From contig NZWD01000004.1 of the NCBI GenBank assembly GCA_002698225.1, forward strand, positions 20,090-84,089: a stretch of 64,000 bases of DNA, in the 5' to 3' direction. The notes beneath the pieces were generated by a model that searched no databases, was not told where the DNA came from, and saw nothing but the letters and a program-made list of their open reading frames with translations. Position numbers and translations under genes: made by a program. The stretch's first letter is position 1, and each line of letters begins with the position of its first letter. This DNA is from Methanobacteriota archaeon (GTDB taxonomy: Archaea > Thermoplasmatota > Poseidoniia > Poseidoniales > Thalassarchaeaceae). Below are positions 1 through 64,000 of the stretch, piece by piece.

Positions 1-3000
1 ATGCTGAGCACCTGACTCAACTTCTGCGGAAGGCGGGCGAAGATCCCTTGGATCCCGGAGGGTACTTCATCATCAATGGGACTGAGAGAGTCCTAATCTC
101 GATGGAGGACCTAGCGCCTAACAGAGTCACCGTAGAGAAGAACAAGAAGTACGCCCACGAAACCGAGGTGGCGAAGATTTTCTCCCAGAGAGACGGAGTA
201 CGTAAGCCAATCAACATCGAGAAGCGCAGAGACGGTATGCTGATGGTGAAGATTCCCAGTGCTGGAACCACTCCAATACCAGTAGTACTCTTGATGCGTG
301 CTCTTGGGATGAGCAACGATCGCGAGATTTTCGCTTCGATTGCCGGACCCGTAGAGGCGATGAAGTACACCGTGGCGAATCTCAATGACGTCAAGGACAA
401 CGAAGAGTATGGAGTTGAGACTGAGGAGGAAGCGATATTGTGGTTGGAGAAGAAGTTCGCTGCCGGCCAACAGAAGGAGTACAGAGAGACTCGAATTCAG
501 AACTTGCTGGACAAGGAACTACTTCCTCATCTAGGAGATTCAGATGAGCACCGCCAGAAGAAGTCCATTTTCCTCGGCCGAATAGTCAGGCAGGTGCTCG
601 AGATGGCGATCTCAGACCGCGATCCGAATGACAAGGATCACTACGCCAACAAGCGAGTCAGACTGGCTGGCGATCTGATGGAAGATCTATTCAGGGTCAG
701 TATGCAGCAACTTTCTAGGGACCTCAAATACCAGTTAGAGAGGCACCACAACCGCAAGCGCGAGTTGAAGATTAACTCCTGCCTCAGGCCGGATGTACTC
801 ACATCCAAGATTATGCACGCTCTAGCTACCGGGAACTGGGTTGGGGGTCGTTCGGGAGTAAGCCAACTCCTCGACAGGACCACGTACATCGCAGCTCTAT
901 CTCATATGCGTAGAGTAACCAGCCCCTTGGTTCGCAGTCAGCCTCATTTCGAGGCTCGTGATCTTCACCCTACACAATGGGGTAGACTTTGCCCGAACGA
1001 GACCCCCGAAGGCCAGAACTGTGGTTTGGTGAAGAACGCTTCTCAGATGATTGATGTGTCAGAAGAAGTGCCTGAGGACGATGTGAAGGAACTTCTCGAA
1101 GAGGCGAATGTAAATTCGTCCCCAGAACAGTGGGCAGACGGATCGAGAATCCACGTCAACGGCGATATATTTGGCCTGCATAAGAGGCCATTAAAACTCG
1201 TTGAGAGAATCAAGAGGAGCAGACGCTCTGGTAGACTCAGGCCTGAAGTCAGTATCAGGCACGACACTGCCAACAGAGATGTATTCATTAATACCGATAG
1301 GGGAAGAGTCCTAAGGCCGTTGCTAGTCATCGAGCATGGTAGCCTAAACCTCAACAAGTTCCACCTCGAAGGCCTACGCTCAGGCGAACTTACATTCTCC
1401 GACTTGGTATCTTCGGGTGTTGTCGAATGGGTCGATGCTGAAGAGGAAGAAGACCTACTTGTAGCTCCACGCCCATTCGACCTACCTCTGATGTCTCCCG
1501 AGCACGGCAGACCAATCAATCCGGCTAAAGTCGAATGGCTAAACCTAGGAGAAGAGGAGATTTCCGAAGCCAAGCTGAGGGTCGAGGTACAACTCTCTAA
1601 CGGAACAACTGTCTTTGAGGAGTTTAACCAACCTCTCAACTACTATCAGGAAGATGTTGATTTATTGAAGAAGAAGGAGAAGAAGGACAATACGATACTG
1701 ATATTTACTCATGTGGAGATAGATCCGCAACTAATTCTCGGTGTATGCGCTTCCCTTGTCCCCTACCCTGAGCACAACTCTACACCAAGAGTCACTGGCG
1801 GTACTGCAATGGTCAAACAGAGCCTAGGACTACCAAGCTCAAACTACCGTCTGCGGCCAGATACAAGGGCGCATGTAATGCATTATCCGCAGCAATCTAT
1901 CGTAGGCACTCGTGCAATGGATTCGACCAATTTCAACACACGGCCGGGAGGGCAGAACTTCGTCGTCGCGATTATGAGCCAGCATGGTTACAATATGCAA
2001 GACGCTGTAATCATGAATCGCGCTTCAGTGGAGCGTGCACTCGGACGTTCGGCCTTCATCCGTACTTACAATGCCGAGAACAAGAGATTCCCAGGAGGCC
2101 AAGAGGAGCGTATTGAAGTTCCCGGCACCGGTCTCGATGAAGTCAAGGGCCTGAAGTCATTCGACAGCTACTCTCACTTAGAGCGAGACGGACTACCTAT
2201 CCCTGAGGAATTCCTCTCGACTCTCGATAAGTCGGAGAATTCGGTCCTAGTGGGTAAGACCAGCCCTCCGAGATTCCTCGAGGAAGCTCATGGCGCATTC
2301 CTCCAAGCCCAAGAGCGAAGGGAATCATCGATGCTCATCAGGCATGGCGAAGAGGGATGGGTCGACAATGTATTCGTTACCGAGTCGCTAGATTCTGGTC
2401 GCCTGGTTCGAATCACCATGAGAACTAACAAGATTCCAGAGTTGGGCGACAAGTTTGCTAGTCGCCACGGCCAGAAAGGTGTGATTGGCCGACTTGTCGA
2501 TGAGAAAGATATGCCCTTCACTGAAGATGGAGTTATTCCCGACCTCCTCATCAACCCTCACGCAATTCCATCTCGTATGACCGTGGCTCACGTTCTAGAG
2601 ATGATTGGAGGCAAGGTTGGTTCGATGGAAGGAAGAAAGATCGACGGCACTGCGTTCACCGGTGAGAAGGAAGATTCGCTTAGAGCTGGTCTGCTGAGGA
2701 ATGGATTCAACCATACTGGCCGTGAGTCGATGATAAATGGAGAGACCGGAGAAGGATACATTGCCGAAGTTTTCGCCGGAGTCATCTACTATCAGAGGCT
2801 GCACCACCTAGTAAGCAGCAAACTACACGCACGCAGCCGTGGAAGGGTACAGATTCTGACCCGTCAGCCCACCGAGGGCCGCGCACGCCAAGGTGGCCTA
2901 AGATTCGGAGAGATGGAGAGAGATTGCCTGATTTCTCACGGAGCCTCGATGGTAATCAAGGACAGGCTCTTGGACGAGTCTGATGGATGGGAAATGATGG

Positions 3001-3188
3001 TCTGCAACACTTCGGGCTGTGGCCACATAGCCTACTATGACTGGAAGCGAAGGACAACGGTCTGCCCTAATTGCGGAGAAAGGTCTGATGTCCACAAAGT
3101 ACAGACTTCGTACGCGTTCAAACTACTACTCGACGAGATGAAGAGTCTCGGAGTAGCCATGCGATTAGAATTGGAGGACCGAAGATGA
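1..3188 (+). CDS. rpoB: DNA-directed RNA polymerase subunit B (Rpo2), unsplit form, N-terminus cut off by the window edge
   Basis: ORF 48..3188 stays open in frame back to the window start. It has the conserved catalytic segment 'GDKFASRHGQKGV', the 'HNSTPR' region and the C-terminal zinc ribbon 'CNTSGCGHIAY...CPNCG'. Its stop overlaps the rpoA' start codon (ATGA). Confidence 0.95.
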   Translation, partial: AEHLTQLLRKAGEDPLDPGGYFIINGTERVLISMEDLAPNRVTVEKNKKYAHETEVAKIFSQRDGVRKPINIEKRRDGMLMVKIPSAGTTPIPVVLLMRALGMSNDREIFASIAGPVEAMKYTVANLNDVKDNEEYGVETEEEAILWLEKKFAAGQQKEYRETRIQNLLDKELLPHLGDSDEHRQKKSIFLGRIVRQVLEMAISDRDPNDKDHYANKRVRLAGDLMEDLFRVSMQQLSRDLKYQLERHHNRKRELKINSCLRPDVLTSKIMHALATGNWVGGRSGVSQLLDRTTYIAALSHMRRVTSPLVRSQPHFEARDLHPTQWGRLCPNETPEGQNCGLVKNASQMIDVSEEVPEDDVKELLEEANVNSSPEQWADGSRIHVNGDIFGLHKRPLKLVERIKRSRRSGRLRPEVSIRHDTANRDVFINTDRGRVLRPLLVIEHGSLNLNKFHLEGLRSGELTFSDLVSSGVVEWVDAEEEEDLLVAPRPFDLPLMSPEHGRPINPAKVEWLNLGEEEISEAKLRVEVQLSNGTTVFEEFNQPLNYYQEDVDLLKKKEKKDNTILIFTHVEIDPQLILGVCASLVPYPEHNSTPRVTGGTAMVKQSLGLPSSNYRLRPDTRAHVMHYPQQSIVGTRAMDSTNFNTRPGGQNFVVAIMSQHGYNMQDAVIMNRASVERALGRSAFIRTYNAENKRFPGGQEERIEVPGTGLDEVKGLKSFDSYSHLERDGLPIPEEFLSTLDKSENSVLVGKTSPPRFLEEAHGAFLQAQERRESSMLIRHGEEGWVDNVFVTESLDSGRLVRITMRTNKIPELGDKFASRHGQKGVIGRLVDEKDMPFTEDGVIPDLLINPHAIPSRMTVAHVLEMIGGKVGSMEGRKIDGTAFTGEKEDSLRAGLLRNGFNHTGRESMINGETGEGYIAEVFAGVIYYQRLHHLVSSKLHARSRGRVQILTRQPTEGRARQGGLRFGEMERDCLISHGASMVIKDRLLDESDGWEMMVCNTSGCGHIAYYDWKRRTTVCPNCGERSDVHKVQTSYAFKLLLDEMKSLGVAMRLELEDRR

Positions 3189-6100
3189 GCGCCCGTGATG
3201 CAGCCAAGATTCCTAAGAGGATTGAGTCAATCAAGTTCAGTTTGATGGATCCCAATGAGATTCGCAAGATGTCGTCAGTAGAGATCAAGACTGCTGACAC
3301 CTACAAGGATGATGGACACGCCTTCAAACAGGGTCTGATGGATCCCAAGATGGGAGTAATTGATCCAGGAATTCGCTGTGAGACCTGTGGCAACAAGCAC
3401 GATGAGTGCCCCAGTCACTTCGGACACATAGCGCTTGAACTACCAATCCTCCATATCGGCTTCACCAACCTAATCAAGACATCATTGAAGTCTACCTGTA
3501 ATACTTGTAGCAATGTGCTTCTGCACAGTTCACCTGAGACTCATCCTCTAGATCCTGAGAAATCTGAGCAGGATTACTATAGGGACCGCGTGCATGATAT
3601 CATGATTAAGCACGGAGTTGGGTCCAGAGAATTCAAGACCATAATCAAGGAGATAGAGAAGGAATGCTCCAGTAAGAAGAGAACTATCTGCATGCATTGC
3701 GGGTCTGAGCAGGGCAAGATTATCCTCGACAAACCTTCCACCTTCAAGGAGAAGAAGGCAGACAAGGGCGAACATAAGCTCAACGCTAGAGACATCAGAG
3801 AGTGGCTTGAGAGAATCCCCGACGAGCACCTAATCTTCCTAGGCATGGACAAGGACTCCAGCCGTCCAGAGTGGACCATCATGAAGGTCCTCCCCGTCCC
3901 TCCGATTACCGTCCGACCTTCAATCACCTTGGATAGCGGCGACCGCTCCGAGGATGACCTAACTCACAAACTCGTGGATGTCCTGAGGATTAATCAACGC
4001 CTACGTGAGAACCGTGACGCCGGCGCGCCACAGTTGATTGTAGAGGATTTGTGGGAACTCCTGCAGTACCACTGCACCACCTACTTCGACAACCAGACTA
4101 GTGGAATTCCTCCTGCAAGACACCGCTCAGGCCGCCCCCTGAAGACGCTTGCACAGCGTCTGAAGGGCAAGGAAGGACGCTTCCGTAGTAACTTGTCCGG
4201 TAAGCGTGTTAACTTCTGCGCTAGAACAGTCATAAGCCCCGATCCGAACCTTGGCATCAATGAGGTAGGGGTACCTGAGAAGACTGCCAAGGAGCTTACA
4301 GTACCTATTCGTGTTACTGGTCGCAATAGAGAGCAGCTGCGTCAGATGATTCTCCGAGGGCCAGATGTCCACCCTGGCGTTAACTACATCATGCGTGGAG
4401 ACAGTTTCAGAGTCAGAATAACTGACCGGACCAAGTACATATGGGCTGGATTCAGGTGCCTCAACCCTGAGTGTGACTCTGGTAGTGAGGATGAGCCATA
4501 TACCGGTTTCAGACCAGATCTCAATGAGGTATTGCCAGCACCCAATTTCCTACCTGGCCTTGAACTAATGAGGCAGAAGAGTCGGAATGCTATAGGAGAT
4601 CTCGAAGAAGAGTGGGGAGTCGACCTCGATGGCACCTTGAACAACCTCAGGGGCGAGGACTCAAGAGGCGCATCATTAGCAGATGACGATTCCAAGGCTA
4701 TCATCCATAACAGGTGGAAGTGGGAACATTCCAACCCTGATGATTTCTTCCCCGACCACCTCGAGGTCCACTGCCCTCACTGTGGCAGTCCTGAGATTGA
4801 AGACGAGTATGGCGGCTCATATCGCACTGAGATAGAAGATAGACTTAGCACCGTCGATAGAGATGGCAACCCCAAGCCAGGAGTGATTGTTGAGAGACAC
4901 CTGATTGATGGCGATGTCGCGATTTTCAATCGACAACCATCACTCCACAGGATGTCTATGATGGTACACGAAATCAGAGTCATGGCCGGCAAGACATTCA
5001 GATTCAATCTGGCAGATTGCACGCCATACAACGCCGACTTCGACGGTGACGAGATGAATCTGCATGTAATTCAGAGCGAGGAGGCCAGAGCAGAGGCCAA
5101 GATTCTGATGCGAGTGCAGGAGCACATCATCACGCCGAGATACGGCGGGAGCGTAATCGGTGGAATCCACGATCACATCTCAGGCGCATATCTCTTGACC
5201 AACGGTAACCGCATTCTGCCCAAGAGTCTCGTACTCGAGATTCTCGGTGCAATCGGTTGGGCAGGAGATCTTCCTGAGGAGGTCGAGAGCAATGGCATGA
5301 TAGGATACCGTGGCACGGATGTCCTTGGCCTAATCGTACCTTCAGGATTCAAGCTCAACTATACCAGCAGAGTAGGCGACGAAGTAACGGTCACGGAAGG
5401 AGATGTCTCTGGTACCATAGACAAGAGGGGAATCGGCGCTGAGGACGGACGCCTGCTCGATGCGGTGGTCCAGACTCACGGCTCGGATGCAGGAGCAGAG
5501 TTCCTCAACCGTATGACCAAGATGACAATCGCGATTTGTACTGCCATGGGCTTCACGACTGGCATAGATGACGAGGACCTACCGCCCGAGGCAAAGGCCG
5601 AAATCATTCAAATCAACGAGAGAGCCAGCCAAGAGGTGGACGATGAGTTGGAGAAGTTCGGCAAGGACGGCCGCAGATATGAGTCTAGACCAGGCCGCAC
5701 TCCATTAGAAACTCTAGAGGAAAACATTCTACAAATTCTAGACAAGGGTAAGGCAGAGTCCGGAGAGGTCGCGAAAGACCATCTTGGCTCAGACAATCCA
5801 GCTGTTATGATGGCTGTATCGGGTGCTAGAGGATCAATGGACAATCTGGCTATGATGGCCGGTTCTATTGGTCAGCCAAAGGTTCGCGGAAAGCGACTTG
5901 AGAGAGGCTATCAAGACCGTGTACTGTCTCACTTCCAGAGGGGCGTCAAGGGGGCCCGAGAGAAGGGATTCGTATCATCTTCGTTCAAGCGCGGCCTCGA
6001 GCCCACTGAGTTCTTCATGCTCTCAGTTTCTGGAAGGGAATCACTCGTTGACACTGCAGTAAGGACTAGCAAGTCTGGTTACATGCAGAGACGACTCATC

Positions 6101-6277
6101 AATGCCATGGACGATCTGAAGGTAGCTGACGATGGGATGAACTCGGTGCGTAATACGGCAAAGCGAATCATCCAGTTCGAATATGGAGAGGATGGGGTCG
6201 ACCCCGCCCGCAGCCGTAAGGGCTCTCCTATCGATGTGACCCAAGCACTCGACGACGCGCTTGGAGGTGAGAACTGA
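3185..6277 (+). CDS. rpoA1: DNA-directed RNA polymerase subunit A' (Rpo1N); carries an extra ~130-aa zinc-ribbon insertion
   Basis: N-terminal zinc sites ('[17 protein letters not shown]'), the active-site motif '[12 protein letters not shown]' and '[12 protein letters not shown]'. At 1030 aa it is longer than a typical A' (~880 aa). Confidence 0.95.
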
Positions 6278-7848
6278 TGGTAGTCAAGAGTGCCACTAAG
6301 AAGAAGCTCATGGACCTCGGCGTCTCTGAGGAGTACGCTCACAAACTCGCCGATGATCGCAAGTGGGACGATGTGAAGATACTGACATCAGGCCAGATAG
6401 CTCAGATTTGCGGTATAGACTCAGGTACCTCGCAAGAGATATTCAATGTCATGGCTGCTTCTGGCAAGCGCTCCCGGGCCGCCACCAAGACCGAGAAGAC
6501 GATAGTCAGGAGGAGGCCTGCATCTAGGCGGAGGAAGAAGAAGACTCTGCCGCTGCAGCAGTATGACTCAGAGTCTAAGATGAAAGAAATACTCAGAGAT
6601 ATTGATGTAGATGATCCAATTTACCAGCAACTCCGTGATGTTTCGATAGAGATGGATGCACCTATCACGCCTAGAGTTCTAGGGGATTTGATGGAGGGCC
6701 TTCGTGCTAGGGGTAAGACCAAACTGAGTAAGTCGGAAGCGAAGAAGGTGATTGAATCCTCGATGGCCTTGTTGGCGGTTTCAAGAGCCGACCCCTATGA
6801 GGCGGTGGGGATTACCACTGCCCAGTCCATTGGTGAGCCGGGAACTCAGATGACGATGCGAACATTCCACTATGCCGGCGTGGCCACTGTCAACGTCACT
6901 CAGGGTCTGCCTAGAGTCATCGAGATAGTCGATGCCCGAAAGGTACCGAAGACTCCGACCATGCTGATTTATCTCGACGAAACTAATTCCAAGGGCAAGC
7001 CGTTGAACACTGACGAGAAGGCTGTGCGTAAGATTGCAGCAGCTCTTGAGATGACGACCACTCTAGACATAGCTCAGCTTGATGTTGATGTGACCCAGCG
7101 CCACATCACGATGAAATTGATCAATAAGAATCTAAGAATCAAGGCGATGAACGGTGCAGAGGTCAGAGACAAACTCTCTCGTGCCCTAAGGCTGTACATC
7201 CAAGCCGACGACGAAGACCGCCCCAAGGTACTAACCATCATTCCGGGTGTAACGAAGGAGGATGATCTTGCTTCTCTAACCTCAGATCCGCCCACTTACA
7301 CTGCACTTCTACAGTTAGAGGAGAAAATCAAGAAGTTGAGATTGAAGGGACTTGCAGGCATCTCCCGAGCTAATATCCAAGGCCCAAGCAGAGACACCGG
7401 TGAGTACTACATTTCCACTATAGGATCCAACCTAGCCGTGGTCAGCGAGTTCGCGGGCGTAGACAGATCTAAGACCTACACCAACAATATCGAAGAAATC
7501 AACAAGTTCCTAGGTATCGAAGCTGCCAGGCAGGCAGTCATCAACGAGATGTCGGACACCCTTGAGGGAGCAGGCCTTGAGGTCGACATACGCCACTTGC
7601 TAACCGTCGCAGATGTAATGACCAGTGAGGGCAACTACCGCGCAATAGGCAGGCACGGAGTCAGCGGAACTAAGCACAGTATCTTGGCTCGTTCCGCCTT
7701 CGAGGTTACAGTTACTCATCTACTGCAAGCCGGCGTAATCGGCGAGCGTGACGAGTTGAGTGGAGTTACTGAGAATATCATAGTAGGACAGCCGGTATCT
7801 CTCGGTACTGGCAGCGTTGATTTGTTCTACATTCCACAGAATGTGTGA
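6277..7848 (+). CDS. rpoA2: DNA-directed RNA polymerase subunit A'' (Rpo1C) with a long N-terminal extension
   Basis: Conserved '[21 protein letters not shown]' and 'LLQAG...GE...[11 protein letters not shown]' C-terminal region. The start overlaps the rpoA' stop by 1 nt. Confidence 0.9.
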
Positions 7849-7857
7849 GGTATTTCT

Positions 7858-8154
7858 ATGGACATTGCAAGACATTTGAAGCAGGGAATGAGTACAGGTA
7901 GGATTGTCTTCGGGCAACGCCAGACTAGAAGCGCTTGTGCAAATGGCGACGCCAGATTGGTCGTCGTCGCAGCAAACTGCCCCCCTGACTACATCACAAC
8001 TCTTTCTGAGAGCCATCCTGATGTCCCTGTTCACCAGGTGCCTTTGGTTAATGGCCAGTTAGGCGCAGCCTGCGCAAAACCCTTCCCAGTCAGTGCGCTT
8101 TGCATTATTGACCCCGGCCAGAGTGACCTGTTATCACTATCATCCAACGTTTGA
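7858..8154 (+). CDS. rpl30e: 50S ribosomal protein L30e
   Basis: 98-aa protein with the L30e signature 'GRIVFG...ARLVVVAANCP'. It sits in the canonical position after rpoA''. Confidence 0.85.
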   Translation: MDIARHLKQGMSTGRIVFGQRQTRSACANGDARLVVVAANCPPDYITTLSESHPDVPVHQVPLVNGQLGAACAKPFPVSALCIIDPGQSDLLSLSSNV

Positions 8155-9169
8155 TCATCAAACCCTTGGGATTGACTTCCCTGCACTTGCGCCAAGCGCT
8201 CTATTCAAGTCCGTCTTACCATCGGCTAACAATGTGGATGGCACTGTCAGAGACCTGTTAGCGGCCCGAGATGTAGTGCTCTCGCCGTCAGAAATACAGA
8301 GGATTCACGGTTTTAATTGCATAGGAATCGCCGAGAAGATCCCCGATCTATCTCTAACCTCGTCCTCACAGGTGCATGTTTGGCACATCACTGACGACCT
8401 TTACCCAGTGACCCCCTCAGAGGTTGAGAGGTGGATGGTAGATGCCCCCCCTGGTAAGCACTGGATTTTGAGTGAGAGGGAATTCGACTCATCACTCATT
8501 GAACAGTCAAATTCTCTGGAAGTAGTAGTTTGGGGGCCAGAGAGGATGGCGAGTTGGATTGGAGAGTCAGTACTATCAGGTGAACTGGGGACATTTCTTC
8601 AAACAGAGGAAGAGATCGAATCTCCTGTAATTAATATTGAGAATGCCTCTTCTGAGAACCAAACTGTGCGAACGCTCAGACCACTCGTCGAACTCAACAA
8701 TTGGTTGGAGCAGAGAGGCTGGGATGGCGCTAGAACCTCACCCGTGCTCCTATCTGCACGTTTATGGGATATTACGGGCACCCTTACGGGTCCGGATGAC
8801 CAGCCAGAGTCTGGGAATTGGCAAATAATTGAGGACCCGTGGGCTTCAACATACCAGATACACGAGGCTGAGCAGGTGTTGGGGAAATCTCCAGCTCTCA
8901 GGATAATGAAGCCCTCCTCTGGCTGGATGGCTGAGCGCGATAGTTTGCCTTCGGAAATGCTCAAACTGGCAGATCAGCGCAGACAGGGAGAGCCTGAGAC
9001 CAATGATGACGAGGTTAGCAGTATCATGCTTGAGTGGTGGAGGCTAGACCAATCTTCTGTCCAGGCCGAATTCTCTCAGTTAACAATTCCTGGATGGATC
9101 ATTTATCTCGAGGGCAATGAGTCGAAGTTGCTACATGGTAGAAACGGTAGACTGTACGAGTTCGATTAG
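8093..9169 (+). CDS. hypothetical protein in the position normally held by nusA; true start uncertain, possibly the internal ATG near 8435
   Basis: Long ORF whose 5' end overlaps the end of L30e in another frame. No KH/GXXG motifs, so it is not NusA-like, and no family is recognised. It ends tail-to-tail against the minus-strand gene at 9170. Confidence 0.4.
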   Translation: MRFALLTPARVTCYHYHPTFDHQTLGIDFPALAPSALFKSVLPSANNVDGTVRDLLAARDVVLSPSEIQRIHGFNCIGIAEKIPDLSLTSSSQVHVWHITDDLYPVTPSEVERWMVDAPPGKHWILSEREFDSSLIEQSNSLEVVVWGPERMASWIGESVLSGELGTFLQTEEEIESPVINIENASSENQTVRTLRPLVELNNWLEQRGWDGARTSPVLLSARLWDITGTLTGPDDQPESGNWQIIEDPWASTYQIHEAEQVLGKSPALRIMKPSSGWMAERDSLPSEMLKLADQRRQGEPETNDDEVSSIMLEWWRLDQSSVQAEFSQLTIPGWIIYLEGNESKLLHGRNGRLYEFD

Positions 9170-10048
9170 TCAATTCCTGCGCAAAGCCATCAGTTCGTCA
9201 GTAGACAGTGTGTCTCCCGACATCAGCCTGGACATCAGATCCGTGACTTCGAGCTTCTCCTCATCGCCCGCGTCTTCTGACTTCTTATCTCTGGAATCCA
9301 TGGCTCTCATCATGTCCACGATGGAATGAATACACCTCAGAGAGACGATATATTGTGAGTGCAATGCATCCGCCTCTCTTTTGGATTTGTTCAACTCTCC
9401 ATGTGCTGAGTTTGCCTTCTCCCTGAGCCTATCAACCTCTTCAGACAATTCCACCATTAGGTCATGAGACTCCTGCGCTCTTCCAACTGAAATCTCAACG
9501 GATTTGTGAGCTTCCTCCTGTGAGGCCTCGGCAACTCTGACAGCATCCTTCAGTTCCCTCATTCCGCCACCGCCTCTCTCTTTCTCCGCGCTTTTTAGCG
9601 CCTCTGAGAGTTGCTTCATTTTCTTGTGATAATCGCGCTCTCTCTTGCCTAGGAACTGGCCGGTCATATACTGTTTTTCTAGCCTCTCCATGTCCGACCT
9701 TATCTTGCCTGGAGGGGGGCCTCTTGAACGCTTAGAGTTGGCTCCAGAATCTCCTTGCTCAGCGAGTTTTTCCCTGAGTTCATCACGAACCAACTTGAGA
9801 TGCTTAGATTTTTCAGCACGAATTTCCTTCAGTTCCTTGACTCTGCTATTGATTTCATCCCTAACGGACTTCTGTGACTGGACCTCATTGATGAGCTCCT
9901 TTACTTGACGATTAACCTCATTTCTCTCGTCTAGGTGTTGTCTTACCTCTGCATTCCAATGGTCTCTCTCGTCCTTGTTCAATTCGGACTTCTGGACCAT
10001 AGTCTCAGATAGTGGCTGGAGAATAAGCCGGACTTCGTCAAATTCCAC
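9170..10048 (-). CDS. coiled-coil protein, paralog 1 (COG1340-like archaeal coiled-coil family, assignment tentative)
   Basis: 292 aa, highly charged with strong heptad character ('ERNEVNRQVKELINEVQSQKSVRDEINSRVKELKEIRAEK'), and a Gly-rich break in the middle. Confidence 0.6.
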   Translation of the reverse strand: MEFDEVRLILQPLSETMVQKSELNKDERDHWNAEVRQHLDERNEVNRQVKELINEVQSQKSVRDEINSRVKELKEIRAEKSKHLKLVRDELREKLAEQGDSGANSKRSRGPPPGKIRSDMERLEKQYMTGQFLGKRERDYHKKMKQLSEALKSAEKERGGGGMRELKDAVRVAEASQEEAHKSVEISVGRAQESHDLMVELSEEVDRLREKANSAHGELNKSKREADALHSQYIVSLRCIHSIVDMMRAMDSRDKKSEDAGDEEKLEVTDLMSRLMSGDTLSTDELMALRRN

Positions 10049-10108
10049 TATCTCACCTCATCGCCCTCGAACAGGATTCCTCATTTAGGCGTGATGGAAG
10101 CGTCGATG

Positions 10109-11086
10109 CTACTCATCAACCTCCCTCTTAGCGGCGAGAGAACCTCTGCGAGCACCACCTCTAGTGACACCTAGACGCATACCCTTACGCTTCGTCCTCT
10201 TATGTTCAGACTCGACCTTGGATGACGATGACTCATCTTTCGACTCAGTTAGTTCACTCAACTTGGCAGAGCCCAGAAGTGTCTCTAGTTCACTGACATC
10301 CAGAGTACCGCCAGTTTGAGCTCTCTCCTTGATGTCTGATAGCTTGATTGGTCGGCCACCTATGGTGGTTGCCTTCTGGTAGGTCTTGACTCTTCCCAGA
10401 CTGCTCCTTATCTGCTTTCTTTCGGACTTGAGGCGATCTAGTTGCTTGTCTATCTTGCTTATTCTCTTGCTGATTTTCCTGATTTCCGATCTAGATATTC
10501 CGGATTGACTATCAGACTCATCAGATTCTCCTTGTTCGGAGTTTGTTGCAGATTTCTTCGTCTCGTCGAGTTGTGAAGTGATTTCACGCATTCGCTTTAT
10601 CTGCTTGACATATTCCTTGTGAAAACTCTCAGATTCACCTTTCATTGCAATTGCAGACTGCAACTCAAAGAATCGTGAGAAGGAATCCAATTCCCTGGCG
10701 AGAGTTGGAACAGTAGTGAGGTCATTATCTAGGGTAGTCAGTCTACTATGAGTATCGCTCAACCATTCGCATAGTACCTCGATAGGAGGGGGAATTCTAC
10801 TATTCACCTCATCTCTCCCTCTACGGGCTTTATCCGCAGCCTTCCTGACAGAATGGAATTTCCCCAGCAAGACCCTCCTTGCACCACTCACCTGCTCCAT
10901 CTCGCCAACAGCGGTACGAATTGAGCGAACTAGGCTGACTTGATTGCGACGCTCGCCACGCAAGTCTGAATGCTGCCTCTCAACGGATTTTAGATTTCGA
11001 TCTAAGTCCTTTCTCATTCCCTCGATTTCAAAATGATCCATTTCCTCCAAATCTTCGAAGTGTCTAGAGTCAGGAGATTTACTCAT
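10109..11086 (-). CDS. coiled-coil protein, paralog 2
   Basis: 325 aa with the same charged heptad-repeat composition and a C-terminal basic/Gly tail 'KRTKRKGMRLGVTRGGARRG'. It lies in tandem with the neighbouring paralogs. Confidence 0.6.
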   Translation of the reverse strand: MSKSPDSRHFEDLEEMDHFEIEGMRKDLDRNLKSVERQHSDLRGERRNQVSLVRSIRTAVGEMEQVSGARRVLLGKFHSVRKAADKARRGRDEVNSRIPPPIEVLCEWLSDTHSRLTTLDNDLTTVPTLARELDSFSRFFELQSAIAMKGESESFHKEYVKQIKRMREITSQLDETKKSATNSEQGESDESDSQSGISRSEIRKISKRISKIDKQLDRLKSERKQIRSSLGRVKTYQKATTIGGRPIKLSDIKERAQTGGTLDVSELETLLGSAKLSELTESKDESSSSKVESEHKRTKRKGMRLGVTRGGARRGSLAAKREVDE

Positions 11087-11910
11087 TCCTCTTCACCTTC
11101 CCGTACCTGGGCCGATCCAGTCTTCCGACTACGGGCGAAAGATGACCTTCCTCCTGAGGAAACCCTGTTGCTGGCCGCCATTAGATCACGGAATCCGCCT
11201 CCCAACTCGCCGAATCCACTTTCCATTCTCTTTTGCCAGTGCTCGATGGCCGCATCAGACTGCTCAAAGAGCTCTCGTGCCCGGTCCATCTGTCTGCGAA
11301 TCTCGCGTAATTCTGCGGTCAGCAAGACCTTCTTATCATGCAGTGGTTGAGCCTTTGATACCGCTTCTAGCATCTTACTGTGAGCCCCATCTGCTTTACG
11401 ATATGACGATACCATATCCCTTCTGGAGTCTATGAATCTAGACATTTCCGGATTAGCATCCCTCCTCGATTTGAGCCATTTTTCGTTCTCCCCAAGGAGC
11501 TTCTTCCTACGGTCCAGAAGCTTTCTCTCCGATCGGTGATCCAGTGCCGAAGTCTGAATCTTATCTTCGATTTCCTCGAGTTCATCAAGCAACTTCTCCT
11601 TCTTCCAATTAGGATCTAGGTTGACCATGCCTCCTGTCTTAATCAGACTGTCTCTGGAATCCTTGACATCTCTGAGTAATTTCGTTGCCTTACTCTGCGA
11701 TAGATTCCTCTCTTCTTTGTACTTGGCGACCATGCCGTTAGCCTTGCGATGAGACTCAACAGCCCTTTTGACTCGTGGCTCTAGAGATTCCTCCTCAGCT
11801 TCGAGATTTCTGATGACGTTGGGGAGCTCTTGTTTGAGCACTTCGCGCCTTACTAGTAGGGCCTGCGCTAACTGCTCCGGACCTATCGCTAACAGCTCGT
11901 CGACCTCCAT
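11083..11910 (-). CDS. coiled-coil protein, paralog 3
   Basis: 275 aa of charged coiled-coil sequence. It overlaps paralog 2 by 4 nt (translational coupling) and ends with a Gly/Ser-rich tail. Confidence 0.6.
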   Translation of the reverse strand: MEVDELLAIGPEQLAQALLVRREVLKQELPNVIRNLEAEEESLEPRVKRAVESHRKANGMVAKYKEERNLSQSKATKLLRDVKDSRDSLIKTGGMVNLDPNWKKEKLLDELEEIEDKIQTSALDHRSERKLLDRRKKLLGENEKWLKSRRDANPEMSRFIDSRRDMVSSYRKADGAHSKMLEAVSKAQPLHDKKVLLTAELREIRRQMDRARELFEQSDAAIEHWQKRMESGFGELGGGFRDLMAASNRVSSGGRSSFARSRKTGSAQVREGEEE

Positions 11911-11940
11911 GGCGTCCGGGGCACAGGAGAATCTGCATTA

Positions 11941-11959
11941 AAGGTCACTATGTGACCTT
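11941..11959. promoter_or_regulatory. perfect 19-bp palindrome AAGGTCAC-TAT-GTGACCTT; candidate operator in a divergent promoter region
   Basis: Read directly from the sequence: an 8-3-8 inverted repeat sitting 45 bp upstream of the 12004 start codon. It lies between divergently transcribed coiled-coil genes (minus strand) and an operon that contains a DtxR-family regulator. Confidence 0.4.
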
Positions 11960-12003
11960 GGAAAGGGGTTTCCTTCATACATCGAATAACTACTAGGTGT
12001 ACG

Positions 12004-13560
12004 ATGGTTTACCGGGCACCAGCCAGCAGGGCGCTACTCGCAATCCTGTTTTCTCTATCTTTGCTAGCATCTCCTGTATCCGCAGATGGGGAGAAGATGT
12101 TCACGCCGGCTGGCTCTTCAGATGTAGCCATCTCTGGAGAGCCGATTCATGTTGGAGATGCTGTATTAGTATCAATTTTGGTCCATAATCAGGGCTCTGA
12201 GTCAGGATCTGTGAGGTTGGAGCTCACTGGCTCCGGCGGTGAAAATCTATCAGTAGGAACAGAGACTGAAATCAACCCCGGCTCTAGCAGGGAGGTCATT
12301 GCTGAATTCACTCCCTCGATTGCAGGACTGATGGATGTCAATTGGGAAGTGACCAGCGATGATGGAGGAGTCTCATCAGAACTCAAAGGAACATTTGAAC
12401 TCCAAGTAATAGAGAGCCAGTCTATATCTCTCACATTTGAATCGACAGTATGGACTCTGTCCGACGGTCTTGAATGCGATTTCACAATCACCCTTTCTGA
12501 AGGCAAATCCCGTCTAATTGAGGTATCCATCTCGTTACTTGGATCAGGAGAATCTACGATAGTGCAGAATTTCGAAATCTTACTGAACCCCGGCGTCCGT
12601 TCTTTGGAAGCATCCCTGGGGCAACCAGATATTACTGGGATTTCAATCACCGTGTCTGCCAAGGGATGGGGAATCGCCAATTCTCCTGCTAACCTCTCAT
12701 GGGACAATCCTGTATCTCCCCCCGTAGTATCGCCCTCAGTTTCAATTGGCCCCTATCAGCCCGAGTCTCCTAAGCCCGGAGACACCATATCAATGGATTA
12801 TACCCTTGCAAATTCGGGCGACTCCTCAACTCTACCAGGTACGCTGAGTTTCATCAGCAACTCTGATGGAGGGATGATTCTAGCTCAGATACCAGTCTCA
12901 GCAATCTCGGCAGGAGGATCTTCATCTGGCACAATAAGCATAGGTCCGTGGCCAGACTCTCGGGTGGTCGAGGCAGAATTAATCTGGTCTATGGCTGGTT
13001 CTTCGGCCATCAGCCCCCTCTCAATCTCCTCTGACATGCCTACAGATACGGGCCTAGAGCTACCCTTCGATGTCATGGCTGCAATCTATGGTGCCATAGT
13101 CGGTTTTGCCGTGGTCCTAGTTGGATTAATCGTACTAAGGGCAGTCTCTGAGCGCACCCCTAGCACTGAGTCTGAGGATAGTGTGCTTAGAGAATCGCGC
13201 ATATCTATGAGACAGGAGTCGTCGTCAGAGAAAATTGAGGTTCCATGCCCGAGTTGCCAGCAGAGACTCAAGATTCCATTTTCTCACTCGGGGATGGTCA
13301 AATGCCCAGCCTGCAACAGTCAATTCCATACTTCTCCTCCTGAAGAAACGGAGAAATCTCAATCAAACCCTCCCAGTCAATCTGGTCCCGAGCCGGCAAC
13401 TCAATCCGATACCGCTTCTTCGATTGCCACCGTGGTATCTTCAGAGGATGAGCTCCCATGTCCCGAGTGCCAGCAGATGCTCAGAATACCAATAGATAGG
13501 AGACCAGTGCACTCTAGGTGCCCGGCGTGCAGGACCGAATTCCTGGCTGAAGTAGGGTGA
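12004..13560 (+). CDS. single-pass membrane protein with extracellular CARDB-like beta-sandwich repeats and cytoplasmic tandem zinc ribbons
   Basis: N-terminal signal peptide 'LLAILFSLSLLASPVSA'. CARDB-like segments ('HVGDAVLVSILVHNQGSESGSVRLEL'). One TM helix ('AAIYGAIVGFAVVLVGLIVL'). Two C-terminal CPxC...CPxC zinc ribbons ('CPSCQQ...CPACNSQF', 'CPECQQ...CPACRTEF'). Confidence 0.7.
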   Translation: MVYRAPASRALLAILFSLSLLASPVSADGEKMFTPAGSSDVAISGEPIHVGDAVLVSILVHNQGSESGSVRLELTGSGGENLSVGTETEINPGSSREVIAEFTPSIAGLMDVNWEVTSDDGGVSSELKGTFELQVIESQSISLTFESTVWTLSDGLECDFTITLSEGKSRLIEVSISLLGSGESTIVQNFEILLNPGVRSLEASLGQPDITGISITVSAKGWGIANSPANLSWDNPVSPPVVSPSVSIGPYQPESPKPGDTISMDYTLANSGDSSTLPGTLSFISNSDGGMILAQIPVSAISAGGSSSGTISIGPWPDSRVVEAELIWSMAGSSAISPLSISSDMPTDTGLELPFDVMAAIYGAIVGFAVVLVGLIVLRAVSERTPSTESEDSVLRESRISMRQESSSEKIEVPCPSCQQRLKIPFSHSGMVKCPACNSQFHTSPPEETEKSQSNPPSQSGPEPATQSDTASSIATVVSSEDELPCPECQQMLRIPIDRRPVHSRCPACRTEFLAEVG

Positions 13561-13564
13561 TATT

Positions 13565-14221
13565 ATGATTGAGTTGAGCGAGTTCGAGGAGATGTATCTG
13601 AAAAGACTCTTCGAGGCCCATGCAGACGACCCCGCAATGATTGTGAAGACGACTAAACTGGCCGAAATGATGGATGTGAGTCCGGCTTCAACCACTGAGA
13701 TGATTCAGAGGCTCGCCAAGCGTAATCTAGTCACCCACGTACCCTACAAAGGCTGTAGACTGACTCCAGAAGGCTTTCAGCAGGCTGCGATGATTAAGCG
13801 CAGAGAAGGGCTGATAGAGATACTTCTTACTGAGGTAATCGGATATGAGGGAAGTGTCAATGAGGCTGCCTGTAAAATTGAGCATGCAATCGATGAGGAG
13901 TTAGAAATTGCCCTAGATCGCATGCTCGGTTACCCTGAGAAGACCCCTAGCGGCGACAGAATACCAGTCATAGAGAGACAAATTGAACCTATGCGAACTG
14001 GGCTACTAATTCCTCTCAGTGCGCTACCGATAGGTAGCAAGGCTACCATTGAGCTGATTGTCATGCGACCAACCGATTCACGTACAGTCGAGTTAGCCGG
14101 ACTTGGGGTTGGGACTGAGGTTGAGTCAAAGAGCGATGGAATCTACTCCTCAAATCAAAAGTTGGAGATGTCAAAATCAATGTCCCTGAGAATCCTCGCT
14201 AGGACCGAGCAGGTGATGTAA
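13565..14221 (+). CDS. DtxR/MntR-family metal-dependent transcriptional regulator with a C-terminal FeoA/SH3-like domain
   Basis: N-terminal winged HTH, a dimerisation helix carrying conserved metal ligands ('ACKIEH' = Cys/Glu/His of the DtxR primary site), and a C-terminal SH3-like domain. There is a 5-nt gap to the upstream gene. Confidence 0.8.
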   Translation: MIELSEFEEMYLKRLFEAHADDPAMIVKTTKLAEMMDVSPASTTEMIQRLAKRNLVTHVPYKGCRLTPEGFQQAAMIKRREGLIEILLTEVIGYEGSVNEAACKIEHAIDEELEIALDRMLGYPEKTPSGDRIPVIERQIEPMRTGLLIPLSALPIGSKATIELIVMRPTDSRTVELAGLGVGTEVESKSDGIYSSNQKLEMSKSMSLRILARTEQVM

Positions 14222-15780
14222 TGGAGAACCAAGAAGATCTTGATTCTCTGGCCGATTCAATCGGTGATGTAGTTCTGCCAGCGCCGGAAATTCAAAATCA
14301 AGCCCCGATTGTTTCCGTTGAGAATGATAGAAGCAAGGACAGAATCAAACTACTTCGCTCCAGAGAGGAGATGCTACTGAGAATCGACAGAATGCTAATC
14401 AGCAGCGGAGCGAGATTAGTCCTCTTCCTGCCCCTAGTCGTGATTATTCTATACGGGCTTGCACAGGCGTTCTCGCAAGGTGACCCAGAATGGTGGACAA
14501 ACCACTTGGAATCTGTGGCTTGGGGCTCAGATATCTCCACTGCAATATACGGGCTTTCAATGCTGATGCTGATTGCAGATTCAGCAATGCTACTCTTGCT
14601 GTTCTGGCTCATGTCAATTACTCGATCAATCTTCTCAATGGAATCGAGTGAATTGACTAGGCTGGGCCTGACCTTCAAGAGCTCACATGGGTACGCTGAG
14701 ATGAGGGCCACGATTGATGGCGCCATCAGACAACTGGGTATCACAACGGCCCTAATTTCTCTTGCTGCGATATTGCTCGGAATCTCAATGTGGCTCCCTG
14801 AGGACAGCGCAGGAACGCCATTCATGCTCGCACTCTCAACTGGAGCCTTGCTCAGCGGCCACGGTGTGCACATGGTCTCAGAACGCTCTAGATTCAACAC
14901 TAGCGAGCCGTGGGGTATGCTGCAAGCCTTCTCACCGCCAATTCATCCCGCTCTGCTGAACCGCCCATTCACCGATGTAATTCGCGCACATGTCGACCCT
15001 CTGTTAGCAGTCAGGATGTCAGAGTACCTCTCTTCCATAGAACCCTCGATTAAGGAAGGCAGCAGTGTGAGGGAGTTGCAAGAGACTCTTCTACATCTAC
15101 TGTATCTCCGAAGATCTTCACTAATCGATGAGGATCTGTTCAGATCTGCTCTAGAGCCCATGCTCGATCCCCCAGCCATTGAGCGCCTGTTCAACCATCC
15201 AGAACTAGGCGAAGAGACATGGGATAGACTTCTATCAAGAGCACGCTCTCAATGCGCGCCTTTCTTCCGTATCCATGATCGCTTGAGGATGAGCAGGTCG
15301 GCTACCGAATCTACCGGCGAAGTCTGGCTGGATGTGGACATGGAGAACTTAGTAGTCGGTCAGGCCAACCTATTCGCATTTGTATTAAATCAAGGAGAAT
15401 CTCCACTGGATTTGGTACTTAGAGTCCAGACTCCAGATTTCAGACCCCAGGAATGTGTTTATCGGTTGAATGCAGAACCAATGAGGGTTGACTCCGAACC
15501 TGTCGGAGATGAACTCTACTCGGCTTTACCCGCGCTGATGTCCTCTACTCGGATAATCTGGCAGAGCTTGCTGCCTTCTGCCATGGGTGAGGCTACAGTT
15601 ACACTACGACTCGAGGACGAGGCTGGGAACCTAATTTCGGGGAGAGTATTGGCTGTTCAGGTACGCCCTGATTTGCTGACCCGGGTTAGAATGTCTCTTG
15701 GAGGATTGTTCATGTTCGGAGCAGCAATCGTAGTCATCTCACCATTTGTACCATTCCTGATCAATCTAGTAGGACTTTGA
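14221..15780 (+). CDS. polytopic membrane protein, hypothetical
   Basis: Its start overlaps the regulator stop (ATGTAATGG). Four to five N-terminal TM helices, a ~300-aa soluble domain and a C-terminal TM helix. No family recognised. Confidence 0.55.
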   Translation: MENQEDLDSLADSIGDVVLPAPEIQNQAPIVSVENDRSKDRIKLLRSREEMLLRIDRMLISSGARLVLFLPLVVIILYGLAQAFSQGDPEWWTNHLESVAWGSDISTAIYGLSMLMLIADSAMLLLLFWLMSITRSIFSMESSELTRLGLTFKSSHGYAEMRATIDGAIRQLGITTALISLAAILLGISMWLPEDSAGTPFMLALSTGALLSGHGVHMVSERSRFNTSEPWGMLQAFSPPIHPALLNRPFTDVIRAHVDPLLAVRMSEYLSSIEPSIKEGSSVRELQETLLHLLYLRRSSLIDEDLFRSALEPMLDPPAIERLFNHPELGEETWDRLLSRARSQCAPFFRIHDRLRMSRSATESTGEVWLDVDMENLVVGQANLFAFVLNQGESPLDLVLRVQTPDFRPQECVYRLNAEPMRVDSEPVGDELYSALPALMSSTRIIWQSLLPSAMGEATVTLRLEDEAGNLISGRVLAVQVRPDLLTRVRMSLGGLFMFGAAIVVISPFVPFLINLVGL

Positions 15781-15819
15781 TTCAGGTCCATTCAAAGGTG
15801 ATGCCCTTGTGGTGCAACT

Positions 15820-16800
15820 GTGTCTGAAGACGGCTCTATCCAGAGTGATGACCTCAGGACCAGGCTGCACGCAATGGAGACTAAATTGCGTAGGATGCGT
15901 GAGCAGAGGGGCAATCACAACGAGAACGCCAAGAGGGCTGCGGATTCGAGAGACTCTGTGCAGAACCAGGGCAAGGAGCTAAGGGAACGAATCGGAGAGA
16001 GATTAGAGGCCCAGAAGGAAGTCAGAACTAGGGCCAAAACACATCAGGCCAAGCGTGACGAGATTCAGAAGCAGATTGGTGAATTAATCTCCCAGAAGAG
16101 AGGTAGGAAGAGAGATGGCGGGACCAAGTCAGTCGTGATTCAACTATCAGAGACCATTGGAGAGATTGATCGAATAGAGAACCAGATTATGACTGATGGA
16201 AACCTATCTCTCAAGAAGGAAAACCGCTTACTGAAGAAACTAAAAACTCTGATTTCGAAGAGGGACGAGTTAATGCCCGAGGTTCAGGAACTACAAGTCA
16301 TTGAAATCGATCTAGGCGATATGGAGGGCTCAATCCAACTTCTCCGTTCTGAGGCTGACGCTGAGCACAAAGCGATGCTTGAAGCCAACAAGGAGGCTGA
16401 TGAGATATGGGAAGAAGTCAAGCCAATGCTCGAGGAACGTGATTTCCTCAGAGCGGAGGGCGATAGGCTCCACGCTGCATTTGTCTCATCTAGAGAATCT
16501 GCAGACAATGTCCACTCTGGCATTAAGGAATTGTTAGATCAGGTCAATGAGATTCGTGATGAACTGAAGGCTCAGAGAGAGGAGAGAGAGCGGATTATCA
16601 GGGAACATAACGAATCTGTGAGAATGGCTACCAAGACTCCGGATGAAGACGAAGAGTTAGCCGACTCACTAACTGAGCAACTACTAGAGAGTGGCTCCAT
16701 CACTCTGGGTGGTACCAGGGCAGAAATCTCCGAGAGAGAATCTCCCCGCAAAAGGAAGAAGTCACGCAGACTGGGAACAACTAGGGGCAAGCGGGACTGA
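15820..16800 (+). CDS. coiled-coil protein, paralog 4
   Basis: 326 aa of charged heptad-repeat protein similar in composition to the three minus-strand paralogs, with a basic C-terminal tail 'PRKRKKSRRLGTTRGKRD'. Confidence 0.6.
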   Translation: MSEDGSIQSDDLRTRLHAMETKLRRMREQRGNHNENAKRAADSRDSVQNQGKELRERIGERLEAQKEVRTRAKTHQAKRDEIQKQIGELISQKRGRKRDGGTKSVVIQLSETIGEIDRIENQIMTDGNLSLKKENRLLKKLKTLISKRDELMPEVQELQVIEIDLGDMEGSIQLLRSEADAEHKAMLEANKEADEIWEEVKPMLEERDFLRAEGDRLHAAFVSSRESADNVHSGIKELLDQVNEIRDELKAQREERERIIREHNESVRMATKTPDEDEELADSLTEQLLESGSITLGGTRAEISERESPRKRKKSRRLGTTRGKRD

Positions 16801-17793
16801 TTACCAACCACGCTCTTCCATTCGGACTTCGAGTTTGTCTATCTCCAAACCATCCATTGGTTTCCCTGCCATCATAGCAGAAGCCTCGGTGACCTTACTG
16901 GGATCATTAAAGTGATGAGTTGACATTACTATTGCTGAAGCAGTCGTGGCTGGATCCTCGGACTTGAAAATTCCTGATCCTACAAATACACCGTCCATCC
17001 CGTGACGCATCAACAGGGCTGCATCGGCTGGTGTAGCTATTCCTCCTGCAGAAAATGTCACGACAGGTAATCTCCCCATCTCCTTCACTTCTCCCAGAAC
17101 TTCCACGATGGCATCGTGACAAGCATCCATGCTTCCAAAGGGCGTGTTTTCGACAATGAGTTCATGCTCACTGGCTTGCTCTATTCTACGGAAGCCGTCG
17201 GACATCTTGCGAGCCATGACCTCAAACTCAACATCGTTTGCACTCTGTAGAAGAGCAATCTCCTGAGATACCAACCTAGCGTGTTGGATAGCACTGACGA
17301 CATTTCCCGTTCCGGCTTCCCCCTTGGTGCGAATCATCGCTGCACCTTCCATGATTCTTCTGCATGCCTCGCCTAGGCTAGTACATCCACAAACAAATGG
17401 AATGGTGAATTCATTCTTGGTTATGTGATAGAAAGGATCTGCCGGAGTTAGTACTTCGCTCTCATCCACCATGTCGACACCGAGTTCTTGGAGGACACGA
17501 GCCTCTTCGTCATGTCCAATCCTAGCCTTTGCCATTACAGGGATACTGGTGGTCTCAATAATTCCTCTGATTAGTTTTGGGTGGCTCATTCTAGCCACGC
17601 CTCCATCAGACCTGATGTCTGCAGGTACCCTTTCGAGGGCCATTACTGCTGTTGCACCTGCATCTTCAGCGATGTGAGCTTGCTCAGGAGTGACGACATC
17701 CATTATGACGCCACCCTCCTGCATCTTGGCGAAACCTCTCTTTAGCAACTCAGTGCCATGTCTCATCTTGTTGAGGTCTACCAGTCTGGCCAC
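16801..17793 (-). CDS. pdxS: pyridoxal 5'-phosphate synthase subunit PdxS (Pdx1)
   Basis: Full-length match to the PdxS pattern: '[13 protein letters not shown]', '[11 protein letters not shown]', 'GEAGTGNVV' and '[12 protein letters not shown]'. Confidence 0.9.
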
Positions 17794-17840
17794 ATCATAG
17801 CCTCGGGCCAGTACCTCAAGAACCCTTGTGCAGGCCCGAT

Positions 17841-18119
17841 TCAGGAATCAGCCAGCACAGGAGAGTCACCTTCTGCAATAGGCAGGTTGGGGGCCTCATC
17901 CTCATTCTTGTCCAACCAACTGAGCTCCTCATCCGGAAGATCGGTGTCAGCGTAAATCGCTTCGACTGGACATTCGGGGACGCAAGCAGCGCAGTCAATG
18001 CACTCGTCAGCGTCGATTACTAAGTAATCATCAGCTTCTCTGAAACACTCTACGGGACAAACCGCAACACAATCCTGATATTTGCACTTTACACAAGCAC
18101 TGGTCACTACATGAGTCAT
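17841..18119 (-). CDS. ferredoxin (Fe-S cluster-binding, Cys-rich)
   Basis: '[18 protein letters not shown]' plus '[12 protein letters not shown]', the classic 7Fe/8Fe ferredoxin cysteine pattern, with an acidic C-terminal tail. Confidence 0.85.
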
Positions 18120-18168
18120 GTCTATCGAACTCTGGTGAATACAGATTGCATATCAACGCTTGTATGAA

Positions 18169-18609
18169 TCATGCTTTTTCTATTAGTTCATGAATCAATC
18201 CGGTAGCTACCGACTCTACTTCTTGACCGGGATAGGACTCTACCTTGAAACATCCTTTCGCAGTAGCCTCTGAGCTATCATCGCTCACTATTGTGACTTC
18301 CCCACAGACCAATTCTGCTAGAGAGATTCTGATGTGCAGAACCTTGTCTTCGTCTAGTCTGTTTGAGATTCCATTTTCTAGTAGGTTCCGTAACCCTTCT
18401 CCTCCCAATCTGGAAAGCGAATACGCAGATGCCTTCCTACCTGAGATGCTAGCCTCAATGATAGTCTGCTCTGAACCATGCCAAGATTTGCCTTTCTCCA
18501 TGTTGACTTCACATCCTTCACCAGTCAGCCAGCGCAAACCCTGCTCAATAAGGGAGACATCATCGACAGCGCTGGCATGCACTCTCCAGCGTGCGCTATG
18601 CAGTCCCAT
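18169..18609 (-). CDS. hypothetical protein
   Basis: 146-aa ORF of compact size and no recognisable motifs. Confidence 0.4.
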   Translation of the reverse strand: MGLHSARWRVHASAVDDVSLIEQGLRWLTGEGCEVNMEKGKSWHGSEQTIIEASISGRKASAYSLSRLGGEGLRNLLENGISNRLDEDKVLHIRISLAELVCGEVTIVSDDSSEATAKGCFKVESYPGQEVESVATGLIHELIEKA

Positions 18610-18743
18610 GGTTGGAGCAGAAAAGCCCTCGACTTAATGCTCTCCTGCCGCAGCATCCACATTCCTTCGAGGCTTTGGTTCATATACTCGGGGTAGGTGG
18701 CACGGCCCGCATACGAGGTAGCCCTCGGCAGGAGTCCAATGTC

Positions 18744-19766
18744 ATGGCAAAGGGAGCAGCAGCCAGGGCAGCGGCACGCAGGCAGCGCGACAAGTGGAAG
18801 TCGAAGCGTTGGTACAGCATCAGAGCCCCTAGGAACCCCTGGGCATTCAAGATCATCGGCGAGACCATGGCCGAAGAAGAAGAGATGCTCCTCGGGCGAC
18901 ATTATGAGATTCTACAGTACGAGTTGGACGGCGATTTCTCCAAGATGAATGTCAAGGTCCAATTCAGAATCCACGATGTCATAGGCTCAGATGCACTAAC
19001 TGAGTATATCGGGCACGAGCTTCTGAAGGATCATATCCGCAGACAGGTCCGTAGAGACCGAGGCAAGATTGACGATACTGTTGATCTAGTTACCAAGGAC
19101 GGCTATTATATCAGAGTCAAGCCGATGATGATTACACGCAACAAAATCAAGGCTAGCCAGAAACAAGAGATTAGATCTCAGGCTAGAGATTTGATAATCA
19201 AGTTCGGTGCCACCACCACATGGGTCGACATGCAAAAAGCAACTCTCGATGGAACTCTCGAGACGCAGATTCGAGAGATTGCATCCAAGATCCAACCCGT
19301 TAGGGATGTCATGATTAGGAGAGTGCAACTAATCCAATCTGGCGTTGAAGTCGGTGACGGACCTACTCTCGAGGAGATAATCTCCCAGGAGGAAGAGGTC
19401 AAGCAGGCCGAGACTGTTGAAGAAGACTCAGAGGGAATCTTAGAGACTATTTCGGATGCTGTGGATGATGTGGTCGACGAAATTAAGGAGGCTGCTACAG
19501 AGGTAGCCGGCGAACTAGCCATAGGTTCGGGCACGACAGCAGTTGATGCGGCCGTCGAAGGTACAATTGAGATAGCCGAAGAAGTGGTCGAATCCGTAAA
19601 AGAAGTCGCTGAGGCTGTGAAAGAGGAAGTCTCCGAGACTATCAGCGGAGACTCAGATACTGACTACGAGTCGATGACGGTCGCCGAATTGAAGGTTCTA
19701 CTGAAGGACGCCGGCAAACCGGTCTCGGGCAAGAAGGCCGAGCTGATTGAGCGCCTCAAGGAGTGA
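18744..19766 (+). CDS. rps3ae: 30S ribosomal protein S3Ae (S1e) fused to an acidic linker and a C-terminal SAP domain
   Basis: From the ATG at 18744: 'MAKGAAARAAARRQRDKWKSKRWYSIRAP...' is the S3Ae N-terminus and core. The C-terminal ~140 aa are Glu/Asp/Val-rich and end in 'MTVAELKVLLKDAGKPVSGKKAELIERLKE', a SAP (LxxLL...G.K..L..RL) motif. Confidence 0.8.
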   Translation: MAKGAAARAAARRQRDKWKSKRWYSIRAPRNPWAFKIIGETMAEEEEMLLGRHYEILQYELDGDFSKMNVKVQFRIHDVIGSDALTEYIGHELLKDHIRRQVRRDRGKIDDTVDLVTKDGYYIRVKPMMITRNKIKASQKQEIRSQARDLIIKFGATTTWVDMQKATLDGTLETQIREIASKIQPVRDVMIRRVQLIQSGVEVGDGPTLEEIISQEEEVKQAETVEEDSEGILETISDAVDDVVDEIKEAATEVAGELAIGSGTTAVDAAVEGTIEIAEEVVESVKEVAEAVKEEVSETISGDSDTDYESMTVAELKVLLKDAGKPVSGKKAELIERLKE

Positions 19767-19770
19767 TTCA

Positions 19771-20529
19771 ATGGCCCGCATTGCGGTGCTTTGCGGAACT
19801 GGCATGAGTGCCTTTGCTTCACACCTATCCTCTACTAAGGGCGCCAAATCAAGTACCCTGAGGGTTGATTCTGAGTGGGGCCAAGTTCCCGCTACTCTGG
19901 TTGATACTAGAGACGGAGAGGTCATGATAATCGACAGACACCACTCTGATTCCGACTCAAGAACTCCTCCTCATCAGATTGAACATCGTGCCAATGTGCA
20001 TGCAGCAGCGAGCTTCCAGCCCAATTTGATTCTCAGTATCAACTCTGTAGGTAGCATGCGAGAAGACCTACCCCCGGGAACCATAGGTGTTGCAGCCGAT
20101 GTCCTAGATCTAGCAGAGAAGCCATGGACATTCCATGACAAGCATGCAACACACGCCGACAGAACATCTTGCTTTGATTCGCATGCTAGTCAAACCTGTG
20201 CCAATACTCTCCACTCCGCCCAAGGACAAGTCACCTATGACCTAGTGGTGGCGCAGTGTGTCGGACCTCAATTTGAGTCTCCCTCAGAGATAGATGCTCT
20301 AGAGAGACTAGGGGCTGATGTAGTGGGAATGACTCTAGGCCCTGAGTCAAGACTCGTAGCAGAGACAGGCATTCCTCATGTAGCACTATCATGTTCTTCA
20401 AACTGGGCTGCTGGCAGAACGCCTGGCTCGCCGAAAGCCGAAATTGATCACGAGGCGGTGGATGAGATGGCAGCATCGATGCGAGAGAGGGTGGATGAGT
20501 GCGTGAAGGCCCTGTTATCCAGCGGGTGA
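19771..20529 (+). CDS. purine-nucleoside / 5'-methylthioadenosine phosphorylase family protein (PNP/MTAP)
   Basis: 'RIAVLCGTG' N-terminus and the 'GADVVGMTLGPE' motif typical of the PNP/MTAP family I phosphorylases. Confidence 0.75.
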   Translation: MARIAVLCGTGMSAFASHLSSTKGAKSSTLRVDSEWGQVPATLVDTRDGEVMIIDRHHSDSDSRTPPHQIEHRANVHAAASFQPNLILSINSVGSMREDLPPGTIGVAADVLDLAEKPWTFHDKHATHADRTSCFDSHASQTCANTLHSAQGQVTYDLVVAQCVGPQFESPSEIDALERLGADVVGMTLGPESRLVAETGIPHVALSCSSNWAAGRTPGSPKAEIDHEAVDEMAASMRERVDECVKALLSSG

Positions 20530-20533
20530 TTAC

Positions 20534-20866
20534 TTGGAGAGTGACACTAGGAACGGACTCCTACTTATCGCTGTGTCATTGATAATGCTCCCTGTGATGA
20601 TGGATCTAATGCAGTATCACGATGATGCTTCTGACGAGTATGAGCGAGAGTGTGATATTAATTACAGAATCCTGATTCTAGACAACAACGATCCTATCGA
20701 CGCAGCACAGTGCGAAGAGTTAGAGGATGAGATGTCGAAAAGGCTGGTCTACTTCATCGGATCAATGGTAATTTTCGTACTATCGGGACTTTGCGGCATT
20801 GCGTTAGTACTGCCGCAAGGCGACAACGGCCGTAGGCAACCACCGATGGGCGGACAACTACGTTGA
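20534..20866 (+). CDS. small membrane protein, hypothetical
   Basis: 110 aa with two predicted TM helices and an acidic loop. Confidence 0.35.
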   Translation: MESDTRNGLLLIAVSLIMLPVMMDLMQYHDDASDEYERECDINYRILILDNNDPIDAAQCEELEDEMSKRLVYFIGSMVIFVLSGLCGIALVLPQGDNGRRQPPMGGQLR

Positions 20867-20891
20867 TGGGTCGCGACTTCTAGCGACTGAC

Positions 20892-21287
20892 ATGGCAAGA
20901 CCGGTGAATGTAGACGATTGGATTCAGATTGAAGCTCAGGATAGCCCTGACGGCTCATGGTATACGATGATGTCTAGAGTCGCTGCTTTCCATCACAAGC
21001 ACGATTTCGCATCAAAGGAGAACCACGGTCACGATATGGGCTACAGGGTGGCATTGACTGTCGAGGAACTGGGTGAGTTCGCAGCTGCGATAACTAAGGG
21101 TAAGCCCGACGAGGAGGCCGCCGAAGAACTGGCGGATTTACTGATACTGGTTCTGGGCCACTCACTTGCAATGAAAATCGATCTTGAGACCGAGTTCCAC
21201 AAGAAGATGGATCGGATTATGACTAGAGATGCGCGCAGAGGTAGACTAGGTATTCGCGTCACAGAGTACACGGGGGAAAAATCATAG
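20892..21287 (+). CDS. MazG-like nucleotide pyrophosphohydrolase family protein
   Basis: All-alpha NTP-PPase signature 'TVEELGEFAAAI...EELADLLILVL'. Confidence 0.6.
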   Translation: MARPVNVDDWIQIEAQDSPDGSWYTMMSRVAAFHHKHDFASKENHGHDMGYRVALTVEELGEFAAAITKGKPDEEAAEELADLLILVLGHSLAMKIDLETEFHKKMDRIMTRDARRGRLGIRVTEYTGEKS

Positions 21288-21397
21288 AAGTATAAGGCCA
21301 TTCTCAAATCTACAATTATACAATATTCTTCTATCTATAAACGATGTACTGAGACACTATTAGAACTACTTATATTGTACACAACCCTCACCTATTT

Positions 21398-22180
21398 ATG
21401 TTCCGGGCGTTGGAAGAAGCATTGGCGGGATTACCAGCACCCACTAGCCCTAAAACAAATCATGGAGGTAACAATCCAAAGCTAGTTCCGCCCAACGAGG
21501 GAGTAGTAAACAAAGAGTGCAGTTTGGCATTGTGCAAAAGATATGAAAAGATATACACAAATCTGTCTGCAAAATCAATGAAACCTGCGACTAAGGTGGG
21601 TACTCACCATGGATTGTTTTCAGGTCGAAGTTATGATGTTGGATTTGGGCCTAATGATTCAGATTTTCCTCAACATGCAATTGAAAATAAAGTCCTGCCG
21701 AGTGAAAATTCTGGAGGGTGGCAGACAATCCGTGGCTTTCTCGGAGCAACTTTACTTACTGCTGTTGATTCAAATCAGAACCCAAATACAAACTATCATG
21801 CAGTCCTTGTATTGCCAACATCTGAATACTCTCGTGATACTCGTTCGATGCGCTGTTTGAAAGCTACAGTCGGTAAACAATTAGAACTAGTTATTGAACC
21901 GTCAATTGCTTCGACAGATAAAACTGGTTTTCACGAAGCATACAATGAACATTTTACTGTAATTAAGCCCAAAACTCGAGGGCATATTGGTGCGATGTTT
22001 GCCAAGTTTCCAAGTCACGCCAGCTCGTTCGTAGGACTCTATCGCAGAAGGGGCGTACTAAGAGCGAAGTGGGATGTCAGTACTGTTATTGGTGGCGAAT
22101 ACACGGCTATAGTGCATTCCGTTAGCTCATTCGACGCCGATTTGCCAGATGGAATCACTCTAGAATATTGGTGGCCCTAA
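21398..22180 (+). CDS. hypothetical protein in a compositionally atypical (lower-GC) segment
   Basis: 260-aa ORF preceded by a ~110-bp AT-rich intergenic region (21288-21397). The codon usage is visibly more AT-rich than in neighbouring genes, and no motifs were recognised. Confidence 0.45.
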   Translation: MFRALEEALAGLPAPTSPKTNHGGNNPKLVPPNEGVVNKECSLALCKRYEKIYTNLSAKSMKPATKVGTHHGLFSGRSYDVGFGPNDSDFPQHAIENKVLPSENSGGWQTIRGFLGATLLTAVDSNQNPNTNYHAVLVLPTSEYSRDTRSMRCLKATVGKQLELVIEPSIASTDKTGFHEAYNEHFTVIKPKTRGHIGAMFAKFPSHASSFVGLYRRRGVLRAKWDVSTVIGGEYTAIVHSVSSFDADLPDGITLEYWWP

Positions 22181-22189
22181 GTCGGGAAA

Positions 22190-22609
22190 CTATGTTTTTG
22201 CCCTTAACAGATCATCGAGTGAAGGCCGCACCCCGGGTCTCCAATCTGCAATCCATAGGCTGAGCAATATCCCTCCTATCTGGGCAAACATTCTGATTAC
22301 ATGTCCAGTAGGGGAAAGAGAAGCTCCATCTCCGAGTTCCACATCATAGACCCACATGTAGAGATTGGCCGGATACAGCGCCACTAGAAGAGCTGCGCTG
22401 GCATATCCGCCAATTTTCCTCGTCCTTGGTAGAATCAAACAGATTCCAACCGCTATCTCAACAACTCCACTAGCCAGTACCCAGAAGGTCGCAGACCCCA
22501 TTATTGGAGGGACAATTGGCTCAAACCAACTCGTATCTGTGAAGTGCAGTACTCCTGCGTAGGTGAAGAACAGGCCACCGGCTAGGGCAAACAGCCAACG
22601 CAGATCCAT
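22190..22609 (-). CDS. DoxX-like membrane protein
   Basis: Four TM helices of DoxX-like composition. The start is placed at the Met that avoids overlap with folA; the longer ORF would extend to 22660. Confidence 0.5.
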   Translation of the reverse strand: MDLRWLFALAGGLFFTYAGVLHFTDTSWFEPIVPPIMGSATFWVLASGVVEIAVGICLILPRTRKIGGYASAALLVALYPANLYMWVYDVELGDGASLSPTGHVIRMFAQIGGILLSLWIADWRPGVRPSLDDLLRAKT

Positions 22610-22610
22610 G

Positions 22611-23120
22611 TCATCCCCGGGTCCAGATAGAATATGTGGAGGCGAACTCGTTATTCTCATCCGCCGTGACTCTCTCTACCACTTTCTCAGACCATTCTTT
22701 CCTGTCCCAATCAGGGAACCTAACCTCACCACTGCTATCTGTGTGCACAATGGTCGCGTGAATCTCCTCAACCCTATCTAGAAACATTTCGTAGACCTGC
22801 GCTCCCCCAATCACCCAACACTCGTCACTTCCTTCAGCATAAGCCAACTCGATTGCTCGGCCGACATACAGAGCAGTCTCAGCACCCTTGGCTTGCCAGT
22901 TCGTGTCACGCGACATCACAATGTTGACTCGCTCAGGTAGTGGTCTGAAGGTATCTGGCAGGGAATCCCAGGTCTTCCTGCCCATAATTACCGAATTGAA
23001 TCCATCTCCCTCTGTCAGACTCTTGAAGCGGGTCATGTCACTCGCCAGTCTCCAAGGGAGTTGGTTGCCTCTTCCGATGAAACCTTCCTCGTCCATGGCT
23101 ACTATCATCGCCATCTTCAT
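22611..23120 (-). CDS. folA: dihydrofolate reductase
   Basis: 'MIVAMDEEGFIGRGNQLPW...MGRKTWDSLP...VIGGAQVY', the DHFR fold signature. It lies immediately downstream of thyA. Confidence 0.85.
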   Translation of the reverse strand: MKMAMIVAMDEEGFIGRGNQLPWRLASDMTRFKSLTEGDGFNSVIMGRKTWDSLPDTFRPLPERVNIVMSRDTNWQAKGAETALYVGRAIELAYAEGSDECWVIGGAQVYEMFLDRVEEIHATIVHTDSSGEVRFPDWDRKEWSEKVVERVTADENNEFASTYSIWTRG

Positions 23121-23129
23121 TGGCTCACC

Positions 23130-23924
23130 TCAAACAGAAATCGGGGCCGAGATATGTGGATGGTGGTTGTAGTCCAATATCTCGATTTTCTCGTAGGAGA
23201 AGTCGTCTATCGACTTCACATCCGGGTCAAGCCTCAGAGCCGGAAGCTCAAGTGGTACGCGACCAATCTGCTCGCGGGCTTGGTCTAGGTGGTTGAGGTA
23301 CAGATGACAATCCCCACCAGTCCAGACGAATTCGCCAGGCTCGAGGTCACAAACTTGAGCCATCATGCAAGTTAGCAGACTGTACGAAGAGATGTTGAAG
23401 GGTACTCCGAGAAAAGCATCTGCACTTCTCTGGTATAGTTGGCATGACAACTTACCATCGTTGACATAGAACTGGAAGAAGGCATGGCATGGCATTAGTG
23501 CCATCTCGTCGAGTTCTCCAACATTCCATGCCGAGACAATGATTCGTCGGCTATTCGGATTGTTCTTGATTAGATCTATAGCATTCTCAATCTGATCGAC
23601 CACAGTGCCGTCATCGGCCTCCCACTTCCTCCATTGCTTTCCATATACTGGACCTAGGTTACCGTCTTCGTCTGCCCACTCGTTCCAGATTCTAACCTTA
23701 TTCTCTTGTAGGTAACTAACATTGGTATCTCCTGATAGGAACCAGAGTAACTCATGGATGATGCTCGGCCAGTGTACCTTCTTGGTGGTCACCGCAGGAA
23801 AACCATCAGACAGATCAAACCTCATCTGGTGGCCGAATACCGAGATTGTACCAGTTCCCGTACGGTCACCTTTTTGCTCGCCCTCAGCGAGAATGCGACG
23901 CAGGAAATCGAGATACTGCTGCAT
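23130..23924 (-). CDS. thyA: thymidylate synthase (ThyA type)
   Basis: 'YLDLLRRIL'-like N-terminus, 'GDRTGTGT', '[23 protein letters not shown]' (active-site Cys) and '[14 protein letters not shown]'. Confidence 0.9.
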
Positions 23925-23977
23925 ATGCCTACTGCGCTGTGCACCGGTAGTCCATCAAGGATGCGGCTTGAGTTCCA

Positions 23978-24739
23978 CTAGGGTGCGCCCATCTGCCGCA
24001 TAGTCTCAATCAATTGATCTGTGAACCTACGGTACATACTACTCATCTCATCTTCGGAATCAGATAATCGTCCGATGTCACCATCCGACAAACCTCCTCC
24101 TTGCTCAGATGCAGCCCATTGGGCGAAATTGATTGGCTCATCAATTCTGACTTCGACCCTCTCCCATAGTCTGATCATCTTGGAACCAGGACTCATCATA
24201 TTCTGTGTACCAACCATCACCATTGGGACTACTGGCACATCAGGAAAGCGTGCGGCGAGTCGAGCGACCCCAGTCTTACCTCTCTGTAGATAAGGCGGAT
24301 CGCGCTTGCGGCTGCGAGTACCTTCTGGATAGATTCCTAACGCAAGCCCCGCATCGAGAACATCAACTGCTCTGGCTAGAGCATCTCTTGCACCAGTCTC
24401 TCTGAATGTCTCTATCTGACCAGTACTGGTCATTACAAGGCGCTTTAGTGGATTCTCGAAGTTCTCTTTCTTCGACAGAAAGTGAATTGGCCGACGAGCC
24501 GCTTGAACCATGAATATAGGATCGAGGTTGGAGATGTGATTGCTGACAACTATTACAGGTCCATTACGAGGAATCCTAGAGAGGCCGTGGAATCTGACAT
24601 CTGTGAAACTGCGAATAGAGGTCGCTAGAACGGCGATAACAAATTGATAGACCGCAGGAGAGCGAAATGGAGTACCAGTCCCCTCCATCTTAACTGCACT
24701 GGAGATCGATACCAAAGACTCAGAACTCAGCCCACCCAT
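23978..24739 (-). CDS. 1-acyl-sn-glycerol-3-phosphate acyltransferase-like protein (PlsC/LPLAT family)
   Basis: The HX4D acyltransferase motif is present ('VVSNHISNLDP'), together with 'IYPEGTRS' (motif III) and an N-terminal membrane segment. Confidence 0.7.
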   Translation of the reverse strand: MGGLSSESLVSISSAVKMEGTGTPFRSPAVYQFVIAVLATSIRSFTDVRFHGLSRIPRNGPVIVVSNHISNLDPIFMVQAARRPIHFLSKKENFENPLKRLVMTSTGQIETFRETGARDALARAVDVLDAGLALGIYPEGTRSRKRDPPYLQRGKTGVARLAARFPDVPVVPMVMVGTQNMMSPGSKMIRLWERVEVRIDEPINFAQWAASEQGGGLSDGDIGRLSDSEDEMSSMYRRFTDQLIETMRQMGAP

Positions 24740-25913
24740 GTTTCTCCAGCTTCACGGACGCTTATTGTGTTACTCGCAAGCAGTAGTTTATGTCTGCGTA
24801 CCATTGCCAATGCCCATGGGCAACAGGTCTTTTCGGGCGACATTGATACTTGTTCTTCTACTCACATCCATTAGTGCACCCGCGGTAGCCGGAGAGTGGT
24901 CTGATGATACTTGGCTAGAGAATATAATCGGTCCCGAGAGGATAGCCAATGGGGATGAGTTCGGATGTCAAGGCTACGAGGGAATTTCTACAACCGAAGA
25001 GAACTGGGTCATCGAGGCTTGCAGGGACTATCTTTTGGAAAGCACCAACGCATCTAGGTGGGGCATTGCTCCCGTGTCTTTCGGCATATCCGGACAAAAT
25101 CTCGATGAGGAGACGGCTGAACAGTTGACTGTGTCCGGTTTCATGATTGTCGGCGATATGCTGAGTGATGTTCCAGAGGGGCTAATTTCAGTCACCAGAA
25201 ACGGAGCCAGCCTTGAGAAGGGAGTGGCCGACACCTCTCTGATTCAATCTGCAGAGGAAGATACGCTTGTCAGTATCTATTGGAGGGCTAGAATTGATGA
25301 TCTCAGAGTCAGAGAGGACAAGGATGCAATCGCTTGGCTGGAGCAGCAGCAACTATGGCTCACTACTTGGGGAGAGTGGAACCTGCACCGCATTGCCGGA
25401 GAGTCCACTATTGCCAATCTGGAAGGCTCGCGGATTACTTCCGTCTCTCAGCCCGCTAGCACATGGTCTGTTCCTGGGACGATTAGACTAAAGTTCGATA
25501 CGGAAGTATCCGGAGTTTACAACTCGTCAGGAGAGCAGTATCCGGTAATTTCATCTGATTCTCGAAAGTTGGAAACAGGTTGGAGGCAGATTGAGGAAGG
25601 AATCTTGCTGACCCAGGCCCCTGGGACTTCAATCACAATCGAGCTTGAAAGGGAGCCAGACTCGGTAACGAGCTCCCCTGTAGTTACCTTCAACGATCAT
25701 CACCACGCTGTCACAGTCGTCGGACACCACACTACCAATCTGTTCCAGTGGACTACTGATTTTGTGAACTCTGAGTTAGTATTCACATGGCTGATAGAGA
25801 GGCCTGCCGGAATCGAGCGTAGCTGGTTCCTACCCGCTCTCGCTCTGACCATACTGATTGCGGTACCCGTTACCATCAGATATCTAGTCAAGAAGGACAT
25901 CGAGGCCCAATAG
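24738..25913 (+). CDS. secreted/surface protein with a C-terminal TM anchor, hypothetical
   Basis: Signal peptide 'LILVLLLTSISAPAVAG' and a C-terminal TM helix followed by basic residues 'LALTILIAVPVTIRYLVKKD'. Confidence 0.5.
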   Translation: MFLQLHGRLLCYSQAVVYVCVPLPMPMGNRSFRATLILVLLLTSISAPAVAGEWSDDTWLENIIGPERIANGDEFGCQGYEGISTTEENWVIEACRDYLLESTNASRWGIAPVSFGISGQNLDEETAEQLTVSGFMIVGDMLSDVPEGLISVTRNGASLEKGVADTSLIQSAEEDTLVSIYWRARIDDLRVREDKDAIAWLEQQQLWLTTWGEWNLHRIAGESTIANLEGSRITSVSQPASTWSVPGTIRLKFDTEVSGVYNSSGEQYPVISSDSRKLETGWRQIEEGILLTQAPGTSITIELEREPDSVTSSPVVTFNDHHHAVTVVGHHTTNLFQWTTDFVNSELVFTWLIERPAGIERSWFLPALALTILIAVPVTIRYLVKKDIEAQ

Positions 25914-25916
25914 ATT

Positions 25917-26984
25917 TCATTCACCTATTCTAGGGCCTTGAATTATCGCCTTCTCGCTAATCATCCTCTCTACTATGCGCGCTACGACTTCAGGAGGTAG
26001 TACTTCGGGAGGATGCACTCCGAGTGGAACTATGCCATCGTCCTGCAACCACTCTTCGATACAGAAAGCAGTCACCATGCCCGTACTGCGAGCCATAGAG
26101 GAACCATCATCACGAGCATAATCGGCATATCTCCAAACCATCTGCTTTCCATCGTGCCCCTCAGCCATGACCTCCATCCATGTGAACTCAGGAATCTTGT
26201 GATCGTACCACCACTCTCGAAGTAACTCATCTTCATCGAGTTCCCCTGAGTCTCTTTCGTCGATGAAGCGCTGAATGTGGCCGGGCCAGCGTATCGTGTA
26301 CTCAGACATCTCTACGGCTGGAATCGTTTCCAGTAGACTGCGCAGACCATCAGTTAGAAAAGCCTCCATTTGACCATGTTCTGGAACTTCGATAAAATGT
26401 CTTTCGGAGAGTGCAGGGAGAACTACTTCACCTCCGTCTCTGATGACTCTAGCGGGTCTGGTATACTCTGCAATGACATCTTTTGGTGAAAATGGAGCCA
26501 TATAACTCCAGCCAGGAGTAGGTCCAGTTGGATTGCCACCAACTCTAATTTCGGCTTTTGAGAGAGGCCCGAGGACTCGGTACCCCTCCGCTAGAAGCAT
26601 ATTCGACAAACCGGGTGCAATTCCGACATCCCAAAGCACCTTCACACCCCAGTCTTCGGCAAACTGGTGGTAACGATTAGGAGATTCATCACTAAAACTC
26701 AAGTCAACTATCCTAGTGAAAGTATCGTGATTACCACAAAGTACTCTCATCCCAATCTTACCTATTTCTCCGGGAAGCATGTTGACTACTAAGTCAACTT
26801 CAGAGCGGTCAATTTCTTCGCAGTAGTCCAGTGCGTCTTCATGATGGATAGTAATCCCGGGGTATCCAATTACCTTGGGTTTAGGCTGCATGTCGATTAC
26901 ATGTATGTCGTGTCCGGCATCAGCTAACCTACATGCAACATAGGATCCAACGAGCCCCGCACCAAGACAATGTATGACCGCCAC
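25917..26984 (-). CDS. saccharopine dehydrogenase-like NAD(P)-binding oxidoreductase
   Basis: N-terminal Rossmann motif 'VIHCLGAGLVGSYVACRL'. The length and two-domain layout fit the saccharopine/carboxynorspermidine dehydrogenase family. Confidence 0.55.
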   Translation of the reverse strand: MAVIHCLGAGLVGSYVACRLADAGHDIHVIDMQPKPKVIGYPGITIHHEDALDYCEEIDRSEVDLVVNMLPGEIGKIGMRVLCGNHDTFTRIVDLSFSDESPNRYHQFAEDWGVKVLWDVGIAPGLSNMLLAEGYRVLGPLSKAEIRVGGNPTGPTPGWSYMAPFSPKDVIAEYTRPARVIRDGGEVVLPALSERHFIEVPEHGQMEAFLTDGLRSLLETIPAVEMSEYTIRWPGHIQRFIDERDSGELDEDELLREWWYDHKIPEFTWMEVMAEGHDGKQMVWRYADYARDDGSSMARSTGMVTAFCIEEWLQDDGIVPLGVHPPEVLPPEVVARIVERMISEKAIIQGPRIGE

Positions 26985-27081
26985 GGTTCGACGAGCCCGT
27001 TTCTCGTATTCTGTCTAACGGTCGCACTCTGAGGCCTGTGAACGGCGATGCCTTGATTGAGGGAATCGCAGGCCAAGGGGC

Positions 27082-28461
27082 ATGGCTGGCGCAGGGCGCA
27101 TAGACCCGTGGTCGTCCGAACAGTCGCAGGACTATGCTAGGATAATCGACCAGTTTGGTCTCGGCTCGATAGATATCCCGAGCATCCCTAATCCTGGAAT
27201 GTTGCATCGAAGAGGGATCGTATTCGCACACCGTGATCTCGATGTAGTTCTTGGTTGCATGAAACGTTCCGAGCCGTTCGGAGTTCTGACCGGCCTGATG
27301 CCCAGTGGTAGAATGCATCTGGGCCATTCCATGGTAATAGATCAGGTCAAGTGGTTCCAAGATCAGGGAGCTGATATCACGGTCACAGTCGCTGATCTAG
27401 AGGCTTTGGCCACACGGGGAACCTCTCTCGAGACTGGTAGGAGAACTGCCATTGAGGAGTATGTACTCAACTATGCTGCAATGGGTCTCGATCCTGAGAA
27501 CACCAATGTGTACTTCCAAAGCTCTCGTCCCGAAGTGCAACGATTAGCCTTCACTCTCGGTAGAAGAACCAATCTTTCTGAGTTTGAAGCAATCTATGGA
27601 TTTGAGGGTGAGACCAATCTTGCCCATGTCCAAGCTCCACTAGTCCAGGTGGGTGATATCATACACCCTCAACTCGATGAGTTCGGAGGATTAAGGCCAA
27701 TTGTAGTCCCCGTTGGTATAGACCAAGATCCTCACATTCGACTGACCCGTGGAATTGCCGGCAAGACTCATTGGTTCAATGTCAAACCACGTCACAAAGG
27801 AGGCGTGACAGTTGCTCTATCAGTGCAGGAGGGAAATCAAGATGCTCTGGGAGTCATATCAGGAAAGGTAGACACTGATTCGAGGCAGTCTTTGTTCGAG
27901 CGAATATCTTCGGCCCTCTCCCCTTTGGGTTACTCCGACCAAATTGCAAATCAAAAGCATGGAACGCTTGAGATACCAGGTGCCAGCATAGATGACATAC
28001 CAAGAATCCGGATGTGCCTGCTCGCTCTGGAGCGAGAGATGGGTGGCATGGGTCTTATGCCGCCTTGCTCAACCTACCACCGCTTCGCAGTGGGCCTCAC
28101 TGGAGACAAGATGTCCTCATCACAACCCGAGACTACCATCTTCATGGACGAAGCGTTTGAGGATCTCGAGCGAAAAATCAAGAGGTCTTTCAGCGGTGGT
28201 CAGCCTACCATTGAGGAGCATCGTAGATTGGGTGGTGACTGCTCTAAGGATGTGGCATTCCAGTATCTACAGTTCTTCTTCGAGCAGGATGATAATGCTT
28301 TGCTGGAGATAAAGTCAGATTACGAAAGTGGTCGAATGCTTGCAGGAGAGATGAAACAGGCCTGCATCGACAAAGCATGGGAGTGGCTACAGGAACTGGC
28401 AGAGCGCAGAGCCATGTGGTCTGACCGATTGGATGAGTTTCTAGCACCCGACGCACTCTAG
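27082..28461 (+). CDS. trpS: tryptophanyl-tRNA synthetase (archaeal/eukaryotic type)
   Basis: 'IDPW' N-terminal motif, the class I HIGH motif as 'HLGH', and KMSKS as 'KMSSS'. Confidence 0.8.
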   Translation: MAGAGRIDPWSSEQSQDYARIIDQFGLGSIDIPSIPNPGMLHRRGIVFAHRDLDVVLGCMKRSEPFGVLTGLMPSGRMHLGHSMVIDQVKWFQDQGADITVTVADLEALATRGTSLETGRRTAIEEYVLNYAAMGLDPENTNVYFQSSRPEVQRLAFTLGRRTNLSEFEAIYGFEGETNLAHVQAPLVQVGDIIHPQLDEFGGLRPIVVPVGIDQDPHIRLTRGIAGKTHWFNVKPRHKGGVTVALSVQEGNQDALGVISGKVDTDSRQSLFERISSALSPLGYSDQIANQKHGTLEIPGASIDDIPRIRMCLLALEREMGGMGLMPPCSTYHRFAVGLTGDKMSSSQPETTIFMDEAFEDLERKIKRSFSGGQPTIEEHRRLGGDCSKDVAFQYLQFFFEQDDNALLEIKSDYESGRMLAGEMKQACIDKAWEWLQELAERRAMWSDRLDEFLAPDAL

Positions 28462-29042
28462 GACAAGTCGTCCGCGTCGAAAACCGGGACCTTTGGGCCC
28501 GAATCCAACAATGAAATCTCCTCTTCGGAGAGTTCACGCGGAACAGCATCATCATGCAGAATCTGGCTATGGCCCATAGGATCCAGCAATTGCAACTCTA
28601 CAGAGTAGTCGCCTGACCTAACGCGTGACAGCACTGCCAGTAAATCAGCGCATTGAGAGGCAACCTCTCCTTCAGCACCCCTCTGTAAGGAAACGATAAC
28701 TTCCTCAAATCGAGATAGTACTCCCTCTATGTTGGAGACATAGCCAGTTGAAGCACCACCCGGTAAAGCCTCCAAATCCAATTCGACAAGCCGCACCGTG
28801 CACGAGCCTGAGCGGACTATGCGCGTAGACATGTGCTCTGTTGAGTCGATTAGTAGACTCCATCCTCCCGGTTTCCTACCTTCAGCAGGTATGAAGTCCG
28901 TATGCTTCCATCCGCACGAGTCGCAGAGCACTGTAAGTTGAGTATGCTCACCGAAGTAGGGTATCTCTGTAGTGTGGGCAATCATGGTCAGGCCACTATC
29001 TGAGTCGCAAACCAGACAAGGTTGCTCAATCCTGCTCTCCAT
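28458..29042 (-). CDS. ZPR1-type zinc-finger protein
   Basis: 'CLVCDSDSG...TEIPYFGE...LCDSCGWK', the ZPR1 zinc-finger signature, followed by the ZPR1 beta-rich domain. The start is placed at the internal Met; the ORF could extend to 29102. Confidence 0.7.
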   Translation of the reverse strand: MESRIEQPCLVCDSDSGLTMIAHTTEIPYFGEHTQLTVLCDSCGWKHTDFIPAEGRKPGGWSLLIDSTEHMSTRIVRSGSCTVRLVELDLEALPGGASTGYVSNIEGVLSRFEEVIVSLQRGAEGEVASQCADLLAVLSRVRSGDYSVELQLLDPMGHSQILHDDAVPRELSEEEISLLDSGPKVPVFDADDLS

Positions 29043-29049
29043 ATTGGCC

Positions 29050-29514
29050 TCAGTAGTACGCAGAAGGACCTCTTTCGGGCCCCTTGACACTCTCGAAATC
29101 ATTTGGTAATAGTAGTAGTCTAGTATCGCCTAGTCTGACGACTTCTCCCGAGATATCATCCTCGACGAAGTCACGAATCCTCTCAACTGCAGTTTGTAAC
29201 TCCAACTGACGTGTGAGCAGATTACTCATCTCGACTATCACTAGATCACCGTCAGAGATCCAATCCATAACTCTTGAGACACCTGTAATGTCATCGAGCA
29301 CTGCTCTATGGACAATTGCATCTCTAATTCCTCGGGGTACCGGAGCATCCGGATAACGCTCACCAAGATCGTGGTAGTTCTGACCTGGCTCCAAGATGAA
29401 ACCAGGAGCATCGCTGACACTGGGCATCTCTATCCACCGAGGCTCACCAGCATCACCTCTGGCCATGACCGGGCGCATTTGCACATCGTCTTGACTTCTG
29501 CGGTGCTGTATCAT
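29050..29514 (-). CDS. SepF-like (DUF552) cell-division protein homolog
   Basis: C-terminal 'DGDLVIVEMSNLLTRQLELQTAVERIRDFVEDDISGEVVRLGDTRLLLLP' matches the SepF core pattern (G.iv.vnl..l...a.R.iDF..G.v..lg....LL.P). Confidence 0.5.
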   Translation of the reverse strand: MIQHRRSQDDVQMRPVMARGDAGEPRWIEMPSVSDAPGFILEPGQNYHDLGERYPDAPVPRGIRDAIVHRAVLDDITGVSRVMDWISDGDLVIVEMSNLLTRQLELQTAVERIRDFVEDDISGEVVRLGDTRLLLLPNDFESVKGPERGPSAYY

Positions 29515-29530
29515 CGCAAATCACGATTAG

Positions 29531-30253
29531 ATGCCTTTGCCACATTATCCAGTCTTCAATCCCGTCGCATTGATAAGGGTCCTGAATCGAGACATGTTCG
29601 CTGGGAGTTCAGCAGCAGGTGAAATCTTGAACGAGAGCGCTGACGTAGTCAAGACAGGTACCAGTACATTGGGCATCACATTCGATGGAGGAGTCGTAGT
29701 CGGCGCCGACCATAGGGCTACGATGGGCCATTTCATCGCAAACAAGAGCGTTCAGAAGCTGTTCAAGATATCAAATTCAGTCGCACTGACTACTGCGGGC
29801 CTAGTTGGGCACGCCCAATCGCTTTCACGCACACTCACCGCTGAACTTCGGCTTTACGAACTCAATCACGGTAAGCCAATGACTGTCAAGGGGGCCGCCA
29901 CCCTAACTGCCAACATATTGGTCGGCCGACCTCACTATGTCCAACTCCTCATTGTCGGTGTTGATGGTTCAGGCTCCAGTGTATACAGTATCGACTCTGC
30001 AGGTGGTTCCATTCCCGATGCATACTGCGCCACAGGATCGGGTAGCCCGTACATGTACGGTGTTCTCGAGGACCAGTTCTCTGAGGGAATGTCTCAAGAC
30101 GAGGCCCTCAAGGTAGCTGCAAAAGCCCTACTAGCTTCGGCTCAGAGGGATGCAGCCAGTGGCAATGGAATGGATTTGGCAGTCATCACCGCCGAAGACG
30201 GTTTCCAACAGATGTCTGAGGATGAGGTTTCCAACCTCATATCCTCAATCTAG
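29531..30253 (+). CDS. psmB: proteasome subunit beta
   Basis: A propeptide followed by 'TGTSTLGITFDGGVVVGADHRAT'. The catalytic Thr follows the Gly of the processing site, and the Ntn-hydrolase core is present. Confidence 0.9.
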   Translation: MPLPHYPVFNPVALIRVLNRDMFAGSSAAGEILNESADVVKTGTSTLGITFDGGVVVGADHRATMGHFIANKSVQKLFKISNSVALTTAGLVGHAQSLSRTLTAELRLYELNHGKPMTVKGAATLTANILVGRPHYVQLLIVGVDGSGSSVYSIDSAGGSIPDAYCATGSGSPYMYGVLEDQFSEGMSQDEALKVAAKALLASAQRDAASGNGMDLAVITAEDGFQQMSEDEVSNLISSI

Positions 30254-30323
30254 ACTCACGGCCTAGTGCCTTCCACCCTTCTAGGGTACAGCGCTACCGT
30301 GAGTTCATCATGGATGTGAGAAT

Positions 30324-32240
30324 ATGCGTCTAACACTGAGTGAATTAAAGAAGAAGATATCCAAATTGGTCCCCAGTGATATCAATTACGAAGTCGACCT
30401 AGAGGCAGGCTCCATTTCGATAATTACAGACCAGCCGGCAGCCTTCGGTGGCTCGGGCGAAAATCTCACAGTCAAGATTGCTAAGTCAGTGAAGCGACGC
30501 ATAGTTATCCGACCACATCCTGATTTGTTGGCCGATGAGGCTGCTGTTCACGATGCTATCCTGAAATTCATCCCCGATGAGGCGAAGCTGCGCAAGACCT
30601 GGTTAGATCCTGCTATTTCCCAAGTCATTCTAGAATGCGATGATCCATCTTCGGCAGTCGGACCAAAGGGATCCAACATCAAGGCATTGAGGGATGAGAT
30701 TGGGTGGCTGGTCGATGTAGTCAGAGCCCCAGCAATCGAGAGCCGGACTCAACATGATATCAGGCGTTTCCGCAAGGAAATGGCAGATGAGAGAAAGTCC
30801 TTACTGAGAAAGTTCGGGACTAGAATCTATCGCCCTCCTAGACCCGGTGAATCATGGGTTCGTGTCACTGCCCTTGGATCGTACCGAGAAGTCGGCAGGG
30901 CAATGCATCTTGTGACCACTAATGAGTCCAAGGTACTTGTTGACTGTGGAGCGAAGCCTACTACTAATCGCAGCGAGGTCGAACCTTTCTTCACCGCTCC
31001 CGAACTACTTCCTCTTGACAATCTCGATGCCATAGTCATCACACACGCTCACATAGACCACATTGGTATGCTCCCTGTTCTGTTCAAGTACGGCTACAGA
31101 GGGCCAGTCTACTGCACTCCTCCAACTAGAGATTTGATGACTTTGCTTCAAATTGACTACATCAAGGTGGCAAGAGCGGAAGGCAATGAGCCACCTTATT
31201 CCAAAGCAGACATACAGGAATGTATCAAACACATTGTGGATGTCAACTGGGGAGATAAGACCGATGTCTCTCCTGACATTAAGATGACAATGGAAAATGC
31301 TGGACACATCCTCGGTTCATCCAGCGTTTACATGCAGATAGGTGAGGGCAAGGGTGAGCATAAGCTGTTGTTCTCGGGCGATATCAAGTATGAGAAATCT
31401 TGGTTGTTCGATGCCGCTACTGTCAGGTTCCCAAAGGTCGAGACGCTGGTCATCGAGTCCACTTACGGGGGGCCTCAGGATATCCAGCCGACTAGACAGC
31501 AGGCCAGCCAAGAGTTGCAGGATCTCATACAAGACTCATTGGGAAGGGGTAGCAAAATATTCTGCCCTGTATTCGCCGTTGGCCGCTCCCAAGAGGTCAT
31601 GATAGCAATCGACCAGTTATTCAAATCGGGCAATATTAAACCGGTCACAGTCTGGCTCGACGGAATGATTTCAGAGGCTACTGCGATTCACTCCAGTCAC
31701 CCCAATTTCCTCAACAGAGACCTCAGAGGTAAGATGCTGAAGGGCGGTGCTGAAAATCCATTTAATTCACCTTGGTTCAAGCAGGTTGATTCAAGAGAGC
31801 AGCGCGAGAGTATTTTACTTGACCCTAGTCCATGCATAGTCCTAGCTACCAGTGGAATGATGACTGGTGGTCCGATTGTAGAGTACTTCAAGAACTGGGC
31901 ACCTGAGCCCAGTAACACTCTGTGCTTCGTTGGATACCAAGCATCTGGTACACTGGGAAGACGACTTCAGCAGGGTCACCCTCAAGTCCCACTCTCCGAC
32001 GGAGGTCAGACACTGATGGTCGATGTTAGATGCAATACTGTTACTATCGACGGATTCAGTGGGCATTCTGATAGAAATCAGCTCTTCGATTATGTCTCCG
32101 CCCTAAATCCGACTCCTCGAAAAATCATCTGCCATCATGGCGATCCTCAGACCTGTAATGCTTTCAGGCAGGGTTTGAGAGAGAGATTCAGAGTTCAGAC
32201 ATACGCCCCTGCTAACCTAGAGACACTCAGGTTGACATAA
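30324..32240 (+). CDS. aCPSF1 / FttA (KH-domain beta-CASP metallo-beta-lactamase ribonuclease)
   Basis: 638 aa with N-terminal KH domains, the MBL motif 'VITHAHIDHIG', and beta-CASP motifs. Confidence 0.9.
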   Translation: MRLTLSELKKKISKLVPSDINYEVDLEAGSISIITDQPAAFGGSGENLTVKIAKSVKRRIVIRPHPDLLADEAAVHDAILKFIPDEAKLRKTWLDPAISQVILECDDPSSAVGPKGSNIKALRDEIGWLVDVVRAPAIESRTQHDIRRFRKEMADERKSLLRKFGTRIYRPPRPGESWVRVTALGSYREVGRAMHLVTTNESKVLVDCGAKPTTNRSEVEPFFTAPELLPLDNLDAIVITHAHIDHIGMLPVLFKYGYRGPVYCTPPTRDLMTLLQIDYIKVARAEGNEPPYSKADIQECIKHIVDVNWGDKTDVSPDIKMTMENAGHILGSSSVYMQIGEGKGEHKLLFSGDIKYEKSWLFDAATVRFPKVETLVIESTYGGPQDIQPTRQQASQELQDLIQDSLGRGSKIFCPVFAVGRSQEVMIAIDQLFKSGNIKPVTVWLDGMISEATAIHSSHPNFLNRDLRGKMLKGGAENPFNSPWFKQVDSREQRESILLDPSPCIVLATSGMMTGGPIVEYFKNWAPEPSNTLCFVGYQASGTLGRRLQQGHPQVPLSDGGQTLMVDVRCNTVTIDGFSGHSDRNQLFDYVSALNPTPRKIICHHGDPQTCNAFRQGLRERFRVQTYAPANLETLRLT

Positions 32241-32513
32241 TTAGAGTACGGGTACATCATAGCCCGATTCAACCGGGTCCGGAGTCTCTGTGACTACTTC
32301 CGAATCTTCGTCATCTTCGTCCCAATCAGACTCATCTCTATCAGGAGACTCCCAAGGAAGACTCGTACTAAGTGCGAGTACGAGTGCCATCGGAGTTAGA
32401 AGGAGGTACCCCCAAGATTCTGTGGTTAACTCTCCGTTCTCTGCAAAAGAGCTGCCCGACATGAAAATGAATACAACGGCAAGCAACCATCCGGTCATTA
32501 CTCTAACTCGCAC
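32241..32513 (-). CDS. small membrane protein with an acidic C-terminal tail, hypothetical
   Basis: 90 aa with a signal/TM segment, a second TM helix and the tail 'DESDWDEDDEDSEVV'. Confidence 0.35.
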   Translation of the reverse strand: MRVRVMTGWLLAVVFIFMSGSSFAENGELTTESWGYLLLTPMALVLALSTSLPWESPDRDESDWDEDDEDSEVVTETPDPVESGYDVPVL

Positions 32514-32746
32514 AAACAGGCTAAAGGCCCAATGTTCATCAAATGGCCCTTAAGACCATTCAATTTTCACCATAATTATGCCATACAACCCATGTCCAAA
32601 ATCCTCACTCGGCCGGATCTTGGGTCAGCGCTGATAATGATGCCGCAACTCAAACACATAGCCCTGCGTACACCACCATGGCCATAAATATTCTTTCTTT
32701 GAAATGTATTTGCAGAGGACAAACTATTGTACTCTGAGACTACGGT

Positions 32747-33190
32747 TTGGCCGTGGAACGGCATTGGGTACTCATCAGGTGCACCTGTGGTAGCACTTAC
32801 GGTTCTGCTAGGGGCTCTGCACACTCATGCCCTCACTGTGGGTCATCCAAAGGCTCAGAATTGAAACTCTTTGAATCCCCCGATGAACTCTCGGAGGCAG
32901 TAGCGAGATCGAATCTCCCAGACGGCATAGCTCAGGAGGTTGAATCCAGATTGGCATCTCAACAGGCCAAGGCTGAGTCTAAGGCGAACATGTCGAGAGG
33001 TGGGGCCGAGGCAATCCGCAGAATAATGCGCCAGGCAACATCTTCAGATGGTACTTTGACTGTCGAATCATTGTCTCAAGAACTGCTCAAGGAGGGTTAC
33101 GATGAACCGACAGCAGAGCGTGTTATTGGTGGTGCAGAACTTGATGGGGTACTAATTCGAAACAGTCCGACTTCATGGGCTTGGCTCTAG
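32747..33190 (+). CDS. zinc-ribbon protein, hypothetical
   Basis: N-terminal 'CTCGSTYG...CPHCGS' zinc ribbon followed by a helical domain. Confidence 0.45.
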   Translation: MAVERHWVLIRCTCGSTYGSARGSAHSCPHCGSSKGSELKLFESPDELSEAVARSNLPDGIAQEVESRLASQQAKAESKANMSRGGAEAIRRIMRQATSSDGTLTVESLSQELLKEGYDEPTAERVIGGAELDGVLIRNSPTSWAWL

Positions 33191-33227
33191 TAACCTTCAT
33201 CTCAACATCTCCAGTGGACAGGGGTCA

Positions 33228-33305
33228 GGGCCCGTGGGTTAGTCTGGCCAATGCTTGTTGGTTTGGGACCAATAGACCCAGGTTCAAATCCTGGCGGGCC
33301 CACCA
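33228..33305 (+). tRNA. tRNA-Pro (anticodon UGG)
   Basis: Hand-folded. Acceptor stem GGGCCCG pairs with CGGGCCC; D-loop AGUCUGGCCAA; anticodon stem GUUGG/CCAAU with loop UUUGGGA; T-arm CCAGG-UUCAAAU-CCUGG; discriminator A plus an encoded CCA. The D-stem is weak (3 bp including G-U pairs). Confidence 0.65.
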
Positions 33306-34079
33306 CTACTCGACGCGGCGAATAGCTTCGATATCAAATAGTGAAACGGCGTTTTCTAGAGCGTTATTCTTAGAGAACCATCGCGCATCCTCAATCTCAT
33401 CGTCCTTAGGGACAATATCTTCAGCAGGGATATCTGCATTGCATCGGTAGGTGAACGAGAGCCAGTTTATCCCATCTTGCTGGAAAATAGCCTGTTGGAT
33501 TACAGCCCCATCATCCCCCTCAGACGATTCGCCTGACTCTCCCTTGGGGTCAGGTATGCTAATGCTGATTCCCAACTCTTCCAAAGCCTCTCTCTCAGCT
33601 CCCTCGCGTGGGTGTTCGGCATAATCGACAAATCCCCCTGGGAGAGTCCAACATCCGGTGAAGAAGCCACGACTAACCTTCGCCATCAGAATTTCATCAT
33701 TTGAATTGGTAATCACTACTTTACTCACAACCCTGTGTAGAGTTCGATAGACCGATTCGCGGGCAACTGGGTCTACTGCGCTGTCAGAGATTACAGCATC
33801 CTTCCAAGCCCAATGCCCGGGCCATGGTACATCTGGTGTGGCTACAGTGACTACATGGTCATCCTGGCCTAGACGGAATCTGTTAACTCTCCTCTCCTTC
33901 CAACTAATTCCCATATCTGTTGCTTCACTAGGAGATGGAAGTCGAATCAGGAAATCCCCTCCTTCCCATTCTGTCCGCCCCTTCCTTGGGATAGCTGGGC
34001 CTTTTCCTTGCATATCGACAAGAAGTAACTTGCCGTCATGCTCGAGGTGGATATGCTCGCAGTTCCTGTTCACAGTCAT
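33306..34079 (-). CDS. Nudix hydrolase with an N-terminal accessory domain
   Basis: Nudix box 'GGFVDYAEHPREGAEREALEELGI'. Its stop codon abuts the tRNA 3' end. Confidence 0.75.
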   Translation of the reverse strand: MTVNRNCEHIHLEHDGKLLLVDMQGKGPAIPRKGRTEWEGGDFLIRLPSPSEATDMGISWKERRVNRFRLGQDDHVVTVATPDVPWPGHWAWKDAVISDSAVDPVARESVYRTLHRVVSKVVITNSNDEILMAKVSRGFFTGCWTLPGGFVDYAEHPREGAEREALEELGISISIPDPKGESGESSEGDDGAVIQQAIFQQDGINWLSFTYRCNADIPAEDIVPKDDEIEDARWFSKNNALENAVSLFDIEAIRRVE

Positions 34080-34109
34080 CCCAATACCTCGAAGCGGATG
34101 AATCCAGCG

Positions 34110-35048
34110 CTAGTAGTCTAGAATTGAACTCAATTGCTCCTTGTAAAATGCCGCTGATCCTTGCAGACTCTCGAGTTCGGATTTTTCGAGTTCTAACTCA
34201 ACGACTTTTTCTACTCCTTCACTACCTAGTATCACAGGAACTCCGATGTAGATGTCATCTAGGCCGTACTGGCCAGTCAAGTAAGCGCTACAAGGAAGGA
34301 TACGCTTCCTGTCTTTCAGTATGGATTCAGCCATAATCGCTGCCGCTGATCCGGGGGCGTAGAACGCACTACCCTTCTCGAGCAACTTGACTATCTCCCC
34401 TCCTCCTCCTGCGGTCCTTTCAGAGATTGCCTCAATTGTTGCCTCGTCCATTAGTTGAGTAATGGGAATTCCAGAGACGGTTGTGTATCTGGGCAGGGGT
34501 ACCATGGTATCACCATGACCACCCAGCACCATGGCTTGGACATCCTCATTGGATACGCCAAGCTCCTCTGCGATGAAGTGAGTCATTCTCGCAGAGTCTA
34601 GAATGCCGGCTTGCCCAACTACCCTCTCGGGTGGAAAACCAGTGACTTTCTGCATATGGTAGGTCATCAAATCGAGAGGGTTGGTGACCATTACTATGAC
34701 AGAGTCAGGAGCATGCTCGCGGATACCCCCTCCGACCTGTGAGATGATATCAGCATTCTTACCCACTAGATCTTCTCGAGTCATTCCCGGCTTACGAGGG
34801 AATCCAGAAGTAACAACCACAACATCGGCGTCCGCGATATCCTCGTAGTCCTTAGTGCCAGTAATTCGCCCATCATAGTTCAGAATCTGCCCCCCCTGAC
34901 TCATGTCGAGCGCCTTGCCTTTGGCAAAGCCCTCGTAAATGTCCAATAGGACCACCTCTCCGATGTTCTTCTGGGCCAGCACAAAAGCGCAAGTCGCACC
35001 TACATTCCCAGCCCCAATCACTGCAACCTTACCTGCACCCCTCGACAT
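34110..35048 (-). CDS. mdh: malate dehydrogenase (LDH-like, archaeal type)
   Basis: 'KVAVIGAGNVGATCAF' Rossmann motif, 'LLDI', the 'VTSGFPRKPGMTREDL' substrate loop (Arg) and 'GGHGDTMV' (catalytic His). Confidence 0.85.
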   Translation of the reverse strand: MSRGAGKVAVIGAGNVGATCAFVLAQKNIGEVVLLDIYEGFAKGKALDMSQGGQILNYDGRITGTKDYEDIADADVVVVTSGFPRKPGMTREDLVGKNADIISQVGGGIREHAPDSVIVMVTNPLDLMTYHMQKVTGFPPERVVGQAGILDSARMTHFIAEELGVSNEDVQAMVLGGHGDTMVPLPRYTTVSGIPITQLMDEATIEAISERTAGGGGEIVKLLEKGSAFYAPGSAAAIMAESILKDRKRILPCSAYLTGQYGLDDIYIGVPVILGSEGVEKVVELELEKSELESLQGSAAFYKEQLSSILDY

Positions 35049-35210
35049 GTTATCCTCGGTTGCTCGCCGGCGGCTTCGGACTTAGCATTAGTGATGGAGA
35101 CTTGTCCTCCTCAGCAAGCAGAGTGAATGCTTCGGCGACGGCTTCAAGAAGTGCCTCAAGGTGGAGTGAGTCGTCGAGACTGAGCCTATGGCTCAACTGG
35201 AGGTGTTTGA

Positions 35211-36371
35211 ATGAAACTCGGAGTCATCACTGAGCCCGAGGGAGAAAACAGAGTCGCCATCGTTCCCAATTCAATACCCAAGTTGAACAAGGTTGGTTTC
35301 GAGGTTCTAGTCGAATCAGGAGCCGGAACTTCTTCGAACTACTCAGATGCCGAGTTTGAGTCCAAGGGTGCTAGCGTGACCTCGAGAGGTGATGCTCTGT
35401 CTGCGGATATCCTAGTGACTATCCACATGCCCGATTCTTCTCAGTTGAAAAGGGGGCAAGTCATTGCCTGCGTCGCCGACCCGTTTCGGCATCCTGAGAG
35501 AGTCAGAGAATGCATAGATTCCTCAATCACCCTTCTCAGCATGGATATGATTCCACGCAGACTGTCAAGAGCCCAGTCCATGGATTTTAATTCTAGCCAA
35601 GATAATCTGGCTGGTTACAAAGCTGTGTTAATGGGAGCAGCCCATATTGGTAAATCAATCCCGATGATGACTACAAGCGCGGGCACAGTCAAGCCTGCCA
35701 AGTTCGTCATAATGGGAAGTGGAGTGGCAGGTCTACAGGCTATCGCCACAGCCAAGCGTCTGGGTGCCATAGTATTCGCATCCGATGTGAGGAAGTCTGC
35801 TGCAGAGCAGATTGAGTCGGTTGGTGGACGATTCATCGAAGTTGAGGGCATGGATGACTTTGAGGATGAGTCAGGCTACGCTAAACCACTCACTCCGGAG
35901 TTTATTCAGAAGGTCAACGATACTGTTTGCGAGGTCGCCAAGGATGCTGATGTCATCGTCACTACTGCGAGAATCTTCGGCAGACCCGCGCCAATCACAA
36001 TACCAGCTGATGCTGTATCCTCGTTCAAGTCAGGAGCAGTCATTGTCGACATGAACGCCGATGTAGGGGGTAACTGTGAACTTACAGAGGCCGGACAAAT
36101 AGTGATGCATAATGATGTCACCATAGTCGGAATCGAGAATCTACCGGGCACTATCGCCTCTACTGCAAGCATGCTTTACTCAAACAACCTGACAAATTTT
36201 GTCACTTCACTGATGATTGATGGGGAGTTCACCATGTCCATGGAAGATGATGTCTTAGTTGGTGCAGATGAGGGTTCAGACTTTCATGTCCCTGGAATGG
36301 GTGGCGTGCTAATCTGCTCCGAGGGAGCAATCCATCCAAAGCAATCACGATTATCGGAGGTGGTTGAATGA
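35211..36371 (+). CDS. pntAA: NAD(P) transhydrogenase subunit alpha, part 1 (dI domain)
   Basis: AlaDH/PNT N- and C-domains with 'VIMGSGVAGLQAIATAKRLGA'. It is followed directly by the pntAB and pntB genes. Confidence 0.8.
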   Translation: MKLGVITEPEGENRVAIVPNSIPKLNKVGFEVLVESGAGTSSNYSDAEFESKGASVTSRGDALSADILVTIHMPDSSQLKRGQVIACVADPFRHPERVRECIDSSITLLSMDMIPRRLSRAQSMDFNSSQDNLAGYKAVLMGAAHIGKSIPMMTTSAGTVKPAKFVIMGSGVAGLQAIATAKRLGAIVFASDVRKSAAEQIESVGGRFIEVEGMDDFEDESGYAKPLTPEFIQKVNDTVCEVAKDADVIVTTARIFGRPAPITIPADAVSSFKSGAVIVDMNADVGGNCELTEAGQIVMHNDVTIVGIENLPGTIASTASMLYSNNLTNFVTSLMIDGEFTMSMEDDVLVGADEGSDFHVPGMGGVLICSEGAIHPKQSRLSEVVE

Positions 36372-36688
36372 GCCTTACCGTAGCAGCCGTAGTAGGGAGT
36401 ATCACAGTATTCATCCTTGCAATATTCTTGGGTTTTGAGTTGATTAGCAAGGTACCTCCTACGCTACACACTCCGTTGATGTCGGGTGCTAATGCTATTT
36501 CCGGGATTACGATAGTCGGCGCACTCATTCTATCAAATACTGCATTCAACAATGGCGATCCTGGCACAGCCGCTTGGCTTGCATTCGCGGCCCTCGTTAT
36601 GGCTACCATCAATGTGGTTGGTGGATTCATGGTCACAAACAAGATGCTCGAGATGATTGCCGGCAAGAAGAGAAAGGGAGGTGGTTGA
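36368..36688 (+). CDS. pntAB: NAD(P) transhydrogenase subunit alpha, part 2 (membrane)
   Basis: ~100-aa protein with three TM helices; overlaps the pntAA stop. Confidence 0.7.
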   Translation: MSLTVAAVVGSITVFILAIFLGFELISKVPPTLHTPLMSGANAISGITIVGALILSNTAFNNGDPGTAAWLAFAALVMATINVVGGFMVTNKMLEMIAGKKRKGGG

Positions 36689-38137
36689 TTGGTTGACGCA
36701 GCAGTTTGGGATATAGGCTATCTGATTGCCGCAGCGCTGTTTATCATTGGGATAAAGAGACTATCTAGCCCTAGGACTGCTCCGCAAGGAAATAGACTTG
36801 GTTCTATGGGAATGCTTCTTGCTGTCGTGATCACTCTGGTTAGGATGCAATCAGAGGGAATAATTGGCTGGGAGCTGATTGTCGGAGGTCTGGCCATTGG
36901 GGCAATAATTGGCGCCCTGATGGCAACCAGGGTCGAGATGACTGGAATGCCAGAATTGGTAGCGCTCTTCAATGGCTTCGGAGGCGGCGCATCGGCTTTG
37001 GTGGCACTTTCAGAGGTACTCGGTAGATTGGAGCATGGAAATGTTCCAGATGCAGGGATTGAACTGTATGCAGTTTGGGTCGCCATCGGCCTTTCAGGAA
37101 TAGTCGGTTGGGTTACCCTGACCGGCTCTCTTGTAGCCATGATGAAACTCAAGGGCGGTTTCTATATCCCATTCAGCAAGAAAGACGACCGCGGTCGACC
37201 CAAGTGGGTTAGTTTCCCAACATGGGGTCCATCTTGGCTCAATGCCGCCAAGGTCCTGCTGCTTACCGCTTCTTTTGCATTAATCTGGATGACCATCGAT
37301 GATCCGACAAATAAGGACTACATCTGGATGATTGTGGCATTCTCAAGTCTACTCGGAATACTGTTTGTTTTGCCAATCGGTGGCGCAGATATGCCTGTGG
37401 TAGTCAGCCTACTCAACTCACTATCTGGAATTGCAGCTGCATTCACCGGCTTCGTGATTGGAAACAATGTCCTGATTATCGCAGGTTCGATGGTAGGGGC
37501 GGCTGGACTGATCCTGACTTTCATTATGTGTAAGGCGATGAATAGAACTCTACCGGATGTCCTGTTCAAGGCATTCGGCGGTTCTGCAGAGAAGGATCAG
37601 TTGACTCGTACTAAGGTCGGCAGTGATCCCGAGGAGGTTGCTATGGTTCTGGATGGAGCTCAGAGAGTGATTGTGATTCCCGGATATGGTATGGCAGTCA
37701 GCCAGAGCCAGCATGCAGTCAAGGAGTTTGCCGACTTTATGGAAGCAGAAGGATGCGAAATATCCTATGCTATTCACCCAGTTGCAGGAAGAATGCCTGG
37801 CCACATGAATGTCTTGCTGGCAGAGGCCAGCGTTCCTTATGAGCAGTTAATCGAGATGGATGACATTAATCCCGAATTCCCCGAGTGCGATGTTGCCGTA
37901 GTAATCGGGGCCAACGATACTACCAACCCGGCTGCTCGTACTGGAGAGGGACCGTTGGCAGGAATGCCTATTCTAGATGTGGACAAGGCTAGGGTTGTCG
38001 TCATTATCAAGAGAAGCCTTTCTGTGGGCTATGCTGGAGTCGACAACGACCTGTTTTACATGGACAAGACGATGATGCTATTCGGTGATGGCAAGAAGAT
38101 GATGAATGAGCTAAACTCGGCGTTGAAGGAGTTGTGA
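36689..38137 (+). CDS. pntB: NAD(P) transhydrogenase subunit beta
   Basis: N-terminal TM domain plus the dIII NADP(H)-binding domain, 'VIPGYGMAVSQSQHAVKE...VVIGANDTTNPAA'. Starts with TTG. Confidence 0.85.
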   Translation: MVDAAVWDIGYLIAAALFIIGIKRLSSPRTAPQGNRLGSMGMLLAVVITLVRMQSEGIIGWELIVGGLAIGAIIGALMATRVEMTGMPELVALFNGFGGGASALVALSEVLGRLEHGNVPDAGIELYAVWVAIGLSGIVGWVTLTGSLVAMMKLKGGFYIPFSKKDDRGRPKWVSFPTWGPSWLNAAKVLLLTASFALIWMTIDDPTNKDYIWMIVAFSSLLGILFVLPIGGADMPVVVSLLNSLSGIAAAFTGFVIGNNVLIIAGSMVGAAGLILTFIMCKAMNRTLPDVLFKAFGGSAEKDQLTRTKVGSDPEEVAMVLDGAQRVIVIPGYGMAVSQSQHAVKEFADFMEAEGCEISYAIHPVAGRMPGHMNVLLAEASVPYEQLIEMDDINPEFPECDVAVVIGANDTTNPAARTGEGPLAGMPILDVDKARVVVIIKRSLSVGYAGVDNDLFYMDKTMMLFGDGKKMMNELNSALKEL

Positions 38138-38156
38138 AGCAGCGCATCCCTAAGGG

Positions 38157-39263
38157 ATGCGTCCGAGCAACGGTTATGAGACTCCGACCGACGAGGTCAT
38201 ACCGGTAGTTATGCGAGGAGCGCTGTCCAAGGCTTCGGTATGCTTGGTAATCTTGACCCTTCTAGCATTGCCAGCGTTTGGGATGAGCAACGGACCCGCT
38301 GCGCTCAATGGCAATGAAGAGTCTACTGTGAAGTATGGGTGCTCGTGCCACAATAACGGGGCGCCATCAGAGAGAGTTATCGTGATGATAACAGGAGTTC
38401 CGGTGATGTATGAGACAGATGTTTCCTATTCACTCACCATCACAGTGGCCGACTCTCTGACTCTTTCTGGAGGAGATGGTAACACTAAGGCAGGATTTCT
38501 ACTCTCATCTGGTGGTGTCGGTGCATTTTCATGGTCTGATGACCAAGATCTCAGGCAAGCAGAGGATGCACCAGAAGATGTTTCTCACTCAGAAATCGAT
38601 TCTGACGGAGTATGGGTATTGACTTGGACCTCTCCTTCAGAAGATGTCGGAAATGTCAACTTCTGGCTCGCCGGGAATTCCGTAGACGGAGGGGGGTTGA
38701 ATGACGAGACTGACTACTGGAACCTCCTAGCCTTCTCGATCAGCCCACCTGGAACTATCGTCTCAGGTGATGATGCTGCTACTCTTGAGACTAGAACCAT
38801 CTCTGTTGGAGATTACGACACCCTGTTCGTGATCGAGGAGTCAGCGGCCCAAAAGGAGGCCGAACGTCAGGCTGCATTGGCACTAAGCATCTATCGACAG
38901 GGTAACGCTCTGTACTGGACCAGTTTAGTCGCCCTGCTTGTCGGGGCTGTATTTCAGAGGGAAGTACTGGAGAGGCGCTATGGAGATGGTCCAGAGTACC
39001 TTGCCATGGAACTGGCATATCCGCAGGCTATCCGCAGGAGTCTTCTCAGTATTGCGTCCTTTGTAATAGGGGTCCGATGGTTGTCGTCCGACGCCGCAAT
39101 CTCATTCCCTCCTGCTAGCATCGTCGAAGAAGGGACTCGCGTTACTAATCTCACTGGATTCCTAATCGGTTGTGCTTTCTTCCTCAGTGCTTGGGCGGCA
39201 TACGGAGTTTACCGTACAATACTAGCTACTAGGGTCGAGCCTGATGTCAAGGACATCCTCTGA
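38157..39263 (+). CDS. secreted/membrane protein, hypothetical
   Basis: Signal peptide, a Cys cluster 'YGCSCHNNG', a soluble beta-rich domain and C-terminal TM helices. Confidence 0.45.
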   Translation: MRPSNGYETPTDEVIPVVMRGALSKASVCLVILTLLALPAFGMSNGPAALNGNEESTVKYGCSCHNNGAPSERVIVMITGVPVMYETDVSYSLTITVADSLTLSGGDGNTKAGFLLSSGGVGAFSWSDDQDLRQAEDAPEDVSHSEIDSDGVWVLTWTSPSEDVGNVNFWLAGNSVDGGGLNDETDYWNLLAFSISPPGTIVSGDDAATLETRTISVGDYDTLFVIEESAAQKEAERQAALALSIYRQGNALYWTSLVALLVGAVFQREVLERRYGDGPEYLAMELAYPQAIRRSLLSIASFVIGVRWLSSDAAISFPPASIVEEGTRVTNLTGFLIGCAFFLSAWAAYGVYRTILATRVEPDVKDIL

Positions 39264-39268
39264 GAAGT

Positions 39269-40387
39269 ATGGAACACCCTACCGCCCGCAGGATTCAATT
39301 CCCTCAGCATCTGTCAGATTTGTATTCTATATTCAGACAATCAATCTTGTTGATATTGGGGATATCACTTCTCTGGGGCTATGTCAGTGACTCGCTAATG
39401 ACCTCTTGGCTCGAATCACTTCCTCTAGGCAACTCCTCACTAGACCTCTCAATCTATTCTCCTTTTGATTGGCTTGAAATGAGATGGGCGATTTCTATCC
39501 TGTTGTCAATACTTACTGTAATGCCCCTCCTTTCAATTCGTCTACAGAGATTCGCTTCACCCGGACTCTTACCGAGTGAGCGTACATGGTTTTCCATTGT
39601 ACTGGCCTTCTGTACCTTAGTTCTACCAATAGCGATCATTCTGCTCTGGTGGATAGCATTTCCCGTTTTGATTGAGGCAACTCTTGCAGCAGACGCTCTG
39701 GATGGTGTTGGTAGTAGATATGATGCAGCATCAATTTTCGGCCTAGCGATAGGTGTTTCTTGGATACTTGTATGCATTATCCTTGCTACCGTAACCATGT
39801 CTCTAGCGAGACTCCTTGGAATGGTCGAAAAGGGGCGAACTAGAATGCGCAACAGATTGCTCGTAATTCTCGGAGGGGTACTGATTCTCTCGCTTCCCTC
39901 ACAATTCGAAGGACTAAGGATACTGTTAGCAATAATTGCCATGGCAATTACAGACTGGATTTCTTCCAGTCTCCCTGCAGCGGCTCTAGGAAGGCGACAG
40001 TTCGATGTTAGGAATCTCCAATCATCCACAGAAGAACCTCTCAGATTGGCCATAATCGATTGTTCCTGTGAAGGAGTATGCCCTAGTGTACCACCAGGGA
40101 GCTTGCCAGATGGAGTAGCTTCACCCACATGCGTTGCTCTTTGTCTGAATACGCATGAACAGGATGCTCTGGCAGACTTAGTTTCTCAGCATTCCATTAC
40201 AGAGCTAATAATTACTGGTTGTGATGCTGAGCCAATTCCATCTAAACTCAAGCGAAGCCTTAGCTCAAGTGGTTGTAGTACAAAGGGCCTGAGTTGGTTG
40301 GACGAAACACGCGCAGAATCAATTCATTGGAGGATGAAATCCATCACATATTCGACTCAAGAAGCAACCGAGTCTGCATTGGATTGA
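39269..40387 (+). CDS. polytopic membrane protein, hypothetical
   Basis: About eight hydrophobic helices. 5-nt gap from the upstream gene. Confidence 0.45.
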   Translation: MEHPTARRIQFPQHLSDLYSIFRQSILLILGISLLWGYVSDSLMTSWLESLPLGNSSLDLSIYSPFDWLEMRWAISILLSILTVMPLLSIRLQRFASPGLLPSERTWFSIVLAFCTLVLPIAIILLWWIAFPVLIEATLAADALDGVGSRYDAASIFGLAIGVSWILVCIILATVTMSLARLLGMVEKGRTRMRNRLLVILGGVLILSLPSQFEGLRILLAIIAMAITDWISSSLPAAALGRRQFDVRNLQSSTEEPLRLAIIDCSCEGVCPSVPPGSLPDGVASPTCVALCLNTHEQDALADLVSQHSITELIITGCDAEPIPSKLKRSLSSSGCSTKGLSWLDETRAESIHWRMKSITYSTQEATESALD

Positions 40388-40413
40388 AAGAGGTAAATCT
40401 TAGACGTAGGACT

Positions 40414-42345
40414 ATGAATGCGGTCCGGGCTGCCTTGGCAACATTAGTTCTGTTGATGGGCATTTGGGCAAATGTCAACCCTGATGTGCTCGAGGATTGG
40501 CTGAGTTCACCCGCCCCGAGTACATCAGTTCAGAGCGAGTTAGTTGGTTTGCAAGAGAGTGAGGAATGGCTCGTTCTGAGAGTCGATTTTCCAGATCGCC
40601 AGTTCGCTCAACAAAAGGCAGACTCGATGTTTGATTCGAACGGTCCAGCCAGCAATTACATCGACCAGATGAGTGGCTCTGACTCAATACTGTACGCCAC
40701 GCTCTCGGATCGTGTATGGACATCACCTAACCCTGAGAGTCATTGGGGGTATGATTCAGATGATGAGAGGGATGTGTCTGTTGATAGCCTGATTGAGGCC
40801 GCCTGTCTCGATTTATTGTCTGGAATGGATCTTTCGAGATGGGATTTCAACGATGACGGAGTAGTCGACAGACTTCTGGTTCTACATTCAGGAAGAGCTC
40901 AGGAGTCGGGAGGTGGTGCAGATGCTCTTTGGAGTCATATGTCATGGTTGAACGAGCCCTTGGAGATTGGCGACTGGAACATCGCTCACTATACCATAGC
41001 ATCTCTAGACTCTGGCATAGGTACTGTGATTCACGAAATGCTGCACCAGATGGGGGCGTACGATCTGTATGATGTTCACAGTGAAATTCCCTCTTCAAAT
41101 TGGGACGGCTTGGGAGAGTGGGATATTATGGCCAGCGGAAACTGGAATGGCGACGGACATATCCCTGCCTTGCCTGGGGCCGCCTCGCTGAATCTTATTG
41201 GAGCCGATAGGTACATCCAAGTCGACTTGGCAATAGATTCCACACATGTTCTGGAACCGATTTCAGACGGCGGTTTCGGACTCTCTATTCCAATAGCACC
41301 CGGTGAGACAATTTGGGTCACATACAGGAGTGATTCTGGTTTTGATGCCGAACTTCCTGGTCATGGCATTTTGGTCGAGCATTCTGATGAGAACAATGGT
41401 AACCCTGTCGAGAACCTAGTCAACACTGACCCCGACAATGCTTGGGTCAAGATTATCGAGGCAGATGGAGATGCAGCATTGCAAAGAGGTAGAGACTCTG
41501 GTAGCCCGGGAGATGTATTCGATGTTGACGACTCGTTCGGGTCTTCTGGGATGAAAATCAGGGATAACCGCGGCAGATTGGTAGGCTGGACTATTTTGGT
41601 AGAGCAGATGTCAGATGGTTCTGCTACAGTTTCTTTTGATTCCGGACCCCATTCTAGCATAGACGCACTTACTCCAAGATCTCCTCTTCAATTGCTTTCT
41701 ACAGAATCTGCCTTCGCTGAGGTGTTTGCTTCCGAGCCTTGTAACCTTGAGATTTCACTCTCAACCAGTCAGTCCGACAATACAGCACCCCAGTATATCG
41801 ATATCCCTGCAGGCACCCATGAGGTACAGATTCTAGCACATGACAAGATTCCCTCTGATTCATTCTCACTGATAGGATATATTGGTTGTGAGTCAGAGTC
41901 TAAAACTGACATCTCACTTGAAATCGACATAGTCGGGCATAGGATTTCGACCAAAGAACTCTATTCTGTAGTTTCTTGGGAATCCCCTTCGATAGTCACT
42001 GTTACACCCAATTACGAAGGTGGAGGGGAGATGACTTATTCGATTGCATTAGAGGGCGCTGTTTCTAGAGTTGCGACACCCCACTCTCCAGCTACATTAG
42101 GGCCGGGAGAACCAATCACTCTAGATGTCGACCCCCTGGGTCTTCTCGAGCCTGGCATGCTGGCCAGAGGTTCGATAGTTCTCTCCGATGAACACGGTTC
42201 CGAACATCGGATCCCTCTCCTATTGGAGGCCGAATCACCATTCACAGGAGGCTGGTTGGCCTGGTTTGCTGAACCTGCAAATGGATTGCTTGTAATCTCG
42301 ATATTGATATCGATTTCGATAGTCAGCGGCGGACGCCGAGATTAA
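40414..42345 (+). CDS. secreted zinc metalloprotease (HExxH; M6/InhA-like) with a C-terminal TM anchor
   Basis: Signal peptide 'ALATLVLLMGIWA' after the ATG at 40414; 'VIHEMLHQMG' HExxH motif; C-terminal TM 'LLVISILISISIV'. Confidence 0.6.
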   Translation: MNAVRAALATLVLLMGIWANVNPDVLEDWLSSPAPSTSVQSELVGLQESEEWLVLRVDFPDRQFAQQKADSMFDSNGPASNYIDQMSGSDSILYATLSDRVWTSPNPESHWGYDSDDERDVSVDSLIEAACLDLLSGMDLSRWDFNDDGVVDRLLVLHSGRAQESGGGADALWSHMSWLNEPLEIGDWNIAHYTIASLDSGIGTVIHEMLHQMGAYDLYDVHSEIPSSNWDGLGEWDIMASGNWNGDGHIPALPGAASLNLIGADRYIQVDLAIDSTHVLEPISDGGFGLSIPIAPGETIWVTYRSDSGFDAELPGHGILVEHSDENNGNPVENLVNTDPDNAWVKIIEADGDAALQRGRDSGSPGDVFDVDDSFGSSGMKIRDNRGRLVGWTILVEQMSDGSATVSFDSGPHSSIDALTPRSPLQLLSTESAFAEVFASEPCNLEISLSTSQSDNTAPQYIDIPAGTHEVQILAHDKIPSDSFSLIGYIGCESESKTDISLEIDIVGHRISTKELYSVVSWESPSIVTVTPNYEGGGEMTYSIALEGAVSRVATPHSPATLGPGEPITLDVDPLGLLEPGMLARGSIVLSDEHGSEHRIPLLLEAESPFTGGWLAWFAEPANGLLVISILISISIVSGGRRD

Positions 42346-43398
42346 CTATCTCCTGCTTGGATTACTCCATCTAGAGTCAGCTGGCGGCCTAGAGATCGAC
42401 AGGTACTCCCATGAATCTTGAACTTGCAGAGGATGCAACCAGATCTTACCTACACCTGCTGCAAGTCGGGAAGCAAGGCAAGCTCCCTCCCAGTCACTAG
42501 GAGCCTCTGCTGGGTGAACTACAAGCCATGGCGCATGCTCTTCTCCCAGTGGCTTGTGATAGCACCTCCAACGAGTACCATACTTGAAACCGGGTCTAGG
42601 GTGGAGGCCTTTGGATAACAGATCTCTCAGAATACTGGAACCCATCGATAAATTATCCTCATCAGAGAATATCATCTGTGAGGCAATAGAATCTAGAATT
42701 CTTCCGTGAGGATGAGGTACACCAATCCTCTCATCCGGCCATTCCTCGTCTTCGAAAACGATTACTGATCCATTAGCAAGAGGCTTGAACTTCCTGTGAC
42801 GTATCTGTTGCACCGCTTGATTACTCAATCTTCCCATTTCACCCGATGGAGCGGCCGTCGAGACTCTGTAGGATACTACTGAACTCTCATCATCTACTAC
42901 GATGACCTCTGCGATTCTGTCACGTGAAGAGACTTCTTCAGACCATTCGTATAGGTCCTCTGCATCCAGTTCCGAACTCGCATGGAACCACCTCACCTCT
43001 GCAATGGGCCCCTCATCTCGTGGATGTGTGTCTGAAGGCCACCTAGCCGCCCAAGTAGAAAGAGAATGATCAACATCCAAATCATTCAGGTTTGCATTAA
43101 CTACCACTTTGTTTCCAGGTACCCTTAGGGCTTCCATTACTACTGCTTCGTCCAATAGACAAAGATCATCTCCAACTGCATCAACTAGCCATTCAGGATA
43201 GGGTAGATCCAGGTGCCTGTGTTCGTTACAGAAGATTACTTCCGCACCAGTCAATAGTAGTCTTGACTGTCCCATAGGCCTACCTATGGCTGATTTGGCC
43301 CAGAGTCGGTCGGATGCTTGACCGGAGTAAAGCCAGCCTTCACGGTGTTTCTCCACGGCTTCGCCATAAGGTTCCCGACTTGAGTGCGCCGGTGGCAA
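42346..43398 (-). CDS. endA: tRNA-splicing endonuclease (two-repeat EndA type)
   Basis: C-terminal catalytic repeat 'GFKYGTRWRCYHKPLGEEHAPWLVV' matches the EndA 'KFGxDFxxY...H..yLV' triad region. The 350-aa size fits the duplicated-repeat form. Confidence 0.55.
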   Translation of the reverse strand: MPPAHSSREPYGEAVEKHREGWLYSGQASDRLWAKSAIGRPMGQSRLLLTGAEVIFCNEHRHLDLPYPEWLVDAVGDDLCLLDEAVVMEALRVPGNKVVVNANLNDLDVDHSLSTWAARWPSDTHPRDEGPIAEVRWFHASSELDAEDLYEWSEEVSSRDRIAEVIVVDDESSVVSYRVSTAAPSGEMGRLSNQAVQQIRHRKFKPLANGSVIVFEDEEWPDERIGVPHPHGRILDSIASQMIFSDEDNLSMGSSILRDLLSKGLHPRPGFKYGTRWRCYHKPLGEEHAPWLVVHPAEAPSDWEGACLASRLAAGVGKIWLHPLQVQDSWEYLSISRPPADSRWSNPSRR

Positions 43399-43429
43399 AC
43401 ATCATTCGCATTCCATACCACGCAGGAGC

Positions 43430-44479
43430 ATGGAGGGCGACGCAGACAGAGTAAAGGTGCTTGCTAGATTAGGAGACATGCTTGACTCAATAGAGGAGTC
43501 TAAAGTAACCCTAATCGGAGATGTGATGCTTGACAGATTCCACCATGGTTATGCTAACAATCTTGATTCCACCGCTCCTGTACCTGTCCTCAAAATAATG
43601 AGGACAGAAGAGACCCCGGGAGCCGCTGCTCACATCGCTATGGGCCTGCGATCATTAGGTATGCAAGTTAGTTTACACTGCTGTGTCGGTGACGACAGAG
43701 AGGGTAGCACGATAGTATCCAAACTCGCTGAGCACGAGATACCGACAGAGGGAATACATTCTGTACCTAATCGCAATACTCTAACCAAGATTAGGTTCTA
43801 CGGTAGCAGAGAGAGTTTGTTGGACGAGAGCCAGATTTTGTTACAAGCAGATCGTGGACCAAGAGATCCCCTACCTGAAGAAGTTAGGAAATCGGTGGCT
43901 GAAGGGGCTATTAATGAAATCTCAGAAAGCAACGCAATTGTATTGTCAGATTATGACAAGGGAGTGTTAGATACAGAGACATCACTGATGTTGATTTCTA
44001 TTGCAAAGAAAGCAGGACTTCCCGTAATTGTAGACCCTAAACTCACAGGTCTAGATCGGAGCGCTGGGGCTGATGTCGTTCTATTTGAGAATCGTGGACT
44101 AAATCTTCTATCTCGCAGGCAGGGTTCTTCCGACCAATCTAGTACTGCATCTAACCTGATATCACAGTATGGTTGGGGTGCCCTACTAGTTCTCAGAGGT
44201 ACTGAAGGAGTTACCTTGTACAGAGACGGTGAGGAACCGTCCCACATCCCCTGCCTATCCCCTTCTGCGGTCCAGCAAATCGGTTTACACGACGCTGCAG
44301 CCACAGCTCTAGCTGCAGCACTTGGAAATGGACTCTCAATGGTCGAAGCTGCCACCTTAGCAGCAGCTGCATGTGACTGCATCCTAGCCGCTGAGGCCAG
44401 TAGGGAGTTTGTGGACAAACAGACATTGAGACTCTGGATAGATGAACTATCGTGGCAACTTAGAATCTCAGACAGATGA
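43430..44479 (+). CDS. PfkB-family carbohydrate/nucleoside kinase (HldE/RfaE kinase-domain-like)
   Basis: 'VTLIGDVMLDRFHHG' resembles the 'VLVIGDVMLDRY' N-terminus of RfaE domain I. The ribokinase-like fold ends in a C-terminal 'DAAATALAAAL' (GAGD-like) region. Confidence 0.65.
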   Translation: MEGDADRVKVLARLGDMLDSIEESKVTLIGDVMLDRFHHGYANNLDSTAPVPVLKIMRTEETPGAAAHIAMGLRSLGMQVSLHCCVGDDREGSTIVSKLAEHEIPTEGIHSVPNRNTLTKIRFYGSRESLLDESQILLQADRGPRDPLPEEVRKSVAEGAINEISESNAIVLSDYDKGVLDTETSLMLISIAKKAGLPVIVDPKLTGLDRSAGADVVLFENRGLNLLSRRQGSSDQSSTASNLISQYGWGALLVLRGTEGVTLYRDGEEPSHIPCLSPSAVQQIGLHDAAATALAAALGNGLSMVEAATLAAAACDCILAAEASREFVDKQTLRLWIDELSWQLRISDR

Positions 44480-44527
44480 AATCATCTATACATTGGATTC
44501 ATTACCAGCAGAGATTGCCATCGCATC

Positions 44528-45988
44528 ATGAGGTCGAGATGCTTAGTGATGACCATAGCATTCTTACTCTCGATAATCGTTTCACTACCATCTACTAGTG
44601 CCGAGACCAAAGATCCGGCCATTATCGGATTCGATTTTGAGAATGGCCTATCTATCAACGAGTCAATATCGCTTTCAGGTTCAATTGAGTCGGACACATT
44701 TCCTGATTCGGTCATTTGGAGCATTGAATCAGACCCCTCTACTATGGTACAATTGTATGACAATCAGATTAATGATTCATTACAGGAAACACAGTCACAG
44801 AGCGGCCGAATGACATGGTCTTGGCAGGCTAATTTGGAAGTTGAATGGTCCCATTGTACATGCTATTTCACCATCACAGTAATCATCGGAGAATATAGTT
44901 GGAGCGAAACCAGAGTACTATTCATCGGAGATACATTGCGTTCCGGACTTCTAATCGACTCACCAGTTGATGGGGATTGGACTCATGAATCAATTGTTGT
45001 CACTGGTTGGAGCTCCCATCCTACAGTCTGGGCGGATTCAGAGACCAGATTCTTCACCTATCCGGCAACTAACTCAGTCCAGTCTTGCTCGGAGGAAGGA
45101 GACTCCGATATGACTCAACTGCTATCTGTGATTAGTTCCGAAGGAGATTACTCTTCAACAATAAACATCTCAGCGCTGGAAGATGGTTGGTATTCGTTGT
45201 ATGTTGAGAACTACGATCCCTCCAGAGTCGCCTTTGCTCAACAGTGTGTAGGTATTCGTGTAAATAACGCCCCTCCCGAGATTGTCATCAATGGAGAACC
45301 ATATCACATTGAGAGCCTAGGCGAGATAACCTTCGATGCTAGTGCATCAGATGACCTATACTGGGGCAGAGAGGAGATGGAATACATGTGGGTACTACGC
45401 AAACCATCACACAATGGTCAGACACCAATTGATATTGAATTCGGAGGCAGCACATACTCGCTGTCCGCAAATAGCGGAGGGGACTATTCACTGACTCTCA
45501 GGCTGACCGATTCAGGAGGGGTCTCTTCAACTTCGATATTTCAGTTCGTTATCGAGAACCAGAAGCCCAACGCAGCCGGTTCAATATCCGGAATTCCAAT
45601 AATTGATGGAGATACAATCAGACTTAGTGACAGTGATGAATGGGAGTTAGATGCTTCTGATTCTAGTGATTCTGAAAACGATATTTCTAGCCTCAGATGC
45701 ATCTGGAAGATAGATTATGAGCCTATTTTCGAAGGTTGCCAAAGATCATTGACATGGGCTTCAGAGATTGAATCGGATTCTTGTATCTTGACTCTAGAGG
45801 TAATTGATAATGACGAGACTTTTTCCAGTATCTCGGTTATACTAATTCATCCCGATTCAACTGAACCCCTCCCCTACTCGCTGATAGTCCTCTTGGTTTC
45901 GGCACTATTCCTAATCTCAGCCATTTTCCTAAGATACCGTTCTTCGGATGACTCAACAGGCATTCCCAGTTGGGACTCAGACAAGTAG
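44528..45988 (+). CDS. secreted surface protein with beta-sandwich (PKD/Ig-like) repeats and a C-terminal TM anchor, hypothetical
   Basis: Signal peptide 'IAFLLSIIVSLPSTSA', repeated beta-rich modules, and C-terminal 'LIVLLVSALFLISAIFLRYR'. Confidence 0.5.
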   Translation: MRSRCLVMTIAFLLSIIVSLPSTSAETKDPAIIGFDFENGLSINESISLSGSIESDTFPDSVIWSIESDPSTMVQLYDNQINDSLQETQSQSGRMTWSWQANLEVEWSHCTCYFTITVIIGEYSWSETRVLFIGDTLRSGLLIDSPVDGDWTHESIVVTGWSSHPTVWADSETRFFTYPATNSVQSCSEEGDSDMTQLLSVISSEGDYSSTINISALEDGWYSLYVENYDPSRVAFAQQCVGIRVNNAPPEIVINGEPYHIESLGEITFDASASDDLYWGREEMEYMWVLRKPSHNGQTPIDIEFGGSTYSLSANSGGDYSLTLRLTDSGGVSSTSIFQFVIENQKPNAAGSISGIPIIDGDTIRLSDSDEWELDASDSSDSENDISSLRCIWKIDYEPIFEGCQRSLTWASEIESDSCILTLEVIDNDETFSSISVILIHPDSTEPLPYSLIVLLVSALFLISAIFLRYRSSDDSTGIPSWDSDK

Positions 45989-46031
45989 AATCCCTCATAA
46001 GCAACCCTCAGTAGACCGATGATGGGGATAC

Positions 46032-47339
46032 ATGGTGCTAACTTTCTCAGCAACAGAGTATTCGAATCGGCAATCAGCCTTCCTAGGTCAATTACCAGAC
46101 GACTCAATAGTAATCATACCCACTAATCTCCAAGCAGTCAGATCTAACGACACTCATTTTCCATTCAGGGCGAACTCGTACATGCTCTACCTGTGCGGTT
46201 GGGGCGAGCCTGAGTCAGTATGGATAGCCACCAACTCAGGAGGGGATTGGATAACATCGCTGTTCGTCCCCCCTCAAGACACCAAGGCTGAGATTTGGGA
46301 AGGTAGACGGGCCGGCCCAGAAGGGGCAGCCAAGAATTGGCCTGTGGACGAGGCCCATTCTATACTTAATCTGAATACTATTGTTTCCTCTATGCTAGGA
46401 AATTGTGACAATGTGTACGCCATCCGTGGCCTGAATTTAGAAATCGACTCCATGTTAGATGTCTACGAGAAGGAAGTACTGAATCCAAAACCTCACCTAG
46501 ATTCTCTGAGAGTAATCAAATCCGAGGCTGAGATTGAGTTGATGAGAGAGTCTGCCGAGCTAGCCTCGCGGGCTCATGTACTTGCGATGAGATCAGGAAA
46601 ACCTGGCGTGGGTGAATGGCATCTTCAATCAATAATCGAATCATGCTTCACTTCGAATCGCAGTCATTGGGCCTATCCGTCAATAGTTGGAGGTGGAGAA
46701 AATGCAGCCATTCTGCATTACAATTCTAATTGTGATGCTGTTGAAGATGGAGACTTAGTTCTCATTGATGCCGGCTGCGAGATTGAAGGATATGCCTCTG
46801 ATATCACCCGAACTTGGCCGGTCAACGGGAATTTTACCGAGGCCCAGAGAGAAATTTACGATCTAGTTCTGAATGCACAACTTGCAGCAATAGGGGCATG
46901 TCAACACGGAGCTCACTGGATTTCATTCCATCAAGCTGCATCGAGAGTGATAGCACAGGGATTGATCGATCTAGGAATACTGGATTGTACTTTAGAAGAA
47001 GCTATAGGTGACCCAAAGGAATTCGATGGACCATACAGGAACTATTTCATGCACGGAACCGGCCATTTCCTCGGACTCGATGTCCATGATGTTGGAGGAG
47101 GGAGGCAAGGCGACAAGGACGCTGGCCCAATACTCAAATCGGGGATGATTGTCACTGTTGAACCCGGCCTGTACTTTGGCAGTTGGAGAACAGATGTCGA
47201 GATCCCTGAGAAGTATGCGGGAATTGGAGTCAGAATAGAAGATGATATTTTGATTACGGAAGATGGTCCAGTAGTTCTGACCTCTTCTTGCCCGAAGGAG
47301 ATTGGTGATATGGAAGCCATCATCGGGCAAGGGAGTTGA
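46032..47339 (+). CDS. Xaa-Pro aminopeptidase (M24B family)
   Basis: PepP-type N-domain, 'HGTGHFLGLDVHD' and 'GMIVTVEPGLY', the M24 metal-ligand motifs. Confidence 0.8.
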   Translation: MVLTFSATEYSNRQSAFLGQLPDDSIVIIPTNLQAVRSNDTHFPFRANSYMLYLCGWGEPESVWIATNSGGDWITSLFVPPQDTKAEIWEGRRAGPEGAAKNWPVDEAHSILNLNTIVSSMLGNCDNVYAIRGLNLEIDSMLDVYEKEVLNPKPHLDSLRVIKSEAEIELMRESAELASRAHVLAMRSGKPGVGEWHLQSIIESCFTSNRSHWAYPSIVGGGENAAILHYNSNCDAVEDGDLVLIDAGCEIEGYASDITRTWPVNGNFTEAQREIYDLVLNAQLAAIGACQHGAHWISFHQAASRVIAQGLIDLGILDCTLEEAIGDPKEFDGPYRNYFMHGTGHFLGLDVHDVGGGRQGDKDAGPILKSGMIVTVEPGLYFGSWRTDVEIPEKYAGIGVRIEDDILITEDGPVVLTSSCPKEIGDMEAIIGQGS

Positions 47340-48510
47340 GCGCTTGGCACAATGGAAGGAGATTCTACAGGCTCAGTCTGAAAACTCCCCATCTAGGCTT
47401 AGCGTAAAAGATGCCACTATACTGTACGAGCACGCTGAATTGACAGAACTGATGTATGTCGCATCGATTCACCGTAGATTGAAAATCCCAGGAAATCAAG
47501 TCACATATCTAGTTGATAGGAATGTGAATTACACCAATGTGTGTACAATCAACTGCCAATTTTGCTCCTTCTATCGACCCCCTGATCATCCAGAGACCTA
47601 TCTCCAGACTGTTGAACAAATCAGTCAGAGGTTCTCTGAGTTGGAGAATATCGGAGGTTCACGTGTACTCATGCAGGGAGGAGTTCATCCTGATCTTTCT
47701 CTAGATTGGTATACAAATATGATACGAGAATTGCGTCAAAGACACCCTTCCATAGAATTAGATTGCTTCTCTCCGATTGAGATTGAGGGAATTTCAGATA
47801 TCTGCGGATTATCAACTAAAGAGGTTCTGGAAGAACTCCGTGCTGCAGGAATGCATGGTTTACCAGGAGGCGGAGCTGAGATGTTGGTTGATGATGTACG
47901 ACTGGATGTTTCTCCAAAGAAAGGCTCTGCTCAAAACTGGCTGCGTGTGATGGGCGAGGCTCAGGAATTGGGCCTGACTACCTCGGCGACAAATGTATTC
48001 GGATTAGGCGAATCGATCTTGCAAAGATTAGAGCATATGAGTAAAATCAGGGATTTGCAGGATGTGGCGATTAGCAATGGCCATGTTGGATTCACATCAT
48101 TCATCGCTTGGCCCGTGATGCTTGAGAATAATTCTCTTGGTCTCAGAGAGAGTGGGATGAACAAGTATATTCTCGGCGCTAGCGCTAATGAATATCTCAG
48201 GCATGTTGCTATATCTCGTTTATTCTTAGATAATATCGATCATATTCAGGCATCTTGGCCAACTATGGGAATTAAGGTTGCTCAGATGGCGCTTTTCGCT
48301 GGAGCGGATGACATAGGTTCGACGATGATGGAGGAGAATGTTGTCTCTTCTTCCGGCTCTACTAAATCACGAGCATCGGAGAATGAGTTACAGATGATTG
48401 TACATAGAGCCGGATTCATACCTAGGAAGCGTGATTCTGATTACAATCTGCTAGATACTGATTCTACTACTAAGCAGGAATTCGCCCCTCCTCCTTCACA
48501 GACGATATAA
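47302..48510 (+). CDS. radical SAM enzyme of the MqnC/MqnE/CofH family (futalosine-pathway-like)
   Basis: 'YTNVCTINCQFCSFYR' CxxxCxxC cluster and 'GLPGGGAEML' downstream, matching the family layout. The start is uncertain because it overlaps the pepP end. Confidence 0.6.
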   Translation: MVIWKPSSGKGVERLAQWKEILQAQSENSPSRLSVKDATILYEHAELTELMYVASIHRRLKIPGNQVTYLVDRNVNYTNVCTINCQFCSFYRPPDHPETYLQTVEQISQRFSELENIGGSRVLMQGGVHPDLSLDWYTNMIRELRQRHPSIELDCFSPIEIEGISDICGLSTKEVLEELRAAGMHGLPGGGAEMLVDDVRLDVSPKKGSAQNWLRVMGEAQELGLTTSATNVFGLGESILQRLEHMSKIRDLQDVAISNGHVGFTSFIAWPVMLENNSLGLRESGMNKYILGASANEYLRHVAISRLFLDNIDHIQASWPTMGIKVAQMALFAGADDIGSTMMEENVVSSSGSTKSRASENELQMIVHRAGFIPRKRDSDYNLLDTDSTTKQEFAPPPSQTI

Positions 48511-49590
48511 TCAGTTAGACTCGACTCGACCGCTTCTTACTGGCATTACAGGTATTGAATCTAGCCTCTCCCGATCATTAACTAAGACTGGCTTAATCCA
48601 TTTCATCCTAGTGCCATCGTCTCTGACAGCATCAATTACTATCTCCCAATGAATTGCAATCAGTGCAGAATATATCGAACCAGGCCATATTTGTCGAGGA
48701 CCAGGTAGGCTATATCTACCAGAGGAGATATCCAAATCAACCCATTCTCCCCAATCCATTACCCTGAGTGGCTCTAGTAGGAGCAACCTCGGATGCTCGA
48801 TAGCCAAAGGAATCGACTCCCCTACCCCAGTCCCAAGTTCCTCACCTGCAGTTATCCTTCTATCGGGAAGGCGAGTGGACATCCCAGGTGCAGATTGCCT
48901 GCCTTCCTCGCGTCCCAGGGCTTCAAGCATTTTTTCACGCTCGGGAACTATCATTCCCACTTGTAATCTAGCTTTCTGAGTTATCACATCGACAGGGACT
49001 TGTTGTAGCAGCAGGTCCAGAGTATTTCCTTCAATCTCAACTGTTGTCAATATGTCATCGAGCGGTGAAGAGATGTATCGGTTTTGTCTCCTGATATCGC
49101 GCAAATTGGCTATAATCCTGAATATGATGGGGACAATGAATAGAGGGAACGAGAAGAAGAGCAGTTTTGGGTAGTCTAGTGGCCCTATCCGATAGGACCC
49201 AGCGATTGACTCGGAGAGTAGACCACTCGCAACAAGCCCCGGCTCAAGACTGTGGATGAGCAAAGAGAAGATGATTATCACGACTGCCGGACGAATGGCC
49301 CTTCTAGCAAGAGAATGAAGTGGATCTGGTTCGATGTACCATCCATTCCTAGTCCTGGTGATGAATTCAAAAGGTTCTCTAGAGATTTCACATGTGAGTG
49401 ACGGCAAATCGTCTTCGTTTGGCATCAACGACCTCCATTCGACATTCCAATCCTCATCATGTCCAATTGAGAATGCAGGAGGGGGTTTCTGTTCTGACTC
49501 GACGACTACCTCAATCATTGAGACACCTAGAGGATCCATACTAGCATGTTCGAATGGAGGATATCTGAGTCTCTGAACTGAACGGAACAT
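48511..49590 (-). CDS. membrane protein, hypothetical
   Basis: 359 aa with two central TM helices. Directly downstream of geranylgeranyl reductase (3-nt gap). Confidence 0.45.
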   Translation of the reverse strand: MFRSVQRLRYPPFEHASMDPLGVSMIEVVVESEQKPPPAFSIGHDEDWNVEWRSLMPNEDDLPSLTCEISREPFEFITRTRNGWYIEPDPLHSLARRAIRPAVVIIIFSLLIHSLEPGLVASGLLSESIAGSYRIGPLDYPKLLFFSFPLFIVPIIFRIIANLRDIRRQNRYISSPLDDILTTVEIEGNTLDLLLQQVPVDVITQKARLQVGMIVPEREKMLEALGREEGRQSAPGMSTRLPDRRITAGEELGTGVGESIPLAIEHPRLLLLEPLRVMDWGEWVDLDISSGRYSLPGPRQIWPGSIYSALIAIHWEIVIDAVRDDGTRMKWIKPVLVNDRERLDSIPVMPVRSGRVESN

Positions 49591-49593
49591 TAC

Positions 49594-50811
49594 TCAGCCC
49601 CACAATACAGCCTTTACCGCGCGCCTAGCAAGCGATCTGAATTCCGGCACATCACGAAGCATCCGTAATCCCAGAGGTATAGGATTCTCAATCTCTCCGA
49701 CCTCGTTGATTAGTTCTGTAACCTCAGGCTTGGACCATACTGAGAACACTTCATCCAACTCCTCGTCATTCATCTGTGTCAGGAACGCATCTCTGAGAGC
49801 TTTGGCTCTCAGTTGGTCTTTACGAACTGGCTCAAGCACTTTTTTCATCATTGATTCCATGTCCGACTGAGATAGTAAATTCTGAACCCTATTTAGTAAG
49901 ATGGGGGCTGTATTTTCCACATGGATAAACCCGGGCCCAATCCCTCCCCCGGTTGTTGGCTTGCATAGGCCAGCAGCATCACCAAATAACACCACTCGGC
50001 CCTTGACAGGGCGACTGACTAAGCCACTTGGTACTGGTCCACAGAATCGTCCAACTTCTCTGCATCCAGTGAACCTCCTAGACCACAGAGGACTCTTCCT
50101 TAGAGTATCGAGGAGTTGCTCAGGAGATCTACCTTCCATCATGTCCGCTTTGCTCCATGTACCTATCCTTGTAGTATCTCCAGACGGAATGGCCCAGGCG
50201 AAGAACCCTGGAGAAATCTCTGAGCCAGTATACATGTCAAGCCTGCCCTCTTCACCTACATAGCCGGTTACCTCAATCTGAAATCCAACCATCATCTCCT
50301 TAGGCCGGCCCATTCTGAAGTTTCGTCGGACCCAAGAATGGGCACCATCAGCACCGCAAAGCATCAAACATCGAACACTGACATCTCCTGTTGGAGTAGT
50401 GATTGTAACATTAACTCCAGCCTCATCTTGTTCGGCGGCAAACGGAGTGCTAGATAGCCAGAGATCAGCTCCCGCATCCAGTGCGGAATCAATTACTGCC
50501 TCATCAAACATCTTTCTACAAACGCTCCAAGTCCTGATTAAATCAGGAGAGCCGATTGATACTTCTTCACCGGAAGGGCTGTGAATTCTAGCACCCCAAA
50601 TGGGGGTGAGAACAGTGTCGGTCAATCCTACTAATTCCATGGCCTTTGGATTGACTAGTCCTGCGCATTGGAAGGGCCTTCCAATCTGTGCATGCTCCTC
50701 GACTATCAGAACTGTAGAACCGCCTTCGCATAGTCGTCTAGCCAGTAATCCACCTACCGGACCCGCACCGATTACCACGAAGTCGTAATCCATACATGTG
50801 CCTCTAGGCAT
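49594..50811 (-). CDS. geranylgeranyl reductase family flavoprotein (digeranylgeranylglycerophospholipid reductase-like)
   Basis: 'DYDFVVIGAGPVGGLLARRL' FAD-binding motif; ~400 aa, typical of archaeal GGR. Confidence 0.8.
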   Translation of the reverse strand: MPRGTCMDYDFVVIGAGPVGGLLARRLCEGGSTVLIVEEHAQIGRPFQCAGLVNPKAMELVGLTDTVLTPIWGARIHSPSGEEVSIGSPDLIRTWSVCRKMFDEAVIDSALDAGADLWLSSTPFAAEQDEAGVNVTITTPTGDVSVRCLMLCGADGAHSWVRRNFRMGRPKEMMVGFQIEVTGYVGEEGRLDMYTGSEISPGFFAWAIPSGDTTRIGTWSKADMMEGRSPEQLLDTLRKSPLWSRRFTGCREVGRFCGPVPSGLVSRPVKGRVVLFGDAAGLCKPTTGGGIGPGFIHVENTAPILLNRVQNLLSQSDMESMMKKVLEPVRKDQLRAKALRDAFLTQMNDEELDEVFSVWSKPEVTELINEVGEIENPIPLGLRMLRDVPEFRSLARRAVKAVLWG

Positions 50812-50840
50812 CAGTTATTGAGTCCTGCCCAGTATAGCGA

Positions 50841-53111
50841 TTAGGAATTCTTCTTTCTACGACGGCCCCGGGAACGACCCTTAATCTTCGAGATTATCGT
50901 ACTGGCATCATTTTTTGTCAATTCCGAGATGTCCCTAGCACCGACTATTGTCAACAACTCAGAGATTTGCTTGTCATTTTGCTCGGCGAGTTTCCCAATC
51001 AAGTCTACCTGCGACTCTGTCGCAGGGAGTTCTTTGGACTTCTCAATCAGGGTCCCTATGAGCTCGCTTGCTGTCCCCGAACCTCCACCAGTTAGGGCGG
51101 AAATGTCACTGACACCTGCCATCTCAAGTACACCATCCAATCCAATACCAATCTGGTCTGCTAATTTCAAGATGAGAGCACTCTGTTTCTCACTTGGAGG
51201 GTAGCCTACTGTATCACCAATCTCCTTTAGTCTGTCAATGATTACACGCGCCTCATCACCAGTAATTTCGTCTACCGTTTTGGAAGACATTACTTCATCA
51301 ATCAATTCAGGCTGAAGGTGAACCAAGCGAGATTCAATCAGTGCTCTCTGGCGTGGCGTGGCTGTCTTCTTTCTGATATCTAGGGCGTTATTGTGCATGT
51401 CTCTGAATTGGATGACGAATGAATCCCAAATCTCAGGGCCGTTCTGAGTTCCGTTCTCGACTAAATCCAAGTTTCCTTCCATCTTCGAAGTGAAATTGGG
51501 CGTGAAGAGACCATAATCTTCATCTTGATTATTGTAGAAAGGAACTACATCAAGCCATAACATTCGCCCGTCATTAGTAGGTTTCAGAGAACCCCCATCT
51601 GACTCTACATATCCTCTTCCCGTAAGTTTCAGAATGGTACTGACATAGGTAGATGGGCGGCCAATCTCGGCTTTCTTCATGGCTTGAACAATTGAACTCT
51701 CTGTGTACCGCCCAGGTGGCTTTGTATGATCTGTAACCATCTTCGGACTTTCGTCATTTTTCTCAATCGGCCAGTTTGCTTGTTCCTCCAATGCTCCCGC
51801 GGGAGGTGTTGTACGGACATTGGAGTTGAATTGATCGAATACGGTTTCCCAACCACTGTGTGTTCTCCATGAGGCGGTTCCTCTGAGAGATTTAACGCAG
51901 TCGGGAACCATTGCTTCTAACTCGCGCCTCTCTCTGATAGACTGAGACATTTGACTTGCAGCGAAACGAGCCCAAATGAGGGAGTATAATCTCTTCTCAT
52001 CAGCTGAGGCATTAATGGATAAGACATCTGGCTTACTTGGCCTGATGGCCTCGTGAGCATCTTGTACATTCGCCTTACTATTGACATCCTTTCCGACCAC
52101 GCCCTTACCTAGATGTTCTTCTCCATATTTGTCCCTAATGAATTGCCTGACAGCCTTACGTGCGTCTGGATTAGTCCTAGTAGAATCAGTCCTGATGTAG
52201 GTCACGAAACCAGACTGATACAGGGATGAAGCGATACGACTAGTCTTGGAAACAGACCACCCAAGTGTTGAGTTACCGGCTTGTAACATTGTATCGGTAG
52301 TGAAGGGCGGCTTTGGATTTCTTTTAGTAATCCCTTCTTTTACAGATGTAATTACCAGAGAATCTGAAGAAGTAATGGCGTCAAAAGTTGATGTTGCTAG
52401 GTCGCTGTCAGAGGTCCTATCGGCCCTATGTTTTCCAGAGTCGTCGAACCAGGCATCAGCTTCTCCCTTCTCATGAAATCTAACATTGAACTTAATCCCG
52501 TGACTACTTGCATGTACGCTATGATATTCTATGGGGACATGAGCCTCTCTTTCGATCTCTCTTTCGACTATGAAGCCCAAAGTGGGAGTTTGGACGCGAC
52601 CCATGGAGGTTAGTCTCCATGACTTACTGAATCTTGAGCATCTGTAACCAACCAGCCTATCCATGAACCGCCTAACTTTGGCAGCATCAACTAGGTTAGA
52701 ATTTATGCCGCTGGGGTTTGATATTGATTCCGATACAGCGGATTTGGTGATCTCGTTGAAAGTCACTCGATTTACTATGGGAAACTCGGAGAATAGTATG
52801 CTTAGTCTCCAAGCGATGAACTCTCCTTCTCTGTCAGGATCAGTTGCAATATAGACTTCCTCAACATCAGATTTTCGTGCCTTAGCTAGAATTTTATCGA
52901 TTACTCTCTGAGCACCATCAGTCCAGTCCCATGGGGGATCAGGTAACTCTCCTTTGTTAGCAGCCCACATAGCCTTTGAGCGCTGCTTCGAGCCGTTACC
53001 AGAGGGGAGATCCTGAACATGTCCATTACACGCTTCGACGATCCATCCCTTACCCAAGTAGCCCTTGACGGTTCGTGCCTTCGCACCCGATTCAAGAATC
53101 ATCAACTTCAT
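50841..53111 (-). CDS. topA: DNA topoisomerase, type IA
   Basis: Toprim N-terminus 'LMILESGAKARTV', type IA core domains, and C-terminal helix-hairpin-helix-like repeats ('ISALTGGGSG...', 'ISELTKND...'). Confidence 0.9.
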   Translation of the reverse strand: MKLMILESGAKARTVKGYLGKGWIVEACNGHVQDLPSGNGSKQRSKAMWAANKGELPDPPWDWTDGAQRVIDKILAKARKSDVEEVYIATDPDREGEFIAWRLSILFSEFPIVNRVTFNEITKSAVSESISNPSGINSNLVDAAKVRRFMDRLVGYRCSRFSKSWRLTSMGRVQTPTLGFIVEREIEREAHVPIEYHSVHASSHGIKFNVRFHEKGEADAWFDDSGKHRADRTSDSDLATSTFDAITSSDSLVITSVKEGITKRNPKPPFTTDTMLQAGNSTLGWSVSKTSRIASSLYQSGFVTYIRTDSTRTNPDARKAVRQFIRDKYGEEHLGKGVVGKDVNSKANVQDAHEAIRPSKPDVLSINASADEKRLYSLIWARFAASQMSQSIRERRELEAMVPDCVKSLRGTASWRTHSGWETVFDQFNSNVRTTPPAGALEEQANWPIEKNDESPKMVTDHTKPPGRYTESSIVQAMKKAEIGRPSTYVSTILKLTGRGYVESDGGSLKPTNDGRMLWLDVVPFYNNQDEDYGLFTPNFTSKMEGNLDLVENGTQNGPEIWDSFVIQFRDMHNNALDIRKKTATPRQRALIESRLVHLQPELIDEVMSSKTVDEITGDEARVIIDRLKEIGDTVGYPPSEKQSALILKLADQIGIGLDGVLEMAGVSDISALTGGGSGTASELIGTLIEKSKELPATESQVDLIGKLAEQNDKQISELLTIVGARDISELTKNDASTIISKIKGRSRGRRRKKNS

Positions 53112-53215
53112 GCCGCCATCCTCACCAGTATGTCATTTGCAGACTCAACTGGCTGAATGCAGCGCCGACTCCGACCCTGTATAAACATGAGTGGCGAGTG
53201 ATTGACGACAACGCC

Positions 53216-53235
53216 CGCACGAGCGCGCGCGTGCG
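53216..53235. other. GC-only hairpin (CGCACG-AGCGCGCG-CGTGCG) in the intergenic region
   Basis: Read directly: a 6-bp stem with an 8-nt alternating GC loop, 11 nt downstream of the stop of the minus-strand gene 53246..53656 and about 100 nt upstream of the topA start. Confidence 0.25.
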
Positions 53236-53245
53236 CGAAGCGGAA

Positions 53246-53656
53246 CTATGCTAACCTACCTCTTGAAGCCACTTCATCCCAAGCAATCTCTGCGGCAGGA
53301 CCGGCACATCCAACGCATCCAGGATAGCCAGCCTCAGCAAGCTCCAGCATTGTTCTGAGATACCTATCCCACATGTTCGAGATATCTCCCGGAATCCAGA
53401 CTTCATCCATCGAAGAGGGTTCTGAGCCACTGAAGATTCCTCCAGGTGAGTCAGTTAGACAAACAGAAATATCATCCTCACAATATTCAAACAATTTGAA
53501 TTCAATCATCAGCGCTGCCGACGCATCACTAAGTGAAGTTGAGATATCATCGATATCAATGCCGTGGTCGATACTCGCCTTGTAGATTACATGGGTGCTA
53601 CGCAAGGTCCTTCGAGCCAGTTCGCTAATCGCTGCAGCCTCAAATGTGGTACGCAC
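53246..53656 (-). CDS. hypothetical protein
   Basis: 136-aa acidic protein with a C-terminal 'CVGCAG' segment. Confidence 0.35.
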   Translation of the reverse strand: MRTTFEAAAISELARRTLRSTHVIYKASIDHGIDIDDISTSLSDASAALMIEFKLFEYCEDDISVCLTDSPGGIFSGSEPSSMDEVWIPGDISNMWDRYLRTMLELAEAGYPGCVGCAGPAAEIAWDEVASRGRLA

Positions 53657-53709
53657 AGACCTGCGATGCTACGCAACGCTTGAAGTGTACCTCTCTGCGC
53701 ATTCGCTCG

Positions 53710-54813
53710 ATGGGCCTACCCTACAGCGTCTTCGTTAGGCCCATGCTGAGTTTCGTCGATTCAGAGACAGCACACTCGATTTCAATGAGAGCATTGAGTG
53801 GCTTCGGACAGAGTAGAGTAGGTCAGAGGATTCTCAGTACAGTATACAATTCACCAGAGTTGCCGATACATGTATTTGGACGCCTCTTTCACCATCCCTT
53901 GGGTCTAGCAGCAGGGTTTGACAAAGGGGCCGAGGCATTATCAGCATGGCCATCCCTGGGGTTCTCTTGGATAGAATACGGTGGAGTAACTAGATTCCCT
54001 CAGGAAGGTAATCCTAAGCCAAGAATGTTCAGATCAAACAAACACGGAGCCCTCGTGAATAGGATGGGATTCAACAACCCAGGTGCAACGGAAGTTCGAG
54101 ACAGGCTGATTGAGAGAAGAGCATCCGGGAAGTGGCCAAAGACACCAGTAGCTGCTAATATTGGGCGGTCGAAGAAGACTCCAAATGAGAGTGCAGCGAG
54201 TGACTACTCACAGACTCTTGAGATGTTATGGAATCATGCAGACATGTTCGTGCTGAATATCTCTTCTCCGAATACTCCTGGTTTGAGAGATTTAGCAGAT
54301 GCTGATTACCTCTCTTCAATAGTCACTGAGTGCAGACTTATGGCTGAGAGGAAGGGAGGGGGGAAGCCATTACTGGTCAAAGTCTCTCCAGATGCAAGCA
54401 ATGAGGAAATTCTATCCTCAGCACATTCTGCACTCAGATCGGGAGCTGATGGATTAGTAGCGATTAACACATCAATGCATAGACCCGTACCTAGGAATGC
54501 TGCTTCGAGAGGAGTATTCGCCGAGGCCGGTGGAATCTCGGGAAGACCTCTCCAAAATAGATCAAAGGAAGTGATATCGTTGTTGTACTCAGAAGTCGGA
54601 GATTCCATTCCCATAGTTGGAGTGGGAGGGATTGAGTCGCCCGATACTGCTTGGGAAGCAATCACATCCGGTGCTTCTCTAATCCAACTGTATTCGGCTC
54701 TAGTTTTCAGAGGACCTTCAGTTGTCAGCACCATTGTAAGGGGCCTCAAGAAGAAGGTCAAGCAGCACGGCTTCGTAGGTTTAGAAGAGGCAGTTGGATA
54801 TGAGATGCCGTGA
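53710..54813 (+). CDS. pyrD: dihydroorotate dehydrogenase, class 2 (quinone-dependent) type
   Basis: N-terminal extension before the TIM barrel, then 'LGLAAGFDKG', 'NISSPNTPGLR' and 'GVGGI'. The start is placed at the ATG at 53710; the ORF extends to 53644. Confidence 0.85.
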   Translation: MGLPYSVFVRPMLSFVDSETAHSISMRALSGFGQSRVGQRILSTVYNSPELPIHVFGRLFHHPLGLAAGFDKGAEALSAWPSLGFSWIEYGGVTRFPQEGNPKPRMFRSNKHGALVNRMGFNNPGATEVRDRLIERRASGKWPKTPVAANIGRSKKTPNESAASDYSQTLEMLWNHADMFVLNISSPNTPGLRDLADADYLSSIVTECRLMAERKGGGKPLLVKVSPDASNEEILSSAHSALRSGADGLVAINTSMHRPVPRNAASRGVFAEAGGISGRPLQNRSKEVISLLYSEVGDSIPIVGVGGIESPDTAWEAITSGASLIQLYSALVFRGPSVVSTIVRGLKKKVKQHGFVGLEEAVGYEMP

Positions 54814-54858
54814 CATGAGTATGGAAACTCTATTCAATACCAATCACTAGTTCGCATC

Positions 54859-55236
54859 ATGGCAGGGACAAGGGCGTCTAGACTAGGGTTGGTGGCCGTC
54901 TGCATGGCCATTCTGGTTACTCTAATGTTTGTCAGTGTAGATCCAGAAACTCAGTATTATATTGATGAGGTAATGGATTCGCCCGAAGGTCATGAGGGGG
55001 AAGTCCATTTGAGAGGGCAGGTCGAGCCTGGCTCAATAAATTCCTCCTCCACTTCATTCATACTCATCGGACTAGAACACGCTCTCAGAATCGATTTCTC
55101 TAGGGCGGCAATACCTGACGGCTTTGATGAGGGAAACACAATAGCCGTAAAGGGACAACTAGTCAATGAAGAGGGAAGCTGGATACTTATGGCCTATGAA
55201 ATTCAAACTGGTTGCCCATCTAAGTACTCAGAGTAG
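54859..55236 (+). CDS. membrane-anchored OB-fold protein, CcmE-like (tentative)
   Basis: N-terminal TM helix followed by an OB-fold-like segment ('HLRGQVEPGSI...FILIG...IAVKGQL') resembling CcmE/CycJ. No other ccm genes are nearby. Confidence 0.35.
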   Translation: MAGTRASRLGLVAVCMAILVTLMFVSVDPETQYYIDEVMDSPEGHEGEVHLRGQVEPGSINSSSTSFILIGLEHALRIDFSRAAIPDGFDEGNTIAVKGQLVNEEGSWILMAYEIQTGCPSKYSE

Positions 55237-55293
55237 CAGATATCTTCTGTTTACTATGAGGGATTCGTTGATATGGGGTGATTGAGCGGTCAA

Positions 55294-55603
55294 TACGGGC
55301 TAGGGGGGGTGTTGACGTGCTCTGTTTTCCTCAAATCGTCGATAAAGGGGGCCTGAAGTCCGAGGGCGGCGCAGACGAGCCATTGGTGTCTCACCGGTTA
55401 ACGTCGATGCCTCGCCCCCAAGAGATCCAGGTTGGCTGGAATCGTTTCCGGAGGGGAACAAGGACAGCCTCATGCCCGGGAACCAGGTCAGGCGCGGAAG
55501 CGAGCAACCCGACCGGGGACACTGGATGCCTTGGGATAGCGGGGCGGAGGAGATCGGTGACTTACATCTTTGGTGACGAGCGTCCACCGAGGACGCGCCC
55601 ACT
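55294..55603 (+). ncRNA. signal recognition particle RNA (7S/SRP RNA)
   Basis: 'CCAGGUCAGGCGCGGAAGCGAGCAACC' matches the universally conserved helix-8 SRP54-binding motif (GGUCAGG..CGGAAG.GAGCA). 5' GGGC...GACGUGCUC pairs with 3' GAGCGUC...GCCC. The region is GC-rich and intergenic, and only mutually overlapping Arg-rich ORFs lie across it. Confidence 0.75.
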
Positions 55604-56075
55604 ACAATGAAGATGGGTCGAGACCACCCATACCACATACAGTCTCGAAATGCTGTTCTGAAACAGGCTGTACAGACAATCTCTGACCCCTCTGGAGCAG
55701 CGGCATTCCATTGAGTTCCGGATTTTCTCTCATGTCTCCTAGGGGGACTGTATCAGGTAATTGTTCAACTGCTTCTATGTCCACCATCATCCATCTTGGA
55801 TTGTCGGGAGATGACTTTGGGTCGAAGTAGTTTGAATCAGTGTCGAGTGCGGTGAAATCTGGATATGCTTCACGACACACTCTGGCTACTCCAGCTACAT
55901 GTGGTGGTTTGCAGTTTGAGTGGTAGAATAGAACAAAATCCCCTACTTTCATATCATCTCTCATGATATTCCTAGCCTGATAGTTCCTTACTCCATCCCA
56001 ATGCGTTTCTCCGTCACTTACGAGTTGTTCCCACGGATACACATGCGGTTCACTCTTCATCAGCCAGAATGCCAT
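55602..56075 (-). CDS. EVE (PUA-like) domain protein
   Basis: 'FWLMKSEP...GVRNYQARNIMRDDMKVGDFVLFYHS', the EVE-domain signature. Confidence 0.65.
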   Translation of the reverse strand: MAFWLMKSEPHVYPWEQLVSDGETHWDGVRNYQARNIMRDDMKVGDFVLFYHSNCKPPHVAGVARVCREAYPDFTALDTDSNYFDPKSSPDNPRWMMVDIEAVEQLPDTVPLGDMRENPELNGMPLLQRGQRLSVQPVSEQHFETVCGMGGLDPSSL

Positions 56076-56110
56076 TGGTCATTCGATGCACAGATGGTGC
56101 ATAATATATC

Positions 56111-59100
56111 TCACCACGCATCATCGGAGGTTCCAATTAGGAGAGTAGCGTCAATTGAGTCTACTTCGTCCTTAGCCACAGCCCGCCTGAGCCCAGCAGT
56201 TCTGACCATCGTCTCGACACCACCAGTGAGACTCACATTGGCCTTAATAAGCAGCGAGAATACTGCAGGGAGAAGCAGCAAGGCGGAGAGAGCGGCGACA
56301 ATTAGGAGCAAGATTACCACGGTGACGAATGGCTTAATCGCTTGAATCGGAATCAAATACGCCGAGAATAGTCCGAATGCAGTGACAGTCACCGCTTCGA
56401 ACAAACTCATACCGGTACTGGCACAAGCAACTCTAACGGCTTCAATCGTACCTCCTTGTTCCTTCACTCGATTTGCAATGTGGATGGAGAAATCTATGCC
56501 GACTCCGACGAGAATCGACCCTACCATCACGGTGACTAGTGAGAGCGGGACTCCTAGCGTATCCATCGCCAGCCATTGCATAGCCACGGTGAAACCGACT
56601 GGTACCGTAGTCAATAATGCGAAACGAAGGTCTCTGAACACCAGACTCAATGCTAGGATGGTAGCTAGGAGAGCAAATCCAAGAGAGGTCCATTGTGAAT
56701 CAACAATCAGGCTGTTGACAGCAATGGTCACCGAAGCCACACCGACTAGGTCCGAGGCCTTGACCCCCTCAGTTACATCGACCCAGTGATTTACTTCATT
56801 GGTGGCTTTCTCGGTGTTCTTCACATCCATGAACGGCATATCGATGTAGATCAGGCTACGATCATAGTCTGAGGAGATGAACAACTCTCTCATTTCTGTA
56901 GTCATGCTGTTGTAGAAGATGTAAATCAGGAAATTATGAGCCTGATCATCACCGGATGGAGCACCATCCAAAGCCGCGAGTGTCTCCCAGAATGATCCGT
57001 TGCCCGCAACTTCACGGCCGAAGATGAAAGCAACAACATCCTGTATTTGAGGAGGTAAAGGCCATTCTTCGAGAATGTCGACAATCGGTTGCCCGGAGAC
57101 ATTCACACCTACGGCTATAGCCTTCATCAGGAAAACTATTGATACGGCAGTAGTTTGATTCACACGGTTACAATTCTGCTCCAGCGCTTCAATCCCTTTC
57201 AGACTGTCATAGGGGTCATTTACGGTCAAGTCGAGCAGAGAAGGGTCAGCTGAGAGTTTGGCATCATCTATGAGCAGGAAGCCGGGTTGCCCGGCTTCGA
57301 ATTCATTGGAATAATCATTCATCTTATCAACCGCCATCACAGGTTTACCATCAGCTCCTTCTGAGGGGGCCATTTCCAAAAGATCGATATTTTCCTCGAC
57401 ATTATCTCTCGAGAAACCTGCTGATATCACCATAGCCACGATGAAAAACGCCAATGCTGCCTTGGTCCATTTGATTGGAACACCCACAGCGCCAACGAAT
57501 AACTTCGGGGGCGGATGCGAGGGCTTCTTGAGATCTAGAATCATGGTCAGATTAGGTACCATTACCATGGTCATGATGTACACGACCACGATACCACCCG
57601 CCAAGGCATATCCAACGGTCTTAATCGGTGCCATGGGAGTGAAAGTTAACGAGTAGAATCCAATTATCGTAGTTATTGCTGAGAGCATTACAGCCTTTCC
57701 AGTAGAGCTAAGTGCAATTTCCATCTTCTCTCTGGGAGTTCCACTCGCTTCGGCGTATCGATTAGTGATATGCAATCCATATGAGACTCCTAAGGCTAGT
57801 ACAATAGGTCCAACAATAATGACAGTCATGGTGACTTCATAGTTGGTGAATCCGATGATGCCCAATGTTATCCATACAGAACACAGAGTAGGCAGACCGG
57901 AGATGATCACCACCTTGAGGCCCTGCACCCAGCGTATCCTGCCTGTCTGCAATAGGTCGCAGTGGAATAGGAAGAGCCCGAGTGCTACGAAGAACCCCCC
58001 AATCGGGAAAACCTTCCAGAACAGTTTGAACGATTCCTCAGTCACTGCATTGGTAATTGGAACAGGACCAGTGAGAGTCATTTCCAGGTTTTTATCCTCC
58101 CACCCGTTTTGTAAGGCTAGGGCGTCTATCGATCTCTGAGTGTCCGAGATTAATTCTGATACTTCGACATCGTCAATTCCATCGCCGTCTTTGTCTGATT
58201 CGATTCCGATGATGATTACCGCTCTGTTCCATCCATGTCCTGAAGTTTCTACATCCGTAATTCCATCATCATCTGAATCGATTCCCACATCACGAACTAA
58301 CTTGTTGAGAGCGTTCTGAGGCATCTCATCCAGTATCTGATTGACACGTTGCTGATCAGGAATGCTATAACTCCCGATGATATCCTCCTGTTGGTCAATC
58401 GTATCGTTGAATTCATCAGTTAGGTCTCCATTGCCGGTAGCTTCAGCGATGGCGGCAAAAGTCGCCTTGGCCACCCTCCCAGCACTCGAATTGACTTCTT
58501 TGATTACTGTTGAAATAGAAAGGAGATAGATGATATTGTCTTCAGTTCCTCGATCGTCCCTAACATAATTCAATTCCCGTTCGATAGCATCGATCTCTTC
58601 CAGAATTTCGACTGAGGTGACATTCAAGCTTTCGGATTCGACATAGATCACCATCACATTTGTAGTCCAGTCCTCTTCGACACTAGCGAGTAGCTGTGTG
58701 ACATCATTACCTTCTGGCAGATATACCTCAAGGTCCCCATTGACATTCAGTGCACTCTCTTCACTGCAGTAATCTGGGTTATCGAAACCATCCCTACAGT
58801 CTAGAATACCTGAATGAAGGGTAAAGAATCCGGTAACAAGTAGGCAGAGAGCTACAGTAATTGCCGGCGCTCGGGTTAGCAAACTGGTACCAGAAGCGTT
58901 TGATAGATCCCTTCTTATGGCGTTAGTAATCCGCTTCAGATAGCCGGTCACCGACTCAACATCCATGTTCTCTATGGCGACTTTTCCACTATCGATCCTA
59001 GAGTCAAGATCCTCACGAAATCTGCCAATCTTACTTCCGCCAGAACCTTCTCTGGTATCGTCTCCTTCCATGTCTCGTTGCCATGTGCCCGCGGAGGGAA

Positions 59101-59116
59101 CTTCAACCCCACGCAA
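56111..59116 (-). CDS. RND-superfamily (MMPL-like) membrane exporter
   Basis: 1001 aa with two TM clusters (about 1+5 and 6 helices), each preceded by a large extracytoplasmic domain, i.e. the RND/MMPL topology. Confidence 0.65.
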   Translation of the reverse strand: MRGVEVPSAGTWQRDMEGDDTREGSGGSKIGRFREDLDSRIDSGKVAIENMDVESVTGYLKRITNAIRRDLSNASGTSLLTRAPAITVALCLLVTGFFTLHSGILDCRDGFDNPDYCSEESALNVNGDLEVYLPEGNDVTQLLASVEEDWTTNVMVIYVESESLNVTSVEILEEIDAIERELNYVRDDRGTEDNIIYLLSISTVIKEVNSSAGRVAKATFAAIAEATGNGDLTDEFNDTIDQQEDIIGSYSIPDQQRVNQILDEMPQNALNKLVRDVGIDSDDDGITDVETSGHGWNRAVIIIGIESDKDGDGIDDVEVSELISDTQRSIDALALQNGWEDKNLEMTLTGPVPITNAVTEESFKLFWKVFPIGGFFVALGLFLFHCDLLQTGRIRWVQGLKVVIISGLPTLCSVWITLGIIGFTNYEVTMTVIIVGPIVLALGVSYGLHITNRYAEASGTPREKMEIALSSTGKAVMLSAITTIIGFYSLTFTPMAPIKTVGYALAGGIVVVYIMTMVMVPNLTMILDLKKPSHPPPKLFVGAVGVPIKWTKAALAFFIVAMVISAGFSRDNVEENIDLLEMAPSEGADGKPVMAVDKMNDYSNEFEAGQPGFLLIDDAKLSADPSLLDLTVNDPYDSLKGIEALEQNCNRVNQTTAVSIVFLMKAIAVGVNVSGQPIVDILEEWPLPPQIQDVVAFIFGREVAGNGSFWETLAALDGAPSGDDQAHNFLIYIFYNSMTTEMRELFISSDYDRSLIYIDMPFMDVKNTEKATNEVNHWVDVTEGVKASDLVGVASVTIAVNSLIVDSQWTSLGFALLATILALSLVFRDLRFALLTTVPVGFTVAMQWLAMDTLGVPLSLVTVMVGSILVGVGIDFSIHIANRVKEQGGTIEAVRVACASTGMSLFEAVTVTAFGLFSAYLIPIQAIKPFVTVVILLLIVAALSALLLLPAVFSLLIKANVSLTGGVETMVRTAGLRRAVAKDEVDSIDATLLIGTSDDAW

Positions 59117-59210
59117 CTAGGATTTCACAGGATAGCGATTCCGACCCACAATAAATTGCGGGAACGGTCAAGAATGGGCTATCTCACGGAAGAGCGCGGG
59201 AAGTGATTCG

Positions 59211-61697
59211 GTGGGCGGACCTAGTATACCTGACAAGCGATGGTCAGTGGATCTGGAGAAGCGAATTCAACAAGAGCACTATGAGCAAGGATACGGCGCC
59301 AGATATGCTTTCGATTCTAATAGCGAGCGTGAGATTTTCGTCATTGACACTCCTCCCCCTTATCCTAGTGGAACATGGCACATTGGGGCCGTGGCTCAGT
59401 ACAGTATGATTGATGTAATTGCAAGGAGCCAAAGGCTACTAGGCAAGGAAGTAAGATTCCCATGGGGTGTTGATCGTAATGGGATTAATATCGAATTCAC
59501 TGTTGAGAAAAAGTACGGACGCAAAATGAGGACCTATGACAGACTAGAGTTCCTACAATTGTGCGAAGAGACCATCGAGTCTTACACCCAAGCCATGAGA
59601 GAAACAGCCAAGCGAGTTGGCCTTTCTTGCGATTTCGAGAATGAATATCTTACTGACTCTCCAGATTACAGAGGAGTTTCCCAAGCCATCTTTGTGGATT
59701 TATTCAAGCGCGGAGATATCGTTGAGGATCTGCGTCCGAATATTTACGATCCAATTGAAGGGACCACTATTGCAGATGCTGAAGTTCAGAGGGTAACTAG
59801 AGAGACATTGCTTTGCGATGTGCGATGGTCTACTGAGGACGGTGAAGATGTGGTAATATCAACAACTAGGCCAGAGATGATTTGTGCTTGCGGAGTAGTC
59901 GTTGTACATCCTGACGATGAAAGATACGCCAGTTTGGTCGGTAAGAGGATTTCCTTACCAATGCCAGTATCAGGTAGATCAACCGAAGTCGAGATAGTCA
60001 CTCATCCTTCAGTGAAGATGGATTTTGGAAGTGGAGTTCTGATGGTTTGTTCTTATGGTGATCAGAATGATGTTGTAATATTCAGAGAATTGGGCCTGAC
60101 TCCTCATGTGGCAATTGGATTAGACGGATGCATGACAGAGATTTCAGGGCCACTTTCAGGACATTCTGCTGAGGACGCTAGATCGATGGCCATCGAGATA
60201 TTAAGTGATTCTGGAAGGCTGTCCGATGCAAAGAAACACATGCAGGAGGTCCCAGTGAGTGAGAGAGGAGGGAATCCTGTTGAAATCATATTGCTCAAGG
60301 AATGGTATGTTCGCCAGACTCACATCCTAGACAGACTAGCCGAGCTTTCTAACAGGTCCACATTTATACCTGAGAGGAACAGACAGTATCTCCACGATTG
60401 GATGGATGGCATTTCTATCGATTGGCCCATCAGCAGACGCAGATGGTATCACACAGAAGTCCCTATCTGGTATTCTGAAGACGAATCCAAGGTCGTGGTG
60501 CCTCCGCATGGCGTGTATGTCCAGCCCTGGAAGGACGACCCCCCTGCGGAATCAGATGTTTTAGACAGAGAATCAAAGCAGAGACTAGGCTCATACATTG
60601 AACTATCAGATACATTGGGCGAACTCATTGGAGAGGAGAAGGTATTTGATACTTGGATGGACTCTTCCAACTCGAACCTCTTCGTTTCAGGATACATCAG
60701 TGACCCCGAACTATTCGAGCGCGCCTTCCCAACAGCAATTCGGCCACAGGGCAAGGAGATAGTCAGGACATGGCTATATTATACTCTCCTGAAGAGCGCA
60801 TTACTCCTCGATGAGAACGCCTTCGATAATATCTGGGTAGACGGTCTCGGAATGGACCCATGGGGGCGAAAGATGTCAAAGTCCCTTGGAAATGGAATCG
60901 ACGCTGATTCTGTTCTCGAATGTGGTGCTTCTGGAAGAACTGGTTCTTGGAAGATTAAGGGCCCGGATGGAAAGCAGGTGCAACTTAGGGCGAACAAGAT
61001 AGGAAGCGAGTGCTTCAGACTTTGGAAGGCATGCGATGCTCAGGTTGGCGATGACTTCCAAATCAATCCACAAGAGATCGAATCGAGATATTTCGGTGTA
61101 CTGACCAAACTATTCAATGTCGCCCGATTCGCAAGTCAGTTCGATATTCCGCAGGATTTCAATAACCCTCCAGAAGACCTCCCAAGGGAGGACATGTGGA
61201 TACTCTCTGAGTTCGATGCCTCGATGCGTAGAGTCGAGACGGCTTGGAGGAGTATTGACATCTATACTGCAGCACAGACGCTCAAAGGGTTTGGAACGGG
61301 CGTATTTCCCAGTCATTGGCTGGAGATGGCCAAGTCCAGGCTCTATGATGGCGATGCCCGAGCGGCATGGACTCTTCACAGGATTGTTCGGGACATACTT
61401 ACAGGATTAACTCCAATCTGCCCTTTCTTCACTCATTATCTCTCAACAGAACTGTATGGTGAGTCTTCAATAGATGTCCGGGAGTTCCCATTGTTGAATG
61501 ATGGTTTGCTCGGAAACGATGCTGAACGTCTCAGAACCCTGACTAACCATATTTCTGACTTCAATTCCTCTGTTTGGAAGGCAAAGAAGAATGCAGGTCT
61601 TTCCTTGAAGTCACCAATTTCAGATTTCGAAATCCCGGCAGAATTAGCAGAATTATCTGATCCCCTCATCAAGATGCATGCCTTGGAATTTAATTGA
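59211..61697 (+). CDS. class Ia aminoacyl-tRNA synthetase, leucyl-tRNA synthetase-like
   Basis: 'PPYPSG' + 'WHIGAV' (HIGH-like), the 'TTRPEM' segment and 'KMSKSLGN'. Its overall length and the archaeal-LeuRS-like 'PWGVDRNGINIE' fit LeuRS. Confidence 0.65.
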   Translation: MGGPSIPDKRWSVDLEKRIQQEHYEQGYGARYAFDSNSEREIFVIDTPPPYPSGTWHIGAVAQYSMIDVIARSQRLLGKEVRFPWGVDRNGINIEFTVEKKYGRKMRTYDRLEFLQLCEETIESYTQAMRETAKRVGLSCDFENEYLTDSPDYRGVSQAIFVDLFKRGDIVEDLRPNIYDPIEGTTIADAEVQRVTRETLLCDVRWSTEDGEDVVISTTRPEMICACGVVVVHPDDERYASLVGKRISLPMPVSGRSTEVEIVTHPSVKMDFGSGVLMVCSYGDQNDVVIFRELGLTPHVAIGLDGCMTEISGPLSGHSAEDARSMAIEILSDSGRLSDAKKHMQEVPVSERGGNPVEIILLKEWYVRQTHILDRLAELSNRSTFIPERNRQYLHDWMDGISIDWPISRRRWYHTEVPIWYSEDESKVVVPPHGVYVQPWKDDPPAESDVLDRESKQRLGSYIELSDTLGELIGEEKVFDTWMDSSNSNLFVSGYISDPELFERAFPTAIRPQGKEIVRTWLYYTLLKSALLLDENAFDNIWVDGLGMDPWGRKMSKSLGNGIDADSVLECGASGRTGSWKIKGPDGKQVQLRANKIGSECFRLWKACDAQVGDDFQINPQEIESRYFGVLTKLFNVARFASQFDIPQDFNNPPEDLPREDMWILSEFDASMRRVETAWRSIDIYTAAQTLKGFGTGVFPSHWLEMAKSRLYDGDARAAWTLHRIVRDILTGLTPICPFFTHYLSTELYGESSIDVREFPLLNDGLLGNDAERLRTLTNHISDFNSSVWKAKKNAGLSLKSPISDFEIPAELAELSDPLIKMHALEFN

Positions 61698-62679
61698 GTG
61701 CCGAGGCTGGCTTATTGCCGTCAAAATATGTCAACAGGCAATTGACCATCTCTAAACCAACTCTAGATTGCGCCTCCAAAGTTGCGGCACCTATATGTGG
61801 GCTGCCAATGAAACCCTCATGCTGTAGTAGAGGATTTCCGATAGCAGGCTCAATTTCGAATACATCTAGGGCTGCACTAGTCAAGGTTCCTAATTCTAAG
61901 GCTTCTAGCACAGCTTCCTCGTTTACAATGCCACCCCTAGCGCAGTTGACAATGTGGTTGCCACATGGGATTTCATCTGCACCTATGCCCGGCATCATTG
62001 AGATTCTTTCTAGATTCACTAGATGTTTAGTCTCATCAGTGAGATTGCAATGGACAGAGATGTGTGTGCAACTGCTAAACAGTTCATCGACATCATCGTG
62101 CAAGATACATCCCTTCTCTAAGGCTAACTTCTCGGTAACATAAGGGTCGAATGTATGTACTTCCATGCCGAATGTCTGTGCAACTTCTGCGACTCCCTGA
62201 GCAATGCGGCCAAATCCAATTAGTCCAAGTCGCTTACCCCCCAATTCACTACCTTTCAGGTCCTTCTTGACCCATTCGGACCGTCTGAGAGCACGGTCAG
62301 CCTTGGGAATGAATCTGGCACCAGCTAGAAGATGAGCAATCGTCAATTCGACTACACTCTTGGTCGATGCTCCAGGTGTGTTGCAAACAACGACCCCATT
62401 CATAGCGGCGGCTTCCAAGTCGATATTATCCACACCCACCCCTGCTCGGCCGATGAATCCAAATTCACCTCGAGAACAACTGACCTGAATCACATTAGAA
62501 GTCATCTTCGTAGCACTGCGGACGACCACTGCATCGAATCCAGTTAGTACACCATCTAACAATTCTCCAGGGCTGTAATGCTTAACCACTACCTCATGAC
62601 CAGATTCCTCTAACTTGCCGATAGCCTCGGGAGCCATCCCGTCAGTCACAGCAATGCGACCCATGCCATGTTGACACAC
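61690..62679 (-). CDS. D-isomer-specific 2-hydroxyacid dehydrogenase (PGDH/GyaR-like)
   Basis: 'LGLIGFGRIAQGVAEVAQTFGMEV' NAD-binding motif, with the catalytic Arg/Glu/His arrangement and the C-terminal substrate domain. Confidence 0.8.
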   Translation of the reverse strand: MCQHGMGRIAVTDGMAPEAIGKLEESGHEVVVKHYSPGELLDGVLTGFDAVVVRSATKMTSNVIQVSCSRGEFGFIGRAGVGVDNIDLEAAAMNGVVVCNTPGASTKSVVELTIAHLLAGARFIPKADRALRRSEWVKKDLKGSELGGKRLGLIGFGRIAQGVAEVAQTFGMEVHTFDPYVTEKLALEKGCILHDDVDELFSSCTHISVHCNLTDETKHLVNLERISMMPGIGADEIPCGNHIVNCARGGIVNEEAVLEALELGTLTSAALDVFEIEPAIGNPLLQHEGFIGSPHIGAATLEAQSRVGLEMVNCLLTYFDGNKPASALN

Positions 62680-62734
62680 TTCAGTTCAATCAACCTTGCT
62701 GACTACAATATAGAATGGTGAGAGATTTGATATC

Positions 62735-63349
62735 GTGATGCCTACTGGATGTATCATGACTTACGAGTTACCCGACCTGCCTTACGACTACGATGCACTA
62801 GAGCCCCATATTGACGCACTAACTATGGAGATTCACCATTCCAAACATCACAATGCATACACAAACAATCTCAATGCTGCCATCGATGCAAATGGAATCC
62901 CTGACATGCCTATCTCTGACCTTCTCAGAAATCACTCTGACATAGCAGGAATCAGAAATAATGGCGGCGGGTGGTGGAACCACTGCCAGTTTTGGGAGGC
63001 CATGTCACCTGATGGCGGAGGAACCCCTTCCGGAGATCTTGCTACAGCAATAGACGCCGCCTTCGGCTCCTTCGAGGAATTCAAGGCCGTTTTCCAGAAC
63101 GCGGGCATGACTCAATTCGGTAGTGGGTGGGCATGGCTCGGTGTCAAGGATGGCGTATTGTGCGTTTGCTCCAGCCCCAATCAAGATAATCCCTTGATGG
63201 ATGGATGCTGCTCACCCATTCTTGGCCTTGATGTTTGGGAGCATGCTTACTACAAGAAGTACGGGCCCGGTAGAGCCACCTATGTCGAAGCATGGTGGAA
63301 TGTCGTCGATTGGAATGAGATTTCCCGCAGATTATCGGATGCCCTCTGA
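62735..63349 (+). CDS. sod: Fe/Mn superoxide dismutase
   Basis: 'YELPDLPYDYDALEPHID...EIHHSKHH' and 'DVWEHAYY' metal-ligand motifs. Confidence 0.9.
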   Translation: MMPTGCIMTYELPDLPYDYDALEPHIDALTMEIHHSKHHNAYTNNLNAAIDANGIPDMPISDLLRNHSDIAGIRNNGGGWWNHCQFWEAMSPDGGGTPSGDLATAIDAAFGSFEEFKAVFQNAGMTQFGSGWAWLGVKDGVLCVCSSPNQDNPLMDGCCSPILGLDVWEHAYYKKYGPGRATYVEAWWNVVDWNEISRRLSDAL

Positions 63350-63408
63350 TTGCACTGTCTAATGCTCTCTGACCGTTTTGTTATTGGGGCTGGTGCTGAC
63401 CAGCGTAC

Positions 63409-64000
63409 ATGGCCACAGGCTCTGAGGGTTTACTGACCTCAGTGTTAATCCTCCTAGCTCCATTGTTCTTAGCTATCCCTCTATCTCTAGGATGGAGATG
63501 GTGGATCGGTACTGAGCCCGAACACGAACATTATCGTGAGAAGGTTCGGAGAGTTTTAGATTCGGGCATTCCGCTGAGAAGGTATAGGGCCGAACTTGAT
63601 TCTGAGGCTAGGAGATTCCTTATCGATTCAGAGAGACAGGGGAGAATTGAATCTGATCTGTTGTTCCCTCTTAGAATTCAGCACTTTCTTTTACTTCCAA
63701 TACTAGCAATATGGCCAATAATCGGCTTATTTGCAGCCTTATTCGCTATCCCTCTGATGCCTTTACTAAGATTCCTAGATTGGTTGCTCATCGATAAGAG
63801 AGGGCTATTTCGTTTCGCCAAATTTCTTCAGAGCATCACTAGATGGGAAGTAATTGGCATTCCTAAGTTAGATGACGGGGCAAAGAGGTTAGATCAAGTA
63901 TTAGCTTCTATACATAGGCTACCAATTACGGTATTCCTAGGTGTATTCGCGTACCTTGTTGTTTTGTATCTCCCACTTGATGGCAGAGGTATCGTAGTAG
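63409..64000 (+). CDS. membrane protein, hypothetical, C-terminus cut off by the window edge
   Basis: The frame stays open from the ATG at 63409 to the window end. There are at least three hydrophobic helices. It is missing from the supplied ORF track because no stop falls inside the window. Confidence 0.4.
   Translation, partial: MATGSEGLLTSVLILLAPLFLAIPLSLGWRWWIGTEPEHEHYREKVRRVLDSGIPLRRYRAELDSEARRFLIDSERQGRIESDLLFPLRIQHFLLLPILAIWPIIGLFAALFAIPLMPLLRFLDWLLIDKRGLFRFAKFLQSITRWEVIGIPKLDDGAKRLDQVLASIHRLPITVFLGVFAYLVVLYLPLDGRGIVV

Follow-up and report, generated by a model that had tools for sequence, protein, structure and literature searches.

What stands in place of nusA at the end of the RNA polymerase gene cluster of a Marine Group II archaeon (order Poseidoniales), and is the missing gene a local accident or a property of the lineage? 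These questions were raised by a first-pass annotation of a 64,000-nt stretch of DNA, here termed the window, in which rpl30e is followed by an ORF of about 300 aa. The cluster starts just upstream of the window with the gene for RpoH (195 aa; G000:C19:18967-19554; Rpb5_C at residues 95-191). ORFs read upstream of the window showed that rpoB is whole and unsplit (1237 aa, with its start at C19:19564). Within the window, all on the plus strand, follow the 3' part of rpoB (48-3188; Pfam Rpb2 domains 1-7), rpoA' (3185-6277; 1030 aa; Rpb1 domains 1-5), rpoA'' (6277-7848; 523 aa, including an N-terminal extension of ~80 aa; Rpb1_5) and rpl30e (7858-8154; 98 aa; Ribosomal_L7Ae, E = 4e-14). The ORF in question comes next, as an open frame of 358 aa on the plus strand (8093-9169), and is met by a convergent minus-strand gene for a DUF7121 coiled-coil protein (9170-10048; PF23435, E = 4e-12). 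RpoA' matched Rpb1 domain 2 in two separate stretches, and in RpoA'' positions 49-265 of the Rpb1 domain 5 profile were spread across residues 83-468, which suggests that both subunits carry lineage-specific insertions. An Rfam scan of 7700-9500 returned two sub-threshold matches, both attributable to chance.

Absence of NusA from Poseidoniales and a sister family

Searches with TIGR01952, the curated archaeal NusA model, found no nusA in any frame of the 68%-complete assembly that contains the window, and the first-pass annotation was thus right that the gene is missing here. The model recognized all 14 control genomes and had no match in any of the 61 genomes of the order (48 of which are ≥90% complete). 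Across the phylum, 80 of 121 genomes matched, with counts of 0/8, 0/13 and 0/1 for the families labelled f1, f3 and f4, respectively. At E up to 0.1, none of the 81 genomes searched from the class rose above the cut-off. NusA was detected in 0 of 38 genomes of the sister family f4, where the weak TIGR01952 matches were identified as ribosomal protein S3. Family f42 of the same class carries a 68.6-bit NusA-like gene directly after rpl30e, giving the order rpoA'-rpoA''-rpl30e-nusA-like.

A second, phylum-specific profile built from five NusA sequences produced only hits of ≤21 bits in the order. These were KH hits in frames of ~640 aa and ~250 aa and were rejected as NusA; the ~640-aa frames of relatives gave the best of them. 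In the window, a 645-aa frame shows weak KH_5 and KH_2 hits (E 0.03-0.09) at ~30620-30740 (C19:50710-50826) and may, we presume, represent the KH/beta-CASP termination factor aCPSF1. Searches with KH_5, KH_2 and KH_1 in five genomes, two of them single-contig, recovered S3, a long KH-bearing ORF, an ORF in the exosome region and one protein with two KH domains. The two-KH ORF, located on contig C35, was rejected as NusA on the grounds that it is arCOG04150 (155 bits against a cut-off of 114) and adjoins Rio1.

NusA hence appears to have been lost in the whole order and in family f4, and this clade-wide absence is the most solid and most reportable result of the analysis. TIGR01952 also matched 0 of 12 genomes (2.7-3.0 Mb) of f16, a family of the same phylum outside the class; given f16, the loss may extend beyond the Marine Group II lineage. 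Two reviews state that NusA homologues are encoded by every archaeon (PMC7289017) and are present in all archaeal phyla (PMC8116511). Full-text literature searches turned up no report of NusA loss for Marine Group II, MGII, Poseidoniales or Thermoplasmatota.

One of two explanations put forward in the first-pass annotation was a rearrangement breakpoint. With nusA found in none of the 61 genomes of the order, its absence from the window is better read as a clade-wide loss than as a local breakpoint, and that explanation was abandoned. The annotation had also remarked on the absence of rps12, rps7 and fusA from the neighborhood. These genes do lie elsewhere, rps12, rps7 and EF-2 (fusA) forming a cluster of their own on the minus strand of contig C3 (C3:43309-39949). 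In four other genomes of the phylum with nusA beside rpl30e, rps12 is never next to nusA; in three of them, the next recognized gene downstream of nusA encodes an epimerase, a Mut7-C RNase or, beyond two unassigned frames, an aminotransferase fragment, and the fourth has nusA upstream of rpl30e. Lack of the str genes at this place therefore does not set the genome of the window apart.

A conserved gene in the position after rpl30e

Among 5.8 billion clustered proteins, the ORF had 97 homologues, all of them unnamed or labeled 'hypothetical', with source names that include 'Candidatus Poseidoniales archaeon'. Most were 305-315 aa long and covered ~87% of the 358-aa frame. Aligning 34 homologues gave 24 invariant columns and N-termini, of the form M/V-[DE]-x-x-V-R-x-L-L, that lined up with a GTG codon at 8234. 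The gene is therefore located at 8234-9169 on the plus strand and encodes 311 aa followed by TAG. A spacer of 79 nt lies between it and rpl30e, and the family that it represents is new and restricted to Poseidoniales. The description of an ORF on the same strand as rpl30e thus stood and gained a conserved gene, but the overlap of reading frames claimed with it did not survive the new start. An ATG at 8435, previously suggested as a plausible internal start, was discarded since it falls within the conserved N-terminal domain.

Rates of substitution were estimated from 13 coding sequences (the window and 12 loci), which provided 12 pairs with >60% amino-acid identity. In the five pairs with dS ≤1.02, dN/dS was 0.11-0.18; one further pair was near saturation (dS 3.28) and six were saturated. 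The 311-aa gene is under purifying selection. The idea that the ORF is no gene at all, and that its frame at the operon's end is open by chance, could draw on the lack of a family match in any library searched and on metatranscriptome contigs that give no cover of the ORF; it is already refuted by conservation, in the form of 97 homologues with invariant residues, and by the dN/dS values, and a confident two-domain structure prediction also speaks against it. Conservation and coding signal, on which the first-pass annotation had made its own proposal depend, were thus both found. As to RNA data, seven of 13 runs contained a small share of the stretch, and contigs of four of these, all marine metatranscriptomes, were compared. 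They cover parts of rpoA'', the start of rpl30e and the DUF7121 gene, and none lies over 7958-9288, which says nothing on expression or co-transcription.

The range of the family was examined with a profile of 34 sequences. The gene was found in 34 of the 61 genomes of the order: in all 29 of family f1, both of f2 and two of 29 in f3, the latter two from one genus. The 81 genomes of the class that were searched added, outside the order, a single fragment, of 105 aa and at the edge of a contig (f4 1/38, f42 0/2). A filter-free HMM search of 1.84 billion representatives returned 96 hits at E ≤1e-3, all of ~300 aa or shorter pieces, and no fused or multidomain relative was among them. On the evidence of these searches, the family does not extend beyond Marine Group II archaea (Poseidoniales). 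Gene order was compared at 20 loci from 20 of the 34 matching genomes, comprising the 12 best-scoring and eight chosen to span other genera. At all 20, from three families of the order, rpoA'', rpl30e and the gene share a strand, and the spacers measure 28-168 nt. Of the four genes compared, this one evolves fastest: where it retains, for example, 41-51% identity, the values are 62-78% for rpl30e and 75-86% for rpoA''. One genus has a longer form, with a frame of ~375-384 aa (L020 5484-6608; G015:C4), in which the profile matches two stretches, 1-130 and 133-310, with an insertion in the linker between them.

At its 3' end, the gene runs tail-to-tail into the minus-strand DUF7121 coiled-coil gene, as had been described: its stop codon (TAG, 9167-9169) abuts the TGA stop on the minus strand with no spacer. 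Given the abutting stops, at 9167-9172, the two genes' transcripts must either overlap or end within one another. In relatives, the stops are separated by gaps of a few bases.

The spacer upstream of the gene contains a hexamer, TTCAAG (8204-8209, plus strand), 30 nt before the start codon, as a candidate TATA-like promoter element. Searching the 20 orthologous spacers for TT[ACGT]AA[AG] revealed TT[C/G]AA[A/G] at -28 to -31 in 14 of them, in spacers that are otherwise divergent. The whole assembly contains TTCAA[AG] 1021 times; offsets of +29 and +30 accounted for 28 and 23 starts, respectively, of ORFs of at least 100 codons, compared to 3-20 for each of the other offsets between 10 and 69. 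For the looser TT[N]AA[AG], the corresponding counts across the assembly were 57 and 47 at 29-30 nt before starts versus 7-35 elsewhere, and another example precedes 15820. The hexamer is absent before the operon-internal genes rpoA', rpoA'' and rpl30e. We infer a TATA-like element for leaderless or short-leader mRNAs, which suggests that the 311-aa gene has its own promoter and can be transcribed alone. Position and conservation of the hexamer also support 8234 as the start. As the spacer lacks any run of ≥4 T, read-through from rpl30e is possible as well.

Predicted domains of the 311-aa protein

Library searches left the protein without an assignment. Pfam, searched at E up to 5, assigned none of 34 members to a family, NCBIfam contained no match to the protein family and PADLOC profiles for anti-phage defence matched 0 families when seven diverse members were searched at E up to 1. 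Judged by these comparisons, the gene in the nusA slot is the founder of a protein family that none of the libraries searched (Pfam, NCBIfam, PADLOC) contains. This agrees with the first-pass observation that the ORF has neither KH motifs nor a recognizable family. The protein lacks hydrophobic segments (highest 19-residue hydropathy 0.7). Its pI of 4.46 compares with a proteome median of 4.94 (593 long ORFs); since the proteome itself is acid-shifted, charge and pI of the protein do not discriminate.

AlphaFold2 run on the 34-sequence alignment (pLDDT 79.4) predicted two domains with a disordered, acidic linker between them (residues 122-143). The N-terminal domain comprises residues 1-118 (8234-8587) and is predicted to adopt a restriction-endonuclease-like, PD-(D/E)XK fold. 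The variable linker, residues 119-145 (8588-8668), has a pLDDT <50 at 122-143, poorly conserved columns and a median net charge of -3. Residues 146-311 (8669-9166) form a β-rich C-terminal domain with no recognized fold. Folded alone as residues 141-311 with 18 sequences, the C-terminal part reached a pLDDT of 88.7 and a pTM of 0.80, and Foldseek searches of it against PDB and BFVD returned nothing at E ≤1e-3. We, therefore, regard this confidently predicted domain as a candidate new fold.

The predicted N-terminal domain has the alpha-beta-beta-beta-alpha-beta core that defines the PD-(D/E)XK superfamily. With the whole model as query, Foldseek recovered no PDB entry at E ≤1e-3, and a sequence profile search of PDB chains gave chance matches only (E 0.42 and 1.5). 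A Foldseek-independent comparison with 48,161 PDB representatives matched residues 1-113 to proteins of the restriction-endonuclease fold. The best was AF1548 (1y88_A; score 8.5, rmsd 2.5 over 98 residues), and the matches included LlaBIII (4xqk_A, 6.5), Cdn1 (8z4i_A, 6.1), MspJI (4f0p_A, 6.0) and AspBHI (4oc8_A, 5.8), along with the N-terminal domains of Rpb5 from African swine fever virus (ASFV; 8q3b_E, 5.8), Pol IV (7eu0_E, 5.3) and Pol V (8hil_E, 4.7). The likeness to the Rpb5 N-terminal jaw (eukaryotic, ASFV) is no stronger than that to many nucleases. Another two-domain archaeal protein, the TBP-interacting protein Tk-TIP26 (PDB 2czr), is an inactive endonuclease-fold, transcription-linked protein. 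It matched the N-terminal domain only, as a weak Foldseek match at rank 41 (probability 0.21), and the C-terminal domains of the two proteins were unrelated in every search.

Conservation within the N-terminal domain was assessed in a 59-sequence alignment. Columns kept at ≥85% were mostly W, G, P and L; W50 and G110 were kept in 59 of 59 sequences, R82 in 55 and D70 in 53, and H51 was not kept. The predicted strands 27-33 and 47-52 carry no conserved acidic residue or lysine, and D70 and R82 lie elsewhere. A relationship to Mrr-like catalytic domains was looked for in several ways. At E up to 5, none of the 34 members matched the Pfam profile Mrr_cat (PF04471), which also found nothing in the genome, and hhalign against nine Mrr_cat domains from the phylum gave a probability of 0.5%. 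Neighbors in the ESM Atlas beyond the protein's own family include Mrr_cat clusters with scores of 0.89 and 0.78, which serve as leads only. The N-terminal domain thus has no detectable sequence relationship to AF1548-type or Mrr-like domains (1y88_A, PF04471) and, unlike in these, is fused to an unrelated C-terminal β domain. Because nothing conserved in the family corresponds to the invariant D and K of the Mrr_cat alignment, we favor a non-catalytic endonuclease-fold domain.

Candidate roles of the protein and their implications

The overall reading that we prefer, with confidence a little short of even, is that 8234-9169 is a real gene found only in Poseidoniales, probably with its own promoter, and that it encodes a soluble, acidic two-domain binding protein of non-catalytic nature in the slot of the lost nusA. 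Loss of NusA from the whole order and the sister family would have vacated the slot 3' of rpl30e, in which the 311-aa gene now sits, probably transcribed from its own promoter. Its product, built from an endonuclease-fold N-terminal domain without a conserved D...(D/E)xK, a disordered acidic linker and the β-rich C-terminal domain, would act as a binding or adaptor protein and not as an enzyme, by analogy with other inactivated endonuclease-fold domains.

The three alternatives, from the more to the less probable, are that the protein is an active nuclease, a polymerase factor resembling a jaw, or a substitute for NusA. A PD-(D/E)XK-type nuclease engaged in DNA repair, restriction-like functions or RNA processing would be unrelated to transcription, having arrived at the end of the rpo operon after the loss of nusA and been kept there by gene-order inertia. 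The fold of the N-terminal domain, with nucleases as its best structural matches, fits such an enzyme, as do the Mrr_cat clusters among its language-model neighbors, and D70, E81 and R82, all largely conserved, could form an atypical active site. The gene is moreover the fastest-evolving of its neighborhood and dispensable in most of family f3, its downstream neighbors are syntenic too, and unrelated genes fill the position after rpl30e in sister lineages. We nonetheless consider an active nuclease unlikely, given that the strands on which the fold would place the motif lack a conserved D...(D/E)xK, that H51 is variable, and that neither the family libraries (Pfam, NCBIfam, PADLOC) nor the hhalign comparison with Mrr_cat connected the protein to a nuclease. 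What fills the slot elsewhere varies: one f3 genome has rpl30e followed by a gene for a 1186-aa repeat protein, and in all three f4 genomes examined (L070, L071, L072) a same-strand gene of 631-636 aa comes next. The latter, transketolase-like in the two genomes scanned and an odd neighbor for a polymerase operon, was dismissed as a relative of the 311-aa gene.

These other occupants bear on the possibility that the protein is a non-orthologous replacement for NusA, binding nascent RNA or modulating elongation. It occupies exactly the slot after rpl30e held by the nusA-like gene in f42, and NusA was found in no genome that carries it. Archaeal NusA (TIGR01952) and the 311-aa gene (20/20 loci) share this slot in position only, with no homology implied: NusA has ~140 aa and two type-II KH domains with GXXG loops, whereas the 311-aa protein is twice as long, has a different predicted fold and showed no KH domain in 34 members at E up to 5. 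Aligned by hhalign with five Thermoplasmatota NusA sequences, the family reached a probability of 0.3%. Both domains of the protein are acidic, and 27 of 29 f3 genomes and 37 of 38 f4 genomes do without NusA and the gene alike. As NusA-less sister lineages carry other genes after rpl30e, the ORF is probably no NusA substitute, and we hold that role to be very improbable. A role as accessory subunit or factor of RNA polymerase in Poseidoniales, with the endonuclease-fold domain acting like the Rpb5 N-terminal jaw from a separate gene, strikes us as improbable too, if less so. It would account for the invariant adjacency to rpoH-rpoB-rpoA'-rpoA''-rpl30e at 20 of 20 loci, and RpoH and RpoA'' of the clade bear unusual N-terminal extensions near the site where a jaw module would be expected. 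However, the Rpb5 matches are no better than those to a dozen unrelated nucleases of the same fold, the gene has a promoter-like element of its own and evolves much faster than any polymerase subunit, and most of f3 lacks it yet keeps both extensions. Unlike in Rpb5, moreover, the domain is not fused to an RpoH-like one; RpoH has a gene of its own (195 aa) ahead of rpoB, at the opposite end of the operon, and its extension is a different one. A complex prediction of RpoH with the 311-aa protein scored 0.00 in both runs and counts neither way. Of the novel polymerase-operon-associated factor proposed in the first-pass annotation, the conserved adjacency has thus held up, and it is this adjacency only that suggests a role with RNA polymerase; the functional link is weakened by the gene's own hexamer, its presence in just two of 29 f3 genomes and the other genes found in its slot.

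The extensions of the polymerase subunits are a feature in their own right. The first ~80 residues of RpoH are paralogous to the N-terminal extension of RpoA'' (window 6277-6520), with E = 4e-12 in this genome, and Pfam gave no match to the first 50 residues of RpoH. All 31 genomes of the family have the long RpoH, 26 of them at full length, and in 30 of the 31 a second match lies in RpoA''. Five f3 genomes have a like match upstream.

Returning to the preferred reading of a non-catalytic binding protein, its boldest extension, to which we assign only a slim chance, is that a Marine Group II ancestor lost NusA and that a newly invented protein, combining an inactivated Rpb5-jaw-like endonuclease fold with a β domain of unseen fold, took its place at the end of the rpo operon, where it would serve as a lineage-specific partner in transcription. 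The C-terminal domain, confidently predicted and without a structural match in PDB or BFVD, is of interest as a candidate new fold irrespective of such a role, and as the host organisms are uncultured, the 311-aa gene offers a specific target for heterologous study. Marine Group II is an order of globally abundant marine archaea. If the loss of NusA holds, this abundant order and its sister family would contradict the statements of universal NusA in the two reviews cited above and would provide a natural NusA-free system for asking what role NusA has in archaea.

Follow-up and report, generated by a model that had tools for sequence, protein, structure and literature searches.

Genome organization of the divergent locus

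The 64,000-nucleotide stretch of Thalassarchaeaceae DNA analysed here (the window) includes a short spacer between two divergently transcribed gene clusters, and within that spacer lies a perfect palindrome upstream of an operon that encodes a DtxR-family metalloregulator. The question raised by this arrangement is whether the palindrome is an operator and, if so, which protein reads it. The features concerned are as follows, with window coordinates and strand.

9170..10048, minus strand: leftward gene 3, 292-aa DUF7121 coiled-coil protein (PF23435, 4.2e-12)
10109..11086, minus strand: leftward gene 2, 325-aa coiled-coil protein, with a 4-bp overlap with leftward gene 1
11083..11910, minus strand: leftward gene 1, 275-aa coiled-coil protein, whose orthologue is called DUF7121 in relatives
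11937..11942, minus strand: putative TATA box TTTAAT of the leftward operon, -32 to -27 from the ATG at 11910
11941..11959, no strand: candidate operator palindrome, AAGGTCAC-TAT-GTGACCTT, perfect 8-3-8
11943..11957, no strand: constrained symmetric core GGTCAC-TAY-GTGACC (6-3-6), perfect in 50 of 59 genomes
11965..11980, plus strand: putative BRE/TATA-like element of the rightward operon, GGGGTTTCCTTCATAC, a conserved block
12004..13560, plus strand: rightward gene 1, 518-aa CARDB/zinc-ribbon-like protein (CARDB 8.3e-08)
13565..14221, plus strand: DtxR-family metalloregulator, 218 aa, candidate binder, starting 4 nt past the preceding stop
14221..15780, plus strand: 519-aa membrane protein of no known family, its start overlapping the regulator's stop codon
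15820..16800, plus strand: DUF7121-like coiled-coil protein, the fourth paralogue, which may close the rightward operon

A scan of the regulator protein against species-representative genomes yielded 80 loci, all of them from Marine Group IIb (MGIIb; Thalassarchaeaceae, Poseidoniales), with the nearest relatives of the regulator in Ca. Thalassarchaeum at 90% identity. All 80 loci share an identical gene order, with three coiled-coil genes transcribed leftwards and the genes for the CARDB protein, the DtxR-family protein, the 519-aa membrane protein and a further coiled-coil protein transcribed rightwards; pdxS, on the opposite strand, is next after the fourth coiled-coil gene. The DtxR operon is flanked in 80/80 of these MGIIb loci by four paralogous DUF7121-type coiled-coil genes (9170-11910 and 15820-16800 in the window). 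Deeper lineages keep a core of this arrangement, consisting of a DUF7121 gene followed divergently by genes for a large membrane protein, the DtxR-family protein and a DUF7121 protein; where the 519-aa membrane protein is absent from these lineages (L222-L230), the DUF7121 gene directly follows the DtxR gene. A 358-aa open reading frame with no Pfam or NCBIfam match (8093-9169) separates the coiled-coil cluster from the rpoB-rpoA1-rpoA2-L30e block.

The 275-aa coiled-coil protein has no significant Pfam match, NCBIfam searches with the coiled-coil and membrane proteins gave generic coiled-coil noise only, and the 519-aa membrane protein, syntenic in the 80 loci, belongs to no family that we could name. 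The N-terminus of the 518-aa protein resembles a signal peptide. The protein also contains a CARDB domain and a single hydrophobic helix, and its two C-terminal CxxC...CxxC motifs have weak zinc-ribbon Pfam matches; from these features a membrane topology is predicted. Its N-terminal part is variable, and the protein ranges from 518 to ~900 aa among clades. It might act with the cotranscribed regulator as a pair that signals from membrane to DNA. Genes for metal transport, storage or homeostasis are found neither in the operons nor among the 46 Pfam-scanned window proteins, whose genes lie before 50841.

A perfect palindrome in the divergent spacer

The palindrome at 11941-11959 is a perfect 19-bp inverted repeat and was recovered with the same sequence and coordinates as in the first-pass annotation, which had also described a 93-bp divergent spacer and a distance of about 45 bp to the start codon. 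The spacer between the minus-strand ATG at 11910 and the plus-strand ATG at 12004 is indeed 93 bp long, and 44 nt lie between the palindrome and the latter. The geometry of the palindrome falls within that of DtxR/IdeR/MntR operators, which are inverted repeats of ~17-21 bp with a 1-4 bp spacer, and, like family operators located at the regulator's own promoter, the palindrome occupies the sole spacer upstream of the operon containing the regulator.

By itself, an 8-3-8 palindrome is not above chance. Perfect palindromes with arms of 8 nt and spacers of 0-8 nt number 18 in the 64-kb window (13 of them distinct and the rest nested), and Markov shuffles lead one to expect 11.5 +/- 4.1. The palindrome pattern allowing up to three mismatches occurs once in the window versus 0.33 expected, and at least one match was present in 30 of 100 shuffles. 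Because perfect 8-3-8 repeats are not rare in 64 kb, the evidential weight of this one lies in its location and its conservation; the repeat per se is not significant, and a chance origin is rejected on conservation alone.

Another perfect 8-3-8 palindrome, CGCATCCC-TAA-GGGATGCG, is present at 38143-38161; it begins 6 nt past the stop codon of pntB and extends over the start codon (ATG) of the gene that follows. It is similar to the CGCTCCC-TAA-GGGAGCG palindrome of the rpoE' promoter in one other lineage (L215; see below).

Predicted promoter geometry

The putative TATA box of the leftward operon, TTTAAT, shares its bases 11941-11942 with the first two of the palindrome. In every clade, those without the palindrome included, an element of the form W-TAAA-G/A occupies a constant position 27-32 nt from the ATG of the leftward operon; a leaderless archaeal mRNA would have its TATA box at this distance, and the element is predicted to be one. 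On the rightward side the GGGGTTTCCTTCATAC block is kept both in the palindrome-bearing clade and in the clade without the palindrome, and the TTCAT within it begins at -30 from the ATG at 12004. Sequences of the form TT[CG]A[TA] are found 21-30 nt upstream of eight window start codons versus 1.7 expected, with six of the eight at -29/-30, and TTCATAG aligns with CTTATAC, CTTATAG and CTTAAAT at an orthologous promoter in other MGII genomes; because of this enrichment and this alignment, the TTCAT element is read as TATA-like. Window examples of TT[CG]A[TA] upstream of starts are at 11974, 27051, 44497 and 54829. These patterns suggest that mRNAs in this MGIIb archaeon are mostly leaderless and that its promoters use a TATA-like element of the TTCATAC type.

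Relative to the two start codons, the palindrome spans -31 to -49 of the leftward promoter and -45 to -63 of the rightward one, and it ends 5 bp before the rightward GGGG and 14 bp upstream of the TTCATAC at 11974. It would thereby cover the edge of the leftward TATA box and the whole of the expected BRE position. With both flanking genes pointing away from it, the palindrome cannot be a terminator.

Conservation and the nature of the constraint

Conservation was assessed in 59 species-level MGIIb genomes with the same gene order (58 species-representative loci and the window). The perfect 19-mer, with either TAT or TAC at its center, is present in 40 of the 59, and the perfect 15-bp core GGTCAC-TAY-GTGACC, which is the best-conserved stretch of the spacer, in 50. 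Mean information content per position is 1.81 bits for the palindrome and 1.87 bits for the core, compared with 0.5-0.9 bits for the flanking spacer. The palindrome is 29-32 nt from the leftward start codon in all 59 genomes, and the site holds across locus G+C contents of 0.35-0.60 and DtxR identities down to 49% relative to the window's protein. The first-pass annotation had made its operator proposal depend on conservation at orthologous promoters, where the site is nearly invariant.

The variation that does occur is informative as to what is constrained. The left arm and the TA preceding it are invariant save for one G-to-T variant (three genomes), and the outer AA of this arm is fixed because it belongs to the leftward TATA box. 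The TT at the outer end of the right arm is free to vary among the 59 genomes, so that the constrained symmetric unit is 6-3-6. The arm variants GTTCAC, GCGACC, CTGACC and GTGGCA are each one-sided; there are no compensatory changes among the 14 distinct variants, and six of the eight pairs depart from symmetry solely through unpaired, one-sided changes. One-sided, uncompensated variants argue for a sequence that is read by a protein and not for a hairpin under structural selection.

We therefore regard as very improbable the reading of the palindrome as an RNA hairpin, either in a 5' leader or in a small RNA. A 61-nt region containing it does fold well (MFE -18.2 kcal/mol, z-score -2.6), but the conserved TATA-like elements place both start sites outside the palindrome, none of the 14 variants is a double change such as covariation would produce, and an Rfam search of the region gave no match at E <= 10. 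The hairpin was rejected on these grounds, its stable fold notwithstanding, and the terminator on the orientation of the genes given above.

A structural role at the DNA level, as a cruciform or similar element of the bidirectional promoter, or a role as an extended BRE-like core-promoter element read by TFB, fits the overlap of the left arm with the TATA box and the expected BRE position, as well as the persistence of GNRACC-TTTA where clades lack the palindrome; across lineages, moreover, palindromes found at similar places in promoters stay symmetric as their arms differ. Such an element is nevertheless improbable, given that the sequence is fixed in the 59 genomes with one-sided changes tolerated and uncompensated, and that the motif is absent from other window promoters. 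It is also insufficient to account for the site, because the distal arm, situated outside any BRE, is conserved as strongly as the proximal arm.

Taking location and conservation together, we conclude that the palindrome is very probably an operator for a transcription factor within an archaeal promoter that serves both directions, and that its placement could block assembly of the basal machinery on the leftward coiled-coil operon and possibly tune the regulator's operon.

Further copies and the rpoE' promoter

The first-pass annotation had proposed that additional copies of the motif in this genome and its relatives would define a regulon, and no regulon emerged: the window contains one copy, the 80 orthologous loci (~1 Mb) contain none at other positions, and a search of those loci for a second site with up to two mismatches gave 15 matches, the same number as in shuffled sequences. 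The single copy also bears on another reading of the dyad, as an origin recognition box. Archaeal ORB elements consist of a dyad followed by a G-string and recur several times near orc1/cdc6, on either side of an AT-rich unwinding element; the palindrome with the adjacent GGAAAGGGG is superficially ORB-like in its layout. The 93-bp spacer has no AT-rich unwinding element, however, no Orc1/Cdc6 gene is present among the window genes scanned, and there is no skew inflection beyond gene-strand effects. An origin box is accordingly the least credible of the readings considered, so improbable that we rejected it on the single copy, the lack of Orc1/Cdc6 among the scanned window genes and the lack of a skew signal.

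Metagenomes were scanned with the pattern BNNGGTCACTAYGTGACC, which was built to leave out the orthologous site. There were at least 120 matches, mostly in unrelated DNA, and one (L109) was traced to MGIIb among the matches listed. A recurring match is a coding stretch (EGHYVTN) on high-G+C contigs, which may be part of a ribosomal-protein gene; the other matches listed apart from L109 were singletons in unrelated DNA, and viral contigs contained two unrelated matches. The MGIIb match is a perfect core, GGTCACATAGTGACC, at L109:815-829, in the divergent promoter between the gene for a secreted FG-GAP/CARDB protein of ~1,900 aa and rpoE'-spt4-S24e; NCBI lists a protein 100% identical to the rpoE' product of this contig under a Thalassarchaeaceae genome. 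A sister species has the same core between differing flanks, and the core is present in L202 and L203 as well as in L109. In a tree of Rpo7 the L109 lineage branches outside the palindrome-bearing clade, and a contig from the same metagenome with compatible G+C content (L230) is possibly the DtxR locus of that lineage.

The perfect palindromes at the divergent rpoE' promoter are lineage-specific and have an AT-rich spacer of 3 bp. Ca. T. betae and the L051 genome have the present palindrome at the DtxR locus and CAGACC-N3-GGTCTG at the rpoE' promoter, where the latter is also found in L204/L205 and L209/L211; other palindromes at this promoter are CGCTCCC-TAA-GGGAGCG (L215) and ATGACCCCC-TAC-GGGGGTCAT (L212). 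The variety of 3-bp-spaced palindromes in MGIIb suggests that several factors read palindromes of this type, and hence that the gene for the protein binding the present one could lie elsewhere.

In every MGII lineage sampled, a GC-rich element of ~90 nt lies between a TATA-like box and rpoE' (L109:860-960, L202:~3860-3960, and upstream of rpoE' in L204, L206, L209, L212 and L215). It contains ...GGTCGGTCGSC...CCTCTCCTCYRGAGGC...GCCGATGAGGGACGGG..., has no Rfam match at E <= 1, and looks like a structured small RNA or 5' leader.

The adjacent DtxR-family regulator as candidate binder

The product of 13565-14221 contains both DtxR-family domains (PF01325 at 1.2e-14 and PF02742 at 1.5e-17), in agreement with the DtxR-type assignment made from the sequence at first pass, and its PDB matches are DtxR, IdeR, ScaR and SloR. 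It had been described as encoded two genes downstream of the palindrome, which is loosely put, its gene being second in the rightward operon. Its M10, C103, E106 and H107 align with the primary-site residues M10, C102, E105 and H106 of DtxR, and these primary metal-site ligands are conserved in all clades; a Met/Cys ligand set is the iron type in DtxR and IdeR. Of the DtxR ancillary residues, H79 is replaced by E, E83 is kept, and H98 is replaced by N. As to a C-terminal SH3/FeoA-like domain, the window's regulator has no FeoA match in Pfam, and PF04023 is precomputed for some orthologues. The protein scores below every NCBIfam equivalog cut-off.

The adjacent DtxR-family protein is the sole recognizable DNA-binding protein encoded in the conserved cluster, and its gene is in the operon downstream of the palindrome promoter in 80/80 loci and in the deeper lineages. 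The palindrome may be the operator of a dimeric winged-helix regulator, with the adjacent metalloregulator as the foremost candidate, an assignment to which we give even chances. The GGTCAC and GTGACC half-sites are centered 9 bp apart, about one helical turn, a spacing that would let a dimer contact both on the same side of the helix. Since the site overlaps the TATA edge and the position of the BRE, the TFB-binding element, a bound dimer would be expected to block assembly of TBP and TFB and so to repress the leftward coiled-coil operon, and occupancy of the same site could tune the regulator's own rightward operon (autoregulation). The model joins a predicted binder, sign of regulation and metal to the predicted TATA/BRE assignments and leaderless transcription.

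Changes in the regulator itself accompany changes in the site. The palindrome is missing from ten low-G+C genomes, which in a neighbor-joining tree of three neighboring proteins form one clade nested inside the palindrome-bearing genomes. The recognition helix in these ten carries I47L and a change of Q48 to I, T, S or N in 10/10, and E45Q in 5/10; E45 and Q48 are invariant in all 59 genomes that keep the palindrome. A deep lineage with the helix ...ASEMLKRL has a different 7-3-7 palindrome, CGTTGGC-TAC-GCCAACG, right after an ATAAAGG TATA box at the same promoter spot. A local autoregulator would produce just such a pattern, with an operator that varies by lineage in a promoter from which one and the same regulator is always expressed. 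These co-changes of helix and operator amount to two or three independent evolutionary events, which is very few.

It is also possible, if doubtful, that the palindrome is a genuine operator read by another transcription factor encoded elsewhere, with the DtxR-family protein an unrelated neighbor or simply the product of a regulated gene. The same 15-bp core at the rpoE' promoter of another lineage, in two sister species and with no regulator gene nearby, fits such a factor, as do the wider repertoire of 3-bp-spaced palindromes at that promoter and the dissimilarity of the palindrome to known DtxR boxes. Lineages with a similar recognition helix and no site point the same way: an E-M-(I/V)-Q-R-L helix is retained, without the palindrome at the same position, in contig L230 and the MGIIb-P clade. 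A factor from elsewhere does not, however, readily explain why the clade that lost the palindrome also has an altered recognition helix in the neighboring regulator or why the deep lineage alters helix and palindrome at the same spot, and the conserved cluster offers no DNA-binding protein besides the DtxR-family one.

Within 120 nt of the leftward start codon, the MGIIb-P clade (L070, L071, L075-L077, L079 and L080) has inverted repeats of its own. One, GCGGAACC-N3-GGTTCCGC, separates the TATA box of the leftward operon from its ATG, and another, CATGACC-N3-GGTCATG, spans the start codon on the rightward side, where synonymous variation is absent from codons 2, 4 and 5.

With respect to the adjacent regulator as binder, the autoregulation proposed at first pass gains from adjacency, geometry and the clade-level co-changes of helix and operator, and loses from a box unlike characterized ones, the lack of a regulon and the similar-helix lineages without the site. 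The accompanying proposal, that the divergent coiled-coil genes are possibly co-regulated, fares better as far as position goes, since the palindrome directly adjoins their TATA box.

A conserved module in Marine Group IIb archaea

Marine Group II archaea, which abound in surface seawater, have so far escaped cultivation. A literature search on Marine Group II with DtxR returned nothing relevant and no description of MGII transcription factors or promoters. A strongly conserved cis-element with an obvious candidate regulator provides a testable regulator-operator pair in these abundant uncultured archaea, along with a working picture of MGIIb promoters in which leaderless geometry is combined with a TTSAW-type TATA-like element ~30 nt upstream of starts. 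It also flags a conserved gene module whose regulation should be traceable in metatranscriptomes.

In the sampled MGIIb lineages this module comprises four DUF7121 coiled-coil proteins, the CARDB/zinc-ribbon membrane protein and the unclassified membrane protein. A more speculative proposal, which we hold to be rather unlikely as it stands, is that the DtxR-family protein is not a regulator of metal transport but the switch of this module. Recruitment of the same operator core elsewhere, to the promoter of the ~1,900-aa surface protein, belongs with that reading. If true, it would place cell-envelope or cytoskeleton-like genes under metal-responsive control in one of the most abundant planktonic archaeal groups.

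Comparison with characterized DtxR-family operators

Several DtxR-family regulators have defined operators, among them archaeal examples. TroR of Haloferax volcanii binds TTTAGGC-NNN-CCTAAA, an operator defined by ChIP-seq, and targets iron uptake and storage genes; SirR of Haloferax binds the promoter of its own gene and regulates itself (PMC10783522). The present site resembles that of TroR in the presence of an archaeal DtxR-family regulator, in being a semi-palindrome of 17-19 bp with a 3-bp spacer, and in its location upstream of the core promoter. It differs in its unrelated half-site, GGTCAC versus TTTAGGC, and in its neighboring genes, which encode coiled-coil and membrane proteins and are not iron genes; TroR binding was established by ChIP-seq, whereas the operator here is predicted from sequence.

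MDR1 of Archaeoglobus represses its own transcription and has the consensus GTT-N8,9-AAC (PMC3074139). As here, an archaeal DtxR homologue is encoded in an operon whose promoter bears the operator, and repression acts, or in our case would act, through the basal transcription machinery. The GTT-N8,9-AAC consensus is absent from the present site. The MDR1 operator is reportedly positioned differently from this one, which lies on and upstream of the BRE/TATA of a divergent pair, and MDR1 is said to be linked to a metal ABC transporter, of which there is none here.

The IdeR/DtxR box is 19 bp long, TTAGGTTAGGCTAACCTAA (PMC8464063). The palindrome shares with it the 19-bp length and an AGGT...ACCT pattern, and the regulator keeps a Met10/Cys102/Glu105/His106-type site. 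The AGGT and ACCT are 9 bp apart here, however, and 7 bp apart in the DtxR/IdeR box, and the four CCTAA repeats that accommodate two offset dimers are lacking; the regulator differs from DtxR in having E and N for H79 and H98, and a Glu at the position of the base-contacting Gln43. When the palindrome was compared by eye with TTAGGTTAGGCTAACCTAA, TTTAGGC-N3-CCTAAA, TTTwGA-N4-TCwAAA and GTT-N8,9-AAC, only AGGT/ACCT was found in common, and at a different spacing. The first-pass comparison with DtxR/IdeR/MntR operators, described there as ~19-bp palindromes of which some have AGGT..ACCT-like half-sites, thus stands as to length, short spacer and position, and falls short as to the AGGT/ACCT spacing and the match to any characterized box. 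As such, the palindrome would represent an operator of an already known class, with its pairing to the adjacent metalloregulator as the specific candidate.

Follow-up and report, generated by a model that had tools for sequence, protein, structure and literature searches.

What does a metal-sensing regulator control when its gene lies between two membrane-protein genes, and does either membrane protein control it in return? The question is raised by four genes (g1 to g4) at positions 12004-16800 of a window of 64,000 nt from a Marine Group II (MGII) archaeon (Ca. Thalassarchaeum). A first-pass annotation had read them as a candidate transmembrane signalling module encoded by a tight operon. 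ORF calling confirmed four co-directional genes on the plus strand at these coordinates. Reading the sequence directly, we found the g1-g2 junction to be TGA-tatt-ATG, a gap of 4 nt instead of the 5 nt described, whereas the overlap of g2 with g3 (TAATG; 1 nt) and the 39-nt gap between g3 and g4 were as reported. A Shine-Dalgarno-like GGTG(A) precedes every start codon by 4-8 nt, and small gaps and overlaps between the genes recur in orthologous loci. The start/stop overlap implies that g2 is co-transcribed with the membrane-protein genes, and g1-g2-g3-g4 is a real operon. A divergent operon lies opposite, consisting of ccC-ccB-ccA in the window and of ccC with other genes in MGIIa.

The co-conservation anticipated for the operon was recovered in both MGIIb and MGIIa. 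The divergent DUF7121 gene ccC and the g1-g2-g3-g4 core occur together at 84 related MGIIb loci, and the same arrangement is present at 3 MGIIa loci with rearranged flanks. Synteny within MGIIb is little informative, because the entire 20-kb neighbourhood is collinear there; all 80 MGIIb species share one gene order from rpoA'' to mtap. In MGIIa, g4 is followed by an inserted NTP-transferase gene, a 694-aa gene stands in place of ccB and the rpo operon is relocated. Despite these rearranged immediate flanks, the order g1-g2-g3 and the tight junctions persist. No description of this gene combination was found in the literature: the cluster is undescribed, and it is conserved across the entire Marine Group II order. 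Comparison of the cluster with the PADLOC anti-phage defence models returned weak coiled-coil and zinc-ribbon noise alone (E >= 1e-4).

The first gene, g1 (12004-13560, plus strand; 518 aa), encodes a type-I membrane protein with a hydrophobic N-terminal signal peptide, a CARDB/Ig-like ectodomain, a single TM helix spanning residues 353-384 (nt 13060-13155) and, on the cytoplasmic side, a tail. This is the single-pass layout originally proposed, with the ectodomain outside and CPxC...CPxC ribbons at the cytoplasmic C terminus. Pfam CARDB (PF07705) matches in two stretches (32.8 bits; gathering cut-off 22.7). Three CARDB-like repeats had been claimed; two are supported, residues 32-128 and 239-348 matching one another at an hhalign probability of 80%, but the middle segment is not. 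The CxxC motifs lie at residues 415, 434, 486 and 506. Exactly four such motifs follow the TM helix in all ~80 g1 orthologues, MGIIa included, and the motifs flanking them are invariant too. They belong to two putative zinc ribbons conserved in MGIIa and MGIIb. Ribbon 1 (13237-13326, plus strand; CxxC 415 and 434) follows the pattern E(I/V)xCPxCxQRLx(I/V)PxxHxGxVxCPxCxxxF and reached a pLDDT of 81-89 even in a single-sequence model. Ribbon 2 (13453-13548, plus strand; CxxC 486 and 506) follows LxCPxCxQxLxVPxxxRPVxxRCPACxxEFxA. The cysteines are invariant, but the Pfam DZR score of 21.5 bits (best stretch residues 482-512) is under the cut-off of 27.3. Other ribbon families (Zn_ribbon_4/5, MJ0042_CXXC) match the tail more weakly, all below their curated cut-offs, and the orthologues give faint Zn_ribbon_4 matches. 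Ectodomain length ranges from ~350 to 680 aa among orthologues while the zinc ribbons stay invariant, and the tail is much more conserved than the ectodomain. Residues that never vary in the ectodomain are Gly, Trp, Pro, Asn, Asp, Ser, Leu, Gln and Arg; His, Cys and Met are absent from this set. The linker is proline-rich in the window protein; many orthologues are without this feature.

The product of g2 (13565-14221, plus strand; 218 aa) is a metalloregulator of the DtxR/IdeR family, in line with the DtxR-type repressor first proposed, and probably has three domains. The two DtxR Pfam domains each clear their threshold: the winged HTH (Fe_dep_repress, PF01325; residues 4-63; 54.7 bits versus 26) and the dimerization/metal domain (Fe_dep_repr_C, PF02742; residues 67-134; 63.8 bits versus 27). 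The FeoA/SH3-like domain also attributed to it gave no Pfam FeoA match at E<1, and a search of the isolated C terminus against the PDB found nothing. The g2 orthologue profile, however, aligns over its full length to three-domain relatives (residues 1-210 to DtxR 1-221, 8-212 to ScaR 4-211 and 7-215 to T. acidophilum IdeR 29-237), which supports an SH3-like third domain at ~145-215. The primary metal site comprises M10, C103, E106 and H107, aligned to the DtxR ligands M10, C102, E105 and H106. C103, E106 and H107 do not vary among 16 orthologues, whereas M10 is shared by MGIIb and gives way to Glu in MGIIa. The primary site is of DtxR/IdeR type, unlike the Asp/Glu Mn-type site of DR2539 (10.1101/2024.02.12.579695). 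Of the DtxR ancillary-site ligands, the window protein retains only E83, with E in place of H79 and N in place of H98; the histidines are retained in some orthologues and in MGIIa. The Mn-type residues D126/H128/D130 of DR2539 correspond to T/S/D in g2. Judged from its residues, g2 looks like a conventional divalent-metal sensor that would need no partner for metal sensing.

The third gene, g3 (14221-15780, plus strand; 519 aa), encodes a 5-TM protein of an uncharacterized family, and the description of a polytopic protein with a large soluble domain holds. Four N-terminal TM helices (~57-219) and one at the C terminus (485-518) frame a helical domain (249-360) and an Ig/CARDB-like beta-sandwich (368-481); this soluble part is predicted to be cytoplasmic. 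A Pfam search with g3 matched no family and no known fold relative was found, the TM part resembling generic four-helix bundles only. MGIIa g3 proteins are 26-35% identical to that of the window. H242, D259 and E288 are invariant from MGII to Asgard archaea, and the TM helices contain no polar or charged residue conserved across the family. Outside MGII the family is otherwise confined to Asgard archaea, with homologues at five loci that have no DtxR, CARDB or DUF7121 neighbour and no consistent metal-related context.

The fourth gene, g4 (15820-16800, plus strand; 326 aa, GTG start), encodes a coiled-coil protein, as annotated, of DUF7121 type and with a basic C-terminal KRKKSRRLGTTRG tail. 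The coiled-coil 'paralogs' mentioned in the first-pass annotation are the three opposite-strand genes at 9170-11910. The first gene of this divergent operon, ccC (11083-11910, minus strand; 275 aa), adjoins g1 in both MGIIa and MGIIb, and its product has an acidic GEEE C terminus. ccB (10109-11086, minus strand; 325 aa; MGIIb) encodes a coiled-coil protein with a basic C-terminal RLGVTRG tail. The last gene, ccA (9170-10048, minus strand; 292 aa), encodes a DUF7121 coiled-coil protein whose C-terminal motif DLMSRLMSGDTLSTDELMxLQR is kept in MGIIa and MGIIb. Against DUF7121 (PF23435; cut-off 29 bits), ccA scores above the threshold (46.5 bits) and g4 below it (22.2 bits), and ccB and ccC of the window give no match; orthologues of ccA, g4 and ccC carry precomputed PF23435 assignments. 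ccA and g4 also match each other in BLASTP (E=5e-7). The acidic and basic tails of the coiled-coil proteins are complementary. No mention of DUF7121 was found in the literature searched. Residual distance correlations of 0.52-0.62 link g3-g4, g3-ccA and g4-ccA (highest test-versus-control value 0.44). No residual co-variation was detected between the g1 tail and g2, or between either and g3 (values <= 0.20), nor between g2 and the other cluster proteins.

A perfect 19-bp palindrome, AAGGTCAC-TAT-GTGACCTT (11941-11959), lies in the divergent promoter and is a candidate operator. It is identical and in the same position in ~50 MGIIb species, where the flanking proteins are 40-60% identical. Different dyads occupy this position in other clades and in MGIIa, where they are again perfect; several MGIIb clades have a degenerate dyad or none. 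Within the window, at least one match at <=3 mismatches arose in 30 of 100 shuffles; the significance of the palindrome derives wholly from cross-species conservation. A TATA-like box, TTTAATG (11936-11942, minus strand), is located ~28 nt upstream of the ccC start and may act as its promoter element; this region (CATTA[AT]AG) is conserved in all MGIIb clades. A further conserved block, GGGGTTTCCTTCATAC (consensus GGGTTTGATTSATAC; 11965-11980, plus strand), begins the g1 side of the region ~24 nt before the start codon and may be a core promoter for g1 or part of its 5' leader.

Several features count against reading the dyad as a g2 site. It is degenerate or missing in several MGIIb clades, and it is unlike the boxes of the family: the DtxR/IdeR box is less GC-rich and has differently spaced half-sites. 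The palindrome also differs in sequence and half-site spacing from the Haloferax TroR motif (TTTAGGC-NNN-CCTAAA; 10.1101/2023.08.16.553580), and is again GC-richer. The g2 recognition helix SPASATEMIQRL pairs with the dyad AAGGTCAC...GTGACCTT at one locus (L031) and with ACCCACCC...GGGTGGGT at another (L088). One helix thus accompanies two different dyads, and protein-site co-variation is absent.

The explanation we favour, tentatively and at somewhat under an even chance, is that g2 is a conventional metal sensor regulating both operons, and that the other products are regulated, not regulating, and probably make up an envelope scaffold. A metal-loaded g2 dimer would bind in the shared 93-bp promoter region, with the dyad at 11941-11959 as the prime candidate site, and would set the expression of both operons, its own gene included. 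The g1 product would be a surface protein of Ig repeats that evolves fast, and the conserved double zinc ribbon on its cytoplasmic side may serve as a docking module; g1, g3 and the coiled-coil proteins would probably assemble at the cell envelope into a scaffold associated with the membrane.

The position of g2 could instead reflect a frozen gene order, with g2 acting as a general Fe/Mn regulator of MGII on targets elsewhere and the dyad belonging to another factor. This fits the collinearity from rpoA'' to mtap, the resemblance of g2 to an ordinary DtxR/IdeR protein and its lack of co-variation with its neighbours, as well as a dyad that neither looks like known DtxR-family boxes nor co-varies with the recognition helix. 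We nevertheless consider it an unlikely, if serious, alternative: g1-g2-g3 order and tight junctions outlast the MGIIa flank rearrangement, the start/stop overlap implies co-transcription with the membrane-protein genes, and regulators encoded within an operon usually act on it. DtxR-family genes also typically adjoin metal transporter genes, which favours a novel metal-handling system in which g1 and g3 take up, export or store metal under DtxR-type control, as in classical transporter operons. That possibility appears very improbable. The TroR regulon (10.1101/2023.08.16.553580), the invariant H242, D259 and E288 of g3 and a solved CARDB domain that binds di-metal ions (3idu) are in its favour, but neither g1 nor g3 matches a Pfam or NCBIfam transporter, and no transporter family was matched elsewhere in the window. 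Moreover, the g3 TM helices match generic four-helix bundles only and offer no family-wide polar or charged residue, His, Cys and Met are missing from the invariant part of the g1 ectodomain, and the Asgard g3 loci have no consistent metal-related setting; four coiled-coil proteins would be left unexplained.

The signalling proposal itself takes the form of a membrane-gated metalloregulator, in which the g1 tail or the cytoplasmic domain of g3 sequesters or releases g2 on an extracellular cue, with the coiled-coil genes as output. A canonical Mn/Fe transporter beside the regulator, which the first-pass annotation took as the mark of simple metal homeostasis, was not found in the 64-kb window or at ~90 related loci. 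The translational coupling of g2 between both membrane-protein genes, the g1-g2-g3 order common to MGIIa and MGIIb, a g1 tail conserved far above the ectodomain and a g3 soluble domain predicted to share the cytoplasm with g2 all suit such gating. DtxR SH3-like domains bind proline-rich peptides, and the g1 linker of the window would offer one, but many orthologues lack it. The claim that a membrane protein controls the repressor finds nothing to show for it: g2 carries its own complete primary metal site, and it co-varies with neither the g1 tail nor g3, which do not co-vary with each other either. Asgard g3 homologues occur without any DtxR, the zinc-binding anti-sigma (ZAS) motif is absent, and we know of no sigma/anti-sigma pairs in archaea. 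We therefore regard gating as improbable, and assign a similarly low likelihood to the wider envelope-cytoplasm module in which g1 ribbons and/or g3 gate the DtxR regulator and the four DUF7121-type coiled-coils form a regulated submembrane scaffold.

Marine Group II archaea rank with the most abundant surface-ocean microbes, and iron is a key limiting factor in the ocean. To our knowledge no member of the group has been cultured, and we are aware of almost nothing on their gene regulation or the construction of their cell envelope. The locus offers a concrete handle: a standard-looking iron/manganese sensor, a candidate operator under sharp conservation, and a conserved group of membrane and coiled-coil proteins that are probably under the control of this sensor. 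If the metal link is true, iron/manganese supply would be tied to envelope or scaffold proteins, not to transporters. Should membrane proteins gate g2, this would be a new mode of control for a DtxR-family regulator, and the full gated module would tie together an external signal, metal status and the architecture of the cell envelope in the archaea that are most abundant in the plankton. The restriction of the 5-TM g3 family to MGII and Asgard archaea is an unexplained distribution that merits phylogenetic attention.

Among known systems, the first-pass annotation had likened the locus to bacterial anti-sigma/transducer logic. Like ZAS anti-sigma factors (RsrA/RslA/ChrR-like), g1 is single-pass, with a cytoplasmic cysteine-rich zinc module, a sensor-like domain outside and a regulator gene adjacent, but the likeness is one of layout only. 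ZAS proteins carry HxxxCxxC in an N-terminal cytoplasmic domain and pair with an adjacent ECF sigma factor; g1 has no HxxxCxxC, its pair of CPxC...CPxC ribbons (MJ0042/DZR-like) is C-terminal to a secreted ectodomain, and its neighbour g2 should sense metal unaided. The locus encodes no sigma factor, as archaea use TBP/TFB, and we rejected the analogy. Double zinc-ribbon membrane proteins of MJ0042/DZR type share the CPxC-(14-16)-CPxC spacing and weak family matches with g1, whose ribbons, by contrast, score below the cut-offs and stand in tandem C-terminal to a CARDB ectodomain; these families have no known function, so the comparison gives no mechanism.

The closest parallel to g2 lies in DtxR/IdeR/MntR operons (C. 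diphtheriae DtxR, M. tuberculosis IdeR, T. acidophilum IdeR, Haloferax TroR, A. fulgidus MDR1), whose regulators have the three-domain build that is probable for g2. It also has the primary-site ligands Met, Cys, Glu and His and a dyad in the promoter in common with DtxR/IdeR regulators, although the DtxR ancillary-site histidines are replaced in the window protein. MDR1-type regulators sit inside operons they could autoregulate, and g2 likewise lies inside an operon open to autoregulation. Where DtxR/IdeR operons carry metal transporter or siderophore genes, however, that of g2 encodes Ig-repeat/zinc-ribbon, 5-TM and coiled-coil proteins instead. DUF7121 is a known family of archaeal coiled-coil proteins, to which ccA belongs by its score and g4 and ccC are linked through their orthologues; a single regulator surrounded by four coiled-coil genes, of which three are DUF7121, is peculiar to this locus.

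The four co-directional genes g1-g4 occupy positions 12004-16800 on the + strand, and open reading frames were found exactly where the first-pass annotation had placed them. They encode a CARDB/zinc-ribbon membrane protein (g1, 12004-13560, 518 aa), a DtxR/IdeR-type regulator (g2, 13565-14221, 218 aa), a 5-TM protein (g3, 14221-15780, 519 aa) and a DUF7121-type coiled-coil protein (g4, 15820-16800, 326 aa, GTG start). Read from the sequence, the g1/g2 junction (TGA-tatt-ATG) measures 4 nt and not 5 nt as first described; the overlap of g2 and g3 (1 nt, TAATG) and the 39-nt gap between g3 and g4 stand. GGTG(A) lies 4-8 nt 5' of every g1-g4 start codon. Separated from g1 by 93 bp, a divergent operon on the - strand carries three coiled-coil genes, ccC (11083-11910), ccB (10109-11086) and ccA (9170-10048). 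At the other end, the g4 stop codon (TGA, +) abuts that of the convergent pdxS (TAA, -) without a spacer (16798-16803), leaving no space for a terminator between the two genes.

Housekeeping genes surround the cluster, with rpoB, rpoA' and rpoA'' annotated upstream and pdxS, ferredoxin, S3Ae-SAP, MTAP-like phosphorylase, DHFR and thymidylate synthase genes downstream. The S3Ae-SAP gene (18591-19766) encodes ribosomal protein S3Ae with a C-terminal SAP domain (PF02037, 47.8 bits) behind an acidic linker. This fusion recurs in related loci of both MGIIb, the Marine Group II branch that holds the window, and MGIIa (Poseidoniaceae).

In the regulator g2, both DtxR Pfam domains exceed their cut-offs. 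Its residues M10, C103, E106 and H107 align with the primary-site ligands M10, C102, E105 and H106 of DtxR, and Glu and Asn stand in place of the ancillary residues H79 and H98. C103, E106 and H107 are invariant among 16 orthologues; at position 10, MGIIb proteins have Met and MGIIa proteins Glu. The best PDB match is the structure of DR2539, a Mn sensor with an Asp/Glu site (10.1101/2024.02.12.579695), from which the DtxR/IdeR-type metal site of g2 differs. The DtxR-type assignment thus holds; of the FeoA/SH3-like domain proposed with it, Pfam FeoA was not detected in g2, but a putative SH3-like third domain is supported by the orthologue profile, which aligns end to end with the three-domain DtxR, ScaR and T. 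acidophilum IdeR.

The g1 protein has an N-terminal hydrophobic signal and a single TM helix (353-384), followed by a tail of ~135 aa with CxxC motifs at residues 415, 434, 486 and 506. It matches Pfam CARDB significantly (32.8 bits; cut-off 22.7). Of the three CARDB-like repeats originally described, residues 32-128 and 239-348 align with each other (hhalign probability 80%), and the middle segment found no support. The two proposed zinc ribbons fall under the Pfam DZR cut-off (21.5 bits against 27.3), yet in all ~80 orthologues, MGIIa included, exactly four CxxC motifs follow the TM helix, within the conserved patterns CPxCxQRLxVPxxHxGxVxCPxC..F and CPxCxQxLxVPxxxRPVxxRCPAC..F. No other part of the cluster is conserved as little as the g1 ectodomain: identity is 34-42% in most MGIIb species that do not belong to the window's genus, and its length among orthologues varies between about 350 and about 680 aa. 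A single-sequence structure model of g1 was poor (pLDDT 47).

Profile searches placed g3 in no Pfam or NCBIfam family. In a confident AlphaFold2 model built from an alignment of 65 homologues (pLDDT 86, pTM 0.78), four long TM helices precede a helical domain (249-360), which leads into a beta-sandwich (368-481) and then a C-terminal helix (485-518). From the Lys/Arg distribution around the helices we infer an N-in topology with the soluble domain probably cytoplasmic. Foldseek searches of the PDB with g3 returned nothing beyond generic Ig, macroglobulin or CARDB sandwiches. With 192 cluster representatives among 1.84 billion, the family is small, and it is patchily distributed. Its nearest members carry the names Candidatus Thalassarchaeum, Marine Group II and Poseidoniales, and further clades (P0145, P0154, P0165, P0170) are 20-22% identical. 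Outside Marine Group II, named members come from Asgard archaea only (Loki, Thor, Hod, Heimdall, Hel, Hermod and Wukong), at 17-20% identity with unchanged architecture, and are sometimes tandem duplicates. In five Asgard loci (L085-L087, L211, L212) the context varies, and no DtxR, CARDB/zinc-ribbon or DUF7121 neighbours were found beside g3; the association is therefore specific to Poseidoniales and not intrinsic to the g3 family.

Among the coiled-coil proteins, ccA scores above the cut-off for DUF7121, which we take to be equivalent to COG1340. The g4 score lies below it, the ccC protein of the window has no match, and ccB resembles ccA weakly; precomputed PF23435 matches exist on orthologues of g4, ccC and ccA. 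Each of the four proteins has a conserved C-terminal tail, and the tails vary in charge: that of ccC is an acidic GEEE, g4 and ccB share a basic, K/R-rich RKLG(T/V)(T/S)RG, and ccA terminates in DLMSRLMSGDTLSTDELMxLQR, kept from MGIIa to MGIIb. Such distinct tails suggest that the proteins may form hetero-oligomers or present a short interaction motif.

The seven genes keep their order in 84 MGIIb loci from genomes and metagenomes. Because gene order between rpoA'' and mtap, over the full ~20 kb, is equally collinear in these loci, this synteny is weak evidence by itself, and g2 could merely be hitch-hiking within a frozen gene order. The informative case is MGIIa, where the core is kept and the flanks have changed. 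In three rearranged MGIIa loci, a divergent DUF7121 gene, a g1-like gene, DtxR, g3 and a second DUF7121 gene remain together with small gaps, so the co-conservation expected of the four genes extends to both branches, with MGIIa g3 only 26-35% identical to that of the window. The g1-like protein there (795-856 aa) has faint CARDB and Zn_ribbon_4 matches. Around this core, ccB is replaced by a 694-aa gene and an acetyltransferase gene, the gene next after g4 encodes an NTP-transferase, the orientation of pdxS has changed and, in L089, the rpo operon lies on the opposite side. In these regions of MGIIa (L088 3909-5993; L089 2065-3185 and 3761-5755; L090 3923-6007), the gene behind the ccC-like gene, itself followed by the acetyltransferase gene, encodes a protein of 664-694 aa, whose L088 copy matches TUTase/poly(A)-polymerase-like nucleotidyltransferases. 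L089 also carries Roadblock/LC7-like and KaiC/RecA-like ATPase genes ahead of another DUF7121 gene.

Pairwise protein distances were correlated over 63 loci once the component common to them and six control proteins had been subtracted. Residual correlations reached 0.56-0.62 for g3 with g4, 0.54-0.56 for g3 with ccA, 0.52 for g4 with ccA and 0.58 for ccB with ccC, against a maximum of 0.44 between any test protein and any control. Although this is a crude approach applied to non-independent pairs, it points to g3 and the coiled-coil proteins as a putative functional unit. By the same measure, g2 did not exceed 0.29 and the g1 tail 0.20 with any other protein, giving no hint of a g2/g1-tail pairing.

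The ccC/g1 intergenic region contains a perfect 19-bp palindrome, AAGGTCAC-TAT-GTGACCTT (11941-11959; AAGGTCACTATGTGACCTT), abutting the TATA-like box of ccC. In the window alone it is unremarkable, as 30 of 100 window shuffles contained at least one match at ≤3 mismatches. Across about 50 MGIIb species, however, in spite of protein identities of only 40-60%, the palindrome is the same save for its centre (TAT or TAC), at a fixed distance from the ccC start and inside a conserved block of ~50 nt (11936-11980; [AT]TAAAGGTCACTAYGTGACCTTG....GGGGTTT..TTSATAC). In other MGIIb clades the sequences here differ but share a (C)TATGTG core; some are dyads (TATAGCCC-TATGT-GGGCTATA, for example) and others are not. 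MGIIa loci carry ACCCACCC-TATA-GGGTGGGT or CCCACCC-GAA-GGGTGGG. An RNA element was not favoured (no Rfam match; fold z-score just -2.3); with a stem invariant in about 50 species, no compensatory change can be shown.

We regard the dyad as a candidate operator, for which g2 would be the obvious candidate binder. Three results argue against this assignment. The dyad is unlike what we take to be the DtxR box, and the recognition helix of g2 does not co-vary with it, one helix occurring with different dyads. It is also unlike the motif of TroR, a Haloferax DtxR-family regulator (10.1101/2023.08.16.553580). Third, a regulon scan of metagenome contigs with KAAGGTCACNNNGTGACCTT, built to pass over the canonical locus, was swamped by chance matches: nearly all of the at least 120 loci listed were unrelated (soil, gut and similar), and the only two from Marine Group II among them, L145 and L189, were canonical-locus variants. 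Within the window no further match was found at ≤3 mismatches, including at the Fe/Mn superoxide dismutase gene (62735-63349), 46 kb from g2. The scan also returned a 4-kb levivirus-like RNA phage contig (L198, 1-4053; maturation protein, coat and GDD-replicase-like ORFs) with the palindrome at 135-153, most likely a chance RNA hairpin. An extended inverted repeat, AAAAAATCG-AAGGTCAC-CCA-GTGACCTT-CGATTTTTT, recurs among the matches listed in numerous contigs unrelated to one another, with a GC content of ~58-60% (L091, L098, L109, L125, L127, L132, L136, L150, L160 and others; one is from human gut). It probably represents a terminator-like hairpin conserved within a bacterial lineage.

The best-supported reading, at slightly under even odds, is that of a repressor embedded in, and regulating, an envelope cluster. 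Here g2 would be a conventional, directly metal-sensing DtxR/IdeR-type repressor inside an order-specific, envelope-associated gene cluster, and would probably regulate its own cluster. The remainder would comprise g1, with Ig repeats at the cell surface and a zinc-ribbon tail for docking in the cytoplasm, together with the 5-TM g3 and coiled-coil scaffold proteins. Hitch-hiking of g2 accords with the collinear MGIIb stretch and the low correlations of g2; set against the retained MGIIa core, we consider it unlikely. The first-pass annotation had read the operon as a transmembrane signalling module, with g2 gated at the membrane. That interpretation is supported only in part: its operon, its co-conservation and the lack of an adjoining transporter hold, but nothing observed points to signalling, and with g2 and the g1 tail showing no pairing we judge such gating quite improbable. 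A novel metal-handling system appears slightly more doubtful still. No metal transporter was found in the 64-kb window. An anti-phage defence role was set aside, as PADLOC returned nothing meaningful.

The cluster is not described in the literature searched on DUF7121/PF23435, COG1340 and MGII/Poseidoniales with DtxR or iron, and no known system matches it. In kind, the proposed repressor-regulated envelope cluster resembles other metalloregulator-controlled operons, here with a wholly uncharacterised cargo.
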